DNA of 64,000 nt from positions 1,951 through 65,950 of the forward strand of contig JALLOG010000001.1 of assembly GCA_027717645.1 (NCBI GenBank), given 5' to 3'. The notes under the pieces were generated by a model. That model was not told where the DNA came from and ran no database searches. It saw nothing but the letters and a program-made list of their open reading frames with translations. Below are positions 1-64,000 of the stretch, in pieces. Within the stretch, counting starts at the first letter, position 1, and the number at the start of each line of letters is the position of its first letter. A program made the translations under genes and the position numbers. The stretch is from Desulfobacterota bacterium AH_259_B03_O07. Its GTDB lineage: Bacteria > Desulfobacterota_D > UBA1144 > Nemesobacterales > CSP1-2.

Positions 1-510
1 TGAATGGGGTGTTATAGTTTCTGGATTTACTGTTGGAATGATGACACAAGCGTCGGCCATATGTGCTGTATATCCCCCATCCCTACCTACAATACCTACA
101 ATTTGAGCGCCTTGCTTTTTGGCGTATTTTATGGCATACACCAGGTTTAGGCTAATATTTTTCTTCTGATCCCCCCCACCTACAGATAAGATAAAAATCA
201 TGTCTTTAGACTGCAAATGGCTAACCTTCAGCCATTCTTCAAAAACACTGGCCCATCCGTCATCATTTGTTCGAGCTGTCAATTCGGATACGTTATCTGT
301 GGGTGCATAAGATTCAATCCCAACAATTTTACGGAAATCGTTGACAGCGTGAGAACAATTGCCGGCACTTCCCCCTACACCTAAAAAAAATAGCCGTCCC
401 CCACGATTACGAAGGCTAACCAAAAGTTCAGCCATTCTCTCGATTTTGGAAACATCCAGATTATTGATGATTTTGCTCGCTTCATCAAGATGTCTTTGTG
501 TGTAATTCAT
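1..510 (-). CDS. gmhA: SIS-domain sugar-phosphate isomerase, D-sedoheptulose-7-phosphate isomerase (GmhA)-like; C-terminus lies beyond the window edge
   Basis: Not in the ORF track because it runs off the edge. My translation from ATG at 510-508 reads MNYTQRHLDEASKIINNLDVSKIERMAELLVSLRNRGGRLFFLGVGGSAGNCSHAVNDFRK...MIFILSVGGGD...GAQIVGIVGRDGGYTA and stays open to position 1. ATGA overlap with the stop of 507..1223. Confidence 0.75.
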   Translation of the reverse strand, partial: MNYTQRHLDEASKIINNLDVSKIERMAELLVSLRNRGGRLFFLGVGGSAGNCSHAVNDFRKIVGIESYAPTDNVSELTARTNDDGWASVFEEWLKVSHLQSKDMIFILSVGGGDQKKNISLNLVYAIKYAKKQGAQIVGIVGRDGGYTAHMADACVIIPTVNPETITPHS

Positions 511-1223
511 GGGGTTCCCTCTTTAGTCCGATTTAACAGATAGTGATGGGTTTCATCCAATCCATCAGGTGATCCAATTTCATAAAATCGTTGTGTAACC
601 TCAAACGTGGACAACTCATCTTTGGTAAGTAAATCTTGATAAATTGTAGCCAAATCAATCGTAGTATCTGGTGGATAATCATCAAAAACCTTTGCATTCA
701 ATACACCAAGCCCATAATCAATATGTTGCATTTCCGGGGTTGGGTTCTCCTTGTCATAATGTATTAAACAGCCATCTTTATAAAGTATATTACTACGATC
801 CCATTTGTTAGCATTTCGAAAAATAGTCATTAACCCCAATTTACGTTGTTCTAAAAACTTTTTCTCAATAGCTATATAATTACAATCTAAATAGGAGTCG
901 CCATAGAGAACAAAAAAAATTTCTCCTAACAGAGGTAAGGCTTTCCGCAATGCTCCACCTGTTCCCAAAAGTTTTTTTCCGTCAAAAACATACCGTAAAT
1001 CCATACCCATCCTGCTTCCATCACCCAATACTGTTTTCACCATTTCACCAAGATACCCCACACATAGTACGATACGATGCAATCCATGCTGTTGCATCAA
1101 TTCCAATTGATGCTCGATAAAGGGTTTATGCGCTACCTCCACTAAACACTTGGGAATACTCTTGGTGAGTGGCCGTAATCGTTTAGCTAATCCACCAGCT
1201 AATATTGCAACAGGCAGAGCCAT
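507..1223 (-). CDS. hddC: sugar-1-phosphate nucleotidyltransferase, D-glycero-D-manno-heptose-1-phosphate guanylyltransferase (HddC)-like
   Basis: 238-aa ORF. N-terminal AILAGGLAKRLRPLTKSIPK nucleotidyltransferase loop and LGTGGAL. Start and stop overlap both neighbours. Lies between a GmhA-like gene and a GHMP kinase. Confidence 0.7.
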   Translation of the reverse strand: MALPVAILAGGLAKRLRPLTKSIPKCLVEVAHKPFIEHQLELMQQHGLHRIVLCVGYLGEMVKTVLGDGSRMGMDLRYVFDGKKLLGTGGALRKALPLLGEIFFVLYGDSYLDCNYIAIEKKFLEQRKLGLMTIFRNANKWDRSNILYKDGCLIHYDKENPTPEMQHIDYGLGVLNAKVFDDYPPDTTIDLATIYQDLLTKDELSTFEVTQRFYEIGSPDGLDETHHYLLNRTKEGTP

Positions 1224-2200
1224 CAGATTATAACCTTAGTACCTTCAAAATCAAAGCTAAAGCGCACTTCCTCTAACCCTGCATGTGCCATGGTGTGTCG
1301 CAAACGATTGCGGTCAGAGGCATAAAACATCAGAAAGCCGCCACCTCCTGCTCCAACCAGTTTTCCACCAATTGCCCCATTAGCTTTCCCTAGTTCATAC
1401 CACTCATCAATTTGTGGATTGCTTATACCCTTGGATCGTTTTTTCTTATGTTCCCAGTGCTCATGCATGAGTTCTCCAAAAAGAGTTAAATTACCATCCT
1501 CCAGAGCTTTCTTGCTGCGTAAGCCTAGCTCTTTAACATAATGCAGATTTTGAATCATCTCTTGATCAGATTGCTGTGTACGGACATTCTGGTTCTTGAG
1601 AATAATTCCAGCGTTACGTGAAAAACCGGTAAAAAATAGCAGTAAGTTATCTTCCAGGTCAAACATGGTGTCATCTGAAATATTTAATTGATCAGCATTT
1701 ACCGTTTCATCTGAGTTAAATGTAAAACAAGTAATGCCACCATAAGCCGCAATATATTGATCCTGTTTGCCAATAGGTTCCCCAAGCCGATTAATTTCAA
1801 TATCGCAGGCCAATTTAGCCAAATCACTAGGGAGCAATAATCGCCGCTTAAAAGAATATAATGCCTTGAGGAGTGCAGTAGTAAAACTTCCTGATGATCC
1901 TAGGCCTGTCCCTGAGGGTATATCGGTTAGCGTAGCAATCTCCAGTTGAGAGGGCTTATAATCAATCATTTGAATTGCCTCACGAATAATCGGATGTTTA
2001 ACATCTTCCACTCTCTCAACATGCTCAAGCTCAGAATATTTTAAGTAAATACCAGGTGTGAATGGCCGTATTACTGTTACATAAACGTATTTTTCAATCG
2101 AAGCTGCAATCAAAAATCCTTCATGTTCTTTATAATATGATGGTAAATCAGTCCCTCCACCTCCCAATGTAATGCGTAATGGGCTACGCGTGATTATCAT
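1223..2200 (-). CDS. hddA: GHMP-family sugar kinase, D-glycero-D-manno-heptose-7-phosphate kinase (HddA)-like
   Basis: ITRSPLRITLGGGGTDLPSYY, PSGTGLGSSGSFTTALLKAL (GHMP motif II) and GAGGGGF (motif III). Start moved to ATG 2200 (MIITRSP...) because the longer tracked ORF overlaps the upstream gene by 70 nt. Confidence 0.7.
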   Translation of the reverse strand: MIITRSPLRITLGGGGTDLPSYYKEHEGFLIAASIEKYVYVTVIRPFTPGIYLKYSELEHVERVEDVKHPIIREAIQMIDYKPSQLEIATLTDIPSGTGLGSSGSFTTALLKALYSFKRRLLLPSDLAKLACDIEINRLGEPIGKQDQYIAAYGGITCFTFNSDETVNADQLNISDDTMFDLEDNLLLFFTGFSRNAGIILKNQNVRTQQSDQEMIQNLHYVKELGLRSKKALEDGNLTLFGELMHEHWEHKKKRSKGISNPQIDEWYELGKANGAIGGKLVGAGGGGFLMFYASDRNRLRHTMAHAGLEEVRFSFDFEGTKVII

Positions 2201-3173
2201 TACAAGACTCCTGATATATTTTGTTAACAATAGTGAGAACAGCATGCGCATCACTCAGATTAGCCGCTGGTTGCCGTCCTATCTTAATATCTTCTAAAAA
2301 CTCAGCAAATTCTACTATCCAGGAATCATTTATCATAGGGTATTCCCAGATCGTAGTTTCCGGTGGACCCATTTGGGGGAGCATTTTGTAATAACTCAAT
2401 CGTTCTGTTCCGTAACTACCTCCTAACCCTTCAATATGCAGCTTGCCATGTCGTCCATATATCTCAAGAGAAAACAAGTTCTTCCATTCAGTGCAACTAG
2501 CATGGAGGAAAGCTACCTGTTGCTTGGCAGTTTTTAGAATCATAAAAGCGTTATCATCTACTGGCATATCCCAAAAAAAAGTGCGAGCTAAGCCCTGCAC
2601 CTCAGCAAAATCACCCAAAAACCAGCGTGCTAAATCAATTAAATGCACACCCTGATCAATTAATTCTCCTCCTCCAGATAACCCTGGTTTTGCCCGCCAC
2701 TCCTTTTCATAATCAATACGTCCTCCATGGCCATAACGGGCGCGCAAGAACATCAGCTCCCCTAGTTCATTAAGTTTATAAATTTCTCGTGCCTTGCGTA
2801 ATGCAGGATGATAACGGAGATTAAAACCAACCCTGACGAGTGAACTGCTTTGCTTAACACCGGTAATCAAAGGGGTTAACTCATCAACATGGCGTGCTGC
2901 CGGTTTTTCAACCAGAACATGCTTACCACTAGATACAGCAGCTAATGTAATCTCGGCAAGTGATTGATGAGGAGTAGCGACAATAATTACATCTATATCT
3001 TTATATTCCATTACCCTACGCCAGTCACTCAAGGCCTCGCTGCCGGAGAACCGGCGTGCAAGCATTTCTGCCCGTTCTACCGAAATATCAACGCAAGCGA
3101 CCAAACGGTTTCCCCCAATGGACTCTGCCCTTTTTTCCCCTATCAGACCACAACCAATAATTGCAACATTCAT
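2184..3173 (-). CDS. Gfo/Idh/MocA-family NAD(P)-dependent oxidoreductase
   Basis: MNVAIIGCGLIGEKRA Rossmann N-terminus and VLVEKPAA (EKP motif). Start placed at ATG 3173, just after the stop of the SDR gene. Confidence 0.8.
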   Translation of the reverse strand: MNVAIIGCGLIGEKRAESIGGNRLVACVDISVERAEMLARRFSGSEALSDWRRVMEYKDIDVIIVATPHQSLAEITLAAVSSGKHVLVEKPAARHVDELTPLITGVKQSSSLVRVGFNLRYHPALRKAREIYKLNELGELMFLRARYGHGGRIDYEKEWRAKPGLSGGGELIDQGVHLIDLARWFLGDFAEVQGLARTFFWDMPVDDNAFMILKTAKQQVAFLHASCTEWKNLFSLEIYGRHGKLHIEGLGGSYGTERLSYYKMLPQMGPPETTIWEYPMINDSWIVEFAEFLEDIKIGRQPAANLSDAHAVLTIVNKIYQESCNDNHA

Positions 3174-3174
3174 T

Positions 3175-4047
3175 TCATCTCTCGCCCCAATTCTTACCAC
3201 GTTCCCTGGGAATTATTCTACGTAATGTATATATATCCGTCTCTTTTAATTCCTCAATATGCTCTGAGAATGTCTCCCATGGGTCCCATACAGCGCTGAT
3301 TAATTTGCCAGTGACTCCATCACTTTCTTTTGATGCAAGATACACAGCCAAAGAAGCTCCTTTTTGTAATGGAACCCCACCGATATCTCTTTGTTTTAAT
3401 GCTTTTTCATAGAATGCTTTACCAACTTTATCAGGGCCGGCATCTATTACTTCATCAAGTAAACGAGTATTTAATGCTCCTGGAGCAATAGCATTGATAT
3501 CGATATTATAATCACGGCATTCTTCTGCTAAGGTTTCAGAAAGCCGAATGACAGCAGTTTTTGAAACACCATATGCACTAATTCTAGGAAGAGGAGAAGT
3601 AGATCCTCCGCCTGATAAGTTAATTATTTTCCCAAATTTATTTTCTTTCATATGAGAGAGAATGTATTTGCAAGTATAAAATGTACCGAGTAAATTAATT
3701 TCTAAAGCCCTAATCCATTCAGTACTATTAATATTTTCGAGTTCACCTTTAGGGCCATAGATTCCTGCGTTATTTACTAAGACATGTATAGATGAACCTA
3801 GTTCATCTATACAATAAGTAATAAATTCTTTTACAATTGCTTCTTTTGAAACGTCAATAGGTTTAGAGACAATTTTTTGATCTTCTTTTGCAATAGATTT
3901 AAGTTTATTTGTAGCTATTTCAAGGAATTTTTTATTTCTTGCACAGATAGCAACTGAAGCACCTTCTTTAATAAATTCTTCTGCTATAATATAACCTAAT
4001 CCTTGGCTTGCTCCAGTGATAATTGCATTTATTCCTTTAAGTTTCAT
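3175..4047 (-). CDS. short-chain dehydrogenase/reductase (SDR)
   Basis: ITGASQGLG (TGxxxGxG), NNAG and YGVSK (YxxxK). Confidence 0.85.
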   Translation of the reverse strand: MKLKGINAIITGASQGLGYIIAEEFIKEGASVAICARNKKFLEIATNKLKSIAKEDQKIVSKPIDVSKEAIVKEFITYCIDELGSSIHVLVNNAGIYGPKGELENINSTEWIRALEINLLGTFYTCKYILSHMKENKFGKIINLSGGGSTSPLPRISAYGVSKTAVIRLSETLAEECRDYNIDINAIAPGALNTRLLDEVIDAGPDKVGKAFYEKALKQRDIGGVPLQKGASLAVYLASKESDGVTGKLISAVWDPWETFSEHIEELKETDIYTLRRIIPRERGKNWGER

Positions 4048-5332
4048 TTATTTTTTTTCCTACACAAAAATAATTGATTTTTCGATAACTTTTTAATTGT
4101 TTTTCTAAAAATGCATTTGGGTCAATGATAACTTTGTTACTCATTAAATCTAATATTTCATTATTAAGTTCTTTAAACACTTTATGTTCAGTTCCAACGA
4201 TAATACAATCAGCATCTTTAATAGTTTTTATAATATCAGAGCATAAATTTATTGTTAAATTATCAGGGAGTTTCTTTATATGAGGATCATAAGCATTAAT
4301 TTTAGCCCCTTTATCGGATAGCCATTTACATAGTTCAATTGATAATGATCTTCTTAATGTATTAGTATTTGGTTTATAAGTGAGTCCTAAAATAGCAAAT
4401 TTTTTATTTTTTATTTCTGCAAAACATTCTTTTGTTTTTCCTTTTATCCAATCTTTGTGGATATCGTTACTTTGTTTTACTGCATTAAATAGAACGCCTT
4501 TAGTATTATATTTTTCACTAAGTTCAATCAAAAAGTTCACATCTCTAGCTAAAGTACCTCCAGCAAAAGCAGAACCTGCACGAACATATGCTTTTGGTCC
4601 GATTCTATCTTCAGTCTTAAGCCCTCTTTCAACTTCTTTTGCATTTGCGCCGACTTTTTCGCATATACATGCCAGTTCATTTGCAAAAACAACAGATATA
4701 GCAAGAAATGAATTAATTGCATGTTTAGTCATTTCAGCTGATTCTGTTTTCATCCATTCTAATTTATCAGAAATTTTCGAAAATATCGGTAAAAACTCAT
4801 TAATATGTTTTTTATTTCTAACACCAATAATTATTCTGTCAGGTTCTCTAAAAATATTTATTGCATTTCCAAGCCTCAGGTTCTCAGGAGAGCATGCAAA
4901 GAATGCTTTTTTATTTGCAAATCTTACTTTAAAAATGTTTTCAATATTTTTTGTAAATCCAACAGGAACTTGTGAAGAGATTATGACTTTTGAATTATTT
5001 GGAAGATATTCTAAAGCTTTGACTATATGATATTTAACAAAATCAACATCAGCAATATCGTTATCATCAACAGGGGTATCAAATGTGATCCATAAAACAT
5101 CAGTGTTCGATAAAGCAGCCTCAAAATCAGTTGAAAAAGACAAATTATTATTTTTAATATATTTATTTAATAAATCTTCAAGACCAGGTTCAAATATAGG
5201 AGGTTTACTATTTTGCAAATTATTAATTACTTCATTATCATTATCCAGACCAATTACATTAAAACCCAAGTCAGCCATACAAACAGCAGTCACACAACCT
5301 AAATGCAATAAACCAAATACACAAACTTTCAT
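4037..5332 (-). CDS. UDP-glucose/GDP-mannose dehydrogenase-family protein, divergent (no catalytic Cys visible)
   Basis: 431 aa with family-typical layout: N-terminal Rossmann, NELACICEKVGAN, DRIGPKAY...AFAGGTLARD, C-terminal LGLTYKPNT. The usual GGxCxxKD reads GGTLARD. Very AT-rich. Confidence 0.7.
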   Translation of the reverse strand: MKVCVFGLLHLGCVTAVCMADLGFNVIGLDNDNEVINNLQNSKPPIFEPGLEDLLNKYIKNNNLSFSTDFEAALSNTDVLWITFDTPVDDNDIADVDFVKYHIVKALEYLPNNSKVIISSQVPVGFTKNIENIFKVRFANKKAFFACSPENLRLGNAINIFREPDRIIIGVRNKKHINEFLPIFSKISDKLEWMKTESAEMTKHAINSFLAISVVFANELACICEKVGANAKEVERGLKTEDRIGPKAYVRAGSAFAGGTLARDVNFLIELSEKYNTKGVLFNAVKQSNDIHKDWIKGKTKECFAEIKNKKFAILGLTYKPNTNTLRRSLSIELCKWLSDKGAKINAYDPHIKKLPDNLTINLCSDIIKTIKDADCIIVGTEHKVFKELNNEILDLMSNKVIIDPNAFLEKQLKSYRKINYFCVGKKINET

Positions 5333-5428
5333 TATTATTTCCTTTGGTATCTCTTAATAAACTAATTCAAATACAAAGATATTCACTTTCTTTAGACCAC
5401 ATCAATATTACAATTAAAAATTACGCAT

Positions 5429-6385
5429 TTATTTTCTCTCCTCATAAACCCATTTGTTATTTTGTAAAAACTCCACTGTCTTAATAACTGATTCTTTAAT
5501 AGTAAGTTTTGGCTGCCACCCCATCGCACGAATTTTAGCACAGTCCAGATAGATGAAAGGGTTATCACCAATCCATCCGCGCTCACCGCCAGCGTAGATC
5601 ACCTTAGGCGCCAGTCCAAGATGCTGGGTGATCCAGCCGATGGAGTCATTAACCTCGCAGTATTCATCCAAACCGAGATTAAACAGGTTGACCTTATCGT
5701 GTGCCTTTTCGACAGCCAAGAGCATAGCATCCAAGCAGTCCTCTATATGCAGGTACGACTTGCGTTGATGGCCATTGCCCAGCACATGCAGTTCGTGTGG
5801 ATTCGCGCAGAGGCTTTTATAGAAGTCGAAGACATGCCCATGCGTATAACGCTCGCCCAAGATTGAGACGAACCGGAAAATATAGCCTTGAAATCCGAAG
5901 CCCTCGCAATAGGCTTGGATCAGACCCTCCCCTGCCAGCTTTGAAGCACCGTAAAGCGAGGTCTGTACGGGGAAGGGTGCATCCTCCATTGTTGGGAATA
6001 TCTGTGGCTCCCCATAGACAGAACCGGTTGAGGCAAAGGCGATCAGGCGGATATCATTGGCCCGCATCGCCTCCAACACATTGAAGGTTGCAATGATGTT
6101 TTGTTCCAAATCTTTTCGTGGGTGTTCCGTGCCAAAGCGTACATCGGCGTTGGCCGCCAAATGAAAAACAAAATCAGCGTCCTGTATGGCACTGGTCAAA
6201 CTATCGAGGTTCAATGTATCGCCATGCACCAGCTTGAAACGCGTTGAATGATGAGCTATCTCCAGAAATCTTTGTTGACCGGTGGAGAAGTTGTCATAAC
6301 CCACGACCTCATGGCCATCACGTAATAAGCGGTCTGTTAGATTGCTGCCGATAAATCCTGCACATCCAGTAATAAAAAAGCGCAA
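5429..6385 (-). CDS. NAD-dependent nucleotide-sugar epimerase/dehydratase (extended SDR)
   Basis: MRFFITGCAGFIGSNL (GxxGxxG) and YGASKLAGE (YxxxK); 318 aa. Confidence 0.85.
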   Translation of the reverse strand: MRFFITGCAGFIGSNLTDRLLRDGHEVVGYDNFSTGQQRFLEIAHHSTRFKLVHGDTLNLDSLTSAIQDADFVFHLAANADVRFGTEHPRKDLEQNIIATFNVLEAMRANDIRLIAFASTGSVYGEPQIFPTMEDAPFPVQTSLYGASKLAGEGLIQAYCEGFGFQGYIFRFVSILGERYTHGHVFDFYKSLCANPHELHVLGNGHQRKSYLHIEDCLDAMLLAVEKAHDKVNLFNLGLDEYCEVNDSIGWITQHLGLAPKVIYAGGERGWIGDNPFIYLDCAKIRAMGWQPKLTIKESVIKTVEFLQNNKWVYEERK

Positions 6386-6776
6386 GTTATAAACTCTTCG
6401 ACTTTAAGATAGCTCCCTTTAGATAATACCCCCTATCCCAACCCATTTTGAAAAAAGGGATAACACTAAATGGATAAAAAATAGGAAAATAATTAAACAC
6501 ACTCTTAAGCGATCTATTTAAATTGAAATATGAGGATAGCTTATAAAAAAATATCATAAATTGCAAATGGGAACCATGAACTAACACTTTTTTTCCATTC
6601 TATTTGTAGATAACAAACCTATACACTTTTACTGGCGTAAGCATTGCGGGAAATTTATATCCATATTATAAAATCCACCTTCCCTTTGGTATGAGGTTGG
6701 CTTCAATGCTTGATGAATCAAGCTCTTCAAGAATCTCTTCAATAACGGCTGCTGGAAACTGCAATGGCGCTGGATG

Positions 6777-7226
6777 CTAAAGGGTTGCATTAATTAATCT
6801 GGCCATAAAACGGGAAACTGCTTTCTCAAAAAAATAGAACCACTTTGGGACACAAGATTCTATAACAATCAATTTACCTCCTGGACGCAATACTCGTAAA
6901 GCTTCTTTAGCAGCCAATTTGATATTTTCAAGCGACTCACCGATAGTCTTGCCCGTGAGATGGTGAAATAGCATAGATATTAGCACACCATCAAAAGATT
7001 CATCTGGTTCTGAAATATTTAAAGCGTTTCCACTTTTTAATGTGACATTGGAAGGATAAGAAAAAGAAGTGGGCAAATCTTCAAGAAATAAATCTAAAGC
7101 GACAATGGCTTTTAAAATGTTTGTGTCGTAATCAAATACCCCCCCGTTTCCAATATCAAGGAGATGATCAATGCCCTGTAATGCCTCGTTAAGGTGTTTC
7201 CGTAGGGTACAATAAGTATCTAGTTC
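6777..7226 (-). pseudogene. class I SAM-dependent methyltransferase remnant (N-terminally truncated)
   Basis: The frame is open from the stop at 7227-7229 and reads ...HLLDIGNGGVFDYD...VLRPGGKLIVIE. There is no ATG/GTG/TTG before the SAM motif I; the first start (TTG 7076) lies after it. Confidence 0.55.
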
Positions 7227-7354
7227 TTAAATATTCTTATTGTAAGAATAAATATTATCCTTGAAAAAAGAAGTGTTCTAATTAAGCCTCTTATCAGTTT
7301 GACTATATTTTGGTTCTTGATTCATTAAAAAAAACCTTAAATAAAAAAACAGAT

Positions 7355-8314
7355 TCACATATTTACCTTCCGATCAATAATAAACTTTGGTCGTCGTTTT
7401 ACCTCGTCATATATCCGCCCAATATATTCCCCCATCAATCCCAGACAGAGTAGTTGAATGCCAGCAAAAAAGGTAACAACTAGTACAGTAGTGGGTAAGC
7501 CAGGGGTAAGATCTATACCGATCAACTTCTGGAAAACATACCATGCGCCCAATAGAAAACTAAATCCTGCAATAATTACCCCTGAAATTGACATCAATTG
7601 CAAGGGGCGAGTGCTAAAACTAATAAGACCATTTAGACCAATTGTAATTGATCCTATTAAGCGGCTATAATTCCCTTTACCATGGAATCTTTCATCACGA
7701 TCATACTCTATAAAGGTCTGCCGGAAACCCACATAGGCGACTAATCCTCTCAAAAACCCATGTGACTCATTCAAGCGCCGCAACTCCTCGATAACTCGAC
7801 GTGTCATAATACGAAAATCACCCGTATCACGTGGAATCGGAACCTCACTGAACCTGGCTATAATTTTGTAACCTACAAATGCAATAAATCTTTTCACCAG
7901 AGTCTCACCTTTTCGAGAGCGACGCTTTGCATAGACAACCTCATAGTCCTCCCGCAATTTGTCATGCATCTTGCCGATGAGTTCAGGTGGATCTTGCAGG
8001 TCTACATCGATCACTACACAGCACTCACCTTTGCATAGTAAGATGCCTGCCATCGTTGCAAAAGGCTGGCCGAAGCGTCTGGAAAAAACTATTAATTTGA
8101 TGTTTGGATTACGTTCAATCTCTTCAAGAATCACTTCTTCTGTCCTGTCTGGTGGTGGGTCCAAACAAAATATTATTTCATAAGCCACCCCCATCGTACT
8201 CAAAACAGATTCCATCCTCTCAAGAAAGGGCTTGATGTTGCCTTCCTCCTTATATACTGGAACAACAACAGATAAGTTAGGATTGTCTAATGAATATTCT
8301 GATTTATTTTTCAA
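7355..8314 (-). CDS. GT2-family polyprenyl-phosphate glycosyltransferase (GtrB/ArnC-like) with C-terminal TM helices
   Basis: LSVVVPVYKEEGNI, VIDVDLQDPPE (DxD), and hydrophobic C-terminal segments. Confidence 0.85.
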   Translation of the reverse strand: MKNKSEYSLDNPNLSVVVPVYKEEGNIKPFLERMESVLSTMGVAYEIIFCLDPPPDRTEEVILEEIERNPNIKLIVFSRRFGQPFATMAGILLCKGECCVVIDVDLQDPPELIGKMHDKLREDYEVVYAKRRSRKGETLVKRFIAFVGYKIIARFSEVPIPRDTGDFRIMTRRVIEELRRLNESHGFLRGLVAYVGFRQTFIEYDRDERFHGKGNYSRLIGSITIGLNGLISFSTRPLQLMSISGVIIAGFSFLLGAWYVFQKLIGIDLTPGLPTTVLVVTFFAGIQLLCLGLMGEYIGRIYDEVKRRPKFIIDRKVNM

Positions 8315-8646
8315 TTCGAATAAATTCCTAAAATAACGAGTTGTTTACGAAAATGGCGTTAATTATAGTAATTAGTATAAATCATCAGTTACGTTCTCTG
8401 TACCTGAAAAATATCCTTTACAAATGGTTTCACTACAATTATAAGCAATGAAACGGCCTAATTCATCCCTTTAATATAAAATAAATATCAAAAATAGTAT
8501 CTTATGTCAACAACATCATGCTAAGTAATTTCATGCTAAGCAACAGTCGGTTTAAGCAATCTACGATCGCATTTTACAAAAAATTACAATACCTCTCTAT
8601 TAGGATAGTAAAAGGATAGCAGAAAGTAAGGGGGCGATACTTTGTG

Positions 8647-9054
8647 CTAAGGTGTGTCATCCATAACATAAAGAGTAGCGTTATCCCTTCCTACCATTGA
8701 TCTTTCCGGTTGGAAGTTTGAAACGTGCCTTACAATAGAGCTTATCCTGAGATCGGCAATCGTCCCTTTCCAATACCTTTTTAGATAACCTTTGCCCAAT
8801 ATGATTTTGTTTTCACCAGACGGGATAGTGACATTGTTGGTCTGTCCCACAATCTCCCCATTTATAAAGATTGTTGAAGTTGCTTTGTCATTATCAACAT
8901 CGAGTTCCATGTGAAACCACGTGTTCTCCATATTATCATCAGGAATTTCATCCATTCGGTAAAATACAGTATTGCCGGTTCTTGTCTTTATCCATATAAG
9001 CATGTTGTTTTTTGAGTGCTGATAAAGGCCGATTGGGCTGACCAAAGCAGGCAT
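8647..9054 (-). CDS. LamG/concanavalin-like jelly-roll domain fragment (hypothetical)
   Basis: WFHMELDVDNDKATSTIFINGEIVG...GKGYLKRYWKGTIADLRISS resembles the C-terminal half of a Laminin_G_3-type domain. It is isolated and sits beside IS debris. Confidence 0.3.
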   Translation of the reverse strand: MPALVSPIGLYQHSKNNMLIWIKTRTGNTVFYRMDEIPDDNMENTWFHMELDVDNDKATSTIFINGEIVGQTNNVTIPSGENKIILGKGYLKRYWKGTIADLRISSIVRHVSNFQPERSMVGRDNATLYVMDDTP

Positions 9055-9233
9055 AGGTTGATACGATTCCGAATAAGGGGGTAAGGGTTAGGATATGAAC
9101 GCTCCGAAAGAGCATTTTCGCCAGGCTTACTCCACATCTCGATTGTAAACTTACTTATTTTTGACAAAACAGATCACCGGGCTGAGTGAGGATATAGTGA
9201 AGAACTCATAATTTGTACCATAAGAATATTTCC

Positions 9234-9422
9234 CTATTCTGATGTCAGGGAGATTAAGAAGTTGTGGCGTCCCACCAAGAAGTGATTAGGGTTTTTGTGA
9301 AAATTTTTTGGGTTCTTCATCCATTCTTCTATTACCTTTTCATAAGGCGTTACAAGTTTCAAAGAATTGAGCTTTATGGCGAAATTATAGGCCATCACAA
9401 AATCATGAAGATGAGATCTCAA
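9234..9422 (-). mobile_element. C-terminal remnant of a DDE (rve/IS481-like) transposase
   Basis: ...LEQLRSHLHDFVMAYNFAIKLNSLKLVTPYEKVIEEW matches the conserved tail of integrase-core transposases. No catalytic core lies upstream (in-frame stop about 25 codons up). Confidence 0.6.
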
Positions 9423-9463
9423 CTGCTCTAAAGAGTCGTACTTATATGTATTGGTTGGTATAA

Positions 9464-9571
9464 AATCCCAGGAGAACAGTAGGAGATGAGGTTACAGCAG
9501 AGGTGATACGCAAATACATAGAGTATCATGATCATGAGGAGATTCACACTAAGCAATTGAAGCTTTTTTAG
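9464..9571 (+). mobile_element. C-terminal remnant of an IS200/IS605-type Y1 transposase (TnpA)
   Basis: My translation reads NPRRTVGDEVTAEVIRKYIEYHDHEEIHTKQLKLF*, which resembles the TnpA tail (sTVG..e.IrkYI..q). Only about 35 codons are open. Confidence 0.5.
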
Positions 9572-9608
9572 AGGTTCATTTGTAAAAGTCGGTTTCTGCT
9601 TAAAGAAG

Positions 9609-9627
9609 CCCCCACCTGTGGTGGGGG
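9609..9627. repeat. perfect 8-bp GC-rich hairpin (CCCCCACC tgt GGTGGGGG) 38 nt after the TnpA remnant
   Basis: Read directly from the sequence. The position is consistent with an IS200/IS605 subterminal hairpin or a terminator. Confidence 0.6.
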
Positions 9628-9796
9628 ATTTTCACTAATAAACATCCTTTTTTAACTGGTCTGCTCCTCTGTGCTTCTTATTGGTCAAGGTTACCAACTA
9701 TACTTAGCTTTCCCTTTTTTATTATCATGCTTTCTGATAAATGGTATTTAGATTTCAAGGATAATACTATTTCAAGAAGAATAAATTTAAAGCCCC

Positions 9797-10345
9797 TTGT
9801 TTTGCTTGCCTTTGATATTAGGAATATTTGTTTTTCTAAACTATAGCTACAATTTCGTCAGATTTGGTACCTCTTTCGATGCTGCATGTAAGATGGTTAA
9901 AGTTAACCAGCAACCCTGGTTTAATAGGGGCTTATTTAGCTTGTCCTATATACCATATCATCTTTCGGTTGTACTGTTTAAGCTCCCTGGAGTTATTTCA
10001 GACCCCCCTTATATCGTTCCTTCTTTGTCTGGTTTGTCTATCTTCTTAACTACCCCTGCTTTTATATATGCGTTTTTGGCCGGAGTGAGAAATAAACTAG
10101 CATTGGCTTGCTGGCTTGGGATAATACCTGTAGCATTTCTAATATTTATAAAAGCTGGTACGAGTTGGACAATGTTCGGTTATCGATATGCGATGGATTT
10201 CTATCCATTTTTACTTATTCTGACTGTTAGAGGCATTGGTAAGGAAATAAAATGGCACCATAAACTACTCATCATTTTCGGCATCCTAGTAAACCTTTGG
10301 GGTGTAATTTCCATTAATAAGCTAGCACATTTTGCTTGGTGGTAA
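9797..10345 (+). pseudogene. C-terminal portion of a GT-C-fold (ArnT/PMT_2-like) membrane glycosyltransferase, apparently 5'-truncated
   Basis: 182 aa, polytopic, TTG start. FGYRYAMDFYPFLLIL is typical of the C-terminal part of roughly 500-aa GT-C enzymes. IS remnants lie directly upstream. Confidence 0.45.
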
Positions 10346-10425
10346 TGGTAATTGATCTTCTAGCTTATCTTATGTACTGTTAACTCCACCTAATTTCAGA
10401 AAAGATTATTATATCGTTATAAATA

Positions 10426-11031
10426 ATGACGCTAACGGATCTGTGGCACAGGCCATACTTAGGGCCAATAATAGTATACGTTTTAGTCATAATTCTCATC
10501 GTTCTAATGCGAATTTTAATTCCTGGGGATTATGCGTTTTCTTTTGCCGCAATCCTGATGTTTTCCATCCCCTTTATTTTGAGGGGTGAAATGAAGGGTT
10601 TTAGGTGGGATGCCAAGGGCTTTTTAACGGGATTAGTTGTGTCCTTCGTTATTCTTATCCTATATGTTATTCTTATTTTAGTCTTTACCGACCACACCAT
10701 CAATACAAGCAGGATTACCTCTTCCTTAATAATTGTTCAACTCTTTTTTATTTCTATCCCAGAGGAGGTTTTTTTTCGTGGTTATCTTCAGGAAAAATTG
10801 GGAAATAACTTAAAGGGTGTAGTAATTGTGAGTTTTCTTTTTGCTTTGGGTCATTTTTTTACAATATGCTTGTTGGGTGGATTTCAGGGGTTGGTCTGTG
10901 CTCAAAACCTTCTTACATTTTTCCCGTCTATTGTAATGGGATATCTTTATTTAAAAACAGGAACTCTTTGGGGCAGTATAGTTTTTCATTTCCTTTCCAA
11001 TATTGTCTATATATCAACTGGTGGGATCTAA
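10426..11031 (+). CDS. CPBP-family intramembrane glutamic endopeptidase (CAAX protease-like)
   Basis: IPEEVFFRGYLQ (EExxxR), FALGHF and FHFLSN motifs; multiple TM segments. Confidence 0.85.
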   Translation: MTLTDLWHRPYLGPIIVYVLVIILIVLMRILIPGDYAFSFAAILMFSIPFILRGEMKGFRWDAKGFLTGLVVSFVILILYVILILVFTDHTINTSRITSSLIIVQLFFISIPEEVFFRGYLQEKLGNNLKGVVIVSFLFALGHFFTICLLGGFQGLVCAQNLLTFFPSIVMGYLYLKTGTLWGSIVFHFLSNIVYISTGGI

Positions 11032-11199
11032 TCGTTGTCACCATATTGTTTTCCCAACCAACTGGAGTCAATTTAAGTAGCAATCCGACCAAATAACCTT
11101 AAATTTATTTTCAGACGCAAATAATTTAAAATAGTTCAGTCAAGTCAAAAGGCGATCGCTTATCGATTAATTACTGGCTTGATGTGGTAATATAATATC

Positions 11200-12942
11200 A
11201 TGGATAAAATGAGGTTGGCCCTTAGTCAGATAGATGTTACTGTGGGAGATATAGATGGGAATCTAAAAAAGATTCTTAAGTATACAAAAATAGCAAGAAA
11301 TTCAGGGGTAAACATAATCTGCTTCCCAGAACTTTCCATTACCGGCTATCCCCCTGAAGATCTATTATTAAAGCCCAGTTTTATAGAAGAAAATTTAAAT
11401 GCTCTTGACGAGGTTAGAAAAGCATCCCATTCGATCACTGTAATTATTGGATTTGCCGATAAGAAGCAAGATATTTACAATGCCGCTGCGATCATTCACA
11501 ACAAAAAGTTAATAGATGTCTATCACAAGTGTTACCTTCCGAATTATGGTGTATTCGATGAAAACCGATATTTTCAAGCGGGGGTGGATTCGCCAGTATA
11601 TAAGCTTGGTGATTTTAAATTCGGGGTTAATATATGTGAAGACATCTGGTACCCTGGAGACCCCACCAGAAAACAGGCCATTTTGGGGGATGCGCAGATA
11701 ATTTTAAACATTTCTTCATCCCCATATCACGCCACTAAGGTTCAGGCGCGGGAAAGAATGTTGAAGACAAGGGCGACGGATTATTCTGTAGTCATAGGAT
11801 TTTGTAACCTCGTCGGGGGACAAGATGAATTGGTGTTTGATGGACATAGTGTAGTAATAAATGAGCGAGGGGAGGTAATGGCACGCGCTGCAGGTTTTGA
11901 AGAAGAATTACTTGTTACTGACGTCAATGTCCAACGTGTTTTCCCCTCTCGTCTGCATGATCCCAGGAGAAGAAAAGAGAAATACGCTGTGATGCTTGAA
12001 TCTACTGATGTTCATGAATTTGAATTAAATCATAGAGGGTTTAAGAGCAATTCGACGCCTAGGATTAGATCAAAGATCGAGGACTTTCTAGTTCTTGAAG
12101 AAGAGGTTTTGAAGGCACTAATTACAGGAACAAAGGACTATGTCAAGAAAAATCGATTTAAGAATGTGGTAATAGGCTTGAGCGGTGGAATCGATTCATC
12201 TTTAGTAGCTGCGGTTGCTGTGGAGGCTTTGGGTAAAGAAAACGTTATTGGGGTATCAATGCCATCTAGATATAGCTCTCCGGGAAGTACTATTGACACT
12301 GAGAGAATTTCTAAAAATCTTGGAATTGAACTTATCAGTATACCGATTGAACAGGCTTTCAGTGCTTATCTTGAAACCTTGTCAAAGGTTCTTTATGGTA
12401 AGAAGCGGGATGCTACGGAGGAAAATATTCAGGCTAGGATTCGAGGAAACATTCTTATGGCTCTTTCAAATAAATTTGGATGGCTTGTCCTTGCGACCGG
12501 GAATAAGAGCGAAACCAGCGTGGGTTATAGTACACTTTATGGGGACATGGCCGGCGGTTTTTCTGTAATAAAAGATGTTCCTAAGACTTTGGTTTATAGG
12601 CTTGCTGAATTTTACAATGAGTGCAAGGGAAAGGAACTGATACCAAGGTCTGTTTTAACCAAACCCCCAACGGCGGAGTTGAGACCCGACCAACTAGATT
12701 CTGATTCACTTCCTCCTTATAACATTCTCGATCCGATCCTAAGAGCCTACGTTGAGGAAGATTTAAGCATTGAAGAGATTATTGACAAAGGGTTTGAAGA
12801 ACACGTTGTTAAGAAGGTAGTTAAGATGGTTGATGTGAGTGAGTATAAAAGGCGACAATCTCCTCCTGGTATCAAAATTACGGCTAGGGCATTTGGAAAA
12901 GACCGTCGATTTCCGATTACAAACCTTTATAAGCAACTCTAA
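11200..12942 (+). CDS. nadE: glutamine-dependent NAD+ synthetase
   Basis: 580 aa. N-terminal CN-hydrolase domain (FPELSITGY, NICEDIW) plus SGGIDSS PP-loop synthetase domain. Confidence 0.95.
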   Translation: MDKMRLALSQIDVTVGDIDGNLKKILKYTKIARNSGVNIICFPELSITGYPPEDLLLKPSFIEENLNALDEVRKASHSITVIIGFADKKQDIYNAAAIIHNKKLIDVYHKCYLPNYGVFDENRYFQAGVDSPVYKLGDFKFGVNICEDIWYPGDPTRKQAILGDAQIILNISSSPYHATKVQARERMLKTRATDYSVVIGFCNLVGGQDELVFDGHSVVINERGEVMARAAGFEEELLVTDVNVQRVFPSRLHDPRRRKEKYAVMLESTDVHEFELNHRGFKSNSTPRIRSKIEDFLVLEEEVLKALITGTKDYVKKNRFKNVVIGLSGGIDSSLVAAVAVEALGKENVIGVSMPSRYSSPGSTIDTERISKNLGIELISIPIEQAFSAYLETLSKVLYGKKRDATEENIQARIRGNILMALSNKFGWLVLATGNKSETSVGYSTLYGDMAGGFSVIKDVPKTLVYRLAEFYNECKGKELIPRSVLTKPPTAELRPDQLDSDSLPPYNILDPILRAYVEEDLSIEEIIDKGFEEHVVKKVVKMVDVSEYKRRQSPPGIKITARAFGKDRRFPITNLYKQL

Positions 12943-13007
12943 TAGTAAAAAACCTGATTTTATTTCACGGTAAGGGTGAGTGTTACCCACCTGAATTGAT
13001 GTTTTTA

Positions 13008-13016
13008 TGGTATAAT
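13008..13016 (+). promoter_or_regulatory. extended -10 promoter element upstream of gltB
   Basis: TGGTATAAT matches TGnTATAAT exactly and ends 108 nt before the gltB ATG. No good -35 is seen. Confidence 0.3.
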
Positions 13017-13123
13017 AAAAGCTGTTTAATTTTAAGGGGGTAATTTGCTTCTTTAAGTTCAATATTAAATGGCCGGCAATATTTATACGGTTTTCATTGA
13101 AAATGATTTGACAAGGTGAAATT

Positions 13124-16100
13124 ATGAGGTTTGTTGGATTTCCCCAAAAACAGGGACTTTATGACCCAAAGTATGAGCATGATTCTTGTGGAATAGGGTT
13201 TGTTGCTAATATAAAAGGGGAAAAATCTAACTCTATAGTTCGTAATGCACTTACCGTACTCCTAAATCTCAATCACCGCGGTGCGTGTGGTTGTGAGCCA
13301 AACACTGGAGACGGCGCAGGTATCCTAATACAGACACCCCATAAATTTCTGGGAAGGGTGTGCTCAGAAATTGGAATAAAACTACCCCCTTATAGATATT
13401 ATGGTGTAGGTTTGGTATTTCTTTCTCCCGATCCTAATTACAGGGAGGAATGCGAGCTTCGTTTGGAAAAAATTGCTCAAGAAGAAGGACAAGAGGTGCT
13501 GGGATGGAGGGATGTACCGACTAATAATAGTTCACTCGGGAACACCTCTAGGTCTTGTGAACCATATATTAGACAAATCTTTATTAAACGTAATCCCGAG
13601 ATTGAAGAGGATATTGCCTTTGAACGAAAATTGTACATCATAAGAAAACGTGCAGAGAATGAAATAAGGTTTTCTGGTATGCACGGTGGGGAATATTTTT
13701 ACATAACGGGTCTATCCTATAAGACTTTAATTTATAAGGGAATGCTGACAACTTGTCAGTTAGAAGAATATTATCCGGATTTAAGTGATGGTGAGATTGA
13801 GGCTGCAATAGCCGTAGTGCATTCCAGATTCAGTACAAACACTTTTCCTAGCTGGGACCGTTCACACCCATATCGCTACATTATTCATAACGGCGAAATT
13901 AACACACTTAGGGGAAATTTGAACTGGATGCATGCAAGGCAGGCGATGCTTGAATCGGAATTATTTGGTGAAGACTTAGAAAAGATAATGCCAATAATCA
14001 GCCCCGAAGGAAGTGACTCTGCCAACTTTGATAACTGTTTGGAATTCCTTGTTCTATCCGGGCGATCTATCGATCATGCCGTTATGATGATGATTCCGGA
14101 ACCGTGGTCAAATCACGAGAGTATGAGCGAGGAGAAAAAAGCTTTTTATGAATTTCATAGCTCTCTTATGGAACCCTGGGATGGTCCAGCATCTATTGCA
14201 TTTACGGATGGCTTAAAGGTAGGTGCTGTGCTTGACAGGAACGGCTTGCGACCTTCTAGATACTACGTAACCAAGGATGATCTCGTTATTATGGCATCCG
14301 AAGTTGGTGTTCTAGATGTTCCTGTAGAGAATGTGTTGCATAAGGGGCGGTTACAGCCAGGAAGGATGTTTCTTATCGATACCGAGGAGGGCCGTATCGT
14401 TGGGGATGAAGAATTAAAGCATAAGATTTCAACTGAGCATCCTTACCGCAAATGGCTAGATAAAAACCTCTTAACCTTGGAAGAGCTTCCAGAAACATCT
14501 AAAGGTGTATCTAGTGTTGAATACGATCATGAGGCGGTACTAGCAAGGCAGAGGCTGTTTGGCTACACGTTTGAGGATTTACGGGTTATTGTGGGACCCA
14601 TGGCTCTTAGCGGAGTTGAGCCTGTCGGATCGATGGGTAAGGATACACCTGTAGCAGTGCTATCTGAAAAACCTAAGCTACTTTTTGACTATTTCAGACA
14701 GCTTTTCGCTCAGGTTACCAACCCTCCTATTGATGCTATTAGGGAAGAGATAGTTACTGGAACTGAAGTCACAATCGGGCCAGAATGGAACCTTCTGGAT
14801 CCTAGACCCGAAAGCTGTAGAAAGATAAAGTTGAATATACCTATTTTAAGGAACGAAGAGTTCAGCAAGTTGAAGATTATGGACGATGGAAGGTTTAAGG
14901 CTGTAACACTGCCTATATTGTATCACGTTTCCGAGGGAAGTAAGGGTCTCGAAAAATCTCTTGACGATTTGTTTGAAGGAGCGGATAGAGCTATTTCTGA
15001 GGGCGCGAACGTCTTGATACTGTCAGACAGAGGGTTTGACGAAGCTAAAAGCCCCATTCCGGCACTTTTGGCTGTGTCGGGCTTGCATCATCATTTGATC
15101 CGAAACGGAAATCGTATGAAAGTGGGGTTGATTTTAGAATCGGGCGAACCACGAGAAGTGCATCATTTCGCATTGCTGATTGGTTATGGTGCAAGTGCCG
15201 TTAACCCATACCTTGCTTATGAGACCCTAGACGATATGATCAGGGAAGGGATGCTTAAGGATGTAAGTTTGGAAAAAGCAATTTCAAACTATATAAAGAG
15301 CATTGTAAAGGGTGTTGTAAAGGTAATGTCCAAAATGGGCATATCTACTGTGCAAAGCTATCATGGAGCTCAGATTTTCGAGGCAATAGGATTGGATCCT
15401 GAATTTGTAGATAGATACTTTACTTGGACATCCACTAGAATCAGGGGAGTGGGCATCGACGTCATAGCCGAGGAAGCAAGAATAAGGCATGAAACGGCTT
15501 ATCCAGACAGAAAGGTCGTCTCGGACACACTTGATGTCGGTGGCGTTTACCAGTGGCGTCCAGGCGGAGAGCATCACGCCTTCAATCCAAGGTCGGTACA
15601 CTTGCTCCAAACGGCCTCTCGAACAAATAAGTACGAGCGGTATAAGAAGTTTTCTGAACTGGTTAATGACGAGTCCAAATGGCTGAATACGCTTAGGGGG
15701 CTATTGGAGTTCAAATTTAAAAAAGAGCCGATTCCGATCGATGAGGTTGAGTCTGTAGATTCTATTTGCAAACGGTTTAAAACTGGGGCAATGTCTTATG
15801 GGGCAATAGGCCAAGAAACACATGAGAACCTGGCAATTGCAATGAATCGTATTGGAGGAAAGAGCAATACCGGGGAAGGTGGGGAAGATCCCGCTCGATA
15901 TGTGCCTGATCCCAACGGAGATTCTCGAAGTAGTGCTATTAAACAGGTCGCCTCCGGTAGATTTGGTGTAACGAGCGAGTATCTCGTTAACTCTCAGGAA
16001 TTACAGATTAAGATTGCTCAAGGGGCTAAGCCGGGAGAGGGCGGTCAATTGCCGGGGATAAAGGTATATCCTTGGATTGCAAAGGTTAGACTCTCTACAC

Positions 16101-17728
16101 CGGGTGTCGGTTTGATTTCGCCTCCACCTCACCACGATATCTATTCTATTGAAGACCTGGCAGAGTTGATTCACGATTTAAAAAATGCCAATCGGAATGC
16201 CCGTATAAATGTAAAGCTGGTGTCCGAAGTAGGCGTGGGCACTATTGCAGCGGGAGTGGCTAAGGGACATGCCGATGTGATTTTGATCAGCGGGTGTGAG
16301 GGAGGAACGGGTGCTTCGCCTCAGGGGAGTATCCAACACGCTGGGCTTCCTTGGGAATTGGGTCTTGCCGAGACACATCAGACTCTTGTTCTAAACGATC
16401 TCAGAAGTCGGGTGGTCCTTGAGACAGATGGTCAGATGAAAACCGGAAGGGATATCGTAATTGCCGCTTTACTTGGAGCCGAGGAGTATGGATTTTCGAC
16501 GGCGCCTCTTATCGTTCTTGGCTGTATTATGATGAGGGTGTGTCATCTTGACACATGCCCGGTTGGTGTTGCAACTCAAAACCCGGAGCTCAGGAAGAAA
16601 TTTGCAGGAAATCCCGATCATGTCGTGAATTACCTACGATTCGTAGCGCAGGAGGTGCGCGAACTAATGGCGAAAATTGGATTCAGAACTGTGAATGAAA
16701 TGATCGGAAGAACTGATAAACTTGAGATGAAGGAAATAGTTGATCACTGGAAAGCGAAAGGCTTAGATTTGTCTGAGATACTGTATCGGCCAGATGTTTC
16801 GCCGGGAATTGGCAGGTATTGCCAAATCGCGCAGGATCATGGACTGGATGACGCACTCGATACCAAAGTTTTGATGGGAATATGCAGGCCGACCCTTGAT
16901 AGCAAAGAGCCCGTTGAAGCAATAATTCCGATACGTAATACCAACCGTACTGTTGGCACTATTGTTGGAAGTGAGTTAACGAAAAGGTTTGGCGTCGATG
17001 GACTCCCTGAAGACACGATTCGACTTCATTTCAACGGATCGGCAGGACAGAGTTTCGGGGCATTTATTCCCAAGAGCATGACCCTAATCTTAGAAGGCGA
17101 TTCAAACGATTATATCGGCAAAGGCATCTCTGGTGGGAAAATAATAGTGTACCCACCGATAGGTTCTACCTTCGTGCCGGAAGAGAACATAATAATTGGC
17201 AATGTGGCGTTTTACGGTGCAACAGGGGGGGAGGCATATATAAGGGGAATGGCAGGAGAGCGGTTCTGTGTGAGAAATAGTGGTGTTCGTGCAGTAGTTG
17301 AAGCTGTGGGGGATCACGGATGTGAATATATGACTGGCGGAAGGGTTGTGGTATTAGGGCCAACTGGTAGAAATTTTGCAGCCGGGATGTCTGGAGGGAT
17401 AGCATATGTACTCGATGAAACTGGTGATTTTGAGAGTCGCTGTAATAAGGAAATGGTAAACCTGGGCGAACTGGCTTCAGAGGATTTGGAAGAGGTAAAA
17501 GGGATGATAATGCGCCATCTAGAATATACAGATAGTGATCGAGCTAAAACAATTTTGGGTTCTTGGAATGATATTTCTAAAAAGTTTGTTAGGCTAATGC
17601 CCAAAGATTATCAGAGAATGCTTCAAGCCTTAAAAAGGGTTGAGGAAAGCGGTTTAAGCGGAGACGAAGCCTTAATGGCAGCTTTCGAGGATAATAAGAG
17701 TGACCTTGCGCGGGTAAGTGGAAATTAA
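13124..17728 (+). CDS. gltB: glutamate synthase large subunit
   Basis: 1534 aa. CGIGFVA N-terminal amidotransferase nucleophile, FMN and Fe-S central domains, GXGGG-repeat C-terminal domain. Confidence 0.97.
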
Positions 17729-17817
17729 CGTTTCAAAGGTTTGTATTAGTTATGAACCTAGGAGGAGTCAGTATTGTTGCTTGACTTTCAGTTGATTGAT
17801 TGTTGGGAGGGATTTTG

Positions 17818-19302
17818 ATGGGGGATCCTACAGGATTTATTAAGCACACACGTGAACTGGAACCCGATCGAACTCCGTTAAAACGGATAAAGGATTGGAA
17901 GGAATTTCATAAGCATTTACCGGCGGACAAGCTAAAAATTCAGGGTTCTAGATGTATGGACTGTGGGATTCCTTTCTGTCAATCCGGAACTATGATAAAC
18001 GGTATGACTTCCGGTTGTCCAATCTACAATCTCATACCCGAGTGGAACGATCTTATATATCGCGATCTTTGGAGGGAGGCTCTGGAGCGACTTCATAAAA
18101 CAAATAACTTTCCTGAGTTTACTGGGAGGGTTTGTCCAGCTCCTTGTGAAGGATCATGTGTGTTAGAGATTAGTGAGCCACCCGTTACAATTAAAAGCAT
18201 AGAGTGTTCCATAATAGACAGGGGTTTTGAAGAAGGGTGGGTTGTTCCTGAACCACCGGAGAAAAGGACTGGGAAAAAGGTAGCAATTGTCGGTTCAGGG
18301 CCAGCTGGGCTTGCATGTGCTGCCCAGTTAAACAGAGCGGGACATTGGGTCACAGTGTTTGAGAGGGATGATAGGATGGGGGGGTTACTCATGTATGGAA
18401 TCCCAAACCCTCATCTCGATAAGGCAATAGTGCAGAGACGAGTGGACCTGTTAGCTGAGGAGGGTATAAAGTTTGTTGCCAATATTGAAGTTGGAAAAGA
18501 TTATCCCAGCGATAGGCTTTTAAAGGAGTTTAATTCGGTTGTATTGTGTACCGGTGCTACCAAACCTAGGGATCTGGCAATACAAGGTAGGGAATTAAAG
18601 GATATACATTTTGCGATGGACCTTTTACGTGCTAACACAAGAAGCTTGCTGGATACCAATTTGAAAGACGGAAATTATATATCGGCTAGGAATAAGGATG
18701 TAATAGTTCTCGGAGGTGGAGATACGGGTACCGATTGTATTGCCACCTGCATGCGCCATGGTTGCAGAAGTTTATTACAGTTTGAGATCCTTCCAAAACC
18801 ACCTAACGAGCGTGCTTACGATAATCCGTGGCCCCAATGGCCCAGAGTTTATACACTAAGCTATGGACAAGAAGAGGCTATGGCGGTCTTTGGAGAAGAT
18901 CCGAGAAGATACCAGGTATTAACAAAAGAGTTCATTGGGGATGAAAATGGGAATGTCAAGGATCTACTTACTGTCAAAATTGAGTGGACTAAAGGCGACA
19001 ATGGACGTCCGACATTCCGGGAGATTTCTGGAACTGAGGAGAGGTGGCCTGCCGAGTTGGTACTTCTTGCTCTTGGTTATCTTGGGCCTGAAGATAATTT
19101 ACTTGATCAATTAGGGGTTGATCGTGACGAGCGTTCGAATGCTAAGGCGGACTACGGGAAGTATAATACTAGTATCGAAGGTGTCTTTGCAGCGGGTGAT
19201 GCTAGGAGAGGGCAAAGTCTTATAGTATGGGCGATAAACGAGGGGCGAGAAGCTGCCCGTGAGTGCGACCGATATTTAATGGGATCGACAGACCTTCCTT
19301 AA
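17818..19302 (+). CDS. gltD: glutamate synthase small (NADPH) subunit
   Basis: [19 protein letters not shown] and [14 protein letters not shown] 17818 is preferred over the TTG at 17800 (GGAGGG 7 nt upstream). Confidence 0.95.
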
Positions 19303-19410
19303 ATTTAATAGGATTTATTTCTTTTTTAATTCACACCTATATTGACTACAGTAGACAAATTAGTTTAATTTTTTCATTGATCAATTTGTGCGTGGAGGGG
19401 GTTTTAAATA

Positions 19411-20616
19411 ATGGCATCTAAGGATCCTCAGAAGCAGCTTGAAATAATTAAAAGAGGAGCGGAGGAAATTATCGCCGAAGAGGAACTCATAGCTAAGCTC
19501 CAGAAATCGGTTAATCGGAAAGTCCCTCTTAGAATTAAAGCGGGATTTGATCCTACTGCACCAGACTTACATCTAGGACATTGTATACTTCTTAAAAAAC
19601 TAAGGGAATTTCAGGATCTGGGACACACTGTAATCTTTCTAATAGGTGACTTTACTGCGACGATTGGAGATCCTTCCGGACAAACAGTGGCCAGGCCGCC
19701 ATTGGCCCACGAAGAGGTCATTGAAAATGCTAAAACGTATGAACGCCAAGTGTTTAAGATACTAAATAAAGATAAAACCGAGGTCGTTTTTAATTCGAAT
19801 TGGCTTAAAGAAATGAATGCGGAGGATCTCTTGAGACTGGCTTCATTAGAAAATGTAGCTAGAATGCTAGAGCGGGATGATTTTCAGGATCGTTACAGAT
19901 CGGGTTCTCCAATTACTATAAAGGAATTTCTTTATCCTCTCATTCAGGCATTTGATTCTGTAAGTTTGAAGGCCGATGTAGAGTTAGGCGGGACGGACCA
20001 GAGATTCAACCTTCTTCTGGGACGTGATGTTCAAAGGCATTTTAAACAGGAACCACAGGTTGCAATTTTTTTACCAATACTTGAAGGCACTGATGGCGTA
20101 AAGAAAATGTCAAAATCACTTGGTAACTATATAGCTATTGAAGATTCACCAGAAGATGTATACGGGAAAGCAATGTCTATTTCAGATGATCTAATGTGGA
20201 AATATTATGATCTGTTAAGTTCCAGGACCAGAAATGAGATAAATGAAATTAAATCAAAAAGTCATCCGATGGATGCTAAAAAAAATCTTGCAACTGAGAT
20301 TACGTCATTATTTCATGGAAAAGAGAAAGCATTTAGGGCACAGAAGGATTTTGAAATTAAATTCTCGGATAGACTATTTCCCGACGATGGTAGGGAAATA
20401 ACTTTACCGAAGAAAAATGGAATCACGGTTTTAGAATTAATAGCAAATTCTTCTCAAAGGTTAAAAAGTAAAAGTGAAGCCAAGAGGCTAATTGAGCAGG
20501 GGGGGGTTAGTATAGATGGGAAGAAATTTACGGATCCAAATTCCGTAATTCCCGAAAGGGATTTTATCAGGCTTAAGATAGGCAAGCGTGAGTTTGTAAA
20601 CGTTAGGTTTATGTAG
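19411..20616 (+). CDS. tyrS: tyrosine--tRNA ligase
   Basis: HLGH and KMSKS class I motifs; C-terminal S4-like domain ([13 protein letters not shown]). Confidence 0.93.
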
Positions 20617-20697
20617 GGGAAATACTTGTGATGGCCCATGATATATTTGATTTTATCTTTTGGGTGAACGCAAGATTTACCCTAACAACCATAAATT

Positions 20698-21096
20698 GAG
20701 GCAAGTGAACCTGTAAGCCGAATTCTGTCTTGAGCAATCATTCATCTAGGGCATCCATTGCTGAACGTCTCTAGCGACCTACCCGGAAGCATCAGGCGGG
20801 CAACCTTACCTTATCTACTATAATTCGAAATTTGCTCCCCTATTTGGTCTTTCTCCGAGTGGGGTTTTCAATGCCACAGTGTGTTGCCACACTGTGCGGT
20901 AGTCTCTTACACTACCTTTTCACCCTTACCGGATATCCCGAAGAACGAGATAACTTAGGCGGTGTGTTTTCTGTTGCACTTTCCTTTGCCTCACGACACC
21001 TGGATATTATCCAGCACTCTGCCCTCTGGAGTTCGGACTTTCCTCTTACTTTAGCAATTTGTGAAAAAGTAAGCGATTGCTAAGTCCACTTGCCTC
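20698..21096 (-). ncRNA. rnpB: RNase P RNA, bacterial type A
   Basis: The reverse complement contains GAGGAAAGUCCGAACUCCAGAGGGCAG, GUGCAACAGAAAACA..ACCGCC, GGUAAGGGUGAAAAGGU, CGGAGAAAGACCAAAUAGGGGAG and CUAGAUGAAUGAUUGCUCAAGACAGAAUUCGGCUUACAGG. P1 pairs GAGGCAAGUGGAC with GUUCACUUGCCUC. Confidence 0.95.
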
Positions 21097-21097
21097 A

Positions 21098-21547
21098 TTA
21101 AGAATGATAATCATCTAAAGCTTCATTCGCAAGTCTATCAGCTTCTTGATTTAAGTATCTTGGTATGTGATTGACCTCAACTTTCATAAAGTTTGAAATT
21201 AGTCGCATGGCTTCCTTATAAACTATTTGTATTTCTGGAGCGCGGACCTTCCAGATACCATTGATCTGGTTAGCAATTAGCAAGGAATCGGTATGGATTT
21301 TAAGGGTAGCTTGCTTAAGTTTTTTTGCGTATTTTAGGGCGGTAATGAGTGCCTGATATTCGGCTTGATTATTTGTAAGCGTGCCCAAATATTTTTTTAC
21401 CTTATATAAGTTTCCTTTTGAATCATTAATAACAATTCCAATACTTGAAGATCCGGGATTTCCCCTTGAAGCCCCGTCTATAAATATTTCTGCAAATTCT
21501 TTTTCACTTTTATATTTAGCCAAATCAAGCAGTTTGAAGTTTGCCAC
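21098..21547 (-). CDS. rnhA: ribonuclease HI
   Basis: DGASRGNPG, NNQAEYQALI, IHTDSLLI and NQEADRLAN (DEDD residues). Confidence 0.9.
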   Translation of the reverse strand: MANFKLLDLAKYKSEKEFAEIFIDGASRGNPGSSSIGIVINDSKGNLYKVKKYLGTLTNNQAEYQALITALKYAKKLKQATLKIHTDSLLIANQINGIWKVRAPEIQIVYKEAMRLISNFMKVEVNHIPRYLNQEADRLANEALDDYHS

Positions 21548-22253
21548 TCATTGATTCTTCACAGTAAAGGATTCTTCCGCAGTTCGGGCACTGAATCACC
21601 CTCGTTAATGTAAGGACTTCATTGAATAGCTGGGGAGGGATGTTCATATTACATCCGGTACATATTTCATTTCTTGCTGGGGCGATAGCAATTCCATTTC
21701 TTGCTTTTATTTTCTCGTAGATAGGTAAAATCTCAGGCTTTATGAGTGACAATACTTTTTGTTTTTCTCGTGTTTTTATTTCTTGGGTTTGCTTGAGCTC
21801 ACTTATCTTTGCTTCATAATCATTTATTAATTGTTCCGATTCTTTCTCTTTTTCAGATAATTCTTGTTCCTTTTCATTGATATGATTTTCAAGGTCCTCA
21901 ATTACTTCCATTGCTTGAAGGATTTCTTCTTCAAATGATCCGTTTGCCAATTTAGCTTCACTAATTTCTTTTTGAAGCGCTTCATATTCTCTGTAGGTTT
22001 TTATTTCAAAAAGCCTTTTCTCACCGTTTTTCATAGTATCAGTATTTTGTTCAAGTTGTTGTTCCATTTCGTTTTTATTTATCTTCATTTGCTCTAGCTC
22101 TTCTTTTGCTTTAGCAATGGATTTCTTAGAGTTTTCAAGTTCTTCTTGATAGCGATATATTTCCTTTGGATAATTCTCGAGTTTTTCCTCTATGACGTCG
22201 AGCTCTAAATCAACTTGCTGAAGCGTACCGAGAGCAGCAATTTGATCTCGCAT
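21525..22253 (-). CDS. coiled-coil protein with C-terminal C4 zinc ribbon (COG1579/DUF164-like)
   Basis: Long heptad-rich region followed by CTGCNMNIPPQ...CPNCGRILY. Confidence 0.8.
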   Translation of the reverse strand: MRDQIAALGTLQQVDLELDVIEEKLENYPKEIYRYQEELENSKKSIAKAKEELEQMKINKNEMEQQLEQNTDTMKNGEKRLFEIKTYREYEALQKEISEAKLANGSFEEEILQAMEVIEDLENHINEKEQELSEKEKESEQLINDYEAKISELKQTQEIKTREKQKVLSLIKPEILPIYEKIKARNGIAIAPARNEICTGCNMNIPPQLFNEVLTLTRVIQCPNCGRILYCEESMSGKLQTA

Positions 22254-22407
22254 TTTTACCCCCTTGAATCAAAATTTTTGTTAATTTTTCGTAAAACTTA
22301 AGTTGGATGAAAATTGACTGGAATGGATGGTTGAATAATTTAAGACTGGTATAAGGTGTTGTAATTTCCTCTTTTCCCATTTATAAGACTATGTTCATCC
22401 TTTCTTT

Positions 22408-22481
22408 TGGGCCCACCCGGACTCGAACCAGGGACCAACGGATTATGAGTCCGTCGCTCTAACCAACTGAGCTATGGGCCC
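22408..22481 (-). tRNA. tRNA with CAU anticodon (elongator Met or lysidine-type Ile2; not initiator-like); CCA not encoded
   Basis: Reverse complement: GGGCCCAUAGCUCAGUUGGUUAGAGCGACGGACUCAUAAUCCGUUGGUCCCUGGUUCGAGUCCGGGUGGGCCCA. Full cloverleaf with a G1-C72 pair and no GGG/CCC anticodon stem. Confidence 0.9.
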
Positions 22482-22580
22482 AGCTTATGTTGTTTAGAAC
22501 AAAGTAGGATAAATGATCATCTTACAATTGTCAAATCTAGACAGATGTCTGAAAGGATGTTCTACTAAATAAAACAAGTT

Positions 22581-23363
22581 ATGATCAACTCTCTAAAGAA
22601 GCTGCTAAAAACGGAGATACTTGGGAAATCGATACATTTTTATGATGAAGTTGGCTCAACAAATGATATAGCTTTTGAACTTGCAAGACAAGGCTCTCCA
22701 GAGGGGACTGTTGTCATTGCTGATTGTCAGACCGAAGGTAGGGGTAGGCTTCAAAGAAAATGGATATCACCTCGTGGCATAAATTTATATATTTCTGTAA
22801 TCTTTCGTCCCTTTGTCAAATCAAGTGATGGGCAGTTATTTACATTAATTGCATCTATCGCTTTGTCAGAAACTATTAACGCCCTTGGTTTGGAATCAAA
22901 AATTAAATGGCCTAACGATTTGCTCATAAAAGGGAAGAAAGTAGCTGGTATCTTAACCGAAATGCAATCGATGGAAGATATGGTTGATTTTCTTGTAGTT
23001 GGGATAGGCTTAAATCTCAATATGAGCAGAGAGATGATGCAAATGGAAATGGCTGTTATAGCTGAAACTGCAACTTCAGTTAAGGAATTATTGTGTAGGG
23101 ATGTTGATACAACTGAGATTACAGCAAATTTGATCTTCAATCTTGAAAAATGGTATCAGGAATTTAATAACAAAGGGAATAATTATATTATAAATGAATG
23201 GAAAAAAAGGTGGGGTGATTTTGGAAGGAGGGTGCATGTGGATTTTGATGACAGTGTGGTTGAAGGGGTTGCATTTGATATAAATGACAAGGGTTTTCTT
23301 CTAATAAAAAAGGATGATGGTACAATTAAAAGGGTAATTTCTGGGGATGTAAAATTAATTTAG
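22581..23363 (+). CDS. birA: biotin--[acetyl-CoA-carboxylase] ligase (no N-terminal HTH)
   Basis: GRGRLQRKW signature, KWPNDLL; 260 aa. Confidence 0.9.
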   Translation: MINSLKKLLKTEILGKSIHFYDEVGSTNDIAFELARQGSPEGTVVIADCQTEGRGRLQRKWISPRGINLYISVIFRPFVKSSDGQLFTLIASIALSETINALGLESKIKWPNDLLIKGKKVAGILTEMQSMEDMVDFLVVGIGLNLNMSREMMQMEMAVIAETATSVKELLCRDVDTTEITANLIFNLEKWYQEFNNKGNNYIINEWKKRWGDFGRRVHVDFDDSVVEGVAFDINDKGFLLIKKDDGTIKRVISGDVKLI

Positions 23364-23365
23364 AG

Positions 23366-24043
23366 CTATTTCGCGCTGTGGGCATTAATCGTATCCCAGA
23401 ACATCAGTTCATAATCTAGTCCTAACCTTACCGCCGTTTTAATTCTTTTTCTGTTTATTGCTGGATTAGAGAATTCTTTCATTATTTTAATTATTGTATC
23501 GTAAAATTGATCTGGTATAGGATAAAAGCTATCTAAGAATTTTGTATCTTCCGCTGAGAATCCATAGTTTTTTTTAAGACCTTTGCTCAATCTGTAGCAG
23601 TTCTCACCCCAGCACTCAAAATCCATTGTTAAGCTTCCACAAATCTCTCCCAATGTACCATAGATAGCAAGTCGTGTGAAGTAATTGGTAAAAGCGAGGG
23701 TGTAGGCATGTGGTTCGGAGTTTGCCAATTCTTTTTTCTTAATGTCAAACCTCTTTGCTAAAATGAAGAGATTTGCTAAAGCAATACGTTCTCCTTGAAT
23801 AAGCTCCAAAAAAAAGTCTCTGATCCACGGTTCGGGAGAGAGAGATATGTATAAACCAATATTCCTTAAGTCTCCATGTATTATGTGAAATTGCTGAATT
23901 GTAAAGAATTTTAATTTCCTGATTGGTGCTTTTCCCTTTTCAACACTGATTACGAAGGGATGAGAAAGAATTTTTCTTCTCAGAGATCGAAATTCTTTTC
24001 TTAAATCGTCTAGGTATCTATAGTTTGGGTATTTATTACTCAA
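23366..24043 (-). CDS. TenA/PqqC-like haem-oxygenase-fold protein
   Basis: 225 aa, all-helical. HPF...L..G....KL..F..QQFHI pattern resembles the TenA family. Assignment is from memory only. Confidence 0.45.
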   Translation of the reverse strand: MSNKYPNYRYLDDLRKEFRSLRRKILSHPFVISVEKGKAPIRKLKFFTIQQFHIIHGDLRNIGLYISLSPEPWIRDFFLELIQGERIALANLFILAKRFDIKKKELANSEPHAYTLAFTNYFTRLAIYGTLGEICGSLTMDFECWGENCYRLSKGLKKNYGFSAEDTKFLDSFYPIPDQFYDTIIKIMKEFSNPAINRKRIKTAVRLGLDYELMFWDTINAHSAK

Positions 24044-24064
24044 CCGAAGATCTCAAAGAAAAGA

Positions 24065-24403
24065 CTATCTTGTATTCTTTCTTATTAGTATTAATATTTG
24101 CTCTTGTAAACTGTTCATAAGTTCTGACCATTGACTAATCTTCGACAGGTCATTTTCGTGAAAAAGTTTCTTAATTAAAAGTCCTGATGCGCTTGTTTCT
24201 ACTATACAGTCTGAATATTTCTCTCCCAATATTTCCCCGAATCTGTTTAGTAAATTAATAGCTTTAGGATCGTTACCCTCGAACTTAGAAATAAGGACCA
24301 TATCCTGATCGAATCCTTCAAAAACTATATTCCATAAAGTTGAACTGGATTCCATCCCAAAAGAAAGTTTAATTGGACATGATTTTTCAACTATTTCTTG
24401 CAT
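24065..24403 (-). CDS. hypothetical protein
   Basis: 112-aa ORF, co-oriented with and 21 nt from the upstream gene. No motif recognised. Confidence 0.4.
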   Translation of the reverse strand: MQEIVEKSCPIKLSFGMESSSTLWNIVFEGFDQDMVLISKFEGNDPKAINLLNRFGEILGEKYSDCIVETSASGLLIKKLFHENDLSKISQWSELMNSLQEQILILIRKNTR

Positions 24404-24579
24404 TTAAATTAGCTATATTATTTCTAAATAAAAATAAAAAATAGTATTATAGTTATTATTAATTTACCTTAACTATAATAAACTATGATGAATTATAGAG
24501 CCAACAGCTTGAATAGTGTTCTTAAAAAAACTTGGCTAAGGTTATATACATGACTCCGACATGTGCAATTTTAACTGAT

Positions 24580-25641
24580 CTAGTATGAGCCGCGTTGGAG
24601 TTTGGAAAGGCTCTTCTTTGCAGTTGCTGCGTAACTTGAATAGCTTTGGTGTTCTGACACGAGATCTAGAAAGATTTTATAATTTCTTATTGCCAACTGA
24701 GGATTATCGGTAGCTTCATAGCTGCGTGCAAGGAAAAAATATGCATCAGGATAGTTCGGGTTTAATGCAATGGCTTTTTTCTCTTTTGCGATACTTTCGT
24801 TGAACTTATTTATATAATAAAGAGTAATTCCGAGGTTCATTTGTGCAGGGGCAAAGTTTGGTTCTAACTCTAAGGCTCTCTTATATTCAGAGATAGCTCT
24901 TGGATAATAACCTTGGGTTCTGAGCACAGTTCCCAAATAGTTATGCAACTGTGCAGAATCTGCTAATTCAACAGCCTTTTTAAAATGCGCAGCTGCTTTT
25001 TTGTAGTTGCCTGTCTTAAAGAAGTAGGCCGCTCCCAGATCAACGTGGGCCATAACGAGATTTGGATTTATTCGTAAAGCATTTCTTATGCCGGGGTTAT
25101 TAGGTCGTTTCCCATTCGCTGCCCAAACTATGTACAGACTTTCGGCGTCATTCGGATCCATCTGTAATACACGATTTGCTGCGGCTTCAGCGTCTTTCTC
25201 TCTACTTAGATGAAGATAGTTTAAAGCGAGCGCTCTCTGAGTTTCTTTAAAATTTGGCCCGAATTGAAGAGCTTTAAGTATGTTTTGATAAGCTCTATTG
25301 TAAAACTCCTCGTAGTCATCTTTTACCTCATATCTATAAAAACCCATAAAGGAATAAACTTCTCCAAGTCCAGCGTAAGCGGGGGCAAAAGTAGGATCTA
25401 TCTTAATGGCTTGTTTATAATTTCCAATTGCATCTATAAATCCTTGAGGAGTAAATTTTAGATATTCACTTCTTCCTTTCTCATAAAAATCTTTTGCGCT
25501 TGATGGTGTCGTCTGAGTTTCATTAGCGTCTTGGCTTTCCTCTGAAACGGCATCTTCTACCCTTAGTTGTGTGTGAGTTATGAAAAATGTCAAAAACGGC
25601 AATAAAACAAGAATCAATATATTTATGTTTTGTCTTCTCAT
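24580..25641 (-). CDS. TPR-repeat protein with N-terminal signal/anchor
   Basis: N-terminal hydrophobic segment ILILVLLPFLTFFI. Repeated A..Y..AL.L.PN..(A) TPR units. Confidence 0.8.
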   Translation of the reverse strand: MRRQNINILILVLLPFLTFFITHTQLRVEDAVSEESQDANETQTTPSSAKDFYEKGRSEYLKFTPQGFIDAIGNYKQAIKIDPTFAPAYAGLGEVYSFMGFYRYEVKDDYEEFYNRAYQNILKALQFGPNFKETQRALALNYLHLSREKDAEAAANRVLQMDPNDAESLYIVWAANGKRPNNPGIRNALRINPNLVMAHVDLGAAYFFKTGNYKKAAAHFKKAVELADSAQLHNYLGTVLRTQGYYPRAISEYKRALELEPNFAPAQMNLGITLYYINKFNESIAKEKKAIALNPNYPDAYFFLARSYEATDNPQLAIRNYKIFLDLVSEHQSYSSYAATAKKSLSKLQRGSY

Positions 25642-25687
25642 TTCATCCCCTCCTTGAATGTATATTGTTACATGATAACTGTCGAAT

Positions 25688-26230
25688 TCAATAATTTTCA
25701 GAAATAAATTTTACTATTTCTTGAGCTATAATCTCATACATGTCTTTTCCAACATGACCACTTCTAAAAATCCCTAGGGAGCTGAAACTACTTATTTCAC
25801 CTGTCGTTATTTCCTTGCCCGTATCTTTTTGCAATAGTACAAGCTTTAGGGAGAGTGTTACTTCGCCGAATTTTAGTGCTCCGCCCTCGAATTTAACATC
25901 TGTACCTGGTACAAATTCAGCAATCTCACCAAGAAGAACTAGTGTTTTATCAGCGGCAATATCATCTATTTTCCCATGTTTTACCTCTTCAAACGTATTT
26001 TCTTTAGCTTTCAAAAGTTTCTCAACGTCATCCGGGATTTTTTTCAAAGCGTCCTTAGGAAATTCAGGAATTGCCGATTCAAAGTCAAATATCTCAAGAG
26101 CTTCGTACTTGTCTAGTTTAGATTTAGGGGGTGTAAAATAAGAAGATGTTTTTACGTCGCCACAACCTGAGACAGTAGCAAATAAAGATAATAAAATTAT
26201 CGTTATCGACAAGGATGTATCTTTTTTCAT
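25688..26230 (-). CDS. lipoprotein, function unknown
   Basis: Signal peptide ending in lipobox VSGC (MKKDTSLSITIILLSLFATVSGC). Confidence 0.7.
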   Translation of the reverse strand: MKKDTSLSITIILLSLFATVSGCGDVKTSSYFTPPKSKLDKYEALEIFDFESAIPEFPKDALKKIPDDVEKLLKAKENTFEEVKHGKIDDIAADKTLVLLGEIAEFVPGTDVKFEGGALKFGEVTLSLKLVLLQKDTGKEITTGEISSFSSLGIFRSGHVGKDMYEIIAQEIVKFISENY

Positions 26231-26400
26231 TAAATTTTCTTTCTCCTAAAACTTAGCCGCACATATAAAATATCATACTAGGGCTGTTCTACAAATATTA
26301 ATTCAATATCTTATTGCTATTTTTGAAAAATATATTTTAATGGGTTGAGTGATCTTGCTTTGTTCGTGTGATGATAAGATTACGAAGTTTAAGACATGGT

Positions 26401-27741
26401 TCATCGTTTTACAATAATCATGTTCATGCCATGCTTTGGTCTTAATGTTATCATGGGCTTTATGTCAACCTTGTGTCCAGGAACGAGACGAAACTTCCAT
26501 TTACTGGCGATAGTTGCAATCACGAGTATGCCCTCCATCCATGCAAACTGCTCTCCTATACAGCGTCTAGGACCGCCGCCGATTGGGAAATAGGAATATT
26601 GCCGAAGCGAGTTCTCTTGTTTCGGTGTCCACCTTCCTGGTTTAAAATCTAGTGTGTCAGGATAGAATCGTGGATCCCTATGAATTATGTATTGACAGAA
26701 GAAGATGGCAGATCGGGCAGGGACATCATAATTAAGAACCATGTAGTCGTTTATTGCTCGTCGCGCCGTCGACCATACTGGGGGATAAATTCTCATCGAT
26801 TCAGTCAGCAACATTCGAGTGTAATTCAATTGTTCTAGATCCTCAAAGGTCGGTAATCTATTACCGAGCACAAAATCAGGCTCTTCGTGTAGTTTCCTTT
26901 CTACATCTTGATTTTGAGAAAGAAAATAAAATGTCCAAGTAAGTGCGTTTGCCACGGTTTCATGACCGGCAAGAAAAATAGTCATTACCTCATCGCGTAC
27001 CTGTAAATCACTCATTCCTCCGCCGTCACCTTCTTCATCCTGTGCGATAAGAAACATTGAAAGGAGGTCACCCCGATCCTCCCCGGAGGAACGTCTCTGT
27101 TAGATCATACTGTAAACGGTTTTATTAAGTCTCTCACGGGCCTTTTCAAACCGAATAGTTTCAGGGAGGGGGATTCTATCCAGTATCTCTGAGTAAGGAA
27201 ATAACATCCTTGGAAACATGTTGATAATTACACCTACAGCATGTGCTATTTCATCCGTCTCAGATTCGATATCAGTATCATACAGAGTCTTGGCTACGAT
27301 AGCTAGTGTCAAAGCCATCATTTCTCCATGCATCTCAACCTTTTCCCCATCAATCCATTGCTCGCTCAACCGAGTAGCATAATCTACCATTACTTTTCCG
27401 TAATTGGATATTCGCCTGTGGTGAAATGCCGGTTGTGCCAATCGTCGCTGGCGTAAATGATATTCCCCTTCGCTTGTTATTAGACCGTTACCCAGTATAA
27501 GTTTCGACCTCTCAAGTGCACGGCTTTTAGTGAAGTTACGGTTATGTGTAACAAGAACGTCCTTTATTAAATCTGGATGGTTAAGCAAAATAACTTTTTG
27601 GCTGAGTAGCTTGAAGTAAACTATGTCACCGTATTAATTGGCTGCATTGATCATAAAACCCAGCATGTCACGGAAAAATTGAAAAAGCGAGCCGAACACG
27701 GGTAGCCTCTTAGGACCTGGAGGTAATAAATGTTTTTGCAT
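26401..27741 (-). pseudogene. cytochrome P450 interrupted by two in-frame TAA codons
   Basis: One 447-codon frame. It begins MQKHLLPPGPKRLPVFGS... and has TAA at 27634-27636 (codon 36). It continues YGDIVYFKL...LNHPDLIKDVL... to TAA at 27100-27102 (codon 214), then [17 protein letters not shown]...[16 protein letters not shown] (haem Cys loop). No frameshift. Confidence 0.8.
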
Positions 27742-27980
27742 AATAGTTTGTTATCGTAAATTCTTGACTAATTGTTGGCAGGTTTGTCAAGTCTTGGCAT
27801 ACGATTTTCTGTTCTTGGTACTATGGTTTCTTTAGAACCTATCGGGTTCATGATTATGGCTTGCTCGACACGATTTGGTTTCTAATAAGAATTTGTAGTG
27901 ATATGAATTTGTTGGGTAGATTATATAATAATTCATAGATTTTTTCTCCTTCATGACTAAATATAAATTTTAGGAAATAT

Positions 27981-28451
27981 ATGTATGATATAAAAACAAT
28001 TGGTCGGATCTTAAAAGAAAATCGCACCATTGCTGTTATAGGACTTTCAGCAAATTGGTATCGACCAAGTTATTTTGCGGCCAAATATCTACAAGACCAT
28101 GGGTATAGAATCATCCCTGTTAATCCCTCCTATGACGAAATCTTGGGTGAGAAATGTTATCCAAGCTTGTCGGAAATACCAGAAGCCGTTGAAGTTGTAC
28201 AAATATTTCGAAAACCCGAAGAAGTGCCTAAAATTGTTGAACAGGCGATTGAAAAGGGAGCCGGGGTCATATGGATGCAAATTGGTGTTATAAGTGAGGA
28301 GGCTGAAAAGATGGCGAAAGAAGCGGGGCTTGATGTTGTTATGGATCGTTGTATGAAGATTGAGCATGCTCGTCTTTTTGGTGGGCTTCATTTCGTAGGA
28401 GTACACACGGGTCTTATTTCGTCCAAGAGACAGAAGTGGTTGCCATATTGA
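27981..28451 (+). CDS. CoA-binding domain protein (YccU/YneT-like)
   Basis: IAVIGLSANWYRPSYFAAKYLQDHGYRIIPVNP, IFRKPEE, GAGVIWMQ. Confidence 0.85.
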   Translation: MYDIKTIGRILKENRTIAVIGLSANWYRPSYFAAKYLQDHGYRIIPVNPSYDEILGEKCYPSLSEIPEAVEVVQIFRKPEEVPKIVEQAIEKGAGVIWMQIGVISEEAEKMAKEAGLDVVMDRCMKIEHARLFGGLHFVGVHTGLISSKRQKWLPY

Positions 28452-28590
28452 GTGGATAAGCCGCGAATTGTCTCGAATTTATGCAAATGACATAGGGACA
28501 GCATGCAGCGTGCCCCTATATATTAATGATTTTATTTTTATCGCGTTGATAAGTTGTAGTTCGCGGCTAAATGGTTATAGGGGGGAACAG

Positions 28591-29886
28591 ATGCCTGACA
28601 GAAAATTTGGTTTTGAAACACTTTGTCTTCATGCGGGTCAGTTGCCTGATGCAGTCACTGGTTCGAGGGCGGTCCCAATATATCAGACTACCGCCTATGT
28701 ATTTGATAGCTCCGATCACGCTGCCAGCCTTTTTAATCTTCAGACCTTTGGAAATATATACACTCGGATAATGAATCCTACGAATGCGGTTTTCGAGGAG
28801 CGAATGGCCGCACTTGAGGGAGGTAGAGGGGCATTGAGCGTTGCCTCAGGAATTGCCGCTCAGATGGTGGCAATTTTCACTATTATGGAATCGGGTGAAG
28901 AAATAGTTTCTTCAAGCACACTTTATGGAGGTACATATTCTCAATTTGATGTTAGTTTTAGAAAGCTTGGGATAGAAACGAAATTTGTTAATCCAGATGA
29001 CCCTCAAAATTTCAAAGAGGCTTTAACGAAAAAGACCAAGGTAATCTATGCTGAAACAATAAGCAATCCAATGGGAAATATTCTAGATATTGAAAAAGTG
29101 GCGAGTATAGCTCATGACGCAGGTATTCCGCTGATAATTGATAGTACGTTTGCTACTCCTTATCTATGTAAACCCATTCAGTATGGAGCGGATATAATAG
29201 TTCACTCTGCTACAAAGTTTATATGTGGTCATGGAACCTCTATAGGAGGTGTGATTATCGAGTCGGGGAAGTTCCCATGGGATAACGGAAACTTTCCTGT
29301 CATGATGGAGCATTCGAAGGGTTATCACGGTATCAGATTTTATGAGACATTCGGTGACTTTGGCTATATAATGAAAGCACGCGTTGAAACACTTCGTACC
29401 TATGGTCCTGCTCTTAGTCCCTTCAATTCATTTCTCTTCATCCAGGGTTTAGAGACGCTTCACATCAGGATGGAAAGGCATTGTTCAAATGCTCTTGCTA
29501 TTGCCAAATTCTTAAAAGAACATCCATCTGTTACATGGGTGTATTATCCGGGTCTTCCTGATAGTCCTTATTATGAACTTTCAAAGAAATATCTTCCAAA
29601 AGGAGCGGGTTCGATCTTTACTTTTGGAATAAAAGGTGGTCAAGAAGCTGGAGTAAAATTTATAGAGAGCCTTCAACTTTTGAGTCATGTCGCTAACGTC
29701 GGGGATGCTAAGACACTTATTATTCATCCCGCTTCGACTACACATCGCCAGCTAAATGAAGAGGAGCAATCTTTAGCTGGTGTAACACCCGATATGATTC
29801 GAATTTCTGTTGGATTGGAGACAGTCGATGACATTCTTTGGGATATTGATCAAGCATTGGTAAATTCCCAAAAGGCTAAATCATGA
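28591..29886 (+). CDS. metY: O-acetylhomoserine aminocarboxypropyltransferase (sulfhydrylase)
   Basis: FETLCLHAGQ and PLP-lysine region HSATKFICGHG. ATG 28591 with a G-rich RBS is preferred over the tracked upstream start. Confidence 0.9.
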   Translation: MPDRKFGFETLCLHAGQLPDAVTGSRAVPIYQTTAYVFDSSDHAASLFNLQTFGNIYTRIMNPTNAVFEERMAALEGGRGALSVASGIAAQMVAIFTIMESGEEIVSSSTLYGGTYSQFDVSFRKLGIETKFVNPDDPQNFKEALTKKTKVIYAETISNPMGNILDIEKVASIAHDAGIPLIIDSTFATPYLCKPIQYGADIIVHSATKFICGHGTSIGGVIIESGKFPWDNGNFPVMMEHSKGYHGIRFYETFGDFGYIMKARVETLRTYGPALSPFNSFLFIQGLETLHIRMERHCSNALAIAKFLKEHPSVTWVYYPGLPDSPYYELSKKYLPKGAGSIFTFGIKGGQEAGVKFIESLQLLSHVANVGDAKTLIIHPASTTHRQLNEEEQSLAGVTPDMIRISVGLETVDDILWDIDQALVNSQKAKS

Positions 29887-31049
29887 CAACAGAAGAGCTT
29901 GGTGAATTCCCAGTAATTATAGCAGAACACGGTTCAGTAGGCATTGTCAAAGCTGGAACATACACTTTTGCACCCCCTCCTAACAAGTTTGTACTTGACA
30001 ATGGGGAGACCCTAGGTCCTATCACCATCGCATATGAAACCTACGGTGAATTAAATGAAACAAGGGATAATGTGATTCTTGTCGAGCATGCACTCACTGC
30101 GAATGCACATGCAGCAGGCAAACATAACCCAGAGGACAAGTATCCGGGCTGGTGGGATGTCATGATTGGTCCTGGTAAAGCTTTTGATACAAGCAAATAT
30201 TATGTTATATGCGCAAACATCCTGGGTAGTTGCTATGGGACAACAGGTCCCTCATCTACGAACCCTGAAACAGGTAAGCCCTATGGCCAGGACTTTCCTC
30301 TGATCAGCATAAGGGATATGGTTCGTACTCAGAGAGAGCTTTTAAATCATTTGGAAATCAAAGGACTACGTGCAATTACTGGGGGTTCAATGGGGGGGAT
30401 GCAAGCTATGGAATGGGCCCTTCTTTATCCAGACATGGTCGAATCACTAATTCTAATTGCTTCTGCTGCAAGATCGACTCCGCTATCGATAGGAATTCAT
30501 AAGGTAGGTGTTCAGGCTATTATGGATGATCCTAACTGGAAAGAGGGAAATTATTACGGAAGAGACGTACCGGAGAGGGGCCTAGCGATTGCAAGGATGC
30601 TGGGGCACATAACCTATTTGAGTGATGGCTGGCTTTGGCAGAAGTTTGGGAGGAGACACTTAGATCCTAGCACTATGAAGTTGAGGCTTGATAGCAAGTT
30701 CGAAATAGAAAACTATTTAGAATATCAGGGGAAGAAATTTGTGAGGAGATTTGATGCCAACAGCTATATCTATATCATGCGATCGATAGATCTATATGAT
30801 GCCTCTGAAGGATATGACGAACTAGAAGATTCGTTTACTAGGATTAACTGCAAAAAGATTCTTGTTGCATCATTTACATCAGATTGGCTATACCCGTCTT
30901 ACCAGTCGATAGAATTGGTAGATGCCTTTAGAGCTAATGATATTGATGTTATATATCATGATATCGATTCACCATATGGGCATGATTCCTTTCTAATTGA
31001 ACACAAGAAGCTTACGAGTCTGATTGAAGATTTTTTGAAATCTCTTTAG
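29883..31049 (+). CDS. metX: homoserine O-acetyltransferase
   Basis: ITGGSMGGMQAMEWA nucleophile elbow, C-terminal SPYGHDSFL; 4-nt overlap with metY. Confidence 0.92.
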   Translation: MTTEELGEFPVIIAEHGSVGIVKAGTYTFAPPPNKFVLDNGETLGPITIAYETYGELNETRDNVILVEHALTANAHAAGKHNPEDKYPGWWDVMIGPGKAFDTSKYYVICANILGSCYGTTGPSSTNPETGKPYGQDFPLISIRDMVRTQRELLNHLEIKGLRAITGGSMGGMQAMEWALLYPDMVESLILIASAARSTPLSIGIHKVGVQAIMDDPNWKEGNYYGRDVPERGLAIARMLGHITYLSDGWLWQKFGRRHLDPSTMKLRLDSKFEIENYLEYQGKKFVRRFDANSYIYIMRSIDLYDASEGYDELEDSFTRINCKKILVASFTSDWLYPSYQSIELVDAFRANDIDVIYHDIDSPYGHDSFLIEHKKLTSLIEDFLKSL

Positions 31050-31156
31050 ATTAAGCTGAAGTCTTCTCCCTTCCAAGAATGAAACGCTTAGCGCGCTCTT
31101 ATTAGTAGCGGGTTGGAGATTATCTGCTTTTCGCTGTAAATAATGACGCAACTTTT

Positions 31157-31181
31157 TGTAGGAGCAGCTTCCAGCTGCGAT
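31157..31181 (+). repeat. REP-like hairpin element, copy 1 (TGTAGGA-GCAGCT-tcc-AGCTGC-GAT)
   Basis: Read directly. Its exact reverse complement is at 60504-60528. Confidence 0.85.
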
Positions 31182-31257
31182 GAAAAATTCGCACTAAGCC
31201 TGTCCTTAAGTAAATCGAGGGAATGGGGCACCGACACAACAGGGCGGTCTCATTTTA

Positions 31258-31283
31258 GTCGCACCAAAGATGGTGCTCCTACA
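31258..31283 (-). repeat. REP-like hairpin element, copy 2, inverted (stem GCACCA/TGGTGC)
   Basis: The reverse complement reads TGTAGGAGCACCATCTTTGGTGCGAC. It forms an inverted pair with copy 1. Confidence 0.8.
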
Positions 31284-31309
31284 TTCTTTGATATTGAATA
31301 AAATGGTTC

Positions 31310-31334
31310 GGTAGGAGCGGCTGTCAGCCGCGAT
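31310..31334 (+). repeat. REP-like hairpin element, copy 3 (stem GCGGCT/AGCCGC)
   Basis: GGTAGGAGCGGCTGTCAGCCGCGAT. Confidence 0.8.
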
Positions 31335-31548
31335 ATTTACCTTAAGGTCGTTGCTACATTTTATAATAATTTGTGGCAGAGAGCTTCAGATTTCGAAGGA
31401 TATTAGGGCATTTCGGGTGGCACAACGGTCTTTCTGGTCGGTTCATACCCAATCCCGGCATTGGAAATAACCGGACATCCTAAGCCCTGATTCCCGTGCT
31501 ATGTCTTAGGATCTAAGCGTCGAGGGGTGAAACGATGCAAGAGTAGCA

Positions 31549-31600
31549 GAGGACTTTGGTGTCCTCCATACTTTGTCGCCCTGAATTCATTTCAGGGTCT
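31549..31600 (+). repeat. 52-nt double-hairpin element, copy A
   Basis: GAGGACtttggtGTCCTC followed by CCCTGAAttcatTTCAGGG. About 80% identical to 58812-58862. Confidence 0.75.
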
Positions 31601-31663
31601 TCATTTTAATCTCTAGTATATAATCATTGAGTTTTCTTTAAAAAGTCTGGTTTACTTATAAAT

Positions 31664-32596
31664 ATGAAAATAGGCATTGCTCTTAGTGGTGGGGGGGCAA
31701 AAGGATTTGCTCACATAGGCGTGTTAAATGCCATAAATAGGGCCGGTATAGAAATTGACGCCGTATCTGGAACGAGCATGGGCGCATTAGTAGGCGCGTT
31801 TTATGCTTCGGGTAAGTTGGAAGAGTTACAAGAGAGAGCGAGTGGAATTAGGCTTAGAGACATTCCTGGTCTATTAAGTCCGACAATCTCTAAACAGGGT
31901 CTTTTTAGCGGCAAAAACATTGAAAAACTCTTAAGGGAGTTTTTAGGTGGGAAGAAAATAGAGAATTTAAACAGAAAGTACGCAGCCGTATGTATCGATC
32001 TAAATAGGACCAATGTTATTACATTTACCAAGGGTGATCTTGTTCATGCTGTCCGGGCAAGCATAGCCATACCAGGCGTTTTTAAACCTGTAGTTCTAAA
32101 AGATAAGCTTCTGGTCGATGGAGGTATCATGGAACCATTGCCCGTTCGTGCGGCACATGAGATTGGCTCAGATTTTGTAATAGCTGTCGATGTAATTTCC
32201 GATTCAATGAGTAATTCTATATTTAGGGAAAACAAATTTGATCCGATGCAATACACCTTTAATTCAGGACTCACCGCAATTTATAAATATTTTGGCTCAG
32301 TGATAAAGGGTGACTCATATAAACCAAAGGATAATGAAAAGAATATGGTCTTAACGGATAAAATTGGCATTATGAGCATCATACAAAGAAGTATTTTAAT
32401 AAATCAAAGGCAATTAATAGAAAAGGGTTCGATGGAATATCCGGCAGATTTTATAATAAAACCTGACGTATCGAATGTTGGAGTATCAGAATTGCATCGT
32501 GCAATGCGCATTATCGATATTGGAGAAAATGCGGCAAATCAAGTAATAAATAAAATGAGAGATAGGATAGAAAAAGGGAATCGTAAAAGTAATTGA
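31664..32596 (+). CDS. patatin-like phospholipase
   Basis: SGGGAKG oxyanion loop, GTSMG (GxSxG) and DGG catalytic Asp motif. Confidence 0.9.
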   Translation: MKIGIALSGGGAKGFAHIGVLNAINRAGIEIDAVSGTSMGALVGAFYASGKLEELQERASGIRLRDIPGLLSPTISKQGLFSGKNIEKLLREFLGGKKIENLNRKYAAVCIDLNRTNVITFTKGDLVHAVRASIAIPGVFKPVVLKDKLLVDGGIMEPLPVRAAHEIGSDFVIAVDVISDSMSNSIFRENKFDPMQYTFNSGLTAIYKYFGSVIKGDSYKPKDNEKNMVLTDKIGIMSIIQRSILINQRQLIEKGSMEYPADFIIKPDVSNVGVSELHRAMRIIDIGENAANQVINKMRDRIEKGNRKSN

Positions 32597-32601
32597 CTAT
32601 T

Positions 32602-34113
32602 TCATTTTAATTCTGATCTTGGTTCAATTTCAATCTGTGTAGGGTGTATTTTTTTGCCTTTAAGACGCCATTCAATAATAAGTAGAATCCAAACGGGCAC
32701 AAATTCAATCCAAACAATCACATTATTGAAATAATCTAGCATACCCCTGGGTTCCAAATAGTAGCGTAAGTAATATAAAGGAAGCAGAACTGTAAGAAGT
32801 AAAAGTGATGTTCGAGGACTAATAGCCAGAAATGGTATCAGCCAGGTGTAGTACCAAGGAAACTGAGTAGGGATCAGCAAAAATACACAAGCTACTATCA
32901 AAAGACAATTTTCAAACAAATCTAGTGAACTATCAATCTTTTTAGAGGTTATATAAGCAATCCATATAGCGATGATACCGACAACAATGATTCTAGCGAT
33001 GAATTGCGCGTGGCCAGGATGTGTGTCAAGAAAACTTAGAATTAATTCTGAAAACCAAACAAATATTTTGAAAAGTGAATCGTTATTTTGCCAGCTTCGT
33101 CCATATGCAAGTAGTCCAGAGCCTTCGTTAATTGTCGTTAAATAAAAAGGAGAAATAAAAACGACAAGAGCAATCATAAATATACTGACACCAAGAAACA
33201 ATCGTTTAGGATTTGAGAATAATGGTCGTAAAATTAGTGGCATTATAAAAATCGGCCAAATTTTTACACCAATTGCTAAAGATAAAGTGAATACGGACCA
33301 TAGATTTTTTTTGCGGAGGTATAAAATAAGGGCACCTAACACGAAAGGAAACGCGATTACATCCAGGTGGCCAGAATTAAGGATTTCTTTTATAAGAAGT
33401 GGATTCCACCAATAGATCAATAAAGATAAACGAGGGAGTTTTAAGTGCTTAATTATTCTGTAAAGTAAGAGTAATGTTATTACATCGAATATTAAAAGTA
33501 CTAACCGCCATGAGGAAATACTCCATGGCTTAATCCAATGAGCAATAGCAAAAGCCGCTTGCGCAATAGGCAGATAAATAGTTCTCAGATACGGATGATT
33601 AATATTGTGAATCGTATTGCCAGATTCTTCGGCCAGATTTTGCAAATCTTGAGGAATGTCAGAATTGATTTCGCTTTTTTTTACTATCTGTTCGGGGGAA
33701 TATTGATAAGGATTATTTCCAAAAGATAAAACCCCTCCATCCCATAAATATCTGAAATAGTCATCCTCTAAAATAGGATTTGCAAAAAGGGTTATTAAAC
33801 GAAGTATTGCTCCAACTATAATAATCCATAATAGCACTTTTGTAGAAGAAGAATTACGAGATAAGAGTGTTGTTAGGAAATAGACTACCCCTGATGACAG
33901 CAAGAGGATTGTGACCAGAATTACCGGTTGTTTCTCAAGGGGAACGTTTAAATCAAGGCTCGGGGAGACTAATGTCAGTAGCGCTGTGAGAGCAATTAAT
34001 AAAGCACCACCTAAGCCTAATAACCACAACAATATGTCGCCATGGATTCTGGTGAGAATTTTATTTTTCTTCATACTTCTAATAAACCATGATTGATATT
34101 CTTTTCCAATCAT
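32602..34113 (-). CDS. polytopic membrane protein, GT-C/DUF2029-like glycosyltransferase candidate
   Basis: 503 aa with at least 10 hydrophobic segments. The EDDYFRYLWDGG loop motif after TM helices is typical of DUF2029/GT87-like proteins. The start is uncertain (alternative ATG at 34074). Confidence 0.5.
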   Translation of the reverse strand: MIGKEYQSWFIRSMKKNKILTRIHGDILLWLLGLGGALLIALTALLTLVSPSLDLNVPLEKQPVILVTILLLSSGVVYFLTTLLSRNSSSTKVLLWIIIVGAILRLITLFANPILEDDYFRYLWDGGVLSFGNNPYQYSPEQIVKKSEINSDIPQDLQNLAEESGNTIHNINHPYLRTIYLPIAQAAFAIAHWIKPWSISSWRLVLLIFDVITLLLLYRIIKHLKLPRLSLLIYWWNPLLIKEILNSGHLDVIAFPFVLGALILYLRKKNLWSVFTLSLAIGVKIWPIFIMPLILRPLFSNPKRLFLGVSIFMIALVVFISPFYLTTINEGSGLLAYGRSWQNNDSLFKIFVWFSELILSFLDTHPGHAQFIARIIVVGIIAIWIAYITSKKIDSSLDLFENCLLIVACVFLLIPTQFPWYYTWLIPFLAISPRTSLLLLTVLLPLYYLRYYLEPRGMLDYFNNVIVWIEFVPVWILLIIEWRLKGKKIHPTQIEIEPRSELK

Positions 34114-34415
34114 TACCGGAATACACCTTTGGGAGGGGCGTATCTAAATCTATAGATTTGTAGGACTACCATTGCTTAAATTAATTCATGATAGGATTTA
34201 GGTGACACCCCAAACCTTCATATTGAATAGAAAAGGTTATGATATACATATAAAAACTGTTACTAATATTTGTGGGAATCTAAATATTTTTTTATCTAAC
34301 CGTAATTCTCCTTAATTCTACTTTTGAAGTTTGAATTCTTTTTTCTATTTTTACTTGGCATAATGTTTCGATGTGATAGCCTATTAGATCAGCTTAAGAA
34401 TGGGGTATTTCACAA

Positions 34416-35204
34416 TTGACTAAAATTAAGACGATTGAAGAAGCGGTTTCACTCATTTCAGACGGGGAAAGGTTGGCTATGGGAGGACTTCTTCTTCAGC
34501 GCATTCCGTCCGCCTTCGCGCGCGAAACCGCACGTCAGGGCAAAAAGAACCTTAAGGTAATGAAGACAGCAGCTAATTATGATTTTGATCTGCTTTGCCT
34601 GGCAGAATGCGTGGATGAAGTTGCTGCTGGTTTTGTTAGTTTTGAGGCCGAATTTGGCATGGCTCCAAACTTCAGGCGGTCTGTTGAAGAAGGCAGAGTC
34701 AGATTCAATGAGAATTCATGTTATACAGTCATTTCCAGCCTGAGAGCTGCGGCATTTGGTGTGCCTTTTATGCCAATTGCGGCTTTAGGGGAGAGCTATT
34801 TAGTCAATAAATTTAGGACTGTAGATAATCCTTATGGGGATGGAGATGTTTTGACGGTTCCGGCGGTTTATCCTGATTGGGCTGTTTTGCATGTTCAAAA
34901 ATCAGATGAGGAAGGGAATGCAATCATATATGGCCCTGTTTTTGAGGATGTGATTATGTCCAGAGCTGCGAGAAAGATAATTCTTACTACTGAGGAAATT
35001 GTTTCAAAGAGTGAAATAGAAGAGGAAATTGACCTGGCCGTCATCCCAGGCTTTAAGGTGGAAGCAGTTGCTGAGGTTTCTAAAGGTGCAATGCCAGGAT
35101 CATGCTATCCCAATTATGATTATTCGACAGACCATATTAGAGAATATTTATCTATAAAAGATTGGGATACACTGAATCTTTATCTTAAGGAATTTAGACC
35201 GTAA
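34416..35204 (+). CDS. CoA-transferase subunit A (glutaconate/3-oxoacid CoA-transferase family)
   Basis: SDGERLAMGG N-terminal motif; 262 aa; TTG start; paired with a B subunit. Confidence 0.75.
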   Translation: MTKIKTIEEAVSLISDGERLAMGGLLLQRIPSAFARETARQGKKNLKVMKTAANYDFDLLCLAECVDEVAAGFVSFEAEFGMAPNFRRSVEEGRVRFNENSCYTVISSLRAAAFGVPFMPIAALGESYLVNKFRTVDNPYGDGDVLTVPAVYPDWAVLHVQKSDEEGNAIIYGPVFEDVIMSRAARKIILTTEEIVSKSEIEEEIDLAVIPGFKVEAVAEVSKGAMPGSCYPNYDYSTDHIREYLSIKDWDTLNLYLKEFRP

Positions 35205-35286
35205 TAAGAATTACTACTAATTTCTATTAAAATAGATAAGATAAGTATAGTAGTGTCGATGGTGTCAATGATGAGGTTGTTATTGT

Positions 35287-36006
35287 ATGGATAGTCACGA
35301 TGAATTTTCGAGAGCAGAAATGATGATAGTGACCATGGCGAGGCTTCTTGAGGATGCCGAAAACGTCTTTATGGGAGTGGCATCTAATCTGCCGTTTTTT
35401 TCAATCTGGCTGGCGAAAGAACTTTATAATAAAGATCTAACGTGGCTCAACATACCTGGCAGGGTTAATCCAAAACCCGCTCTTCCTCCACGTTCCACAG
35501 TCGATTTCGAAGTATTTAGAAATGCATCTGCTTCGATCACATTGTCACAAATATTTGATATGTCTGCACGGGGAGAGTTGGACGTCGCATTTCTATCAGG
35601 TGTCCAGGTAGATAAATATGGAAATTTCAATTTAAGTCATATCTCGGATGGCAACCGGATTAAAGTACAATTTACAGGCGGCGCCGGAAGTGCTTTATTA
35701 TGTGCAAATACCAAGCGTGTTATATTTTGGAGAACGAGACATGACAGACGCTCATTTGTAGAAAAATGCTCTGTCTATACAGCAACTGGAAACATATATA
35801 GTGTGGTATCTCCGATTTCAGAGTTTAAAAAGAAAGATGGGATTCTAGCTCTAGAAAGTATTTTCCCTTATTCGAGTTATGACGAAGTCGCTAAGAGGAC
35901 AGGTTTTCCCGTCGAACCTGCTCCAATTGCATTGCCACCAACTGAGGATGAATTGACCTTACTGCGAGATTTTGATCCGGAAGGCATAAGAGAAATAGAG
36001 TTTTAG
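35287..36006 (+). CDS. CoA-transferase subunit B
   Basis: 239 aa with FTGGAGSALL. Adjacent to subunit A. Confidence 0.7.
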   Translation: MDSHDEFSRAEMMIVTMARLLEDAENVFMGVASNLPFFSIWLAKELYNKDLTWLNIPGRVNPKPALPPRSTVDFEVFRNASASITLSQIFDMSARGELDVAFLSGVQVDKYGNFNLSHISDGNRIKVQFTGGAGSALLCANTKRVIFWRTRHDRRSFVEKCSVYTATGNIYSVVSPISEFKKKDGILALESIFPYSSYDEVAKRTGFPVEPAPIALPPTEDELTLLRDFDPEGIREIEF

Positions 36007-36166
36007 AGTCGTTAAAGTAAATATCCGCCCATTCGGATTATTTTTATAACAAATTGGGAATAAAATCAGCGTAATTATTTCTCAATCTCAATAAGAACTC
36101 TAATTGACTTTAATCATAATCAACTTAATTATGTGCAAATTCTTATTTACAGATTTCTGAACGTTA

Positions 36167-37642
36167 TTGGTCGTGAGAAAGATTACAGAGCTTGAATTTG
36201 ATAATACATATAGAAGACTGCCAGAGGAATTCTATCATGTAGTTAGCCCAACGCCATTTGACAATCCTCATCTAGTCTGTTTCAATCCGGATGCCGCTTC
36301 TCTAATTGATCTAGACCCTAAGGAGGCTGAGAAAAACGAGTTTTTGGAATATTTCTCAGGGATTGGGCAAATTTCTGGTTCGGAACCAGTAGCCATGTAT
36401 TACACGGGACATCAGTTCGGAGTTTATAATCCAAGAATAGGGGATGGGAGGGCGATTCTCTTGGGGGAAGTCAGAAACTTAAAGGGTGAGAAGTGGGATT
36501 TGCATTTAAAAGGCGCTGGGAGGACTCGCTATGCGCGAGAATTTGATGGGAGAGCTGTGCTGAGGTCAACTATAAGAGAATATTTATGTAGTGAGGCTAT
36601 GCATGGTCTGGGAATACCTACTACTAGGGCTCTTTGTATCATAGGGAGCGATGAGAAAGTTCAGCGTGAAAAAGTGGAGACTGGCGCAATGCTTGTTCGT
36701 ATGGCAGAGAGCCATGTACGCTTTGGTTCATTTGAGGCTTTCTTCTACAGAGAGCAGGATGATTATATAATGTTGCTAGCCGACTATGTCATAAACCATC
36801 ATTTCTCTCATCTAAAAGAAGAGGAAAACAAATACAAGCTATTTCTTAAAGAGGTTGTTGAAAGGACTGCTAGGCTTATTTCAGCGTGGCAAGCGTTTGG
36901 ATTTACTCATGGAGTCATGAACACTGACAACATGTCGATATTGGGAATTACAATCGATTATGGTCCATTTGGTTTTATTGAGGAATATAATTCCGAATAC
37001 ATACCAAATGATTCAGATCACTTTGGGAGGTATTCGTTCGAAAACCAATATAGTATCGCATATTGGAATCTAAAGAAGTTTGCGCAATCCTCAATAAGTC
37101 TTATAAACAGAGATGAAGCAGTGGAGGCGCTAGGAAATTATGAGAGTACTTTTAAACAAAGTTATTTGAAAATCATGCGAAAGAAGCTTGGTTTATTCGA
37201 GAAAAAGGATGAAGATTCTAAAATAATTCAGAATATGCTGTCTCTGATGGAAGTTGGAAAAGTAGATTATACGAATTTTTTAAGGAAACTAAGCGACTTC
37301 TCCCTTAACGGCAAAGGAAGTAACAACGCATTGAGGAAGATGTTCATTGACAGCGGGATATTTGATCAATGGGAGTCCGTGTATATTGATCGACTCAAGG
37401 CTGAGAATATTGATCAATCAGTAAGAAAAAAGGCTATGGAAAGAGTAAATCCTAAGTACATTCTCAGAAATTACCTCGCGGAGGTGGCTATTAGAAAAGC
37501 AGTTGAAAATTCTGATTACTCCGAGATTGACCGCCTTCACCAAGTGTTGAGAAACCCTTATCGCGAACAACCCGAAAACAACGGGTATTCTAATCCGGTT
37601 CCTGATTGGGCAAGGAATTTAGTAATAAGCTGTTCTTCATAG
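36167..37642 (+). CDS. selO: protein adenylyltransferase SelO (YdiU/UPF0061)
   Basis: GHQFGVYNPRIGDGRAILLGEV, LKGAGRTRYAR, DGRAVLRSTIREYLCSEAM, VRFGSFE. Confidence 0.9.
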   Translation: MVVRKITELEFDNTYRRLPEEFYHVVSPTPFDNPHLVCFNPDAASLIDLDPKEAEKNEFLEYFSGIGQISGSEPVAMYYTGHQFGVYNPRIGDGRAILLGEVRNLKGEKWDLHLKGAGRTRYAREFDGRAVLRSTIREYLCSEAMHGLGIPTTRALCIIGSDEKVQREKVETGAMLVRMAESHVRFGSFEAFFYREQDDYIMLLADYVINHHFSHLKEEENKYKLFLKEVVERTARLISAWQAFGFTHGVMNTDNMSILGITIDYGPFGFIEEYNSEYIPNDSDHFGRYSFENQYSIAYWNLKKFAQSSISLINRDEAVEALGNYESTFKQSYLKIMRKKLGLFEKKDEDSKIIQNMLSLMEVGKVDYTNFLRKLSDFSLNGKGSNNALRKMFIDSGIFDQWESVYIDRLKAENIDQSVRKKAMERVNPKYILRNYLAEVAIRKAVENSDYSEIDRLHQVLRNPYREQPENNGYSNPVPDWARNLVISCSS

Positions 37643-37697
37643 TTTGCAAATTGTTCATTGTTAGTAATCGATAAAGAATTTCTTCACTTACTTATTG

Positions 37698-39851
37698 CTA
37701 GATCTTTTTCAGCCCTTGAAAACTCGCAAGGATTTTTTTCTTTCCATGGTTTGGGAAAAGAATTACGACTTTTGTCTCCTTGCCCTTTCCTTCTATCTTG
37801 GAGATTTCTCCCCTGCCGAAAGAATGATGTAATACGCCCTCTCCGACTGCATAGGCATTTTCGACTAAACCATTACCGTTTCTCTCTGAAACTAAATTCG
37901 TTGATATAGAAATAGAATATTTATCCCTTGGACTTTGTTGATAGCTTCTCCAATGCAAGACGTTCCTTGGAATCTCAGTTATGAATCTCGAAGGTATCGA
38001 TCTTTGTTCATTCCCGAAGAATTTTCTTTTTGAAGTACTGGTAAGAAATAACTTTTCTTTTGCTCTTGTTATACCCACGTAGCATAATCTTCTCTCTTCT
38101 TCTATTAGTTTTCCGTCACCTATTGAGCGAATATGGGGGAATAACTTTTCCTCCATACCTATAACGAATACGATTGGGAATTCCAGACCTTTGGCACAGT
38201 GTAAGGTCATGAGAGCAACTTGATTTGCTTTTCCATTAAATCTGTCAACGTGGGTTGATAGCGAAATCCAATCTAGAAAGTCCTTTAATGAGGAGTTTTT
38301 TTTCTCCTTTTCAAATTCAGATATTAAATTAACAATCTCTCCTATGTTTTCCCTCTTCTCCCCATCGTTCTTTAGCGATGCTAAAAAGTTAGTATATTCA
38401 AGAACCTTTTGGAGAAGTTTTCTCACACTAAGATTCGTAGAATGCTGTTTGAGTTTTGAAACTAGATCCGCAAACTTTACAAGGTTGTTTAGTGTTTTAC
38501 TACTGACAGATTTATCCTTTATTGTGAGTATTAAAGCATCATATAATGAAATTCCTTTTTCCCTGGCTAATTTGCAAATAGCGTCTATAGTTGCTTTTCC
38601 AATTCCTCTTCTAGGAACATTTATTATACGCCTAAAGCTAAGATCATCTGAAGGATTCGCAATAACCCTTAGGTACGCTATGATGTCTTTTATTTCAGCC
38701 CTTTCATAAAAACTGACTCCTCCTACTATTGTATAAGGTATACCCAGGTTTAGCAGCTCTTCTTCAATTAAGCGGGACTGATTATTAGTTCGATAAAACA
38801 CTGCAATATCCTTAAAAGAATGCCCGTTTTTGGTTACTTCAGATTTAATTTGCGAAGCGACATTTCTAGCTTCATCTATTTCATCGGACGCTTCATAGTA
38901 TGTGATTTGATCACCATCGGGATTTTCTGTCCATAACTTTTTATCACTTCTAATTCTGTTTCTTTGAATTATAGAATTAGCGGCCCTTAGTATGTTTTTA
39001 GTAGACCTGTAATTCATCTCGAGTTTGAGGACTTTTGCTTCGGGAAAATCATTTTCAAAATTGAGAATATTTGTAATGTCTGCGCCTCGCCACCCATAAA
39101 TAGACTGGTTGTCATCTCCTACAACTGAAATGTTCTTGTGTTTTCCTGACAGCAAATTGATTATTTTATACTGCAAATGATTTGTATCTTGGTATTCGTC
39201 AACCAGGATATGTATGAATTGTTTCTGATACTTTTCAAGGACCTCATTCCTTTTCTCAAAAAGCTTGACAGTTACACCCAGTAGATCACCGAAGTCTAGT
39301 GCATTAGCTAGCCTTAGCTCCCTTTCATAAAGGTCATATATGCTAGAAATTTTCTGGTCATAAATATTTGAACCGAAATCACCTGCATTAGGACCTGCGT
39401 TTTTGGCGGAGTCGATTTTGGAACGGACTGTTTTTGGAGAGAAAATCCTCTCACTGAGACCCAAACTAGCCATGCAATTCTTTATTAGCTTTATTTGGTC
39501 TAGTTCGTCATAGATTATAAAATCATTTCTATAACCATCTAATTTATTGATATCCCGCTTTAAGATTCTCAAACAGATTGAGTGAAAGGTTCCTATCCAT
39601 AGTTCTCGAGCATCTTGATCAAGTAATCTACGAACTCTTTCTATCATCTCATTTGCGGCTTTGTTAGTAAAGGTTACGGCCAAAATATTTGAAGGATGCA
39701 CGCTCAATTCTTTTATCAAATAAGCAATTCTACGAGTAATAATTCTTGTTTTTCCCGATCCAGCTCCCGCAAGTATTAGAATAGGCCCATTGATATGCTT
39801 GACAGCGTCGGTCTGGATTGGATTGAGATTGTCTAAGATTTTTGATGACAT
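37698..39851 (-). CDS. pcrA: ATP-dependent DNA helicase, UvrD/PcrA family
   Basis: AGAGSGKT (Walker A), VDEYQDTN (motif II), TLHCAKGLEF, VGITRAK; 717 aa. Confidence 0.9.
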   Translation of the reverse strand: MSSKILDNLNPIQTDAVKHINGPILILAGAGSGKTRIITRRIAYLIKELSVHPSNILAVTFTNKAANEMIERVRRLLDQDARELWIGTFHSICLRILKRDINKLDGYRNDFIIYDELDQIKLIKNCMASLGLSERIFSPKTVRSKIDSAKNAGPNAGDFGSNIYDQKISSIYDLYERELRLANALDFGDLLGVTVKLFEKRNEVLEKYQKQFIHILVDEYQDTNHLQYKIINLLSGKHKNISVVGDDNQSIYGWRGADITNILNFENDFPEAKVLKLEMNYRSTKNILRAANSIIQRNRIRSDKKLWTENPDGDQITYYEASDEIDEARNVASQIKSEVTKNGHSFKDIAVFYRTNNQSRLIEEELLNLGIPYTIVGGVSFYERAEIKDIIAYLRVIANPSDDLSFRRIINVPRRGIGKATIDAICKLAREKGISLYDALILTIKDKSVSSKTLNNLVKFADLVSKLKQHSTNLSVRKLLQKVLEYTNFLASLKNDGEKRENIGEIVNLISEFEKEKKNSSLKDFLDWISLSTHVDRFNGKANQVALMTLHCAKGLEFPIVFVIGMEEKLFPHIRSIGDGKLIEEERRLCYVGITRAKEKLFLTSTSKRKFFGNEQRSIPSRFITEIPRNVLHWRSYQQSPRDKYSISISTNLVSERNGNGLVENAYAVGEGVLHHSFGRGEISKIEGKGKETKVVILFPNHGKKKILASFQGLKKI

Positions 39852-40311
39852 TTACAACTCCAATAAAAATACTAAATAATAAGGAATGGAGCTTCTAACA
39901 ATAGGGCGTTTTATATAAAAGGCTTTTGTTTTTTGCCTGTTATTAAAATATCCTAAACCAAATTACCTTATATAATTTTGGTAAAGAGATTTTAAGGAAA
40001 TGTACTTATAACGAATATAGCCTATGCATCAGGCAAGTCAAGATATGGATAATACTATAAATAAGAAGGTACGATTAATTGTATACATAACTAACCTATT
40101 TTATTAACATTTGTTTAGTTTTGTTAACCTTAACTAATCAGATAGTGTTATATGGACTTGCCTCGTACAGCGTAATCGGGTATTAATCTTAACCTAAAAT
40201 ATTTTTGGATTTAGGTAAAAATCTTATTAACATATCTGATTCATCATTTATAATTATAGTCATTAATTTGACCTAAAAAAATTAAATAGATACATAAACG
40301 AGGAGAGTACA

Positions 40312-41373
40312 ATGAGTAGAAAAAGTTATAGTCAATTAATAGTGGCATCTTATATCCTTTTAGCTTTAATTTTAATTTCCTGTAAAAATGGGGAAGATAA
40401 AAAGGGAGACATTCCGCAAAGAGATCAAAAAACGTCTGAAGTAACCAAAGAATCGAAGAATAACATATCTCCAGAAGAAGAACAAAGATTACTGACCTTT
40501 TTAAGGAAAACAATGGGATCACGTTTGCCCTCCGGTACATCAATTGAGGTTTCGGGTCTTGAGGACAGTTCAATTGACGGCTTAAAAGAGGGATTATTTG
40601 CTGTAAGTTCACCAAGGGGATCGGGTGATGTCAAGTTTCTTATCAGTGTGGATGGCAGATATATAATTCTTGGTGAAGCTACTAATATTGAGAATTTTGA
40701 AGATTCTCCAGTTAAGGGGTTAAAGACAGGTAATCTACCGGCTGGCGGTCAAAATATACCTGTAGTCATAACCGATGATGGGAAACATATAGTTTTTGCA
40801 GAGCTACTTGACACATCAGTTGATCCCTTAAGAGAGACGATGAGCAAAATATCGTTAGACGGCTTACCCATAAAGGGTGATGGGAATGCAATGGTCACGG
40901 TAGTTGAATATTCAGATTTTCAGTGCCCCTTCTGTAAACGCGCTGGGGAATTTTTACCTAAGATTTTGGAAGAGTATAAGGGCAAGGTAAAAGTGGTCTT
41001 TAAACAACTACCCCTCCCCATGCACAAATGGGCTATGGATGGTGCAATTGCTTCAATTTGCGCCCAACAGCAGGGCAATGAAAAATTTTGGGAGTATCAT
41101 GACTTGTTATTTGAAAAACAGAGGGAGATTACAGAAAAGAACTCTGAGGCTGAGTTCAAACAGATTGCCGAGGATATTGGTTTAAATACTGATGAGTTTG
41201 ACAAATGTATAGGTTCTCCTGAGGTTGCCCAAAGGGTTCAAAATGAGATGAATGAAGCTAGGTCTATAGGTGTGAGTTCTACCCCAACTTTTATTGTAAA
41301 TGGAATGGTTGTTCCAGGTGCAAATCTAGAGGGAATTAAATCAGCTATTGAAGTGAGTCTATCTGAAAATTAG
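40312..41373 (+). CDS. DsbA-family thiol:disulfide oxidoreductase lipoprotein
   Basis: Lipobox LISC. C-terminal thioredoxin domain with FQCPFC. Confidence 0.85.
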   Translation: MSRKSYSQLIVASYILLALILISCKNGEDKKGDIPQRDQKTSEVTKESKNNISPEEEQRLLTFLRKTMGSRLPSGTSIEVSGLEDSSIDGLKEGLFAVSSPRGSGDVKFLISVDGRYIILGEATNIENFEDSPVKGLKTGNLPAGGQNIPVVITDDGKHIVFAELLDTSVDPLRETMSKISLDGLPIKGDGNAMVTVVEYSDFQCPFCKRAGEFLPKILEEYKGKVKVVFKQLPLPMHKWAMDGAIASICAQQQGNEKFWEYHDLLFEKQREITEKNSEAEFKQIAEDIGLNTDEFDKCIGSPEVAQRVQNEMNEARSIGVSSTPTFIVNGMVVPGANLEGIKSAIEVSLSEN

Positions 41374-41655
41374 TATAAGTTCTCAGCAAATTTTAAAATA
41401 GTCGTAGAGTATGTTTAGAAATTATGAGAGGTTAATCCGGTAGCGTAGATTGTCTATCTAGATAATTCTTTCCCTGGATTCTATTGTTTCTGATAGATTT
41501 TCCCTATTTTAATTAAATTAAAGAAAATACAGTTAACCATTAATGATTTCGTATCTTTTCGTGATTACAATCAACAACAATCTGAAATTCTTTAATGCCT
41601 GATCTTTTGGCTGTCAAAATAAACCTTTCGACAAGGCTTAGTCTTAATAAATGAA

Positions 41656-41883
41656 TTAATTGTTTGGTTTCACCCTGATATTTTCATCTGGAGTCAAAGG
41701 CCACTTTTCTTCTGTTGAATTCAATTCTTTGGATTCAAAGTCAGATTCAGGATCTACAACGTCAAGCATGAGGCTATCTTCGATGTCAATGGGCATAAGA
41801 GCATCTTCTTCTAGGATAAACTCTCCTGGCTCATTTACTCCTGAAATTTTTTCTTCAGAGTCTAATTTCTTTATTTGCACCAC
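41656..41883 (-). CDS. hypothetical acidic protein
   Basis: 75-aa ORF with GTG start preceded by GGGGAAAAG. No motif recognised; sits alone in an 870-nt gap. Confidence 0.25.
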   Translation of the reverse strand: MVQIKKLDSEEKISGVNEPGEFILEEDALMPIDIEDSLMLDVVDPESDFESKELNSTEEKWPLTPDENIRVKPNN

Positions 41884-42243
41884 CTTTTCCCCATTACAAT
41901 CTTGAATAATATAAAATAATCAAAAATTTAATAATGAAATAAAGGAATTGATTACTATCGGATTGCTATTGGAAGTACTCTAATGATATGCTTTCACAGG
42001 CTGACCGTATCAACCCAATTCATATCAGCAAATTCAATCAACTGCCTTTTCTCAGTGTTTTTTCTATACAATCTCGATTATACTCATCGATGTTAGAAAA
42101 TCAATCTTTTGATGAGGTCAAGGTAGAGGTAATTTGATTATTCGAGGGTACACATTGAGAGAAATTATTGTTGAAATCAAATTATAAGGTTATTTTAGTT
42201 ATAGTTAATCACAGTTGAACTAATAAGCAAGGAGAAAAAGTCT

Positions 42244-44136
42244 ATGAAGATATTACTTATCAATCCAAAGTTTCCTGAAAGTTTCTGGAGTTTTAAATGG
42301 GCAATTGATACTGTTTTGCCAAATGACATTAGAGCGGTAAACCCTCCTTTAGGATTGGCTACTTTAGCAGCATTGAGCCCTGAAGATTGGGAAATAGAAA
42401 TTATTGATGAAAACATCGAGTCTATACCACTTAAGCCTGATGCGGATATAATCGGGATATGTGGTATGGGGGTTCAATTTAATCGACAAAAGGAATTACT
42501 AACTTTTTATAAAAATAAAGCCTATTTTGTTGTTGCAGGAGGGAGTTTTGCATCACTATGTCCCGAACAGTATGAAGGTACAGCTGATACAGTAATCGCT
42601 GGTGAAGCAGAGTATATTTGGAAGGAGTTTTGTAAAGATTTCGAAAATGGCCGGCAAAAAAGTTTATACCAAGAAACTGGTGAAGTTTCACTCGAAGATT
42701 CTCCCGTTCCCAGGTTTGATCTTTTAAAAGTAGACAAATATCGGGCAGTTAGCTTGCAGTTCTCAAGAGGATGTCCATTTCGCTGCGAGTTTTGTGACAT
42801 AATTGTTATGTTTGGACGTAAACCACGTATAAAGTCTCTCGAACAGGTAGGTAAAGAATTGGATGCCTTAAGGGGTTTAAATTTAAATGTAAACAGGGTC
42901 TTTTATGTCGATGATAACCTAATCGGCAACAAACCTGCTGCAAAAAGACTATTAAAATATCTAAGAGAATACCAGGAAGAACATAACTATAAATTTAATT
43001 TTGGTACGGAGGCTTCATTAAATCTTGCACAGGATGAAGAACTTCTAACGCTCTTTCGTGAAGCGAATTTCAATTGGGTATTCATTGGAATCGAGTCACC
43101 AGATGAGGATAGTTTGAAAGAAACCTTAAAATTTCAGAATATACGTGAAGATATACTCACTTCTGTTAGGAGAATTTATTCCTATGGGATTGAGGTTCTC
43201 GCCGGATTTATAATTGGTTTCGATAATGACACTACGGAGACGTTTGACAAGCAATATCGGTTTATAATGGAGTCAGGAATCCAATCAGCAATGATCGGGC
43301 TTTTAATCGCTTTACCGAAAACGCCTCTTTATGAACGTCTGGCAAAAGAAGGAAGAGTTATTCATGATGCAAACGACTCTGACAACACGAAGCTTGGCAC
43401 GAATATTATTCCCAAGCAAATGAGATATGACGAAATGGTAAGAGGCTATCGTGACCTTTATTTTCGATTGTATGACAATCATAACATCGCAGATCGGATC
43501 AAAACTAAGCTGCGTTATCTTTCCAGCCCGCCTGACGGGGGTACCTATCCATTTAGAGAAGGTTTGAAAATTTTGAGATCATTGATTGTCCATGGAATAT
43601 TACCAGGCGGTTTTTCGCGTTTGTTCCATTTTATCCGATCCATACCTTTTTCCAGCCCGCGACTGTTTGAAAAGTTTATAACAGAATGGATTGTTGGATT
43701 AACCATGCGAGACTATATTGAACGTCATTTTATTCAGGAGTTTCATGAAACAAATAAGCTAGCCGATAGCTATTTCAAGTTGATCGAAAAAGGCTTTCAG
43801 AGTTATCTACGTAATGGTACTCTAGTGGTAAGTCTTGATCAAGTTAAAAATTCTGCTTCTAACCTTTCGATTTCCATGAAAGGGTTGTTAGATCGTGATT
43901 TCTTTATAGAAGCTACCCATCACTTAGAAAAGGTCCTCCAAAACACATATTCATGTGTTACTCTCAATATTGATGAGTTCCATCTGCCACAGATTCAATA
44001 TTTGAATCTGCTGTTGAAACGGCTTTCTCGCCATGGTAATAGAATTAATATAGGGGTACATGAAAAGTTAGGAGATATGATTGCTATCGATTCGTCGGTA
44101 TTTAATCTCGTTTTGGTAAAAAGTGTTTCAAAATAA
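42244..44136 (+). CDS. B12-binding-domain radical SAM protein with DUF4070-like C-terminal extension
   Basis: N-terminal cobalamin-binding-like domain (MKILLINPKF...PLGLATLAA). The radical SAM cluster motif is CPFRCEFC; 630 aa. Confidence 0.85.
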   Translation: MKILLINPKFPESFWSFKWAIDTVLPNDIRAVNPPLGLATLAALSPEDWEIEIIDENIESIPLKPDADIIGICGMGVQFNRQKELLTFYKNKAYFVVAGGSFASLCPEQYEGTADTVIAGEAEYIWKEFCKDFENGRQKSLYQETGEVSLEDSPVPRFDLLKVDKYRAVSLQFSRGCPFRCEFCDIIVMFGRKPRIKSLEQVGKELDALRGLNLNVNRVFYVDDNLIGNKPAAKRLLKYLREYQEEHNYKFNFGTEASLNLAQDEELLTLFREANFNWVFIGIESPDEDSLKETLKFQNIREDILTSVRRIYSYGIEVLAGFIIGFDNDTTETFDKQYRFIMESGIQSAMIGLLIALPKTPLYERLAKEGRVIHDANDSDNTKLGTNIIPKQMRYDEMVRGYRDLYFRLYDNHNIADRIKTKLRYLSSPPDGGTYPFREGLKILRSLIVHGILPGGFSRLFHFIRSIPFSSPRLFEKFITEWIVGLTMRDYIERHFIQEFHETNKLADSYFKLIEKGFQSYLRNGTLVVSLDQVKNSASNLSISMKGLLDRDFFIEATHHLEKVLQNTYSCVTLNIDEFHLPQIQYLNLLLKRLSRHGNRINIGVHEKLGDMIAIDSSVFNLVLVKSVSK

Positions 44137-44162
44137 GGGAGATGTAAAAAATATGAAATCCC

Positions 44163-44837
44163 TTAACTAAGTTGAACATCCATAACTAACTCAGCATGTG
44201 AAAAAATCCAATTATTAACACTGACAAAGTCAGAAAAACATGGAATATCCTTGTCTAATGCCTTGAAACGCTCCTGCCCAAAAGTCCAAGTTACTCCGAC
44301 AAATGGTACTCCAAAGTCCCGAGCTATTCGATAATCGTTTAGAGAGTCCCCGATAAAGACCATCTGCGTCCGTTTAAGATTGAATTTATTTTCAAACCAT
44401 GAGAAATGGGATCCACCTTTTTGAAAACCTCCAAATCTGAAACCAAGGGCAGAGTCGATTTCTACTTCCCATCTATTCACAATTTTGTCTATATTTTCTT
44501 GTATGTTGTTTGAAGATAAGCAAACCTTAAAACCATTTTCAATGAGATGAAAAATTGCTTTTGAAGCCCCATGCCGAAGCCGATGGTCAGTCATTAATAA
44601 GCCCTTTTTCCACTCCTCAAACTGGTTAGCAACATTATAGTTCAAATGATGATCTGGGAAAATTTGTTCTAGCTGTTGGCAAAAGGGGAAGCCGGATGTT
44701 TCTAGGTATAATGATCGTGCACTGCCAAAATCGACTCCATATTTATCTTGCATCAGGCTAGCTGCAGAATCTGCATAGGAATCCATAGTATCAACTAAAG
44801 TACCATCCAAATCAAATATTACTAACTTAATATTCAT
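44163..44837 (-). CDS. HAD-superfamily hydrolase
   Basis: VIFDLDGTLVDT (motif I), SSNN and GDSLNDY (motif IV). Confidence 0.85.
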   Translation of the reverse strand: MNIKLVIFDLDGTLVDTMDSYADSAASLMQDKYGVDFGSARSLYLETSGFPFCQQLEQIFPDHHLNYNVANQFEEWKKGLLMTDHRLRHGASKAIFHLIENGFKVCLSSNNIQENIDKIVNRWEVEIDSALGFRFGGFQKGGSHFSWFENKFNLKRTQMVFIGDSLNDYRIARDFGVPFVGVTWTFGQERFKALDKDIPCFSDFVSVNNWIFSHAELVMDVQLS

Positions 44838-44903
44838 TCGACCTTAATTCCTTAATGAATTTTATTATTTGATAACTGAACGAAATGGTGTTGATCGATA
44901 AAT

Positions 44904-45683
44904 CTATGTAAGACGTTTTAGTATTAATAAAGAGTACTCATCAAGCCATTCAACCTGTTCAGTATCTTTGAAGTTGCTGATTACATTTTTTTCAAACACT
45001 TTTATACATTCCTCCAATTCTTCTTCGTCGTATAAAGAGAAAACTGAATAGAATCTGTTCCTTGCCTTATTTATAAGGTGTTGCAAGGTATCTCGTCTTT
45101 CAAATTTGAAATCTTTGACAGATTCTATAAATAGAGTGGAATTTGTCATAGCATTAATTTCATGAAACTCAGGAAGTCTGTTTTCTTTTTCAAAAAACTT
45201 AGGGAAATACTTTCCCCAAATATTCCGACCATTTTGACTTCGTAATCGAGTATAAATAAACACCAAACCATTTTCCTTAATAACCTTGCTCACTTGTTGC
45301 ATAAACTTTGGAATATCAAACTGATTCATTGTATTAAAAGTGAAAATGCAATCCAATGAATCATCATCCAGAGGCAGCTCATTAGCATCGGCCTTTATTG
45401 TCTTAAAATTTGTTATACCGTGACTTTTCAGATTATGATAAGTTTCCTCAAGCATCACTTCATTTATATCAATACATGTTAAATGTAGATTGCTTAAATT
45501 TTTAAACAACAATAAATCATACCTACCCTGACCACATCCAATATCCGCTGCCTCTATTTTTCTCAAATGTTTTAATCTATTACTTATAAATACAATTGGT
45601 TCTTCATCTGTTGTCCTCATGCATCCATATGAAATAGCTAATTTTGAGAAATGTTCATACATGTTTCTCTGTTCTTCAACCAT
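44904..45683 (-). CDS. class I SAM-dependent methyltransferase
   Basis: ADIGCGQGRYDL motif I, and DCIFTFN. Confidence 0.8.
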   Translation of the reverse strand: MVEEQRNMYEHFSKLAISYGCMRTTDEEPIVFISNRLKHLRKIEAADIGCGQGRYDLLLFKNLSNLHLTCIDINEVMLEETYHNLKSHGITNFKTIKADANELPLDDDSLDCIFTFNTMNQFDIPKFMQQVSKVIKENGLVFIYTRLRSQNGRNIWGKYFPKFFEKENRLPEFHEINAMTNSTLFIESVKDFKFERRDTLQHLINKARNRFYSVFSLYDEEELEECIKVFEKNVISNFKDTEQVEWLDEYSLLILKRLT

Positions 45684-46491
45684 TTGCCTAACTCCTCCTG
45701 TACAATAAATAACCCAGTCAATTTTTATTCCTTACCATCACCGAAATGTAGTATTATATATTTAGTAAAAATGGCGCTCGACAGATACCAAATTTCCCCT
45801 GATTCCTTGATGTTTCTTCAATATCAGAAAAAATCCTTTCAAGTTATTTTAACCCCCCCATCACATATTCGATATTTCAAACAGGTTTAAAAAACATTAG
45901 CTACCCAATTAAGTTACTAATAATCTTTAATCGCAAAAAAAAACCTATTTATATATTTTATGAGGTAAACGCGATTACTAAAAAAATATTTTCCGCAAGT
46001 TTGAGTCCTAATTTAGAACTCAATGAGTAATAGAAAAAAATCCCCCAACAAATACAACATAGCATACATCAATTCTAAAATCAAGAACTTGTACTGGGAC
46101 AGTCCCGATATATTTGCTCAAGCGCTATAGTGGTTTGAGTAATGCGTAAATAGGGGAATTATTTGGAGGGATAAATTACAGTGCTCTGAGTGAAGTATCG
46201 GGAAGGTTAGGAAAACAGATGAGAAGAGATCGAATATTAATAATAGTTAATAGGGTTGAGTCAAAAGTCAAGCCCTGACACCTCTTAACTGAACTGAGTT
46301 ACAATGTCATTAAAAGAATCAGGGAGGAGACGCTTGTTGAACCTTCCGTGGCCATAATATCTATCTTAATTGCGTTGATAAACACAAAATTAGGAGAGAG
46401 TATTTTTTTACTAGTTTCAGTAATTTTCATAATTCAAAAAAGATGGCAAAAGCGTCGAGGTTTATAAAAATAGAAATAGGAGGATTAATAA

Positions 46492-46812
46492 ATGGGATGG
46501 GTATATCTTGCATTCGCGGGGATATTCGAGATTGGATTTACATCATTCCTTAAGCTTTCAGTAGGGTTTACCAAGCTACTTCCTTCAATTGGCTTTCTTA
46601 TATTTTCCGCATTAAGCTTCTGGCTTCTTACTAAGTCTTTGACTACCATTCCTCTTGGCACTGCCTATGCTGTTTGGACGGGAATTGGAGCCTTTGGTAC
46701 AGCTATCATTGGAATGATATTTTTTAAGGATCCTGTTAGTCTTGGCAGAGTATTGTTCCTTGCGATACTAATAGGATCTATTGTGGGTCTCAAGATAGTC
46801 TCAACGACCTGA
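46492..46812 (+). CDS. sugE: SMR-family transporter, SugE/Gdx (guanidinium exporter)-like
   Basis: 106 aa, 4 TM. AGIFEIGF (conserved Glu) and LGTAYAVWTGIGAFGTAIIG closely resemble E. coli SugE. Confidence 0.85.
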   Translation: MGWVYLAFAGIFEIGFTSFLKLSVGFTKLLPSIGFLIFSALSFWLLTKSLTTIPLGTAYAVWTGIGAFGTAIIGMIFFKDPVSLGRVLFLAILIGSIVGLKIVSTT

Positions 46813-46819
46813 ATTAATT

Positions 46820-46944
46820 AAATCTCCCTAAATCCCCCATTCGTCAAGCTCAGGGCTGGCTCTTTATCAAAGAGTGACTTTATTCTCCAGTTTGTCAAAG
46901 GAATTCAGTTTGCTCCTTAGTAAAGGAGGGATAGGGTGGATTTT
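46820..46944. repeat. MITE-like 125-bp element with imperfect terminal inverted repeats
   Basis: AAATCTCCCTAAATCCCCC ... GGAGGGATAGGGTGGATTT. It begins 8 nt after the sugE stop. Confidence 0.5.
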
Positions 46945-47128
46945 ATATTGATTATGTTTCAAATCCGTCTAATTCTTGCTTTGTTAAGCTAAGTGAATGT
47001 GCACGTAATGACAATGAACAAAGATTATGTTAACGTATCTACGCTGTCTAAAACCATCTTTCTTGCAATTACAATTGAAAATCTGTAAAAAATTGCAGGA
47101 AATAATCAAGTTCCAAGGAGGATCTAAG

Positions 47129-47818
47129 ATGAGTAACAGATTAATACTTTCCTTAATTGTATTATCATTTATGATCAGCTTTGTAGGAGTTGAGTTTGCC
47201 AAGGCTCAGCTTGATGAAAGAGCAGTAAAGTGCGCCAACATTTTGTACGCACAAGCGAATGCAGGTCCTAGTCAGAGGATTCCACAGGAACTAATCAACG
47301 ACGCAATGTGCATAGTAGTAATACCCAAAATGGTAAAAGCAGGATTAGTGATAACTGTTGAAAGCGGAAAGGGACTAGCTAGTTGCAGGGATCGAAAGAC
47401 AGGAAGGTGGGGTGCACCAGCTTTCTTCAACGCTGGTGGAGGTTCTATAGGTCTTTCAATCGGGGGGAGTACTTTCGATGTAATAACTCTCGTAATGGAT
47501 GAAAGAGGAGTCGGTGGTTTGATATCAGAGAGCGTGACATTTGGTTCGGCTCAGGCCTCAGCTGTAGCAGGAAACCTGGGGGGTATGACTGGTTCACATA
47601 CCAAGGGTTTCTCTTTTATCACTTATACACTATCAGAGGATGGCTTTTTTGCCGGCGCGGACCTGGGTGGTCTAAAGCTCAGCTTCAACAGCAAGGGAAA
47701 TACTAGAGCCTACGGTGAGCCTTTATCTGCCTATCAAACACTTCTCGAGGAAAGAAAGATCCCTTCACGGATTAAGATATTCGACGATGCACTCGCGAAA
47801 TTCGCTCCTAAACGCTAG
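47129..47818 (+). CDS. secreted SYLF (DUF500/Ysc84-like) lipid-binding domain protein
   Basis: Signal peptide MSNRLILSLIVLSFMISFVGVEFAKA. Also CIVVIPKMVKAGLV...GRWGAPAFFNAGGGSIGLSIGG. ATG 47129 follows AAGGAGG. Confidence 0.8.
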   Translation: MSNRLILSLIVLSFMISFVGVEFAKAQLDERAVKCANILYAQANAGPSQRIPQELINDAMCIVVIPKMVKAGLVITVESGKGLASCRDRKTGRWGAPAFFNAGGGSIGLSIGGSTFDVITLVMDERGVGGLISESVTFGSAQASAVAGNLGGMTGSHTKGFSFITYTLSEDGFFAGADLGGLKLSFNSKGNTRAYGEPLSAYQTLLEERKIPSRIKIFDDALAKFAPKR

Positions 47819-48284
47819 ATAATCTAATCAAGCCAATAGCTCGGGTTTTCTATCCATTTCAACCTCGAAATGTAAAACCAGATGAGTTGCAATGACCGTT
47901 TCGATTGTCGGAAGGGCAGTCGTAGAATCGTCATAGATTGCCAATAATAAGGCTAATACAATAAGATTATCAGTCCGATAGATTAAAATTTCGATGGCTT
48001 ATACCACTTCTCAAAAAGCCGGAATAAAGCGGAAGTTTTCACTTCAGGATAGTGACTGAGTCATAATTTGTATATTATTGTACACTTTGATATATTCTGA
48101 ACCAGTGGTCTAAATGGGTCGATAAAAAATTCAGATAGGTCGACTTCAATGGCCGAGCCGGTTGAGCCTTATGAGCCAATACCCGAACCAATGCCGGATT
48201 ATGAACCTATTGAAATGGAACCTATGGACATGCCGATTGATTCCGAATTCTAGTAATCAGCTGAATATATCGAGGAGGATCGCT

Positions 48285-48473
48285 ATGATTAACAAAAATT
48301 CGCAGATTTGTAGCTGAACTAACGCACTGCTATTTTTGGTAACGGTAACGATATTTTTAACTGCCGGCTGCTCGGAAGAGAAGCCAACCCGAAAGAAGTC
48401 CGTTCTCACGAAGGAGGAGAGGGATGCATGGAGCCCTCGAAGATTTGTGAGTTTAATGAAGGAAGGAAATTGA
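48285..48473 (+). pseudogene. small lipoprotein gene with in-frame TGA at codon 11
   Basis: GAGGAGG RBS, then ATG. The frame reads MINKNSQICS-TGA(48315-48317)-TNALLFLVTVTIFLTAGCSEEKPTRKK...KEGN*. It would be a canonical lipoprotein signal (lipobox TAGC) if read through. Confidence 0.4.
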
Positions 48474-48497
48474 CCTTGTCTCAGGATGATGATGAAT

Positions 48498-48571
48498 TGG
48501 CTGGGGCGGGTGGATTCGAACCACCATAGCAGGCTCCAAAGGCCTGAGTCCTGCCATTAGACGACGCCCCA
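48498..48571 (-). tRNA. tRNA-Gln (UUG), CCA encoded
   Basis: Reverse complement: UGGGGCGUCGUCUAAUGGCAGGACUCAGGCCUUUGGAGCCUGCUAUGGUGGUUCGAAUCCACCCGCCCCAGCCA. Clean cloverleaf with U1-A72 and G73, as in bacterial tRNA-Gln. Confidence 0.92.
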
Positions 48572-48880
48572 ATGTATGTTATGAGTCTCTTTAATCAATG
48601 AAAATCCAAAAGTAGTATCGTTTATTCCGACATATTACCAAGCTTTTCATATGTGATCAAATAAGAGATTTTCTTGGTTATTTTTCTGAACTTTTTTGGG
48701 AGAATTGGGATCTAAAATCGGAGGTAGGAAAAAACTACCAATCAATCGAGTAAGCCTTTAATTTATGACGTCTTTGAATATCATCCTTCGACTTGTCTAG
48801 GGATGTTCGTAATAAGCAAAACCGTTTACACTGAGCGTGTCGAAGTGTGTTAAATTAAATTACACCCTGTATTGCATTCT

Positions 48881-49744
48881 TTAAAGTCTATGCCAACCCG
48901 ATATTCCTTTGACTAAATATACTTTGAACTTTGAGCTATCTTTGATGTAGTTATAAATAATACTTGCCTCTTTTTTCTCTTTAAAGGCAGCGAAGACGGT
49001 CGGACCGCTGCCAGTCATAGATACTGCTCTAGCTCCGATATCGATTAACCTGTCTTTTAGCTGTTTTATCTCCGGGTATACTCCAATAGCAGCTTTTTCT
49101 AGATCATTCCAAAGTGGAAACTTTCCGTTTCTAAACATCGAAATAGTGTTTTCAATATTTTCAAGTCTTAATTCTTCTTTATCGGTCTCTTCCCATTGTT
49201 CATAGATTTTTCTGGTTGATACTTCAAATCCGGGGTTAATAATCAGATAGTGAAATAGAGGGAAATCTCTTATTACGGTGATTTGTTCTCCTATTCCCTC
49301 TGCTATCGCGCTCCTGCAATTTATAAAAAGAGCTACATCGGCCCCGATTTTGGCTGAGGTTTTAAGGAGTTCATCTTGGGTAAGTTTCTTTGTTATTTTA
49401 TTTAAGCCTACCAGGACTGCTCCGGCGTTACTGCTCCCACCACCAAGTCCTGCCCCCAATGGTATTGTTTTCTTAATAGAAATTCTAACCTTGAAACTTA
49501 GCCTAGATTCTTTAAGAAAGAGATCCGAGGCCCTCCATGCAAGATTTTCATCTCCCGAAGGCAATTTAAGCCCTTTTGATTGAATTTCGATTCCTACCCC
49601 ATCAAAGATTTCAATCTTAATCTCATCAAATATATTTACTGGCTGCATAATTGATCTAATTTCATGGTATCCGTCAGGCCTTTTGCCAAGGATTTCCAGT
49701 GTCAAATTAACCTTAGCAGGTGAGAGTAGGGTAATGTTATTCAT
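48881..49744 (-). CDS. ispE: 4-(cytidine 5'-diphospho)-2-C-methyl-D-erythritol kinase
   Basis: SPAKVNLTLEILGKRPDGYHEI and IPLGAGLGGGSSNAGAVL (GHMP motif). Confidence 0.92.
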   Translation of the reverse strand: MNNITLLSPAKVNLTLEILGKRPDGYHEIRSIMQPVNIFDEIKIEIFDGVGIEIQSKGLKLPSGDENLAWRASDLFLKESRLSFKVRISIKKTIPLGAGLGGGSSNAGAVLVGLNKITKKLTQDELLKTSAKIGADVALFINCRSAIAEGIGEQITVIRDFPLFHYLIINPGFEVSTRKIYEQWEETDKEELRLENIENTISMFRNGKFPLWNDLEKAAIGVYPEIKQLKDRLIDIGARAVSMTGSGPTVFAAFKEKKEASIIYNYIKDSSKFKVYLVKGISGWHRL

Positions 49745-49960
49745 TGAAATTGAACAAATATTAGGTAATAATGAATTAATTCATTTTTTTCCATTATATC
49801 GAGCTAAAAGAATTCCAAACTAGTATGGCTTTTCTCTTTATTATATAATTGCTTGACATTAAATGTTTATACTGATTATCATATTTCCCAATTTTGGTAC
49901 AGCATTCAAATAAACTATAATCGTGTCTATGCATTGTATTTTTACATTAAGGAGGAAAAT

Positions 49961-50365
49961 ATGAAATTAAAAAAATGGGTTCTGTTGGGATTAATAGCAG
50001 TTGTACCACTTTTAAATCAGGGTTGTTGGGCTGCGGCAGCTGGAACGGTGGGTGTAGCAGCCGGTGCTGGAACTATTGCATACATTAAAGGCGAGCTTAA
50101 GGCAACCGAAGCCTATTCCGTACCTGACGTTTGGATAGCAACAGAGAAAGCAGTTGACGAGATGCAATTGATTGTGACCGAGAAAGAGCACGACGTTACA
50201 GCAGGAAGACTTGATGCCTATACTGCTGATAACCAGAAGGTACGCATAAGCCTTAAAAGACATGGTGATAACATTACTGAAATAACGATTCGAATTGGAA
50301 CTCTTGGTGACCAAGAACTCTCCCGTTTTATTTTATCAAAGATACAGAAGAATCTAAAAGGATAA
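49961..50365 (+). CDS. DUF3568-like lipoprotein (copy A)
   Basis: AGGAGG RBS. MKLKKWVLLGLIAVVPLLNQGC carries the lipobox. The C-terminal 91 aa are 89% identical to 52137..52412. Confidence 0.75.
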   Translation: MKLKKWVLLGLIAVVPLLNQGCWAAAAGTVGVAAGAGTIAYIKGELKATEAYSVPDVWIATEKAVDEMQLIVTEKEHDVTAGRLDAYTADNQKVRISLKRHGDNITEITIRIGTLGDQELSRFILSKIQKNLKG

Positions 50366-50400
50366 ATAAATCTTACAGACCTAAGCTTGAATATTAAATC

Positions 50401-50580
50401 TTAATTCTTCAGGTCGGTTAAAGCTGAAAATTTAGCACCATACCAGTCAATATAATCGCCAAGTCGTTTTTCGATGAATTCTATTTCTTTATCTGTAAGT
50501 TCTCTTTCTAGTTCCTGATCAGCTACGTTTTGTAAGTCATCAACATTGATGAAATAAATAACCCTATTTTTTGTTTTCAT
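50401..50580 (-). CDS. small acidic protein, family copy 1 (59 aa)
   Basis: My translation: MKTKNRVIYFINVDDLQNVADQELERELTDKEIEFIEKRLGDYIDWYGAKFSALTDLKN. It is a paralogue of 52446..52640 and is 1 aa below the ORF-track cutoff. Confidence 0.6.
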   Translation of the reverse strand: MKTKNRVIYFINVDDLQNVADQELERELTDKEIEFIEKRLGDYIDWYGAKFSALTDLKN

Positions 50581-50687
50581 AATTTTTAACCTTTATTAAT
50601 TTAAAGACGATTTCTGATATTGTGCATAAATTATACAAAACAGAAACTTCTTGCAATCATATAACAATCCAACCTAGTTGTGATACT

Positions 50688-51074
50688 TCATAATCTTTTT
50701 TCCTTATTTAAATACTGAATTATTTTATCTACAAATTTCTTTCCATTCTTAAGTATTCCTTCTGCCTCCACTTTGGTTATAACGAATGTATGATCATAGT
50801 CTCCTAGCTGTCTCTTTTCAAAAGCTCTATTTAGTTCCCTGCTCATTTCCTTTGCAAGAATATCTGTTTTGATGAAATGTTTTCCGAAAGCAGAAATCAC
50901 ACCTTTGTGAGACGAGAATTATAAGTTCTTACTAAGCAATGCTGCTTGAGCACAATACAACATCGCATAGTATGTTCTTGAAACTGAAGATTCGTAATCT
51001 CCATCCTTGAGAAGTACTTCTGCACTTTTGATATATCTTTTAGCCCTTTTAACTAGGGATTCTATTTCTTTCAA
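50688..51074 (-). pseudogene. HEPN-domain toxin gene with in-frame TAA at codon 52
   Basis: The TTG start overlaps the MNT stop (GCTTGA). The frame reads KEIESLVKRAKRYIKSAEVLLKDGDYESSVSRTYYAMLYCAQAALLSKNL-TAA(50919-50921)-FSSHKGVISAFGKHF...KRQLGDYDH (R-x6-H). Confidence 0.75.
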
Positions 51075-51385
51075 GCAGATATTCCTTCTCTCCGAACATT
51101 TATAAGTAGTGGGCTTTTTACTGTGGAATAGTCCTCTTCGGAGATGGGATAAACGAAGAGTAATACGCCATATTCTAGATTGATATCGGTAATGATGTTG
51201 ATCATTCTATCAACCTCTTTTCCAGGAATAACTTTCCCTTGGAGAACAATAAGCAGATCAATGTCTGATTCTTCTGTTGCATCACCTCTCGCCCATGAAC
51301 CATAGAGAACGATATCTTTTAATTTCTTACTATATAGTTTTTCAACTTCAGCTCTGAATTCATCAAGTATTTTATTTATTTTCAT
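51071..51385 (-). CDS. minimal nucleotidyltransferase (MNT) antitoxin
   Basis: LYGSWARGDATEESDIDLLIV (GSxxRGD...DxD); 104 aa. Confidence 0.88.
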   Translation of the reverse strand: MKINKILDEFRAEVEKLYSKKLKDIVLYGSWARGDATEESDIDLLIVLQGKVIPGKEVDRMINIITDINLEYGVLLFVYPISEEDYSTVKSPLLINVRREGISA

Positions 51386-51528
51386 AATATTGTCTCAAAA
51401 ATTTCACTCAATTTGTTAACCTTGGGATATTCGTTAGTGTTTTCTGGTTCTACAACCTCTTTTATTGCTTCTCTAACATAAAAATCACAGTGGATAAATA
51501 TACTTAATTTATGTTTCACTTCAATCAG

Positions 51529-51624
51529 TTAGCAATAAGTAAGTTCTCTATCTAATTCCTGTTCGGCTACATTCTGTAAGTCTTCAACATTTAAGGAATA
51601 AATAATCCTATTTTTCGTTTTCAT
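51529..51624 (-). pseudogene. truncated copy 2 of the small acidic ORF (first 28 codons only)
   Basis: MKTKNRIIYSLNVEDLQNVAEQELDRELT, then unrelated sequence and a stop. The ATG lies 4 nt after the HicB-like stop. Confidence 0.65.
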
Positions 51625-51628
51625 AATT

Positions 51629-51802
51629 TTAACTCCCATTGTTTTTGTTTAATTCTTCGATGGTTGCTAAATACGATTTTATTGCATCTCTTATCTTTTC
51701 TAAAGCTTCTTCTGAATCTCCCTGCGACCAGCAACCACGTAATCCAGGACACCAAACAGAGTAACCCTCGTCGGTCTTTTTGAGATTGACCTTATATCTC
51801 AT
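51629..51802 (-). CDS. HicB-family (UPF0150) antitoxin-like protein, 57 aa, no HicA partner seen
   Basis: My translation: MRYKVNLKKTDEGYSVWCPGLRGCWSQGDSEEALEKIRDAIKSYLATIEELNKNNGS. AAGGAG RBS upstream. Confidence 0.65.
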   Translation of the reverse strand: MRYKVNLKKTDEGYSVWCPGLRGCWSQGDSEEALEKIRDAIKSYLATIEELNKNNGS

Positions 51803-51965
51803 AACGTATACTCCTTAATGTCTTTGTAGATGAAGTTAATATCTTAGCAATTTTATTAGACTTAAACGAGCTGATTTTATACGGCTTGCTAAAGTGTTTC
51901 TATTTTCATTTTACTGCATAATACTAGGTTTAAGTTTTCCGAAGCAATCCGTACAACAAAGTCTA

Positions 51966-52412
51966 ATGGATCGTTGGCGTGGCGCTATTAAATTAAAAAT
52001 ATGGTTTCTTTTAGGATTACTCGGAATTATACCACTTTTAAATCAGGGTTCTTATACGTTTAGTCCGATGGGGGATGTAGTGGTACCATTAGTTAGACAA
52101 ATTCATGTACCTCCTGGAACAGTTGCTTATGTTACGGGTGAGCTTAAGGCAACCGAAGCTTATTCAGTATCTGACGTATGGATAGCAACAGAGAAAGCGG
52201 TTGACGAGATGCAATTGGTTGTGACGGATAAAGAGCACGACGTTACCGCAGGAAGACTTGATGCCTATACTGCTGATAATAAGAAGGCACGCATAAGCCT
52301 GAAGAGACAAGGTGATAACATTACCGAAATTACGATTCGAATTGGGATATTCGGAGACGAAGAACTATCTCGTTTTATTTTATCCAAGATACAGAGGAAT
52401 TTAAAAGGATAA
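51966..52412 (+). CDS. DUF3568-like protein (copy B), lipobox Cys and ancestral ATG lost
   Basis: The ancestral ATG AAA TTA is now ATT AAA TTA, and LLNQGC is now LLNQGS. A new upstream ATG (MDRWRGAIKLKIW...) keeps the ORF open. Confidence 0.55.
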   Translation: MDRWRGAIKLKIWFLLGLLGIIPLLNQGSYTFSPMGDVVVPLVRQIHVPPGTVAYVTGELKATEAYSVSDVWIATEKAVDEMQLVVTDKEHDVTAGRLDAYTADNKKARISLKRQGDNITEITIRIGIFGDEELSRFILSKIQRNLKG

Positions 52413-52445
52413 TCGCTATTATTACTGCTGTTCTAAGATATATAT

Positions 52446-52640
52446 TCAATTCTTTGATCCTAGTTCGTTTAGATCATTTAAAGCTAGGGTTATTGTTCCA
52501 TACCAATCTATATAGTCATCAATCCGGTTTTCAATAAATTCTATTTCTTTATCTGTTAGTTCTCTGTCTAGTTCCTGATCAGCTACATTTTGTAAGTCTT
52601 CGACATTGATGGAATAAACTATCCTTTCTCTTGCACTCAT
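52446..52640 (-). CDS. small acidic protein, family copy 3 (64 aa)
   Basis: MSARERIVYSINVEDLQNVADQELDRELTDKEIEFIENRIDDYIDWYG... with a GGAGGT RBS. It lies 76 nt downstream of the EVE-nuclease gene. Confidence 0.65.
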   Translation of the reverse strand: MSARERIVYSINVEDLQNVADQELDRELTDKEIEFIENRIDDYIDWYGTITLALNDLNELGSKN

Positions 52641-52716
52641 GGTTTTATACCTCCATTGTTACGAGTTTAATATTTAACTCATAGTTGTAGTCAGCAAGAT
52701 GCACACTTTCATAAAA

Positions 52717-53586
52717 TTATCTTTTAAAAATACCTAGAGCTCGCTCCAAATCTTTGTAATCCCTTTTCTTTTCAAGCAACTCCTTAATTGAGGTGATATC
52801 AATAAATCGCATTTGATCTGCTACTTCGTGAAAGGTTCCCGATAGCAATTCCTCGTACTTGCTCTTATCACCCATGGTTGCAACCAGAAAAATATGACTA
52901 TTCCAAAGGTCGAAAGCATGTTTAAGTTTAGCCATCGCATGATAAATGTCTCCACCGATTTGTACTTCGAACACAAACGTGGGAACCGAACGCTCGACCC
53001 TGCGCCAAACAACATCAAGGCGTGTACTTTCTAGTGCATACTCCTCATCAGCAATGTAGCCTTGAACACGACCTATCTCTGCCAAATAAGCTTTTAAATC
53101 ATCATGTTTAATTGCGCCGGGCTCAGTTGTAGCTCTGTCTGCGACTATGGGCAAAATGGTAGTTTCGGTTAGAGGCTTTAAATCCAAGGCAACTCTTGCA
53201 GCATTTACTTCTTCAATAGGGTAGCACTGAAAGACCATTCTGCTTATCATCTGTAAATCATGTGAGGTATATCTGCGAGACTTCCATAAGCTGGGGGGAA
53301 GACAATACTCAATATCGAATTCAAAGCGGAGCGGCCAAATTACTTCATTTCTCTTTATTTCATCTGGCCAGAGAGGATTCGTCTGTCTGAACTTTGTCAC
53401 CACATGTCCAAAACCAATTATTCCATGTACTGGTTTGGACACGTAGAAAAGCAAACCATCTCCTTCACGGAGCATGCTCCACAAAGACCTGAGCTCTCGA
53501 AAATCCTTTAATCCCCAAAGGTTGCTATTTTCAAAAGCTACTTTCCAGTTTTTCTCAGATCCGACTACAAGCCAGAATTGATGCAT
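52717..53586 (-). CDS. EVE/PUA-like domain fused to a PD-(D/E)xK-like (restriction-endonuclease-fold) domain
   Basis: N-terminus: FWLVVGSEKNWKVAFENSNLWGLKD...LREGDGLLFYVSKPVHGIIGFGHVV...VIWPLRFEF. C-terminus: EYALESTRLDVVWRR-x9-FVFEVQIGGDIYHAMAKLKHA (E186, D191, E207-x-Q209). Confidence 0.55.
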   Translation of the reverse strand: MHQFWLVVGSEKNWKVAFENSNLWGLKDFRELRSLWSMLREGDGLLFYVSKPVHGIIGFGHVVTKFRQTNPLWPDEIKRNEVIWPLRFEFDIEYCLPPSLWKSRRYTSHDLQMISRMVFQCYPIEEVNAARVALDLKPLTETTILPIVADRATTEPGAIKHDDLKAYLAEIGRVQGYIADEEYALESTRLDVVWRRVERSVPTFVFEVQIGGDIYHAMAKLKHAFDLWNSHIFLVATMGDKSKYEELLSGTFHEVADQMRFIDITSIKELLEKKRDYKDLERALGIFKR

Positions 53587-53631
53587 TACTATGACCTAAG
53601 GTATTATGTTAAAATTTAGTTTACAAAATGC

Positions 53632-54945
53632 TCAGATATATTCTCCTTTATATGCCCAATCTAATAATTCGATTGGATGGACCGTTTTAATATTTAGGCC
53701 TTCTTGTTTGATCCCTTTTTGAATCTGGAGTAGGCAGCCTGGATTTCCAGCAACAAGCAACTCAGCGTTGGTTTCTTTCAGATTTTCGATCTTACGATTA
53801 AGCAATTTTTCTGACATCTCAGGTTCAATTAGGTTGTAAATTCCTGCACTTCCACAACACAGCTCTGATTCTGGCATCTCGACAAATTCTATACCAGGTA
53901 TTTGTTTAATTATTTCTCTTGGTTGGATTTTTATCCGCTGGGCATGGGCGATATGGCATGCGTCCTGGTATGTCACTCTACATTTTAATCTTTTTAATTC
54001 TCCACTAAGGCCTATTTCCGATAAAAATTCCATTACGTCTTTCGTTTTCTGGCTTATCTTTTCCGCCCGATTAGCGTAGTTGGGGTCATCTTTTAGGATT
54101 TCTCCATATTCCTTCATTGCGGAACCACATCCAGCGGAGTTTACAATTATTGTATCAACACCATGTTTTTCAAATACGTCTATATTAGATCGGGCGAAGT
54201 TACGTGCTTCAGATATTCTTCCTGAATGAAGAGAAAGTGCACCACAGCAGCCTTGATTCCCGGGAACGATTACCTCACAACCGTTTTCCGATAAAACTCT
54301 AATAGTAGCCTCATTTGTTTTGGGAAAGAGAATACTCTGAACACATCCGGTAAGAGTTGCAACTCTATGGCGTTTTGTTCCTTTAGCTGGCATAAAATTA
54401 GGCATAGATGAAAATAAATTTGAGGAATTAATTTGAGGTAACATTAGATCCATTGTGGCCAGTTTCTTAGAAAGCTTGAGGAGAATCCCAGTAGACTCGA
54501 CCAAGCGCCTGAGTCCAGTTGCTTGATACAAATAAAGAAATGGAAGAAGAAATCGGAGTCTCTTGGGATAAGGAAAAATGGAAAATAATATAGCACGTTG
54601 AAGCTTATCGGTAATAGGTCTTTCGTAACGTCTTTCAATTTGTGATCTTGCGGCTTCTATAAGCCTTGAATAATCAACTCCAGATGGACATGCTGGCTCA
54701 CATGCCATACAGCCAAGACACATGTCCAGATGTTTAACTAAAGATCCACCCATGGGGATCTTTCCCTCTAAGGCTGATTTCATGAGATAAATTCTCCCTC
54801 TGGGAGAATCAAGTTCATTTCCCGTTTCTAAATATGTAGGACAGGCAGAAAGACAGAATCCACAATGCACGCAGTCTTTAATGAAGTCCATGCTAGGTGT
54901 GTCAATTTCATCAAATGCTTGAAAGTTTGTAGTTTTCTCTTCCAT
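53632..54945 (-). CDS. glcF: glycolate oxidase iron-sulfur subunit
   Basis: CVHCGFCLSACPTY and CLGCMACEPACPSG ferredoxin motifs, plus two CCG-type domains (CCGSAG). Confidence 0.88.
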   Translation of the reverse strand: MEEKTTNFQAFDEIDTPSMDFIKDCVHCGFCLSACPTYLETGNELDSPRGRIYLMKSALEGKIPMGGSLVKHLDMCLGCMACEPACPSGVDYSRLIEAARSQIERRYERPITDKLQRAILFSIFPYPKRLRFLLPFLYLYQATGLRRLVESTGILLKLSKKLATMDLMLPQINSSNLFSSMPNFMPAKGTKRHRVATLTGCVQSILFPKTNEATIRVLSENGCEVIVPGNQGCCGALSLHSGRISEARNFARSNIDVFEKHGVDTIIVNSAGCGSAMKEYGEILKDDPNYANRAEKISQKTKDVMEFLSEIGLSGELKRLKCRVTYQDACHIAHAQRIKIQPREIIKQIPGIEFVEMPESELCCGSAGIYNLIEPEMSEKLLNRKIENLKETNAELLVAGNPGCLLQIQKGIKQEGLNIKTVHPIELLDWAYKGEYI

Positions 54946-54953
54946 TTTAGTAT

Positions 54954-55724
54954 TTATTCATTATGGATTGACAATTCAAGTTTTTCATAATCGCATTCAT
55001 TCAACTTTTGTCTGAGTTCTTCATCGTCAGTGAAGGTCTTTTGATTTAGTCTTCTTCCGCCGATTTGAAATCTAAGTAATGGCTGGGAAAATGGATAAGG
55101 ATTAATCGTAGAGTTTTTACCGTCACCTGATTTCAGGCTGAGTTTTAACACTGAGCCGTTATAGTTTAGAGGCACGTCTCTGATTTCAATAGAAGTCCAG
55201 CCGTGACAAAGTGCAAGTGATATTATATCGCCAATTTGTACAAAGCTTAGATTGATAGTGGCTTGGATTGGCAACGGGCCCAAGTCTGAATTTAACATTT
55301 TTACATTCAAGTTATTTGCTATAAATTGATTCATTTCTTTTTTCAATATTTTAGCTTCACTATTGCTGTGATTTTTATCAATTATCTTTTGATTAAATTT
55401 TCTAAAATGAAGTGCTATCAGGGCTGAGGCATATGGATGTTCTGCTGAATATCTTCTAAGGCTTCGTTTCCATATTGTTTCCTGATCGGGGAAATTCATT
55501 TCCATGAAGTTCATGGGAAATCGATTTTCAGGGTATACCTTGGGTAACGCGTCCCATTCGATCCATCCATTATCGTGTTGCCTTGTTGCAAATAATACTT
55601 CATCATGCGGAGCCGGTGTTTCAAAAGCGGTATTCCCCCAGTATTTCAATATTTCGCCTGAAAGCTCCGCATGGTCATGTTGACTGATAACAAACCAACC
55701 CTGATTATCATTTCGTCTAATCAT
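54954..55724 (-). CDS. DUF3891-like protein
   Basis: MIRRNDNQGWFVISQHDHAELSGEI...RQHDNGW. Family assignment is from memory. Confidence 0.55.
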   Translation of the reverse strand: MIRRNDNQGWFVISQHDHAELSGEILKYWGNTAFETPAPHDEVLFATRQHDNGWIEWDALPKVYPENRFPMNFMEMNFPDQETIWKRSLRRYSAEHPYASALIALHFRKFNQKIIDKNHSNSEAKILKKEMNQFIANNLNVKMLNSDLGPLPIQATINLSFVQIGDIISLALCHGWTSIEIRDVPLNYNGSVLKLSLKSGDGKNSTINPYPFSQPLLRFQIGGRRLNQKTFTDDEELRQKLNECDYEKLELSIHNE

Positions 55725-55738
55725 ACTAATTAAATTAC

Positions 55739-57085
55739 TTAGATTCCTCCCACAAATCTTCCGGGATTCATGATGGAATTAGGATCGAACCGGGATTTTA
55801 ATTTTTTCATAATGTTTAATGAAGATCCTATTTCGCCCCATACATCTATCTGGGATTTAAGCACTTGTGGTGCTTGTTGGATTAATATCGTGCCTTTTAA
55901 AGAACCTACTAAATCTCTAAGCGAAGCGGTTGCTTCGATTAACTTTGATGTTTCTCCTTCTATAGAGATTATTAAAATTCCATTACCCGCTCGTACGGAT
56001 GCATAAATCACTGCTCCTAATTTTCTTGATAATTCCTCCAACAACTCCAATACCTTGGGAATATCAGTAATTAGAACACTTGATTTACAAACAGTCCTGT
56101 TATTTTCTGTTTTTATCCATGGAAACTCCCTGATTTCATTCCAGAATCTTTCTTCCGAATTACCCTCAAGTAGTATTGAACCACTGCTTTTCTCACTGTA
56201 AATATCCCGCAGCTTGGATACATGACTCTTTACCGCTTTTTCAACATTTTCCAATCTTACGGCGAGACTAAATTCACCTTTCTTTAGATCGAGGTTTAGT
56301 TTATCAGAAATTGAATCGCTGAGAGTCAAATTCACAAGCTCCAAGCATGTAGGTGTTAGAGCAGAGTTTAGTATTGAGAGAACAGTTTCATGAGCCGTCT
56401 GTAGTCTTGGGAAGTTAACGAGATAAGTTTGGGAAAATTTAGGGATCGGATATAGACGGAACGTTGCTTCGATTATTATCCCAAGGGTACCTAGCGAGCC
56501 GACAAATAGTTTTGGCAGGTCATAACCGGCTACGCTTTTTACCACCTTTGCTCCGCCTTTGACTATATTTCCATCTGGCCTTATTACCTTTATACCCAAT
56601 ATTAGTTCTCTCATGGTACCGTGAACTGTACCGTGCCTTAGTCTTTTGGGACCGCTATCATTGGTAGCTATTATTCCTCCTATAGTGGCTCCTTTTTCCA
56701 AGTGAGGTGGATCAATCGGAAGAGTCTGGTTCTTCTCCCGAAGAGATTTTTGAAATTCTTTCAATGATATTCCACACTGGGTTGTAGCTACAAGATCTGA
56801 TTCTTCATGCTCTAGTATCTGATTCAGTTTATTAGTGCATAAAACAACATCGACTTTATTAGGTAGGTTGCCCAATTTGATCTTTGTCCCTCCACCCCAT
56901 GGGACAACAGCCAGGGAGTCACGGTTTGCAATTTTGATAATTTCGGATATTTCTTCTAGTGTATTAGGTAGCGCTACAAGATTGGGTTTTTTGCCATCCA
57001 CGGAATATTTTTCAATTTCCGGGGATTCGTCTAGAAAGTAATTAGGACTAACGATTTTGATAATTTCATTGAGTGATTCAGACAT
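55739..57085 (-). CDS. glcE: FAD-binding (PCMH) oxidoreductase, glycolate oxidase GlcE-like subunit
   Basis: VVPWGGGTKIKLG and MNPGRFVGGI C-terminus. Lies between glcD and glcF. Confidence 0.75.
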   Translation of the reverse strand: MSESLNEIIKIVSPNYFLDESPEIEKYSVDGKKPNLVALPNTLEEISEIIKIANRDSLAVVPWGGGTKIKLGNLPNKVDVVLCTNKLNQILEHEESDLVATTQCGISLKEFQKSLREKNQTLPIDPPHLEKGATIGGIIATNDSGPKRLRHGTVHGTMRELILGIKVIRPDGNIVKGGAKVVKSVAGYDLPKLFVGSLGTLGIIIEATFRLYPIPKFSQTYLVNFPRLQTAHETVLSILNSALTPTCLELVNLTLSDSISDKLNLDLKKGEFSLAVRLENVEKAVKSHVSKLRDIYSEKSSGSILLEGNSEERFWNEIREFPWIKTENNRTVCKSSVLITDIPKVLELLEELSRKLGAVIYASVRAGNGILIISIEGETSKLIEATASLRDLVGSLKGTILIQQAPQVLKSQIDVWGEIGSSLNIMKKLKSRFDPNSIMNPGRFVGGI

Positions 57086-57155
57086 TCAAAATAAGATATT
57101 TTAACCTTTGATAATGTAAATAAATTTTTGTATTGAATCTGATTATACTTAATTT

Positions 57156-58643
57156 CTAATACATTTCTCCCAAGCCAGCCTTTTCTACTGGATGGACTCT
57201 GTATGATTTCCTTCCTTGTTCCACACAGGTGCGTGGAGTGGGGAATAACTTTCCTGGATTACATAGCCCTTGCGGGTCAAATGTACAGCGAATGAGGTTC
57301 ATTGTGTCTAAGTCCTTCTCATCAAACATTAGTGAAATAAATTTCTTTTTATCGTATCCAACTCCATGCTCTCCAGTTATGCTACCGCCCACATCAACAC
57401 AAACCTTAAGAATATCAACTGCTAACTCTTCTGTTTTCTCTGCCTCTTCCTCTTTTGAAGAGTCATAAAGAATGAGAGGGTGTAAGTTGCCATCCCCTGC
57501 ATGAAAGACATTTGCCACACGTAGCCCATACTTTTTGCTTAAATTTTTTATTTCTCCAAGAACTTCGGCGAGCTTGCTCCTGGGAATAACACCGTCTTGG
57601 ACATAATAATCAGGACTTACTCTGCCCATAGCTGCAAAGGCACTTTTTCTCCCTTTCCAAAATAGATCCCTTTCTTCAGTGTCCTTTGCGATTCTTATTT
57701 CTTTTGCTCTGTTTTCATTAAATACCTCCATCACAAGCGGCATCTGGGCTTCAATTTCGTCGATTGGACCATCCAATTCAACTAGGAGAATTGCCTTTGC
57801 ATTTTCGGGATAACCTGCCTGAACAGCCTTGTTGACCGACTGTATACATAAGTAATCCATTATCTCCATTCCAGCGGGAATTATCCCTTTTGCGGTTATT
57901 CCAGATACAGATGCTCCAGCATCTTCAATCCTATCAAATGAAGCTAAAAAGGTTTTGATCTCTTCAGGTTTTCTTATAATCCTCAAAGTAACTTTAGTAA
58001 CTATTCCTAAAAGGCCTTCTGAACCAACAAATAATCCGACTAGATCATAGCCTGGATGATCAAGCGTTTTTCCACCAAATTCTACTATCTCCCCATCAGG
58101 AAGTACTACCTCGAGGCTTAGAATATGGTTAGTCGTAACACCGTATTTTATACAGTGAACCCCGCCTGAATTTTCGGCGACATTACCACCTATAGTACAA
58201 ACACTTTGACTCGATGGGTCTGGAGCATAATAATAGTCATTTCTGTTTATTGCATCCGAAACCCAAAGATTAACTACTCCTGGCTCTACGACGACCCGCT
58301 GATTTGGGATATCAATCTCTAATATATGATTCATTCGAGCAAGGGTGATTACTATTCCTTCTTCGGTTGGAAGGGCACCACCTGATAGCCCAGTTCCAGC
58401 GCCTCTTGGAACAAAGGGGATATTTTCTTTATTACATAGCTTAATAACTTCAGAAACCTGTTTTGTTGACCTTGGAAGGACTACAAAAATTGGTTTAATA
58501 CTGTATGCCGTCAGTGCATCACATTCGTAAGCGATAAGTTCATCTTGAGAGGATATAACACCCTCTTCACTTAAAATCTGAACTAACTTACCACAAAATT
58601 TATTTTTCCACTCTGTCGATTCAATTTCTGGTTTAGTATTCAT
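57156..58643 (-). CDS. glcD: FAD-linked glycolate oxidase subunit GlcD
   Basis: FVPRGAGTGLSGGALP, HAGDGNLHP, GSITGEHGVG. Confidence 0.88.
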   Translation of the reverse strand: MNTKPEIESTEWKNKFCGKLVQILSEEGVISSQDELIAYECDALTAYSIKPIFVVLPRSTKQVSEVIKLCNKENIPFVPRGAGTGLSGGALPTEEGIVITLARMNHILEIDIPNQRVVVEPGVVNLWVSDAINRNDYYYAPDPSSQSVCTIGGNVAENSGGVHCIKYGVTTNHILSLEVVLPDGEIVEFGGKTLDHPGYDLVGLFVGSEGLLGIVTKVTLRIIRKPEEIKTFLASFDRIEDAGASVSGITAKGIIPAGMEIMDYLCIQSVNKAVQAGYPENAKAILLVELDGPIDEIEAQMPLVMEVFNENRAKEIRIAKDTEERDLFWKGRKSAFAAMGRVSPDYYVQDGVIPRSKLAEVLGEIKNLSKKYGLRVANVFHAGDGNLHPLILYDSSKEEEAEKTEELAVDILKVCVDVGGSITGEHGVGYDKKKFISLMFDEKDLDTMNLIRCTFDPQGLCNPGKLFPTPRTCVEQGRKSYRVHPVEKAGLGEMY

Positions 58644-58707
58644 TTTGGGTCAGGAGTTCCTATGTATCTAACAACCATTATATCACAATGGATGGTTTTA
58701 AAATAAT

Positions 58708-58732
58708 GGTTAGTCCACCAGTTTTGCTGGTT
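58708..58732 (+). repeat. direct repeat 1 of TTTTAAAA-N4-GnTAGnCCACCAGT motif
   Basis: GGTTAGTCCACCAGTTTTGCTGGTT preceded by TTTTAAAATAAT. Confidence 0.6.
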
Positions 58733-58740
58733 CTTTTTTA

Positions 58741-58764
58741 TGTAGGAGCGGCCCCCCCTTTGAT
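58741..58764 (+). repeat. degenerate, stem-less copy of the REP-like element
   Basis: TGTAGGAGCGGCCCCCCCTTTGAT keeps the flanks but has no complementary stem. Confidence 0.5.
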
Positions 58765-58811
58765 GAGACTCAGGATAGCCCAGCTGTGGATTACAAATCT
58801 TAAACGTAGCG

Positions 58812-58862
58812 GAGGACTTTAGTCCTTCACTTCTTAGTCACCCTGAACTCGTTTCAGGGTCT
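58812..58862 (+). repeat. double-hairpin element, copy B
   Basis: GAGGACtttaGTCCTT ... ACCCTGAActcgTTTCAGGGT. Aligns with 31549-31600. Confidence 0.75.
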
Positions 58863-58973
58863 AAAAACTGTGACGCTTAATCAAGCTTGTCCTGAATTTA
58901 TTTCTGGGTTCGGTATGATGAACATTACTTTCTGTCATCTCGAATGAACATGAGGAGTCTTATTTTAAAAGAA

Positions 58974-58995
58974 GATAGTCCACCAGTTCCCTCGG
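58974..58995 (+). repeat. direct repeat 2 of the CCACCAGT motif
   Basis: GATAGTCCACCAGTTCCCTCGG preceded by TTTTAAAAGAA. Confidence 0.55.
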
Positions 58996-59141
58996 CCCGG
59001 TTTTCGACCCTTTGATCTTTCGATACAACTGAGGACTCAGGGTTTAATACGGGCTCGGGACGAAGGCTTGCGGGTTGATTCAAATCATTTAATGAGCAAG
59101 ACTCGTGATCTACCCTGAAGAGGAATCTATTTTTAAAATTT

Positions 59142-59166
59142 GGTAGACCACCAGTCTTGCTGGTGG
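59142..59166 (+). repeat. direct repeat 3 of the CCACCAGT motif (hairpin CCACCAGtcttgCTGGTGG)
   Basis: GGTAGACCACCAGTCTTGCTGGTGG preceded by TTTTAAAATT. It explains the spurious MVDHQSCWW extension of ORF 59140. Confidence 0.6.
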
Positions 59167-59220
59167 ATTAGTGATGAGCATTTTTTTCCGTGGAACTATA
59201 TTATAATTTATATTAAGGAT

Positions 59221-60351
59221 ATGAAATTTGTCGATTCGCATACACATCTTGAACTTTTTGCCCTTAAATCGATACCGATTGAAAGGGCTAAGTCAAAAGA
59301 GGAATTGATTCAAATGCTAGGAAGCACGAATGTCAGACCTTTGGTTGTATGGGGATGGAATGAAGAGTCAATTGGAGATAACATTACTAAAGATGACCTT
59401 AATAGATTTCCTTTCCCGTTACTTCTCATAAGAATTGATGGCCATATGGGAGTAGTTAACGATAAGGTTATTAAATCTTTTAATATAATTAGGTCGGATA
59501 AATTTGATCCGGATTTGGGACATGTTTATGAAGAGGAGCTTTGGAACATAGCCTCTATTTTGAAACCAAAAGAGAGAAAAGAGCATTTATTAAGGGCTCA
59601 GGATGAAGCGATCTCAAAGGGCATTGTAGAAGTTCATGACTTTGTAGATACCAGGACTGCTGAGGCATTTTTCAAACTGAGAGAAGGTGGAGAACTTAAA
59701 ATAAGTGTAGTATTAATGCCTTATTATGATGATTATAAAAATGTATTAAAACTTTTTGATAGATATGGAGATGATGAATATTTAAAGTTTGGTTGGATTA
59801 AAATCTTTGTTGACGGTTCTATTGGGGCTAGGACCGCCTATTTGAGTGGGAATTATACAGATAAAGCCAGTAGGGGTATTCTTTTAAAAGCTGAAAAAGA
59901 ACTAGTAGAATTGATAGGTGAACTTGAGAGGAGAGGTCTAAAAACCGCTTTACATGCGATTGGTGATGCTGCTATTGAAGTTGCTCTAAATGCGTTAGAA
60001 AAGGCAAACGTGAAATTAAAGGGACATAGGATAGAGCACGCAGAGATGATTAATGATAATCAGGCAACTAGGGTTAGGGAAATGGGTATATCACTTTGTA
60101 TACAACCCAACTTCAATCCTGTATTTATGGAAACTTATGTTAAGGCTTTGGGACAAGAAAGGGCAGGTACCATAAATCCTCTTAAGATGCTTGATGAGAA
60201 GAAGGTCAATATAATCTTTGGCTCTGACATGATGCCCTTTGATCCGGAAGTGGGATTAAACTATGCTTCAAAAATTCTTGGTGGAGAAAAAGCTTTGTAT
60301 TATTACGGGGGATGGAGGGATAAGCTAGATACAAGGATGCCACCTCAGTAA
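59221..60351 (+). CDS. metal-dependent amidohydrolase (amidohydrolase_3-like)
   Basis: MKFVDSHTHLE, HAIGDAAIE, RIEHAEMI, FGSDMMP. ATG 59221 follows AAGGA. Confidence 0.8.
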   Translation: MKFVDSHTHLELFALKSIPIERAKSKEELIQMLGSTNVRPLVVWGWNEESIGDNITKDDLNRFPFPLLLIRIDGHMGVVNDKVIKSFNIIRSDKFDPDLGHVYEEELWNIASILKPKERKEHLLRAQDEAISKGIVEVHDFVDTRTAEAFFKLREGGELKISVVLMPYYDDYKNVLKLFDRYGDDEYLKFGWIKIFVDGSIGARTAYLSGNYTDKASRGILLKAEKELVELIGELERRGLKTALHAIGDAAIEVALNALEKANVKLKGHRIEHAEMINDNQATRVREMGISLCIQPNFNPVFMETYVKALGQERAGTINPLKMLDEKKVNIIFGSDMMPFDPEVGLNYASKILGGEKALYYYGGWRDKLDTRMPPQ

Positions 60352-60376
60352 TTTAAAAGTAATGGTATAATGTACT

Positions 60377-60401
60377 CGTAGGAGTGGCTTCTCGCCACGA
60401 T
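60377..60401 (+). repeat. REP-like hairpin element, copy 4 (stem GTGGC/GCCAC)
   Basis: CGTAGGAGTGGCTTCTCGCCACGAT. Confidence 0.8.
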
Positions 60402-60503
60402 TTTTCTGGCTGTCGGTTTTATCTCGCGCCTAGAAGGCCCTCCAAAAGTAACATCCTACGAAGAACCTCACGTCCCGTAAGCGCATCATCCTGGCGCGAT
60501 CCG

Positions 60504-60528
60504 ATCGCAGCTGGAAGCTGCTCCTACA
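60504..60528 (-). repeat. REP-like hairpin element, copy 5 (exact reverse complement of copy 1)
   Basis: ATCGCAGCTGGAAGCTGCTCCTACA is the reverse complement of 31157-31181, 25/25. Confidence 0.85.
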
Positions 60529-61045
60529 TTGATGATGTCATTGCTGTAGATGTCACGTAATTCGAGGACAGAATCCAAAAAAACAATAAATTTTCTCAAA
60601 CTTTACTCATCCGTCATCCTCGAATGTTTGAATCGGGGATCTGGGGATCTATCGTTTAATATTTTATTTTCTTTGTCTTGATACAAAGAAACAAAAATCA
60701 AGGGCTGTCAAAAAATTAGGATTTATTAAATCAATTCCTACAGCTAAAAATATTTAGCTTTTATTAACTGATGCCGAATCTTCATATCCTTTGATTCGGT
60801 TAAATCTTTTTTTAACGCTTCCGGAATTGATTTTGGCAATTTTTTGAATGCCCATTTAAAATCGAAAAGGCTGTCCCCGAAATATCTAAGATCTACAATT
60901 GCGATGAGCGAAGTGAAGAAGCAATGTCAAAATATGAGATCGCCACGCTACAGCTCGCGATAACAGGAAAGAATGTCATTCCGAACCCTGTCCTGTGAAA
61001 CGACGAAGGGACTGGTCGTCTACCCACTTACTAAAAAAATATCTT

Positions 61046-61070
61046 CCCCCTTGATGGGGGTGTATTTTTT
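61046..61070 (+). terminator. orphan terminator-like hairpin (CCCCC ttgat GGGGG + T-run)
   Basis: 5-bp GC stem, then TGTATTTTTT. An A-run on the other side makes it potentially bidirectional. No annotated gene ends nearby. Confidence 0.35.
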
Positions 61071-61230
61071 AAATGTAGCGGAGACATTTCAAATTGTTAC
61101 TAGGCTATTTACAATCACTACGAAAGTCTGGGTGTGAAAATGAATTATTTATCAATTCTTCTTTTCATGTTCATTTACTTCCAGCATAATTATTCATTTG
61201 AAAGATATTAAATGATTTTTACTTTAATCC

Positions 61231-61845
61231 TTGACCGAAATTATTAAAGAAGAAAAACCTAAATCTCCTCAAAAGGCCGCTTCGGTACTAAATGGTGGAG
61301 GGGTGATCATATATCCTACTGATACACTCTATGGGATTGGGGCAGATGCTTTTGATGAGCAATCTGTACGGAATGTTTTTATTTCAAAGGGTAGGCCTGT
61401 TGGTAACCCAATTCCTATTTTAGTTAAGAATGAAGCCATGCTTAGAGAGGTAGGAGAGGTTTCGGAGGTAGCATCTATACTTATTGATAAGTTTCTTCCC
61501 GGACCGCTTACAGTAGTTCTTAATGAGAAAGAAAAATTCCCTCCCTTAGTAACGGCGGGAACACGGAAAGTTGCCATCAGAATATCGAGCCATCCATTTG
61601 TAGTTCGCTTATTTAATTTAATATCAAGGCCTATAACTTCTAGCAGTGCCAATATAAGTGGACAGGATAATATTTTCGATTTCAATAGCGTATATAAAGC
61701 TTTTGACACCAAAGTTGATCTTATTATTGATTCGGGTACTCTTGACAAATCAAAGGGATCTACGGTTGTTGATTTAACAGTTAGTCCACCCATAATAGTC
61801 CGAGAAGGTGATATAAGCAGAAAGTTGATTGAGGAAATTTTTTAA
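61231..61845 (+). CDS. tsaC: L-threonylcarbamoyladenylate synthase (TsaC/YrdC family)
   Basis: GGVIIYPTDTLYGIGADA, KGRPVGNPIPILV, SSANISG; TTG start. Confidence 0.88.
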   Translation: MTEIIKEEKPKSPQKAASVLNGGGVIIYPTDTLYGIGADAFDEQSVRNVFISKGRPVGNPIPILVKNEAMLREVGEVSEVASILIDKFLPGPLTVVLNEKEKFPPLVTAGTRKVAIRISSHPFVVRLFNLISRPITSSSANISGQDNIFDFNSVYKAFDTKVDLIIDSGTLDKSKGSTVVDLTVSPPIIVREGDISRKLIEEIF

Positions 61846-63071
61846 TGTCAACTGTAAAGGGTTTTCGCGGGTTTCGTTATAATCCAGAAAAAGTTGATAA
61901 AATCGTAAAAGTCCTTGCCCCCCCATATGATGTTATAAGCCCAGAGGAGCAAAGCGAGCTATATAGTGATAGTCCCTATAATGTAGTACGCTTGATTCTT
62001 TCAACGTGCGAAGGAGAACGTAAATATAATAAAGCCGGTGAGACCTTTAGGGAATGGATCAATCAAAATATCCTAATTCAGGACAGTAAACCCTCAATTT
62101 ATCCCTATCATCAGGAATTCGAAGTAGATGGAAAAGTTATAAGAAGAAGGGGTTTCATAGCTGCTGTTAGACTTGAAGATTTTACGACGAAAAGGATTTT
62201 TCCTCACGAAAGGACATTTTCTAAGCCTAAATTGGACAGATTAAAACTTACCCTAGCTTGCAAGGCAAACCTCAGCCCAGTTTTTTCGATTTACTCAGAT
62301 CCTGATGGATTAATAGAGGAAGCAATAGATGAAAAAATTACTCAAAAACCCTTGATTGATTCAACTTACAAAGATGGGGTGAGAAACATGCTATGGCAGA
62401 TTTCAGATAGTGATCAGATATCTGAAATTAATAAAGGCATGTTAGATAGTAATCTTCTTATTGCCGACGGACATCATCGATATGAGACTGCTTTGGAGTA
62501 TAGGAATATTCAAAGAGGTAAATTTGGAATGGATGCTGGTGATGCACCTTATGAATGTGTAATGATGTATCTCTCTCGTGCTGAGGACGAAGGACTTATA
62601 ATCAATCCCACTCATAGGCTTTTAAAAAATATTGATTCTCTGGTTTTTAAGGATTTCTTGGGAAAAATTGGCGAGCGGTTTAAAGTTGAGAAGATTAGTA
62701 TAGATAAAGCATTTAACTCTATTGGTTCTCAGGAATTTGTGATTTTGTCGAAGGATTCCAATAGCTCATATAAAGTTTCTCCGAAAAAACTTTACCCTGA
62801 AACTTATAAGAACTTGGGTGTTATGCTACTCCACAATGTAGTTTTTAAAGAGATAATTAGGGAAGAGAAATCGAAGATTCTATATACAAAATCTACAAGA
62901 GAAGTTACTGAATTAATTGACAAAGGTGAATATACCCTTGCATTTATCCTGCCCCCAGTATCTTCATTAGATATTTTTGCAATAGTTTCAGCTGATAATA
63001 AGCTGCCACACAAAACAACCTATTTTTATCCCAAGATTCTTTCCGGCTTAGTTTTTAATCCACTTTGGTAA
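61845..63071 (+). CDS. DUF1015-family protein
   Basis: FRGFRYNPEKV...LAPPYDVIS and IADGHHRYETAL; 408 aa. Confidence 0.8.
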   Translation: MSTVKGFRGFRYNPEKVDKIVKVLAPPYDVISPEEQSELYSDSPYNVVRLILSTCEGERKYNKAGETFREWINQNILIQDSKPSIYPYHQEFEVDGKVIRRRGFIAAVRLEDFTTKRIFPHERTFSKPKLDRLKLTLACKANLSPVFSIYSDPDGLIEEAIDEKITQKPLIDSTYKDGVRNMLWQISDSDQISEINKGMLDSNLLIADGHHRYETALEYRNIQRGKFGMDAGDAPYECVMMYLSRAEDEGLIINPTHRLLKNIDSLVFKDFLGKIGERFKVEKISIDKAFNSIGSQEFVILSKDSNSSYKVSPKKLYPETYKNLGVMLLHNVVFKEIIREEKSKILYTKSTREVTELIDKGEYTLAFILPPVSSLDIFAIVSADNKLPHKTTYFYPKILSGLVFNPLW

Positions 63072-63258
63072 GATTTTTCATAATCATTTCCTTGCCTTGT
63101 TTATTTAACCTCATAAATGCACACCCTAAAGTGCTCTCTTCATAACTACCTCCCGTATTTTGAAGTTCGGTTTTATTAGCCCGTTGAATGTCGTTAGGTG
63201 ACGTGCCCCACGTTGAGTTTAAAAGTGCTTTGTCGCTGGTACCAGTTGCATAAAACAA
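63055..63258 (-). CDS. hypothetical protein; frame stays open upstream through a TM-like segment without a canonical start
   Basis: 67-aa tracked ORF (TTG start). In-frame upstream codons encode IIIVSSAVLVVLFIVVGFFL back to the TGA at about 63340. Confidence 0.25.
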   Translation of the reverse strand: MFYATGTSDKALLNSTWGTSPNDIQRANKTELQNTGGSYEESTLGCAFMRLNKQGKEMIMKNLTKVD

Positions 63259-63545
63259 GAGATTATTTTTCTTTATATAGGTGTTAAGAAAGAATCCGAC
63301 AACAATAAATAATACAACTAGTACAGCAGAACTAACTATTATTATTCCTCAAAAATTATTCACGTTAACCCATGCACTAATTTATAAAATCAAAAATTTC
63401 ATGATTATTTTAAAGGGCTGGAATCCAATGAAATTATTAGAAGGTGAGATACCACTATCCCAAGCCCCAGGCGTCCGGCCCAGCGGATGGTTAGGTAGCG
63501 AAATTAAACTTATGATTTTTTCTTTCTAACTTCCTTATCGCTCTA

Positions 63546-64000
63546 TCATGAATTTTTTTTAGGAGACGTAGCTTCATAGATTCTTCCCTTCCAAACGTAT
63601 CTCGATCCCCTTTGAACAATAGAAATATAAGGGGCTGAATCTGAACTTTCCAATATTGCGGCCCGTTGTTGCTCTGTGAGTGGGAAGGTTACATCAATTA
63701 CTCGTTCAAGAACACTAAAATTTTCCGTTGCTATTTGAATGATTTTCTCGCTATCTGAAAGGCCTATTGCAACAGGGAAATACAATCTTCCTCCATCAGT
63801 TAAATATTTTCCAGCTTGTTCTATAAGTGGTATAATTACTTCGGTTCCATCTTTACCTCCGGTAGGAATGTCGAGTGGATACCATCCTAAAGATCGCGCA
63901 GGCCCTTCGGCTATTCCAGAGACGTCTCCTATTATAACGTCGCTCTTTAATCCGGAAGGAATTGGATCAAATAAATTCCCTTTATGAACACATACTTTAT
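63546..64000 (-). CDS. class I methyltransferase-like protein, N-terminus beyond window edge
   Basis: The frame is open from 63998: ...SDVIIGDVSGIAEGPARSLGWYPLDIPTGGKDGTEVIIPLIEQAGKYLTDGGRLYFPVAIGLSD... It continues into tracked ORF 63546..63785. Confidence 0.5.
   Translation of the reverse strand, partial: KVCVHKGNLFDPIPSGLKSDVIIGDVSGIAEGPARSLGWYPLDIPTGGKDGTEVIIPLIEQAGKYLTDGGRLYFPVAIGLSDSEKIIQIATENFSVLERVIDVTFPLTEQQRAAILESSDSAPYISIVQRGSRYVWKGRIYEATSPKKNS

Follow-up and report, generated by a model that had tools for sequence, protein, structure and literature searches.

The region described here lies in a window of 64,000 nt from Desulfobacterota bacterium AH_259_B03_O07, whose genome is Dadabacteria-like. 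Read along the minus strand, the genes follow one another as glcF, a gene for an EVE-domain protein, small ORF 3 (sORF3), a HicB-like gene, sORF2, MNT, HEPN, sORF1 and ispE, with DUF3568-B and DUF3568-A on the opposite strand beside sORF3 and sORF1, respectively (Table 1). Open reading frames and Pfam matches confirmed this order and these identities as given in the original prediction, and the junction sequences that it quoted were present where it had placed them. By appearance, the genes for the EVE protein, MNT, sORF1, sORF3 and DUF3568-A are intact.

Table 1. Features in and around the region between glcF and ispE (window coordinates).
Feature	Position	Strand	Description
tRNA-Gln	48498..48571	-	ARAGORN and Rfam; adjoins ispE; conserved right flank outside the probable hotspot
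ispE	48881..49744	-	ORF; core gene, right flank
DUF3568-A	49961..50365	+	Intact lipoprotein gene, lipobox LNQGC; resident copy; Pfam DUF3568 E = 4.7e-30
sORF1	50401..50580	-	Intact, 59 aa; resident copy; family HMM E = 6.6e-35
HEPN toxin gene	50688..51074	-	Inactivated by an in-frame TAA at 50919-50921 (translation)
MNT nucleotidyltransferase (antitoxin-type)	51071..51385	-	Intact, 104 aa; Pfam NTP_transf_2 and Polbeta
sORF2	51382..51624	-	Full-length chimeric sORF-family pseudogene
HicB-like relic	51629..51802	-	57 aa; Pfam HicB_lk_antitox
Unique spacer	51803..51985		Separates the HicB start from the onset of DUF3568-B homology
DUF3568-B	51986..52412	+	Second copy; ATG to ATT, lipobox Cys to Ser
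sORF3	52446..52640	-	Intact, 64 aa; family HMM E = 9.7e-37
EVE-domain protein	52717..53586	-	289 aa; Pfam EVE and PDB EVE/UPF0310 matches
glcF	53632..54945	-	ORF; core gene, left flank

Homologs of the EVE-domain protein were found in loci L045, L095 and L035 of relatives (84-89% amino acid identity), and the EVE gene of L036 is 92% identical at the DNA level. The C-terminal domain, a presumed nuclease, is conserved, with the E..D..E-V-Q columns kept; a single-sequence AF2 model of the protein (pLDDT 37) was unusable.

The middle and right modules are decaying. In the HicB family, hicB is followed by hicA after a 3-nt gap, and hicA is missing after the HicB of the window, which has 57 aa against the family norm of 64 and has lost its last ~7 codons. 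It is what remains, in shortened form, of a hicB-hicA pair that has lost its toxin gene. MNT matches PADLOC PDC-S09 (E = 5.7e-36), and the HEPN gene next to it carries a nonsense codon where L090 and L092 have TCA; Pfam HEPN hit both halves of its product, of which the N-terminal one (39.5 bits) passes and the C-terminal one (18.1) falls below the cutoff of 22. In addition, sORF2 is a chimera with a nonsense codon. In their present state, the HicB and MNT-HEPN modules are remnants and not working pairs. The HEPN stop codon, the shortened HicB without HicA and the lesions in DUF3568-B had all been overlooked in the original prediction.

Small ORF 2 had been described as truncated, with the MNT-HEPN cassette docked exactly at its truncation point. 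Instead, its frame continues past a single in-frame TAA (51529-51531) to the MNT start codon, which its terminal TGA overlaps, and the gene is a full-length chimera with a nonsense codon. Its 5' 29 codons are of the canonical type, 51539-51624 being ~87% identical to sORF1. Its 3' two-thirds (51382-51524) are of a 69-aa paralog type and form the start of a segment (51524-50687) that is 86% identical to L092:3862-4699, in which the counterpart is a 69-aa sORF paralog between R.EcoO109I and MNT. The breakpoint of the chimera thus falls within sORF-family sequence. The sigma70-like promoter proposed for the MNT-HEPN cassette (TTGAAG-16-TATATT) is a 9/12 match of a kind that occurs 21 times in the region, against 13.8 +/- 4.6 times in shuffles.

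It had also been claimed that the tail of the HicB gene recurs upstream of the other two small ORFs. For sORF2 and sORF3 a recurrence above chance was indeed found: their leaders have ATTAAAC...AACAATGG in common, and their local alignment score of 13 was reached in none of 92 comparisons with 46 control leaders (those of 46 other window genes) and in 1% of shuffles. The sORF1 leader, in contrast, resembled those of sORF2 and sORF3 at chance level only. Moreover, this junction consists mostly of native HicB coding sequence (ATTAAACAAAAACAA, coding for E-L-N-K-N and conserved across the HicB family) plus the Shine-Dalgarno leader of the small ORF itself, which is also present in relatives without HicB. 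HicB homology stops 10-20 nt before the sORF2 ATG. A leader profile built solely from loci without HicB scored 16.6 bits (E = 1.3e-5) on sORF3 and 10.8 bits on sORF1, with controls at 5.2 bits or less, and ~25 nt of leader are conserved in the near clade.

The repeats themselves are real. DUF3568-A and DUF3568-B are 88% identical over 299 nt (dN/dS 0.12, dS 0.49), with homology starting exactly at the start codon, and for sORF1 and sORF3 the identity is 77% over 190 nt. The insert in the window is flanked by direct repeats of ~640-690 nt with 77-88% identity. Direct repeats were also present in L092 (238 nt of the glcF 3' end, 95%, around a ParE/Phd insert) and in L095 (121 nt, 84%, around MNT-HEPN).

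We compared this locus with those of relatives, all of which came from metagenome contigs or MAGs. None of the fetched contigs, many of which were short, spanned the whole region, and single ones, e.g. L083, may be chimeric assemblies. In L001, L003, L007 and L037, the Fer4/CCG gene that precedes the sORF shares 72-77% amino acid identity with the window glcF (78% for a partial copy in L034), the GHMP-kinase gene at the same position in L001 is 67% identical to ispE at the amino acid level, and in L092 a tRNA-Gln with 97% identity to that of the window also follows ispE. Between these flanks no fixed arrangement was found. Instead, about a dozen different contents occur between glcF and the small ORF, as the prediction of an exchangeable-cassette hotspot had anticipated, and they comprise EVE, three restriction-modification (RM) systems, TIR, ParE/Phd, DUF4258/DUF2283, and MNT-HEPN or its relic. 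L001 and L034 contain a HEPN relic only, L003 and L007 NmeDI_C plus a TdeIII relic, L037 DUF4258/DUF2283 plus a methyltransferase and RE_TdeIII, L047 TIR_2, L045 and L036 EVE, L092 ParE/Phd plus M-R.EcoO109I-paralog plus MNT-HEPN, and L095 EVE-sORF-MNT-HEPN. Between the window and L045, nucleotide identity was 66% in the glcF 3' end, 84-88% in EVE, 43% in the spacer and 72% in the sORF; for L036 it was 92% in EVE, 89% in the first 61 nt of the sORF and 71% in the rest. Judging from these alignments, the cargo appears to move independently of its flanks.

The copy adjoining ispE (MNT-HEPN-sORF1-DUF3568-A) is the ortholog of the relatives' copy. DUF3568-A is orthologous to the convergent DUF3568 gene of L001 and L092, sORF1 is DNA-colinear with the HEPN relic and sORF of L001 and L034, and HEPN lies upstream of the resident sORF in three relatives. 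These data bear on the evolutionary model of the original prediction, in which further copies of a HicB plus sORF unit, convergent with DUF3568, arose in place and two copies then exchanged the HicB body for other genes. The likeness of the sORF2 and sORF3 leaders is in line with such a model, as is the fact that the L001 copy is more distant from DUF3568-A and DUF3568-B than these two are from one another. However, HicB is a clipped relic that was found at this site in none of the glcF-linked loci of other relatives and occurs only in L090 and L083, which repeat the window arrangement, and at the ispE-side copy L001 and L034 carry a HEPN 3' relic, not a HicB relic. The HicB-free leader profile and the chance-level similarity of the sORF1 leader also argue against it. 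Furthermore, sORF1 and sORF3 (69-70% amino acid identity to each other) are each nearer to homologs in other samples (up to 78-79%). A HicB ancestor is therefore already largely refuted and, in our view, highly improbable, but since the copies are old (dS 0.5-0.8), an ancient in-place duplication may apply.

Since the source is a MAG-type contig and its modules resemble alleles found singly in other samples, we considered whether strain variants of one locus had been mis-joined during assembly. L083 and the window part ways precisely at the start codon of HicB, which would be consistent with such an artefact. However, L090, from a different metagenome, is colinear with the window at 97.7% over 1.4 kb, through DUF3568-B, the spacer, HicB, sORF2, MNT and the HEPN 5' end, and L091 is 99.7% identical across sORF2-MNT-HEPN. 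Stacked modules also occur in L092 and L095, and at 77-88% identity the repeat copies are too divergent for assembler collapse or mis-joining, so that we regard an artefact as very unlikely. The spacer next to HicB is a junction present in L090 (97.7%) and absent from L083; neither the region upstream of DUF3568-A nor any other fetched locus had homology to it.

The small ORFs belong to an undescribed family of ~60-aa acidic helical proteins (pI 4.0-4.9) with no matches in Pfam, NCBIfam or PADLOC. The family comprises 755 clusters at 50% identity, extends over bacteria and archaea, and is under purifying selection (dN/dS 0.04-0.23), with synonymous sites free to vary. In 39 of 65 loci the sORF is preceded on its own strand by a nuclease gene, which is the immediate neighbour in 38; the distance is typically 10-80 nt, and the linkage occurs in more than 10 phyla as well as in archaea. 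This tally counts eight restriction-endonuclease or nuclease Pfam families, or an EVE-domain protein (as listed: RE_TdeIII, MvaI_BcnI, EcoRII-C, BsobI, EcoO109I, PDDEXK_4, HNH_2 and the EVE protein), and overstates the number of independent associations because the loci are phylogenetically non-independent. At two of the loci with a TdeIII relic, an NmeDI_C gene lies further upstream. Mostly the sORF comes last in a methyltransferase-nuclease-sORF row, and it recurs as the right-hand end of modules in the window and in L092, L094, L040, L043 and L050; in L016 and L064 it lies beside housekeeping genes.

One reading of this linkage is that the sORF cooperates with whichever nuclease or toxin is encoded upstream, e.g. 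as its inhibitor, regulator, adaptor or immunity-like protein, that each module adjoins an sORF because it needs one, and that the repeats are a by-product of acquiring module plus sORF units. The close same-strand linkage across phyla, the repetition of such units and the restriction of selection to the protein level would all be expected, one protein has an Mrr_N domain fused to the sORF domain, and many immunity proteins and antitoxins are likewise small, acidic and helical. On the other hand, sORFs at 50-90% identity cannot specifically bind unrelated nuclease folds. Near-identical sORFs (89-93%) accompany TdeIII enzymes that are just 29-36% identical, and the two identities correlate weakly (Spearman 0.22). 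The sORF also stays under selection where the nuclease is absent or left only as a relic (dN/dS 0.17 between L001 and L034). Finally, MNT-HEPN and HicAB have antitoxins of their own, and the sORF matched no known regulator, antitoxin or solved fold. We therefore consider such a partnership possible but doubtful.

The sORF gene also anchors a separate hotspot in a second lineage. There, sORFs that are at least 89% identical share a right flank with a putative hemerythrin-like gene (by sequence appearance), with or without DUF6155, and are preceded by BsoBI, three divergent TdeIII enzymes, AIPR, nSTAND1 or HNH. Altogether, we think it probable that the region at 49.9-53.6 kb is a lineage-specific defence/toxin-antitoxin (TA) hotspot between glcF and ispE, anchored by the sORF and holding three stacked alleles, which would be EVE-sORF3-DUF3568-B, HicB-sORF2 and the resident MNT-HEPN-sORF1-DUF3568-A. 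The sORF would be the fixed right-hand element, upstream of which cargo would change by recombination with DNA of relatives. Most events would replace cargo, and some would add it and thereby leave the flank as a long direct repeat; the data are compatible with more than one order and direction of stacking. As a tentative reading, the sORF protein would act beside the upstream nuclease via protein contacts, and its conserved sequence would double as a homology arm for swaps. Across the family, DNA-level conservation does not exceed protein constraint, so that the latter role would apply only among fairly close relatives.

Compared with known systems, the window shares HicB-like, MNT and HEPN domains with type II HicAB and type VII MNT-HEPN modules, but differs from the former by its clipped HicB without HicA and from the latter by the nonsense codon in HEPN. 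It resembles integron cassettes in its single-orientation array of promoterless-looking modules, each with a shared end element, and a site-specific system using the sORF leader (~25 conserved nt) or 5' end as recombination site would account for this. However, IntI, attC and attI are absent, the window showed no integrase or transposase ORF at 44-49 kb or at 48.5-55 kb, and the repeats are long and length-variable, unlike short core sites. Junctions are not at a fixed site: that of HicB precedes the sORF2 ATG, another lies within sORF2, a third coincides with the DUF3568 start codon, and those of L092 and L095 fall in the glcF 3' end and in the sORF 3' end, respectively. In addition, what the modules share is a protein-coding gene that evolves under purifying selection with freely varying synonymous sites, not a folded DNA site, which makes such a system extremely improbable. 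Like controller (C) proteins, the sORF is a small protein within RM operons of many enzyme families. C proteins, however, have a helix-turn-helix and their genes precede R, whereas the acidic sORF matched neither HTH nor RHH, follows R, and also accompanies enzymes without a neighbouring methyltransferase gene.

The long flanking repeats without an integrase match "insertion with long target duplication", described for RM genes together with allelic RM substitution (Furuta, Abe and Kobayashi 2010, PMC2853133). As in that study, direct repeats of more than 30 bp and variable length surround inserted defence genes, a transposase is missing, the repeated sequence is single-copy in insert-free relatives, and one site holds different systems in different genomes. 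In contrast, the inserts in the window are an EVE-domain protein and TA remnants and not an R plus M pair, and the repeats are far longer (~650 nt) and older (77-88% identical), taking in a whole small gene and most of DUF3568. Recombination at the core genes on either side has been described as the way in which hotspots without mobile elements diversify (Oliveira et al. 2017, PMC5635113), and core defence hotspots (cDHS) are known from Pseudomonas aeruginosa (PMC10250203). The locus studied here likewise combines defence-rich variable cargo between conserved core genes with the absence of an integrase, and between genomes its cargo diverges less than its flanks do, in keeping with recombination in these flanks as in those hotspots. 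Unlike them, it has as its right boundary a small gene that travels with restriction operons across phyla and also marks a second, differently flanked hotspot of another lineage, and its alleles are stacked, with their flanks duplicated.

Between the core genes glcF and ispE, the window carries a variable stretch at 49.9-53.6 kb which the original prediction had read as an exchangeable-cassette locus, and the comparison it proposed bears this out, since the orthologous site differs in content among relatives. The contig is named Desulfobacterota bacterium AH_259_B03_O07, and the closest genomes among those fetched were MAGs of Candidatus Dadabacteria. In homologous loci on other genomes and metagenome contigs (designated by L and a number), glcF was found upstream in L001, L003, L007, L034 and L037 (72-78% at the amino-acid level), in L092 (72% DNA identity over 526 nt) and, as short partial matches of 58-61 aa (69-74%), in L045 and L047; on the downstream side, L001 and L092 both have DUF3568 and ispE. 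The flanks are conserved and syntenic, and the content between them is variable and rich in defence and toxin-antitoxin (TA) genes, with about a dozen arrangements among the relatives. Three members of a family of small acidic proteins of about 60 aa (sORF1 to sORF3) recur in this content. The tRNA-Gln gene, which is 97% identical to L092:6337-6408, is located ∼1.4 kb from the variable site, with no integrase nearby.

Features of the variable stretch and its flanks in the window
Feature	Position	Strand	Remark
glcF	53632-54945	minus	left core flank
EVE-domain protein	52717-53586	minus	Pfam and PDB matches to EVE
sORF3	52446-52640	minus	member of the small ORF family
DUF3568-B	51986-52412	plus	
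HicB-like gene	51629-51802	minus	
sORF2	51382-51624	minus	
MNT	51071-51385	minus	
HEPN	50688-51074	minus	
sORF1	50401-50580	minus	
DUF3568-A	49961-50365	plus	
ispE	48881-49744	minus	
tRNA-Gln	48498-48571		just past ispE

Cargo at the orthologous site, surveyed from glcF (or DUF3891) to the sORF
Locus	Cargo	Remark
L001, L034	∼110-nt HEPN 3' relic only	DNA-colinear with the HEPN end, spacer and sORF1 of the window
L003, L007	72-aa gene, NmeDI_C protein, TdeIII 3' relic	
L037	DUF4258-DUF2283, N6/N4 methyltransferase, RE_TdeIII	
L038	methyltransferase, 421-aa gene, TdeIII	
L047	TIR_2, 115-aa gene	
L045, L036	EVE protein of the window	L045 87% aa; L036 92% nt
L092	ParE/Phd, duplicated glcF 3' fragment, M-R.EcoO109I-sORF paralog, intact MNT-HEPN with sORF remnant	DUF3568, ispE and tRNA after the sORF remnant
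L094	sORF paralog-MNT-sORF	HEPN deleted
L095	EVE-sORF-MNT-HEPN	

In L041, the methyltransferase-TdeIII-sORF block of L037 (restriction enzyme 100% identical) has other genes upstream and no glcF match, and L090, from another metagenome, has an arrangement of decayed DUF3568-B and HicB, nonsense-mutated sORF2 and MNT like that of the window at 97.7% identity. L083, a metagenome contig of 711 nt, matches the window at 98.6% identity over a segment that starts at the HicB ATG and extends through the 5' end of MNT. Directly upstream of that ATG the two are unrelated (L083:1-162 versus window 51803-51965), and comparison of this part of L083 with the window and with all loci yielded no informative match; L083 may show a genuine variant junction, or else the contig is chimeric.

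The original observation was confirmed in part: the repeats are real, but damage to several of the modules had been missed. A direct repeat of ∼650 nt comprising sORF and DUF3568 (49960-50602 versus 51986-52671, 77-88%) is found in the window, and this unit is present in one copy only in L001. Within it, DUF3568-A and DUF3568-B are 88% identical over 299 nt, and sORF1 and sORF3 77% identical over 190 nt; the 5' end of sORF2 is ∼87% identical to sORF1. The homology of DUF3568-B to DUF3568-A begins precisely at the start codon, which in DUF3568-B has become ATT, and the lipobox Cys has become Ser. Exact-sequence look-ups for sORF1, MNT and DUF3568-A of the window returned no record.

The MNT gene of the window is intact. 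Its HEPN partner carries an in-frame TAA at 50919-50921 (codon 52, TCA to TAA), with the R-x6-H stretch (RQLGDYDH) lying past this stop, and the window thereby lacks the combination of MNT and an intact HEPN with R-x4-6-H that marks type VII MNT-HEPN. L090 has kept TCA at this position and has a nonsense codon of its own, TTG to TAG, ∼40 nt upstream (L090:∼1296-1304). The whole HEPN gene is deleted in L094 and reduced to a 3' relic in L001 (4770-4880) and L034; it is intact in L092 and L095. Loss of the HEPN toxin has occurred repeatedly and independently. A PADLOC-DB 2.0 search of the region assigned MNT to PDC-S09 and the C-terminal part of HEPN to PDC-M05B, both of them candidate families, but left the sORFs, the EVE protein and HicB unmatched.

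In the original prediction, an ancestral unit of HicB plus small ORF had been multiplied, the HicB body had been swapped out in two copies, and the tail of HicB recurred in degraded form before the other small ORFs. We found this HicB-centred history unsupported. The HicB-like gene is 57 aa long, almost all family members being 64 aa, and the gene order of the family places hicA after hicB with a 3-nt gap, a place taken by sORF2 in the window, which thus has no full-length HicB with an adjacent HicA. Since hicA follows hicB in the family, a HicA relic would be expected downstream and not upstream; no HicA ORF was found upstream of HicB in the window, and a relic there was rejected as a candidate, the three frames being stop-rich and a HicA-like stretch of 24 aa having no Pfam match. 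Alignment with family members identified GAAGAATTAAACAAAAACAA as native HicB coding sequence (E-E-L-N-K-N), and HicB homology stops 10-20 nt short of the sORF2 ATG. The supposed recurring tail is made up mostly of this coding sequence and the leader of the small ORF. Whether the junctions resemble each other beyond chance depends on the pair: the leaders of sORF2 and sORF3 reached a local score of 13, which was attained in 0/92 comparisons against leaders taken from 46 further genes of the window and by 1% of shuffles (that is, modestly above chance), but the sORF1 leader was at chance level against either of them. With a leader profile built from 13 loci of other genomes, all without HicB upstream, the leader of sORF3 scored 16.6 bits and that of sORF1 10.8 bits, against no more than 5.2 bits for 51 control leaders. 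Because this HicB-free profile scores both leaders above the controls, the shared junction element is the leader that belongs to the small ORF itself (approximately TTTAAAtCAATrGAGGTtTAAAAcy-ATG) and no remnant of HicB.

The second small ORF, which had been regarded as truncated where the MNT-HEPN cassette begins, is not truncated: its frame contains a single TAA (51529-51531) and then continues for 48 codons to a TGA overlapping the MNT ATG. Window 51524-50687 is 86% identical to L092:3862-4699, and the start of this segment corresponds to the 3' portion of the sORF paralog (69 aa) situated between R.EcoO109I and MNT in L092. As the first 29 codons are of the canonical type and the 3' part is of the paralog type, sORF2 is a chimera in which two sORF subtypes meet at a nonsense codon, and the join of the HicB block with the MNT-HEPN block falls within sORF-family sequence. 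The diverged paralog subfamily, of 67-69 aa, occurs beside canonical sORFs at L040:4740-4943, L043:3111-3314, L050:2161-2364 and L092:3750-3959, in contexts that include a position after a GHKL-type ATPase, between M and R.TdeIII, and between R.EcoO109I and MNT. The sigma70-like promoter proposed for the MNT-HEPN cassette (TTGAAG-16-TATATT) is present as a motif, yet it does not rise above the AT-rich background, which matches as well.

Identity between the window and its relatives changes along the site. Versus L045 it is 66% nt at the glcF 3' end, 84-88% in EVE, 43% in the EVE-sORF spacer and 72% in the sORF; versus L036, EVE is 92% identical, and mismatches in the sORF number 7 over the first 61 nt and 27 over the 93 nt that follow. 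The sORF1 and sORF3 proteins share 69-70% identity, and each reaches up to 78-79% with its closest homologs from other samples. Cargo and flanks therefore differ in history. Direct repeats were also found around inserts elsewhere: in L092, a repeated 238-nt segment from the 3' end of glcF (95%; L092:294-531 and 1771-2008) encloses the ParE/Phd pair and a 69-aa gene and leaves a 68-aa glcF fragment ORF, and in L095, a 121-nt repeat from the 3' region of the sORF (84%) lies on either side of MNT-HEPN. The positions of the junctions differ from case to case. No integrase or transposase ORF was seen at 44-49 kb or 48.5-55 kb of the window, and searches gave no viral match and only noise in PHROGs, so that within these stretches neither an integrase or transposase nor a prophage accounts for the variation. 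Downstream in L045, we noted by eye an apparent IS110-type transposase gene.

Two routes to the arrangement of the window fit the data equally well. By the first, a one-sided homologous event would have added glcF-EVE-sORF3-DUF3568-B (now decayed) ahead of a resident array of HicB, sORF2, MNT, HEPN and sORF1, in which HicB is decayed and sORF2 nonsense-mutated; by the second, a circular fragment would have been integrated through a single crossover. In such exchanges the sORF could serve as a portable homology arm, which would be workable only among fairly close relatives. This role is compatible with the chimeric make-up of sORF2, the mosaic make-up of sORF3 and the retention of nuclease 3' relics before the sORF (L003, L007, L008 and L023). 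TdeIII 3' relics of 50-73 aa lie directly upstream of the sORF at L003:4832-4984, L007:3677-3838, L023:126-287 and L059:49-219, as do TdeIII fragments of 171 aa and 73 aa at L008:5213-5989; in L003 and L007, NmeDI_C, a different gene, is now found further upstream of the relic.

The EVE protein has a conserved C-terminal domain with the columns E..D..E-V-Q, which found no nuclease match in Pfam or PDB and is considered a putative nuclease, the part to which an EVE reader would be joined in a modification-dependent (type IV) restriction enzyme; the AF2 single-sequence model of the protein had a pLDDT of 37. A run of six C in the gene (window ∼53290-53297, minus strand) has eight C in L036 (∼580-600), where the gene is split into two ORFs. 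This difference could reflect phase variation or sequencing error.

The sORF family had no match in Pfam, NCBIfam or PADLOC, no meaningful match in PHROGs, and no sequence or fold match in PDB. Its members are acidic (pI 4.0-4.9), and an AF2 monomer model from a 53-sequence alignment predicted a disordered N-terminus followed by three helices (pLDDT 79.6). A ribbon-helix-helix (RHH) or HTH regulator, such as a controller (C) protein of restriction-modification systems, was considered for its strand-helix-helix, RHH-like appearance by eye and found no support: neither Pfam nor NCBIfam gave a match up to E <= 10, hhalign versus a hand-typed RHH alignment gave a probability of 0.3%, and PDB matches were lacking. 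It is the protein that is conserved in the sORF and no DNA site, because dN/dS is low (0.04-0.23) and synonymous sites are free to vary; a DNA-level element within the sORF was rejected on the same grounds, and for conserved structured DNA elements Rfam returned nothing but the tRNA. The family comprises 755 clusters at 50% identity and was found in 28 GTDB species, which belong to about ten phyla of bacteria and to several archaeal groups. No member was found in IMG/VR, PLSDB or INPHARED, and with PHROGs hits at noise level an origin in phages or plasmids was discarded, as was a role in anti-restriction.

In 39 of 65 non-redundant sORF loci having upstream sequence, a nuclease gene precedes the sORF on the same strand, usually at 10-80 nt, and in 38 of these it adjoins the sORF directly (in L017, a 97-aa gene intervenes). 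These genes encode RE_TdeIII (21 loci, 3' relics included, with NmeDI_C just upstream in two relic loci), HNH_2 (5), the EVE protein (4), PDDEXK_4 (3), MvaI_BcnI (2), BsobI (2), EcoRII-C (1) and EcoO109I (1). Among the 150 best family representatives there was one clear fusion, P0130 (186 aa), which joins an Mrr_N winged-helix domain to the sORF domain. Nuclease and sORF do not co-diverge, TdeIII enzymes only 29-36% identical being paired with sORFs of 89-93% identity, and the sORF persists without a neighbouring nuclease. It is unlikely that the sORF is a specific inhibitor of so many unrelated nuclease folds.

A second hotspot, to which these TdeIII loci belong, lies in another lineage and carries sORFs that are at least 89% identical (L050, L052, L054, L056, L060, L061, L062 and L065). 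Its right flank is a gene that looks hemerythrin-like by eye, with or without DUF6155, and its cargo upstream of the sORF is BsoBI, one of three divergent TdeIII, AIPR, an nSTAND1 NTPase or HNH_2. The feature common to the variable sites is therefore the sORF, and neither glcF nor ispE. On a tentative reading, which we consider somewhat improbable, nuclease-based defence cassettes would have in this family a new and widely distributed component: a "cassette end" that codes for a protein, is carried along with restriction operons, marks the swap site in at least two unrelated lineages, and either aids tolerance or control of a new nuclease or serves as a portable homology arm. If true, this would amount to modular exchange that needs no site-specific recombinase. 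The same small, strongly conserved gene stands at the fixed edge of a variable site in two unrelated lineages, and in bacteria as well as archaea it comes after restriction nucleases whose many folds are unrelated. Were the sORF causal, it would be a new restriction-system accessory and a testable case of cassette movement lacking a dedicated recombinase, and searching upstream of sORFs would offer a way to new defence genes in uncultured phyla. If it is not causal, the locus remains a clear and well-documented case of alleles stacking up and toxins decaying at a hotspot.

Hotspots for defence genes have been described before, as have insertions of restriction genes accompanied by long duplications, and the cause of a given site's hotness is usually unexplained. 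The data support the view that the present locus is a recombination-driven defence hotspot with long duplications; what is unusual here is the conserved, uncharacterised small gene at the cassette boundary. For restriction genes, both insertion with long target duplication and the substitution of alleles have been described (PMC2853133), and the locus resembles that pattern in having direct repeats of >30 bp around inserts (window, L092 and L095), with the repeat unit of the window single-copy in L001. That study, however, required the inserted DNA to hold both R and M genes, whereas the inserts here are the EVE protein or TA remnants (window), ParE/Phd (L092) and MNT-HEPN (L095). Hotspots without mobile elements diversify through recombination at flanking core genes (PMC5635113), and such flank recombination fits the cargo pattern observed here. 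An integron has a tyrosine recombinase, IntI, and its cassettes end in attC sites; the locus, in contrast, has no recombinase ORF nearby and its junctions lie at varied positions.

Follow-up and report, generated by a model that had tools for sequence, protein, structure and literature searches.

A widespread family of small proteins with an acidic core, encoded behind interchangeable restriction endonuclease genes: a possible new accessory of bacterial DNA defence

Between a glcF-like gene and ispE, the window (the whole stretch of DNA analysed here, of 64,000 nt) carries three copies of a small open reading frame (ORF), all on the minus strand and at the positions assigned to them in the original prediction, together with genes of defence or toxin–antitoxin type and two copies of a lipoprotein gene (Table 1). 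We use the name FAM for the product of the small ORF, and copies A, T (the middle copy) and C for its occurrences in the window. To judge from its gene order, this slot is rearranged: a direct repeat of about 650 bp, whose copies are 77–89% identical, brackets an inserted segment with the HicB-like ORF, the dead FAM copy, the MNT gene and the dead HEPN gene. The repeat exceeds the small ORF and takes in the convergent DUF3568 gene; copy A of the latter has strong promoter-like sites at 49853..49921, and a comparison of the mature part of copy B with that of copy A gave a dN/dS of 0.11, with a dS of 0.43. Long direct repeats around an inserted defence or toxin–antitoxin segment are reminiscent of the insertions with long target duplication reported, along with allelic substitution, for restriction-modification (RM) systems (Furuta, Abe and Kobayashi, 2010; PMC2853133). 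A frameshift in the HEPN gene was discarded, as the gene contains a single in-frame TAA instead, and its counterpart is intact in a relative (locus L051). FAM copy A lies 107 nt downstream of this dead gene and has a promoter-like site at 50684..50656; copy C lies 76 nt downstream of the gene for the EVE-domain protein and shows a Shine-Dalgarno sequence, GGAGG, 8 nt upstream. The EVE-domain protein is a candidate modification-dependent restriction enzyme, and its pairing with FAM, as found at copy C, recurs in four other loci (L051, L058, L060 and L065).

Table 1. Features of the slot between the glcF-like gene and ispE, with coordinates in the window
Feature	Position	Strand	Characteristics
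ispE (GHMP kinase)	48881..49744	-	Conserved right flank of the slot
Direct repeat of ca. 650 bp, right-hand copy	49960..50597		FAM with its leader plus DUF3568 coding sequence
DUF3568 lipoprotein gene, copy A	49961..50365	+	Intact; lipobox LNQGC; convergent with FAM copy A
FAM copy A	50401..50580	-	Intact; 59 aa; net charge -4.5; pI 4.6
HEPN gene (dead toxin gene)	50688..51074	-	One in-frame TAA at codon 52; TTG start
MNT-type nucleotidyltransferase	51071..51385	-	Intact; antitoxin type of HEPN-MNT pairs
FAM copy T (middle copy, dead)	51382..51639	-	ATG at 51624; TAA at 51529..51531; frame continues to 51382
HicB-like ORF	51629..51802	-	57 aa; N-terminal domain only
Direct repeat, left-hand copy	51986..52657		Partner of 49960..50597
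DUF3568 lipoprotein gene, copy B	51987..52412	+	Start codon lost (ATT); lipobox Cys changed to Ser
FAM copy C	52446..52640	-	Intact; 64 aa; net charge -10.5; pI 4.05
EVE-domain protein	52717..53586	-	289 aa; EVE at residues 3-84; C-terminal D...ExQ/K-like nuclease motif
glcF-like Fe-S subunit	53632..54945	-	Left flank of the slot, conserved in related Dadabacteria

The pattern of substitutions indicates that copies A and C are held by purifying selection and that the middle copy is dead. Within a 42-codon core, A and C differ by synonymous changes in 10 codons and by replacements in 8, reproducing the earlier count; the divergence of 10–17% given with that count applies to this core (15.9% of nucleotides) but not to the whole gene, where it reaches 22% (39 of 174 nt). 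Selection on the small ORF, until now argued from the count, is also apparent from a formal calculation with the Nei-Gojobori method (dN 0.187, dS 0.831 and dN/dS 0.225 for A versus C), and dN/dS values ranged from 0.04 to 0.28 across 18 scorable pairs with relatives. The description of the protein as strongly acidic fits copy C well, and copy A less so. Copy T, which has an additional in-frame ATG upstream, at 51639, diverges by 17.4% from both A and C; its first 90 nt or so are 83–86% identical to them and the remainder about 50%. This copy was originally considered truncated and it does contain a stop codon, although it is not cleanly cut: after a single TAA there are 49 further codons in the same frame, with weak residual likeness only. 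We discarded a clean truncation by insertion because the frame runs on beyond the stop, and copy T is best read as a nonsense pseudogene whose 3′ two-thirds have diverged or been replaced.

Database comparisons place the three small ORFs in a single protein family that is widespread, undescribed and unnamed. FAM proteins have around 60 residues, with an acidic core, and fall into 762 clusters when grouped at 50% identity and into 56 at 90% identity, such that the absence of homologs outside the locus, which would have refuted the original prediction, was not what we found. The members occur in more than 10 phyla, with one archaeon included, and the lineages carrying them include Dadabacteria, anammox Brocadia, Neomarinimicrobiota and Methanoperedens. 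Residues Y9, D15, Q17, V19, A20, R26, L28, E32 and W46 are near-invariant; the 46-residue core is negatively charged in all members (mean net charge of -6.4), and 19% of them have a tail rich in Lys and Arg. As anticipated from the sequence of the window, the proteins fall into no recognised family, with no meaningful match in Pfam, NCBIfam, PADLOC or PHROGs; a comparison of 135 members with Pfam at E ≤ 1 retrieved scattered chance matches only (pre-PUA_NIP7 for 13 of the 135 and rve_2 for 11). An AlphaFold2 model built from 135 sequences (pLDDT 93.4, pTM 0.69) predicts a monomer with an extended N-terminal segment and three helices, where an earlier model from a shallow alignment had an extended N-terminus and two helices. 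Foldseek searches with the model against the PDB, done twice, and against viral structures retrieved nothing below E = 1, and sequence searches of the PDB gave no match. Likewise, we rejected an origin from phages or plasmids, as searches of viral contigs and of phage and plasmid records gave no match to FAM. A hidden DNA element within the ORF, either a recombination site or an RNA, was also discarded: four- and six-fold degenerate sites are near maximal entropy and synonymous sites vary freely, and therefore the constraint appears to act on the FAM protein. In the family to which the window belongs, 6 of 15 genomes have FAM; its distribution among relatives is patchy and the gene is often in decay, and it is therefore dispensable.

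Gene order in about 115 loci, which represent more than 10 phyla, indicates that FAM normally closes a chromosomal slot, on the same strand as, and behind, an interchangeable restriction enzyme gene. A scorable same-strand neighbour lay upstream of FAM in 69 loci, and in about 60 of these it was a restriction endonuclease; the endonucleases belong to at least six unrelated nuclease families (TdeIII, HNH, BsoBI, EcoO109I, PD-(D/E)XK and EVE-nuclease). In genome loci, the upstream nucleases were TdeIII (10 cases), HNH_2 (three), BsoBI and PDDEXK_4 (two each), plus CfrBI, EcoO109I and NotI; an independent set of 54 metagenome loci contained TdeIII (19), HNH_2 (seven), BsoBI and EcoO109I (five each), EVE (four) and PDDEXK_4 (two). 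The usual order is methylase, endonuclease and FAM (M-R-FAM), with N6_N4 methylases further upstream; less frequently, FAM is preceded by other toxic or defence genes (ParE, HEPN, AIPR or EVE-nuclease). The genes downstream of FAM are unrelated housekeeping genes that differ among lineages. FAM and the gene upstream are separated by 12 nt in the median and by 30 nt or less in 62% of the cases, and in locus L082 the two genes overlap as ATGA. Compact genomes could by themselves produce such a tight spacing. Some FAM genes lie 4–27 nt behind leuS or aspS, which are housekeeping genes, at loci free of nucleases, and tssG is another occasional nuclease-free neighbour. There is mostly one FAM slot per genome, and the 7–10 further N6_N4 methylase matches of the same genomes all lack FAM. 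A search for a shared operator, using k-mers over the 4 kb upstream of FAM and the 220 nt upstream of 42 operons, was of limited sensitivity and retrieved only A/T-rich words or sequence from homologous flanking genes, which explain the k-mer sharing and led us to discard a common operator. FAM occurs in many phyla directly behind interchangeable restriction enzyme genes and may therefore take part in bacterial DNA defence as an accessory not described before, a possibility that agrees with the assignment of the small ORF to defence and toxin biology in the original prediction.

Sequence comparisons among loci indicate that the upstream cassette has been repeatedly swapped while FAM persists. 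In many pairs of loci, FAM proteins with 80–97% identity follow unrelated nuclease families, and those 90–97% identical include pairs behind unrelated folds (TdeIII, BsoBI and EcoO109I). Conversely, TdeIII enzymes with 77–80% identity (L037 and L040 versus L082) are accompanied by FAMs that are just 52–55% identical. FAM identity is 59.9% within one nuclease family versus 52.8% between families, and there is a weak correlation of enzyme and FAM identities in the TdeIII group (Spearman 0.32). A FAM tree of 45 loci requires 18 or more changes of nuclease family, where 10 would be the minimum possible; the downstream neighbour changes 31 times, with a minimum of 26, and is thus also above its minimum, so that FAM can be called resident only in relative terms. 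Additionally, related genomes of Dadabacteria, Brocadia-type loci and Neomarinimicrobiota contain different cassettes between the same flanks. For instance, between glcF and the FAM-DUF3568 pair, relatives within Dadabacteria show either nothing, an NmeDI-type enzyme with a TdeIII remnant, or an EVE-nuclease, and Brocadia-type loci contain four different cassettes behind the same upstream flank. FAM stays intact where the enzyme is lost or just a remnant. We infer an exchange of cassettes in front of FAM because near-identical FAMs follow unrelated enzymes, because enzymes 80% identical precede FAMs 54% identical, and because there is one slot per genome, with the other methylase loci being free of FAM.

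Our preferred reading, to which we assign a probability of roughly 0.55, is that FAM is the resident last gene of an exchangeable-nuclease slot and a generic acidic decoy or buffer, damping nuclease or DNA-end-processing activity. It would be on one transcript with whichever nuclease sits upstream and be made in step with it. Likewise, it would act generically and not through recognition of one enzyme, because unrelated enzymes are served by FAMs that are nearly identical and because the search for a shared operator found none. Such damping would make the slot tolerant of gaining and swapping restriction cassettes. Our best guess, held with low confidence, is that the protein damps nuclease toxicity in a generic manner while being co-expressed with the nuclease. 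The DNA mimics Ocr, ArdA and T7 gp5.9 are small, strongly acidic and generic on DNA-binding enzymes, a mode of action that FAM may share; such inhibitors imitate the DNA backbone with an array of surface carboxylates and bind in the DNA site of the target enzymes. The mimics, however, are phage- or plasmid-borne weapons against the host, whereas FAM sits in the host's own restriction operon and is not found in phage, plasmid or viral-contig collections. We know of no generic restriction enzyme inhibitor of the kind proposed here. Several observations fit poorly with damping: the invariant polar residues D15, Q17, R26 and E32 suggest a specific site over mere charge mimicry, 19% of the members have Lys/Arg-rich tails, FAM may follow leuS or aspS at short distance without a nuclease, and it is dispensable. 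The bolder proposal that FAM represents a new class of restriction accessory, a universal and position-dependent 'safety catch' made in step with the upstream nuclease that renders one slot per genome permissive for the uptake and exchange of restriction or toxin cassettes, is rather unlikely.

FAM could instead have a function unrelated to restriction and merely come first among the conserved genes bordering a defence hotspot, whose cassettes are swapped by homologous recombination between flanks; this seems unlikely to us, although still plausible. FAM does track the host lineage and not the enzyme, the left and right flanks are conserved within the Dadabacteria, Brocadia-type and Neomarinimicrobiota loci, and the nuclease-free positions behind leuS, aspS or tssG are easily accommodated. 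Like RM hotspots and the 'minimal mobile elements' of Neisseria, which are cassettes swapped through homologous flank recombination, FAM loci hold different RM cassettes at one locus between conserved flanks. RM systems are known to replace one another at fixed loci (PMC2853133). However, the flanks of RM hotspots are ordinary, species-specific genes, whereas one small accessory family forms the right-hand edge of the FAM slot throughout more than 10 phyla, archaeon included; neither this recurrence nor the predominance of nucleases among the upstream neighbours is expected of a chance flank. Additionally, FAM is a patchy accessory gene and not a core gene, its downstream neighbours vary among lineages, and in one case FAM is fused to the N-terminal domain of Mrr, a restriction enzyme.

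It is quite improbable that FAM is a controller-like regulator, i.e., a small DNA-binding protein, similar to C proteins or to ribbon-helix-helix antitoxins, setting the transcription of the preceding operon. C proteins also accompany restriction enzymes of unrelated families (PMC3874152). As with FAM, the genes for C proteins such as C.PvuII and C.Esp1396I are small, lie in an operon with the enzyme and are not required by every RM system of a genome; a single slot per genome would suit the mutual exclusion typical of C proteins, some FAM members have basic tails, and in our first model hydrophobic residues take turns with polar ones (R6, S10, N12) along the N-terminal segment, as in a strand that reads DNA. 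Nevertheless, the gene for a C protein precedes R and is associated with a conserved palindromic C-box operator, and its product is a basic helix-turn-helix dimer, whereas FAM has an acidic core throughout, is predicted from the deep alignment to be a three-helix monomer and is encoded after R; no operator-like motif is shared upstream of the operons or of FAM, and the synonymous sites inside FAM are unconstrained. The ribbon-helix-helix assignment, taken from the shallow model and the residue pattern, was rejected: profile-profile comparison (hhalign) with the RHH_1 domains of relatives gave a probability of 0.4%, neither Pfam, the PDB nor Foldseek linked FAM to helix-turn-helix or ribbon-helix-helix folds, and the three-helix monomer predicted from the deep alignment differs from the beta-alpha-alpha fold of ribbon-helix-helix proteins, which are obligate dimers.

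Another reading, very improbable in our opinion, considers M-R-FAM to move as a unit, with FAM as the specific partner of its own nuclease, either an immunity-like inhibitor or a cofactor. The tight and often overlapping junctions, the slightly higher FAM identity within nuclease families and the weak TdeIII correlation would agree with this, and small, acidic, helical inhibitors encoded directly after nuclease genes are known, such as the immunity proteins of E-type colicins and barstar. These proteins, however, co-evolve with one cognate nuclease, and a specific binder should co-vary with its own enzyme, whereas FAM does not: almost identical FAMs follow unrelated folds, very similar enzymes precede divergent FAMs, and FAM remains intact where its enzyme is gone or a remnant. 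Moreover, FAM has no sequence or fold match to immunity proteins in the PDB or by Foldseek.

Finally, the two-gene module of the original prediction, in which FAM would pair with a HicB-fold protein to neutralise a toxin or act as a regulator, much like a toxin–antitoxin system, is scarcely credible: the ATG of the middle copy does lie 4 nt past the HicB-like stop (51629..51631), the adjacency is repeated in the relative L140, and FAM is now and then behind toxin genes (ParE, and HEPN in the window), but HicB precedes FAM in only 2 of about 115 loci (the dead copy of the window and L140, whose HicB gene has in-frame TGA TAA stops next to an intact FAM), the two genes are never both intact, HicA, the toxin with which HicB shows conserved pairing across genomes, is missing at the HicB-like ORF of the window, the intact copies A and C lack HicB, and HicB draws its final codons (NNGS-stop) from the conserved leader of FAM itself, which also precedes the HicB-free copy C.

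These results bear on two problems, namely the survival of cells that acquire a restriction enzyme new to them and the exchange of RM systems at a fixed locus. The regulation of RM systems is understood for part of the known ones, through C proteins, antisense RNAs and methylase autoregulation. FAM is a concrete candidate for a missing restriction accessory function, considering its association with at least six unrelated enzyme families in more than 10 phyla, its strong purifying selection and a confidently predicted fold without known neighbour. Even if it were a passive flank, FAM would be a practical marker with which uncultured lineages (e.g., Dadabacteria, anammox Brocadia, Neomarinimicrobiota and Methanoperedens) could be searched for restriction and defence slots and for new nucleases.

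The genes upstream of FAM, the small acidic protein family of about 60 residues to which the three ORFs of the window belong, are predominantly restriction endonucleases. We compared 80 FAM loci from metagenomes and 35 from species-representative genomes, the hosts of the latter including Dadabacteria, Brocadia and other Planctomycetota, Verrucomicrobia, Nitrospiria, Anaerolineales, Neomarinimicrobiota, Bacteroidia, Thermodesulfobacteriota, Cloacimonadota, Competibacteraceae and the archaeon Methanoperedens; FAM was not found in viral contigs, phage records or plasmid records. The same-strand gene directly upstream in the genome set was of the TdeIII (10 loci), HNH_2 (3), BsoBI (2), PDDEXK_4 (2), CfrBI, EcoO109I or NotI family, and the independent metagenome set (n = 54) gave TdeIII (19), HNH_2 (7), BsoBI (5), EcoO109I (5), EVE (4) and PDDEXK_4 (2). 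Clustering of the 69 scorable upstream proteins left 29 as TdeIII-like and other nuclease groups of 8, 7, 7, 5 and 5, with few housekeeping genes (tssG, leuS, aspS). The second gene upstream is an N6_N4 DNA methylase in most loci, and the upstream stop lies a median of 12 nt from the FAM start (≤30 nt in 62% of the gaps). Genes downstream are lineage-specific and mutually unrelated. Upstream neighbours of other kinds include ParE (L015), DUF4160-DUF2442 (L009, L023) and the abortive-infection gene AIPR (L055, L061), behind which a diverged FAM paralogue stands in tandem ahead of FAM (L055:4740-4943, L061:3126-3293); another lies between methylase and TdeIII enzyme, with the usual FAM behind the enzyme (L073:2161-2364, L111:4030-4188). 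One continuous ORF (L173:128-688, protein P0134) is a fusion of Mrr_N, the winged-helix domain at the N-terminus of Mrr (PF14338), and FAM; it may be the deletion product of an Mrr-FAM pair.

A word-indexed search retrieved 56 FAM clusters at 60–80% identity, and an exhaustive profile search 762 clusters at 50% identity (325 with E ≤ 1e-10), almost all matches of the latter being stand-alone proteins of 55–100 residues. As originally noted, no family is recognised, Pfam, NCBIfam, PADLOC and PHROGs being without match, yet FAM is common. Residues Y9, D15, Q17, V19, A20, R26, L28, E32 and W46 are conserved in at least 90% of 135 diverse members; the 46-residue core is acidic without exception (mean net charge −6.4) and the tails are variable (19% basic, 18% acidic). 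Synonymous sites vary freely, which indicates that the protein, rather than a DNA or RNA element, is under selection. AlphaFold2 with a deep alignment (pLDDT 93.4, pTM 0.69) modelled the N-terminal segment as extended and followed by helices at 13–24, 30–43 and 46–62, a fold for which Foldseek returned no PDB neighbour below E = 1. The codon for W46, the sole FAM tryptophan, is TGA in a Dadabacteria locus (L014:6001-6150) and in the near-identical Neomarinimicrobiota loci L042 and L043 (one event), and several database proteins (P0181, P0111) stop exactly there, the frame beyond still being FAM-like. The simple explanation is that TGG has decayed to TGA repeatedly, although leaky read-through is also conceivable.

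In the window, the three-ORF observation was confirmed (see table). The count of 10 synonymous and 8 replacement differences between copies A and C is exact over a 42-codon core, and the proposed nucleotide divergence of 10–17% holds for that core (15.9%) but not for the whole gene (22%); copy T differs from either by 17.4%. By the Nei-Gojobori method, A versus C gave dN 0.187, dS 0.831 and dN/dS 0.225, in agreement with the purifying selection suggested before, and comparisons with relatives gave dN/dS of 0.04–0.28. Copy T, taken for truncated, shows no clean cut, its frame running on for 49 codons past the TAA with faint residual likeness. Nor is a two-gene module with HicB supported: HicB precedes FAM only in the window, ahead of the dead copy T, and in L140, where HicB is dead (in-frame TGA TAA) and FAM intact, so that one partner is dead each time; the final HicB codons in the window come from a leader of ~22 nt also present before copy C, which has no HicB; and no HicA was found at the HicB-like/FAM locus.

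Features of the FAM slot in the window, from the high- to the low-coordinate flank
Feature	Position	Strand	Remarks
glcF	53632..54945	-	high-coordinate flank of slot
EVE-domain nuclease candidate	52717..53586	-	289 aa
FAM copy C	52446..52640	-	intact
DUF3568 lipoprotein gene copy B	51987..52412	+	ATT for ATG start; lipobox Cys to Ser; 7-codon insertion
HicB-like ORF	51629..51802	-	57 aa
FAM copy T	ATG 51624, TAA 51529	-	dead
MNT nucleotidyltransferase	51071..51385	-	intact
HEPN gene	50688..51074	-	TTG start; single in-frame TAA, codon 52
FAM copy A	50401..50580	-	intact
DUF3568 copy A	49961..50365	+	intact
ispE	48881..49744	-	low-coordinate flank of slot
Direct repeat, ~650 bp	49960..50597 and 51986..52657

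The direct repeat is larger than the small ORF, comprising FAM with a leader of ~20 nt as well as the DUF3568 CDS convergent with it, and encloses the HicB-like ORF, the dead FAM, MNT and the dead HEPN toxin gene. The mature parts of the two DUF3568 copies differ with dS 0.43, so the repeat is old or one arm was imported from a diverged relative; their dN/dS of 0.11 likewise suggests that copy B was inactivated recently or imported from such a relative. The ancestral order was probably glcF-(cassette)-FAM-DUF3568-ispE, and MNT-HEPN directly follows FAM in the relatives L014 and L051, the pair being undamaged in L051. The present order could have arisen by recombination of two diverged slot versions, or by insertion of a segment with duplication of a long target, as described for RM units (PMC2853133); after either, those parts that were redundant or toxic would have decayed, namely FAM copy T, HEPN, and the start and lipobox of DUF3568 copy B. 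The EVE protein carries an N-terminal EVE domain (modified-base reader) and a C-terminal D...ExQ/K-like nuclease motif, and has no match in PADLOC. It shares 84% identity with its L051 counterpart, is found again beside FAM in four more metagenome loci, and is a candidate for a family of modification-dependent restriction enzymes.

FAM persists at the slot while the cassette changes. In many locus pairs FAM is 80–97% identical and the upstream nuclease families are unrelated (e.g., TdeIII in L086 vs. BsoBI in L094, FAM identity 97%). Conversely, TdeIII enzymes 77–80% identical accompany FAMs just 52–55% identical (L040, a Neomarinimicrobiota MAG, vs. L082, a Brocadia-type contig). A FAM tree of 45 loci requires at least 18 changes of upstream family, against a lowest possible number of 10 and against 22 or more with shuffled labels. 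Brocadia-type loci show four different cassettes behind one upstream flank (gene ending ...FSRKELIELLTF), and in Neomarinimicrobiota loci with different enzymes homology restarts at the Shine-Dalgarno of FAM. The Dadabacteria glcF-FAM-DUF3568 slot is empty in L006 and L011, and holds an EVE-nuclease in L060, EVE-nuclease, FAM, MNT and HEPN in L051, and the dead HicB in L140. In the MAGs L008 (3611-4984) and L012 a 50-aa TdeIII C-terminal remnant stands immediately ahead of FAM, preceded in the slot by a 72-aa ORF and a 310-aa NmeDI_C-type endonuclease, evidence that a newer cassette overwrote an older one. Just past ispE, the syntenic contig L006 carries a BrnT toxin/CopG-type antitoxin pair (8521-9398); the neighbourhood in relatives thus also gathers toxin-antitoxin genes. 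Most genomes have a single FAM locus, and the same genomes have 7–10 other N6_N4 methylase matches without FAM. FAM is patchy: in the window's own family 6 of 15 genomes carry it, and in several cases what they carry is only fragments or interrupted by stops. The N6_N4 methylase beside the slot is split or has several stops in two Planctomycetota genomes (G002:C5:2620101-2620824, G003:C16:341885-342283), so that the RM system of the slot is decaying while FAM remains open.

The preferred reading of the function, tentative and of low probability, is that FAM would be expressed together with the nuclease and act as an acidic decoy or buffer of a generic kind, lowering the cost of nuclease carriage or acquisition. 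The main rival is that FAM edges a cassette-exchange site as a passive flank, which accounts for the exchange but leaves unexplained why one accessory family stands at the slot edge in so many phyla. Both a specific partner and a classical regulator are disfavoured: near-identical FAMs accompany unrelated folds, a shared operator was looked for at FAM loci and not found, and RHH and HTH tests were negative. FAM is a conserved protein under selection, and its position is linked to the 3′ ends of nuclease genes that are themselves exchangeable, a genomic description to which we assign a probability of about 0.85. The ORFs of the window belong to this undescribed family of small proteins, which is associated with restriction and marks a slot where cassettes are exchanged.

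Follow-up and report, generated by a model that had tools for sequence, protein, structure and literature searches.

The gene of a putative EVE-nuclease and its locus

We analyzed the ORF at positions 52717 to 53586 of the window, the window being the whole stretch of 64,000 nucleotides under study. The ORF is real. Among the best 120 of 1564 homologues the protein is near-full-length (252–291 aa, mostly 289) and 69–92% identical, and the borders of DNA similarity to distant loci coincide with the ORF ends. The features of the gene and its surroundings are as follows:

52717..53586, minus strand: whole ORF, EVE-linker-nuclease-fold protein; 289 aa plus stop, ATG start (ORF listing)
53182..53586, minus strand: EVE (PUA-like) domain, predicted modified-base reader, residues 1–135 (Pfam PF01878, NCBIfam PRK00809, fold matches)
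53107..53181, minus strand: variable inter-domain linker, residues 136–160 (low conservation, pLDDT <50, raised omega)
52720..53106, minus strand: predicted C-terminal PD-(D/E)XK-fold module of an unannotated family, residues 161–289 (predicted structure, fold matches)
52921..53016, minus strand: putative active-site segment (family alignment A3 and model strands)
53014–53016 (D191), 52966–52968 (E207), 52960–52962 (Q209) and 52921–52923 (K222), minus strand: putative active-site codons
52446..52640, minus strand: small acidic ORF, 64 aa, pI 4.05, 76 bp downstream of the EVE gene on the same strand
50791..53648, no strand: ~2.9 kb of extra sequence compared with the relative L133 (collinearity breaks, blastn of the window against L133)

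The extra 2.9 kb lies between glcF and the native pair of small-ORF and DUF3568 genes. Its cargo consists of the EVE gene, a second small-ORF/DUF3568 copy, and HicB-like, MNT and HEPN genes. Downstream of glcF, at this same site, the cargo of the relatives L134 and L051 is a different one, and the EVE-nuclease gene is missing there in L133 and L134. In different relatives this variable site carries toxin-antitoxin or restriction genes. The EVE-nuclease gene is accessory in the window and stands beside toxin-antitoxin genes, at the edge of the islet where a preliminary description of the sequence had placed it. No methyltransferase lies beside the EVE gene, and tblastn of the surrounding window found no remnant of a methyltransferase or of an EcoO109I-like restriction gene (RE_EcoO109I). 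A promoter and terminator scan around the gene did no better than on shuffled sequence; the gene would probably be co-transcribed with the upstream glcF and the downstream small acidic ORF.

That small acidic ORF, which had been reported to follow the EVE gene, is indeed there, and the window also holds a second full copy and a fragment of it. The family comprises 56 clusters, with omega values mostly of 0.1–0.25. Of the 93 loci that could be assessed, 22 have a homologue of the small ORF beside the EVE gene, and L133, L134 and L135 have the small ORF without the EVE gene. The small ORF is a recurrent but non-obligatory neighbour, and lacks the obligate pairing expected of a type II toxin-antitoxin system. 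We also asked whether the window-type ORF and a small downstream ORF of the Dehalococcoidia type are one family, and rejected this (hhalign probability 0.5%).

Two conserved halves

The N-terminal half had been described as EVE/PUA-like from its motifs. These were found at the claimed residues (W5..VG9...N13W14, G42D.L.FY.S50, I57GFGHV62 and W84PLRF88); the WG motif is present as well, but nine residues rather than six separate W14 from W24G25. Pfam EVE (PF01878) matched residues 3–84 with 25.0 bits against a gathering score of 23, and this match is precomputed for most homologues of the protein. NCBIfam PRK00809 matched at 2e-8, under its family cut-off. The top Foldseek matches were EVE proteins (2hd9 with an E of 1.5e-3, 2gbs, 1zce and VcaM4I, 6yex), weaker support than the profiles give, as the model has low confidence there (pLDDT 50–74). 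W5, W14, W24, W36, Y48, W73 and W84 are invariant in 40 close homologues, and omega across the domain is 0.02–0.09. Profile matches, with weaker help from the fold, show that the N-terminal half is an EVE/PUA-like domain. The base pocket of VcaM4I or 2eve could not be mapped onto it because alignments to solved EVE proteins were too short, spanning residues 3–75; the VcaM4I pocket residues P24, W82 and Y130 found no reliable alignment.

The linker of ~25 residues is the sole poorly conserved stretch in the alignment of close homologues (A1). It varies freely, is modelled with pLDDT <50 and has omega values mostly of 0.2–1.4.

The C-terminal domain is ~130 residues long. The AlphaFold model of residues 150–289 is confident (pLDDT 94.1, pTM 0.86), with an a-b-b-b-a-b-a-b-a topology in which the alpha-beta-beta-beta-alpha-beta core of the PD-(D/E)XK superfamily is present. 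A BFVD fold search returned five matches with E<1e-3 (down to 3.6e-4) at a TM of ~0.55; the named ones are PD-(D/E)XK, RecB, Mrr or restriction nucleases, a viral 'type IV Mrr domain' protein among them. Fold matches in the PDB fell in the same nuclease class and were weak (best E 0.018, TM ≤0.48). The predicted structure and its significant matches show a restriction-endonuclease (PD-(D/E)XK) fold in the C-terminal half, as had been proposed. The further likeness to HSDR_N-type domains found no backing in any sequence search. Even with E allowed up to 10, Pfam gave no match, HSDR_N included, for the C-terminal domain of the window protein and of 84 + 46 relatives, and the Mrr_cat models had no sequence match to the module. 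Searches of the PDB with the single sequence and with a profile, and of NCBIfam, yielded nothing usable for the domain; PHROG gave no match, no PADLOC defence-system model matched the protein, and hhalign of the domain against the EcoO109I-like family gave a probability of 0.3%. Because the sequence searches gave nothing usable, the fold assignment is drawn from structure prediction only.

The module forms a family of 437 clusters at 50% identity and is constrained (omega 0.04–0.06). It recurs in other architectures, with Mrr_N + HARE-HTH, HARE-HTH, DUF1802, DUF5655, SAP and wHTH, and in related proteins it stands where Mrr_cat would, after Mrr_N and HARE-HTH readers.

The motif E186-x4-D191-x15-E207-V-Q209 was found at the residues claimed for it. 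The helix motif that follows is also present, but it reads Y215-H-A-M-A-K220-L221 (Y.A.AKL) and not Y..A.KL. All 40 close homologues of A1 share D191 and E207, and nearly all share Q209. The diverged family alignment A3 (34–58% identity) shows no exception at D191 and at least 90% conservation of E207 and K222; at position 209 most members have Q or H, and none of those examined has K. Thus D191, E207 and Q/H209 of the proposed signature largely hold across the family but E186 does not, and the remark that Gln replaces the canonical ExK Lys here is borne out and extends to the family members examined, mostly with Q or H and never with K. As read from the alignments, the conserved signature of the module is D191, E207-x-(Q/H)209 and K222. 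In the model, D191 lies on strand 2, E207 and Q209 on strand 3, and K222 in the next helix. The D...E-x-[QK] spacing is by itself non-significant because it is found in 66% of shuffles of the protein. The motif observation rises above chance because Pfam EVE scores above gathering, D191, E207 and Q209 are conserved, and the C-terminal fold is confidently PD-(D/E)XK-like.

Some active PD-(D/E)XK enzymes carry Gln where the Lys would be. BglII has D84, E93 and Q95, and sites of its type place E-x-Q in the third core strand after a conserved Asp in the second. The E-x-Q and Asp of our protein follow the same strand order; the likeness is one of motif and modelled strand order, and the two have no detectable homology.

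Slow evolution and a predicted type IV-like function

The family evolves slowly, with 70–92% identity across more than 12 phyla, bacterial and archaeal. Omega for the whole ORF is 0.05–0.09. Synonymous sites are saturated between phyla, so the high identity reflects constraint, and recent horizontal transfer was rejected as its cause. The comparisons show that both halves are under strong purifying selection with a free linker between them. Solitary copies are equally constrained: omega is 0.09 at a dS of 0.40 between the window and L051. A pattern-based scan of 185,579 species genomes gave 45 loci with the gene, and the family was absent from the phages, plasmids and IMG/VR viral contigs searched. 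Its patchy distribution and absent synteny imply transfer at some time. Defence-class EVE proteins are described as fast-evolving, with pronounced sequence diversity (PMC7641849). This family lacks that diversity and changes far more slowly than is usual for EVE proteins of defence. The slow evolution of the family, its accessory status in the window and its nesting among restriction-modification genes in relatives are newly found here.

How does the protein compare with known systems? Fusions of EVE to PD-(D/E)XK domains have already been recognised as one class of predicted type IV enzymes (Bell, Wolf & Koonin 2020, PMC7641849). Like them, our protein joins an N-terminal EVE domain to a restriction-fold nuclease in one polypeptide that does not require a methyltransferase. 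Unlike them, it has a module outside the described Pfam families, with Q/H for the motif lysine, and the family evolves slowly, with many members nested between a methyltransferase-like ORF without its AdoMet-binding end and an EcoO109I-like gene. The EVE-HNH enzymes are proven 5mC/5hmC-dependent nucleases (PMC7897488, PMC6765204). VcaM4I and TspA15I (PDB 6yex) share the layout, with EVE at ~1–147, a linker of ~30 and a nuclease of ~130 residues in 309 aa versus 289 aa here, but their catalytic domain is HNH and not a PD-(D/E)XK fold. Residues 3–89 find their best matches, in sequence as in fold, among the stand-alone archaeal UPF0310 EVE proteins (PH1033, MJECL36; PRK00809). These matches are weak (E 0.05–0.2 by sequence), and the archaeal proteins have a single domain of ~145 aa and no nuclease module. 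Mrr-type type IV enzymes (Mrr_N + Mrr_cat) resemble the family in that the module sits in the Mrr_cat position in related proteins, but the module has no Mrr_cat Pfam match and the reader here is EVE. The EVE-nuclease belongs with an already predicted kind of enzyme; its unusual conservation and the restriction-modification operon of relatives set the family apart.

We favor a stand-alone, modification-dependent (type IV-like) endonuclease that would most likely act on foreign DNA bearing modified bases, a prediction to which we give a probability of about 55%. The preliminary description had named the protein a candidate of this kind. This is still the best reading and is strengthened by the fusions of the module to other readers (Mrr_N, HARE-HTH, DUF1802, SAP), the accessory locus and the restriction-modification neighbours of relatives. 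Type IV enzymes combine reader and nuclease in one protein and have no cognate methyltransferase, which is the predicted architecture in the window, and the gene is accessory and lies in a variable, defence-type context. The EVE domain would flip a modified base from the DNA duplex into a hydrophobic pocket, which is what VcaM4I does, the likeliest targets being methylated or hydroxymethylated cytosine or methylated adenine. Reading the base would license the C-terminal domain to cut nearby. That domain would probably act as a dimer with Mg2+ held by D191 and E207, and Q/H209, possibly with K222 of the next helix, may stand in for the canonical lysine.

Against this reading we counted the missing ExK lysine in the members examined, the weak PDB fold matches, the lack of a PADLOC model, the slow evolution, the absence from phages, plasmids and viral contigs, the operon membership described below, by which the protein may not act alone, and the unmapped EVE pocket.

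Should the protein prove to be an active modification-dependent nuclease, the type IV toolkit would gain a new catalytic module with an E-x-Q/H variant site that no existing profile covers. The module, common to Mrr_N, HARE-HTH and DUF1802 fusions, could become a Pfam or PADLOC model. The extreme conservation suggests a fixed and widespread target modification, and the protein could make a useful reagent for detecting that mark.

Restriction-modification genes in relatives and other readings

In relatives at 60–80% identity, the EVE gene lies between an N6/N4 methyltransferase ORF without the AdoMet-binding end and an EcoO109I-like gene. Of 93 loci that could be assessed, 42 have the EcoO109I-like gene immediately downstream in the same orientation, and of 112 loci 34 have methyltransferase sequence immediately upstream. 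Of the families seen among the 146 nearest neighbours, RE_EcoO109I alone turns up repeatedly in genomic contexts that are unrelated; the remaining repeated families are housekeeping genes that related loci have in common. We had to consider that homologues might sit consistently in tRNA-modification or other housekeeping contexts, but the only enriched neighbours are restriction-modification genes. The flanking housekeeping genes differ between loci and share no consistent theme of function, and UvrB, RecA and SSB are occasional neighbours.

The EVE-nuclease may not act alone because it is a member of a conserved 3–4 gene operon in many relatives. It might be a non-autonomous subunit of a system derived from restriction-modification genes (the AdoMet-less methyltransferase-like protein, the EVE-nuclease, the small acidic protein and the EcoO109I-like protein), which reads a modification to target or license the EcoO109I-like nuclease; on that view the window copy would be an orphaned leftover with only the small ORF at its side. 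We hold this unlikely, though it has points in its favor beyond the frequency of the two partners. The methyltransferase ORF stops by Pfam position 172 of 221 at every locus, yet its 221-aa form has an omega of 0.03–0.07. The restriction gene is likewise constrained, both complete (0.03–0.14) and N-terminally shortened (0.06–0.10), and the flanks, where annotated or screened, consist of unrelated housekeeping genes and show no intact methyltransferase close by. On the other hand, neither partner is found in ~44% of the loci assessable downstream, and the restriction gene is present in 1 of 10 loci in the window's subclade (at least 80% identity) and 1 of 22 in clades below 60%. Furthermore, solitary copies such as those of the window and L051 are under equal selection, and the window shows no remnant of a partner.

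We rejected decay to a pseudogene for the 221-aa methyltransferase form from its omega, but not for the 58–89 aa forms, which have an in-frame internal deletion and an omega of 0.10–0.31. Expression of methyltransferase and EVE as one protein by read-through or frameshift was also rejected: the ORFs are in frame in L110 and out of frame in L073 and L002. As for a homing-type insertion of EVE that split the methyltransferase, we found no C-terminal methyltransferase remainder downstream and no flanking repeats or conserved ends.

We propose tentatively, as a rather doubtful extension, that an undescribed restriction system, built from a type II restriction-modification operon, has the EVE-nuclease at its core. 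The 221-aa methyltransferase without its AdoMet-binding end would be kept as a sequence-specific base-flipping sensor, the EVE-nuclease, often with the small acidic protein, would have been inserted, and selection would have kept the EcoO109I-like endonuclease with no working cognate methyltransferase close by. To distinguish self from non-self, such a system would read modifications and not write them, and the window gene would be a stripped-down survivor. The nested operon of relatives, an AdoMet-less methyltransferase with an apparently unprotected restriction enzyme, both under selection, raises the question of how restriction-modification operons get rebuilt into modification-reading systems.

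Returning to the predicted nuclease, its restriction fold could instead be catalytically dead, with Gln or His for the lysine, and serve dimerization or DNA binding in a regulator or protector that binds modified DNA. That no family member examined has K at position 209 fits this idea, and conservation this strong is seen more in EVE proteins with binding or regulatory roles than in defence nucleases (PMC7641849). We nevertheless find it improbable: D191 and E207 are kept across the divergence of 437 clusters and a pure scaffold would not need them, and after Mrr_N readers the module stands in for catalytic domains of the Mrr type. Enzymes with Gln for Lys, such as BglII, are moreover active.

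An RNA-directed toxin, in which EVE binds a modified tRNA or rRNA base, the nuclease domain cuts RNA and the small acidic ORF is the antitoxin, has little probability. Some EVE/PUA domains bind RNA and EVE domains do occur in toxin-antitoxin systems (PMC7641849); the gene is set among HEPN/MNT and HicB genes, and the same-strand small ORF downstream is under purifying selection. However, that ORF adjoins the gene in the minority of loci given above and is also found without it, the other fusion partners of the module are DNA readers, and the recurrent neighbours are DNA restriction-modification genes.

Lastly, a housekeeping role, for instance repair at damaged or modified bases or processing linked to tRNA modification, would suit the housekeeping-level conservation and the occasional UvrB, RecA and SSB neighbours but is very improbable for a gene found at so few loci in the genome scan, polymorphic in presence between close relatives and flanked by different genes, with no common theme, at each locus.

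An EVE domain joined to a nuclease-fold module

The EVE protein, in which an EVE domain and a linker precede a C-terminal nuclease-fold module, is best read as a predicted stand-alone, type IV-like, modification-dependent endonuclease (probability about 0.55). Its substrate would be DNA, with base flipping and metal-dependent cleavage in which Q/H209, perhaps K222, takes the place of the motif lysine; the expected phenotype would be defence. Two genes are central here:

52717..53586, minus strand: EVE gene, 289 aa, ATG start (ORF listing)
52446..52640, minus strand: small acidic ORF, 64 aa, pI 4.05

The preliminary description had claimed the first ORF, which we found as described. Most of the residue patterns it quoted lie where it placed them; two were slightly miscounted, since W14 and W24 are spaced by nine residues, not six, and the helix motif reads Y215-H-A-M-A-K-L. 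E186, which it also named, is not conserved family-wide. The D...E-x-[QK] spacing recurs in 66% of shuffles of the protein, so that on its own it proves nothing.

Pfam EVE (PF01878) reached 25.0 bits on residues 3-84, above its gathering score of 23, and NCBIfam PRK00809 (archaeal UPF0310 EVE family) matched at 2e-8. The nearest solved proteins by sequence, PH1033, MJECL36 and PSPTO5229 (2eve), were all weak matches. In a two-domain AlphaFold model the N-terminal half had a pLDDT of only 50-74; the best PDB fold matches of this low-scoring half were EVE proteins, namely 2hd9 (E 1.5e-3), 2gbs, 1zce and 6yex, the last being the EVE-HNH restriction enzyme VcaM4I. W5, W14, W24, W36, Y48, W73 and W84 are invariant in close homologues; alignments to solved EVE proteins were too short to map these aromatics onto the known base pocket.

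Searched alone against 1.84 billion representatives, residues 150-289 returned 437 clusters (50% identity); the proteins that contain them measure roughly 50-526 aa, and many are fragments. Sequence searches with the module, profile included, gave no match in Pfam, PADLOC, PHROG or PDB. A model from a diverse 46-sequence alignment (pLDDT 94.1, pTM 0.86) has the topology alpha-beta-beta-beta-alpha-beta-alpha-beta-alpha. Its matches to solved structures were weak (best E 0.018, TM at most 0.48); restriction-endonuclease-fold proteins are prominent at the top of this ranking, among them the R2 endonuclease domain, NGO0050, SfsA, YaeQ and BpuSI, then I-Bth0305I, MUS81, Can2 and Card1. Against predicted viral structures we obtained five matches at E<1e-3, probability 1.00 and TM about 0.55; the matches that carry a name are labelled 'restriction endonuclease', 'type IV Mrr domain', 'PD-(D/E)XK nuclease' and 'RecB family nuclease'.

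The module is reused with other readers. Among 84 proteins scanned, the domain N-terminal to it was EVE in 15, DUF1802 in 6, Mrr_N in 4 and HARE-HTH in 2; SAP or winged-helix domains precede it in others, one protein has the order Mrr_N, HARE-HTH, module, and another carries DUF5655 C-terminally. Effector nuclease domains of modification-dependent restriction enzymes are combined in just this way (PMC6765204, PMC12191111). EVE-PD(D/E)XK fusions already form a recognised class, though only a predicted one (PMC7641849), and EVE-HNH enzymes with this layout have been proven (PMC7897488); we therefore file the EVE protein under the existing class, as a further member of the former with a layout like that of the latter. 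It is distinguished by its unprofiled module with an E-x-Q/H motif and by conservation at housekeeping level.

Restriction-modification genes beside the EVE gene in relatives

Among 146 nearest neighbours at 47 loci of relatives, RE_EcoO109I was the most frequent family (13 matches) and the only one to recur in contexts unrelated to each other. The remaining recurrent families (SecA, peptidase M16, DegV, UvrB and others) are housekeeping and common to related loci. We enlarged the set by 80 metagenomic loci, to 129 in all.

Genes beside the EVE gene in relatives (the last four rows cover loci assessable on both sides; identity is to the window protein)
EcoO109I-like gene directly downstream, same strand: 42/93 assessable loci
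N6/N4 methyltransferase sequence directly upstream: 34/112
Homologue of the window's small ORF downstream: 22/93
Neither restriction gene nor small ORF downstream: 41/93
Restriction gene present, >=80% identity (the window's subclade): 1/10
Restriction gene present, 70-80% identity: 21/29
Restriction gene present, 60-70% identity: 14/20
Restriction gene present, <60% identity: 1/22

In these relatives the EVE gene is linked to restriction-modification genes, not to tRNA-modification or other housekeeping genes, and the link to the restriction gene depends on identity to the window protein. Flanks, where annotated or screened, hold unrelated housekeeping genes; intact methyltransferases are rare in the vicinity.

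The upstream methyltransferase ORF ends at or before reference residue 221 and covers Pfam positions 2-172 of 221, compared with 1-220 in the intact comparator at L025. It lacks the C-terminal part of the model, which we take to hold the AdoMet-binding motif of this family, and hence the AdoMet-binding end. Since the 221-aa form nevertheless has an omega of 0.03-0.07 at unsaturated dS, with end residues always identical, it is a maintained 'half methyltransferase'. ORFs of 214-221 aa, halting just past '...NHSATFP', occur at L110 (3314-3979), L103, L104, L113 and L073 (3300-3944).

The EcoO109I-like gene is complete where the small ORF is absent; where that ORF is present, the gene is always shortened by about 45 residues at the N-terminus (Pfam 50-198 of 198). 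Purifying selection acts on the complete form (omega 0.03-0.14) and on the shortened one (0.06-0.10). The shortened gene has the small ORF upstream at L110 (5154-5729) and 15 other loci. The copies at L016 (5856-6521) and L027 (4031-4693) carry a 37-column internal deletion and His for the conserved Asp of the GIDLEF motif, and are probably inactive.

What is distinctive in relatives is the place of the EVE gene between a maintained, AdoMet-site-less methyltransferase-like ORF and an EcoO109I-like nuclease; a literature search for EcoO109I together with EVE domains found no paper. This nesting, which lies outside the window, supports a more novel reading, of rather low probability. The main rival, which we hold possible and rather doubtful, is that the EVE protein normally acts inside this operon and that the window copy is an orphan.

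At L025, two genes downstream of the EVE gene, a 430-aa protein (9195-10487) joins a complete N6_N4 methyltransferase to a C-terminal staphylococcal-nuclease (SNase) domain. In a Dehalococcoidia subfamily (about 50% identity; L032-L035, L037, L040, L050) the EVE gene is syntenic with secA and PRPP synthetase, and is flanked upstream by a Cys-rich ORF of 61-80 aa and downstream by a very acidic ORF of 71-82 aa. Both are conserved and unrelated to the window's small ORF; we rejected the downstream one as its counterpart. At two unrelated loci, L001 (3672-7349) and L052 (9585-12870), intein-bearing genes with LAGLIDADG domains (ribonucleotide reductase, DNA polymerase III alpha) are found a few kb or less from the EVE gene, probably by coincidence.

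Putative catalytic motif and conservation

Module relatives of 34-58% identity keep H161, G172, D191, W194, P202, F206-E207-x-(Q/H)209, G212, L221-K222, A224, W228 and F252; the invariance of H253 and E254 is limited to close homologues. The model places D191 on core strand 2, E207/Q209 on strand 3 and K222 on the next helix. Lysine never occupies position 209 in this diverged family, as might be expected of a non-catalytic reader. The active enzyme BglII has an E-x-Q motif, a likeness at motif level, so Q/H209 does not exclude catalysis, and we consider a non-catalytic protein unlikely.

The whole protein has 1564 homologues, the best 120 of which are near-full-length (252-291 aa, mostly 289; 69-92% identity), with names covering Methanophagales, Thermodesulfobacteriota, Omnitrophota, Chloroflexota, Planctomycetota and Poribacteria. 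Scanning 185,579 species genomes with a sequence pattern gave 45 loci; every one is in a metagenome-assembled genome, and together they represent more than 12 phyla, archaea included. The family was absent from the sequenced phages, plasmids and viral contigs searched. DNA similarity to distant loci runs from start codon to stop codon. The gene as a whole has a dN/dS of 0.05-0.09, with 0.02-0.09 in the EVE part, 0.04-0.06 in the C-terminal domain and mostly 0.2-1.4 in the linker; the identities of both domains, and selection on both, are established. Since dN/dS is low and dS is saturated between phyla, the high identity reflects constraint; the saturation rules out recent transfer as its source.

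The variable site downstream of glcF

The order in the window is glcF, 45 bp, EVE gene, 76 bp, small acidic ORF; a promoter and terminator scan among these three found nothing convincing. L133, a related locus, shares the glcE-DUF3891-glcF ... ispE backbone and carries the small ORF and DUF3568 alone at this site; no EVE remnant was found downstream of its glcF, and the window has about 2.9 kb of extra sequence (about 53648..50791). L134 has NmeDI-like and HinfI-like restriction gene pieces in place of the EVE gene, L051 (92% protein identity) has both, and the P0008 contigs have glcF-EVE-small ORF only. These differing contents make the EVE gene accessory at a variable site, as had been suspected.

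The small acidic ORF is a real gene (omega mostly 0.1-0.25), of a family of 56 clusters without annotation. It could be the antitoxin of an RNA-directed toxin, the EVE protein; it is not an obligate partner, because L133, L134 and L135 have it but no EVE gene beside it, and we regard this pairing as quite unlikely. Bell et al. set slow-evolving housekeeping EVE proteins apart from the diverse ones of defence (PMC7641849); the present family unusually combines an EVE domain that evolves slowly with a nuclease fold. A housekeeping role for this accessory gene is very improbable.

Past the small acidic ORF there are DUF3568, HicB-like, MNT and HEPN genes, as well as another copy of the DUF3568/small-ORF pair. 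The unit of DUF3568 lipoprotein-like gene and small acidic ORF is duplicated (49960-50597 and 51986-52657; about 2 kb apart, 77-88% nucleotide identity), and a third small-ORF copy is a fragment (51452-51641). The small-ORF copies sit at joints between the islet's inserted modules, as if marking recombination points. The HicB-like antitoxin ORF (51629-51802, minus strand, 57 aa) adjoins no recognisable HicA toxin. The HEPN gene (50688-51074, minus strand), which adjoins the MNT nucleotidyltransferase gene (51071-51385), is broken by one in-frame stop codon into same-frame ORFs 50919-51074 and 50688-50900; it is a pseudogene or else recoded. A 76-nt stretch at 48497-48571, 97% identical to L133 where surrounding genes reach only about 69%, is probably a tRNA gene.
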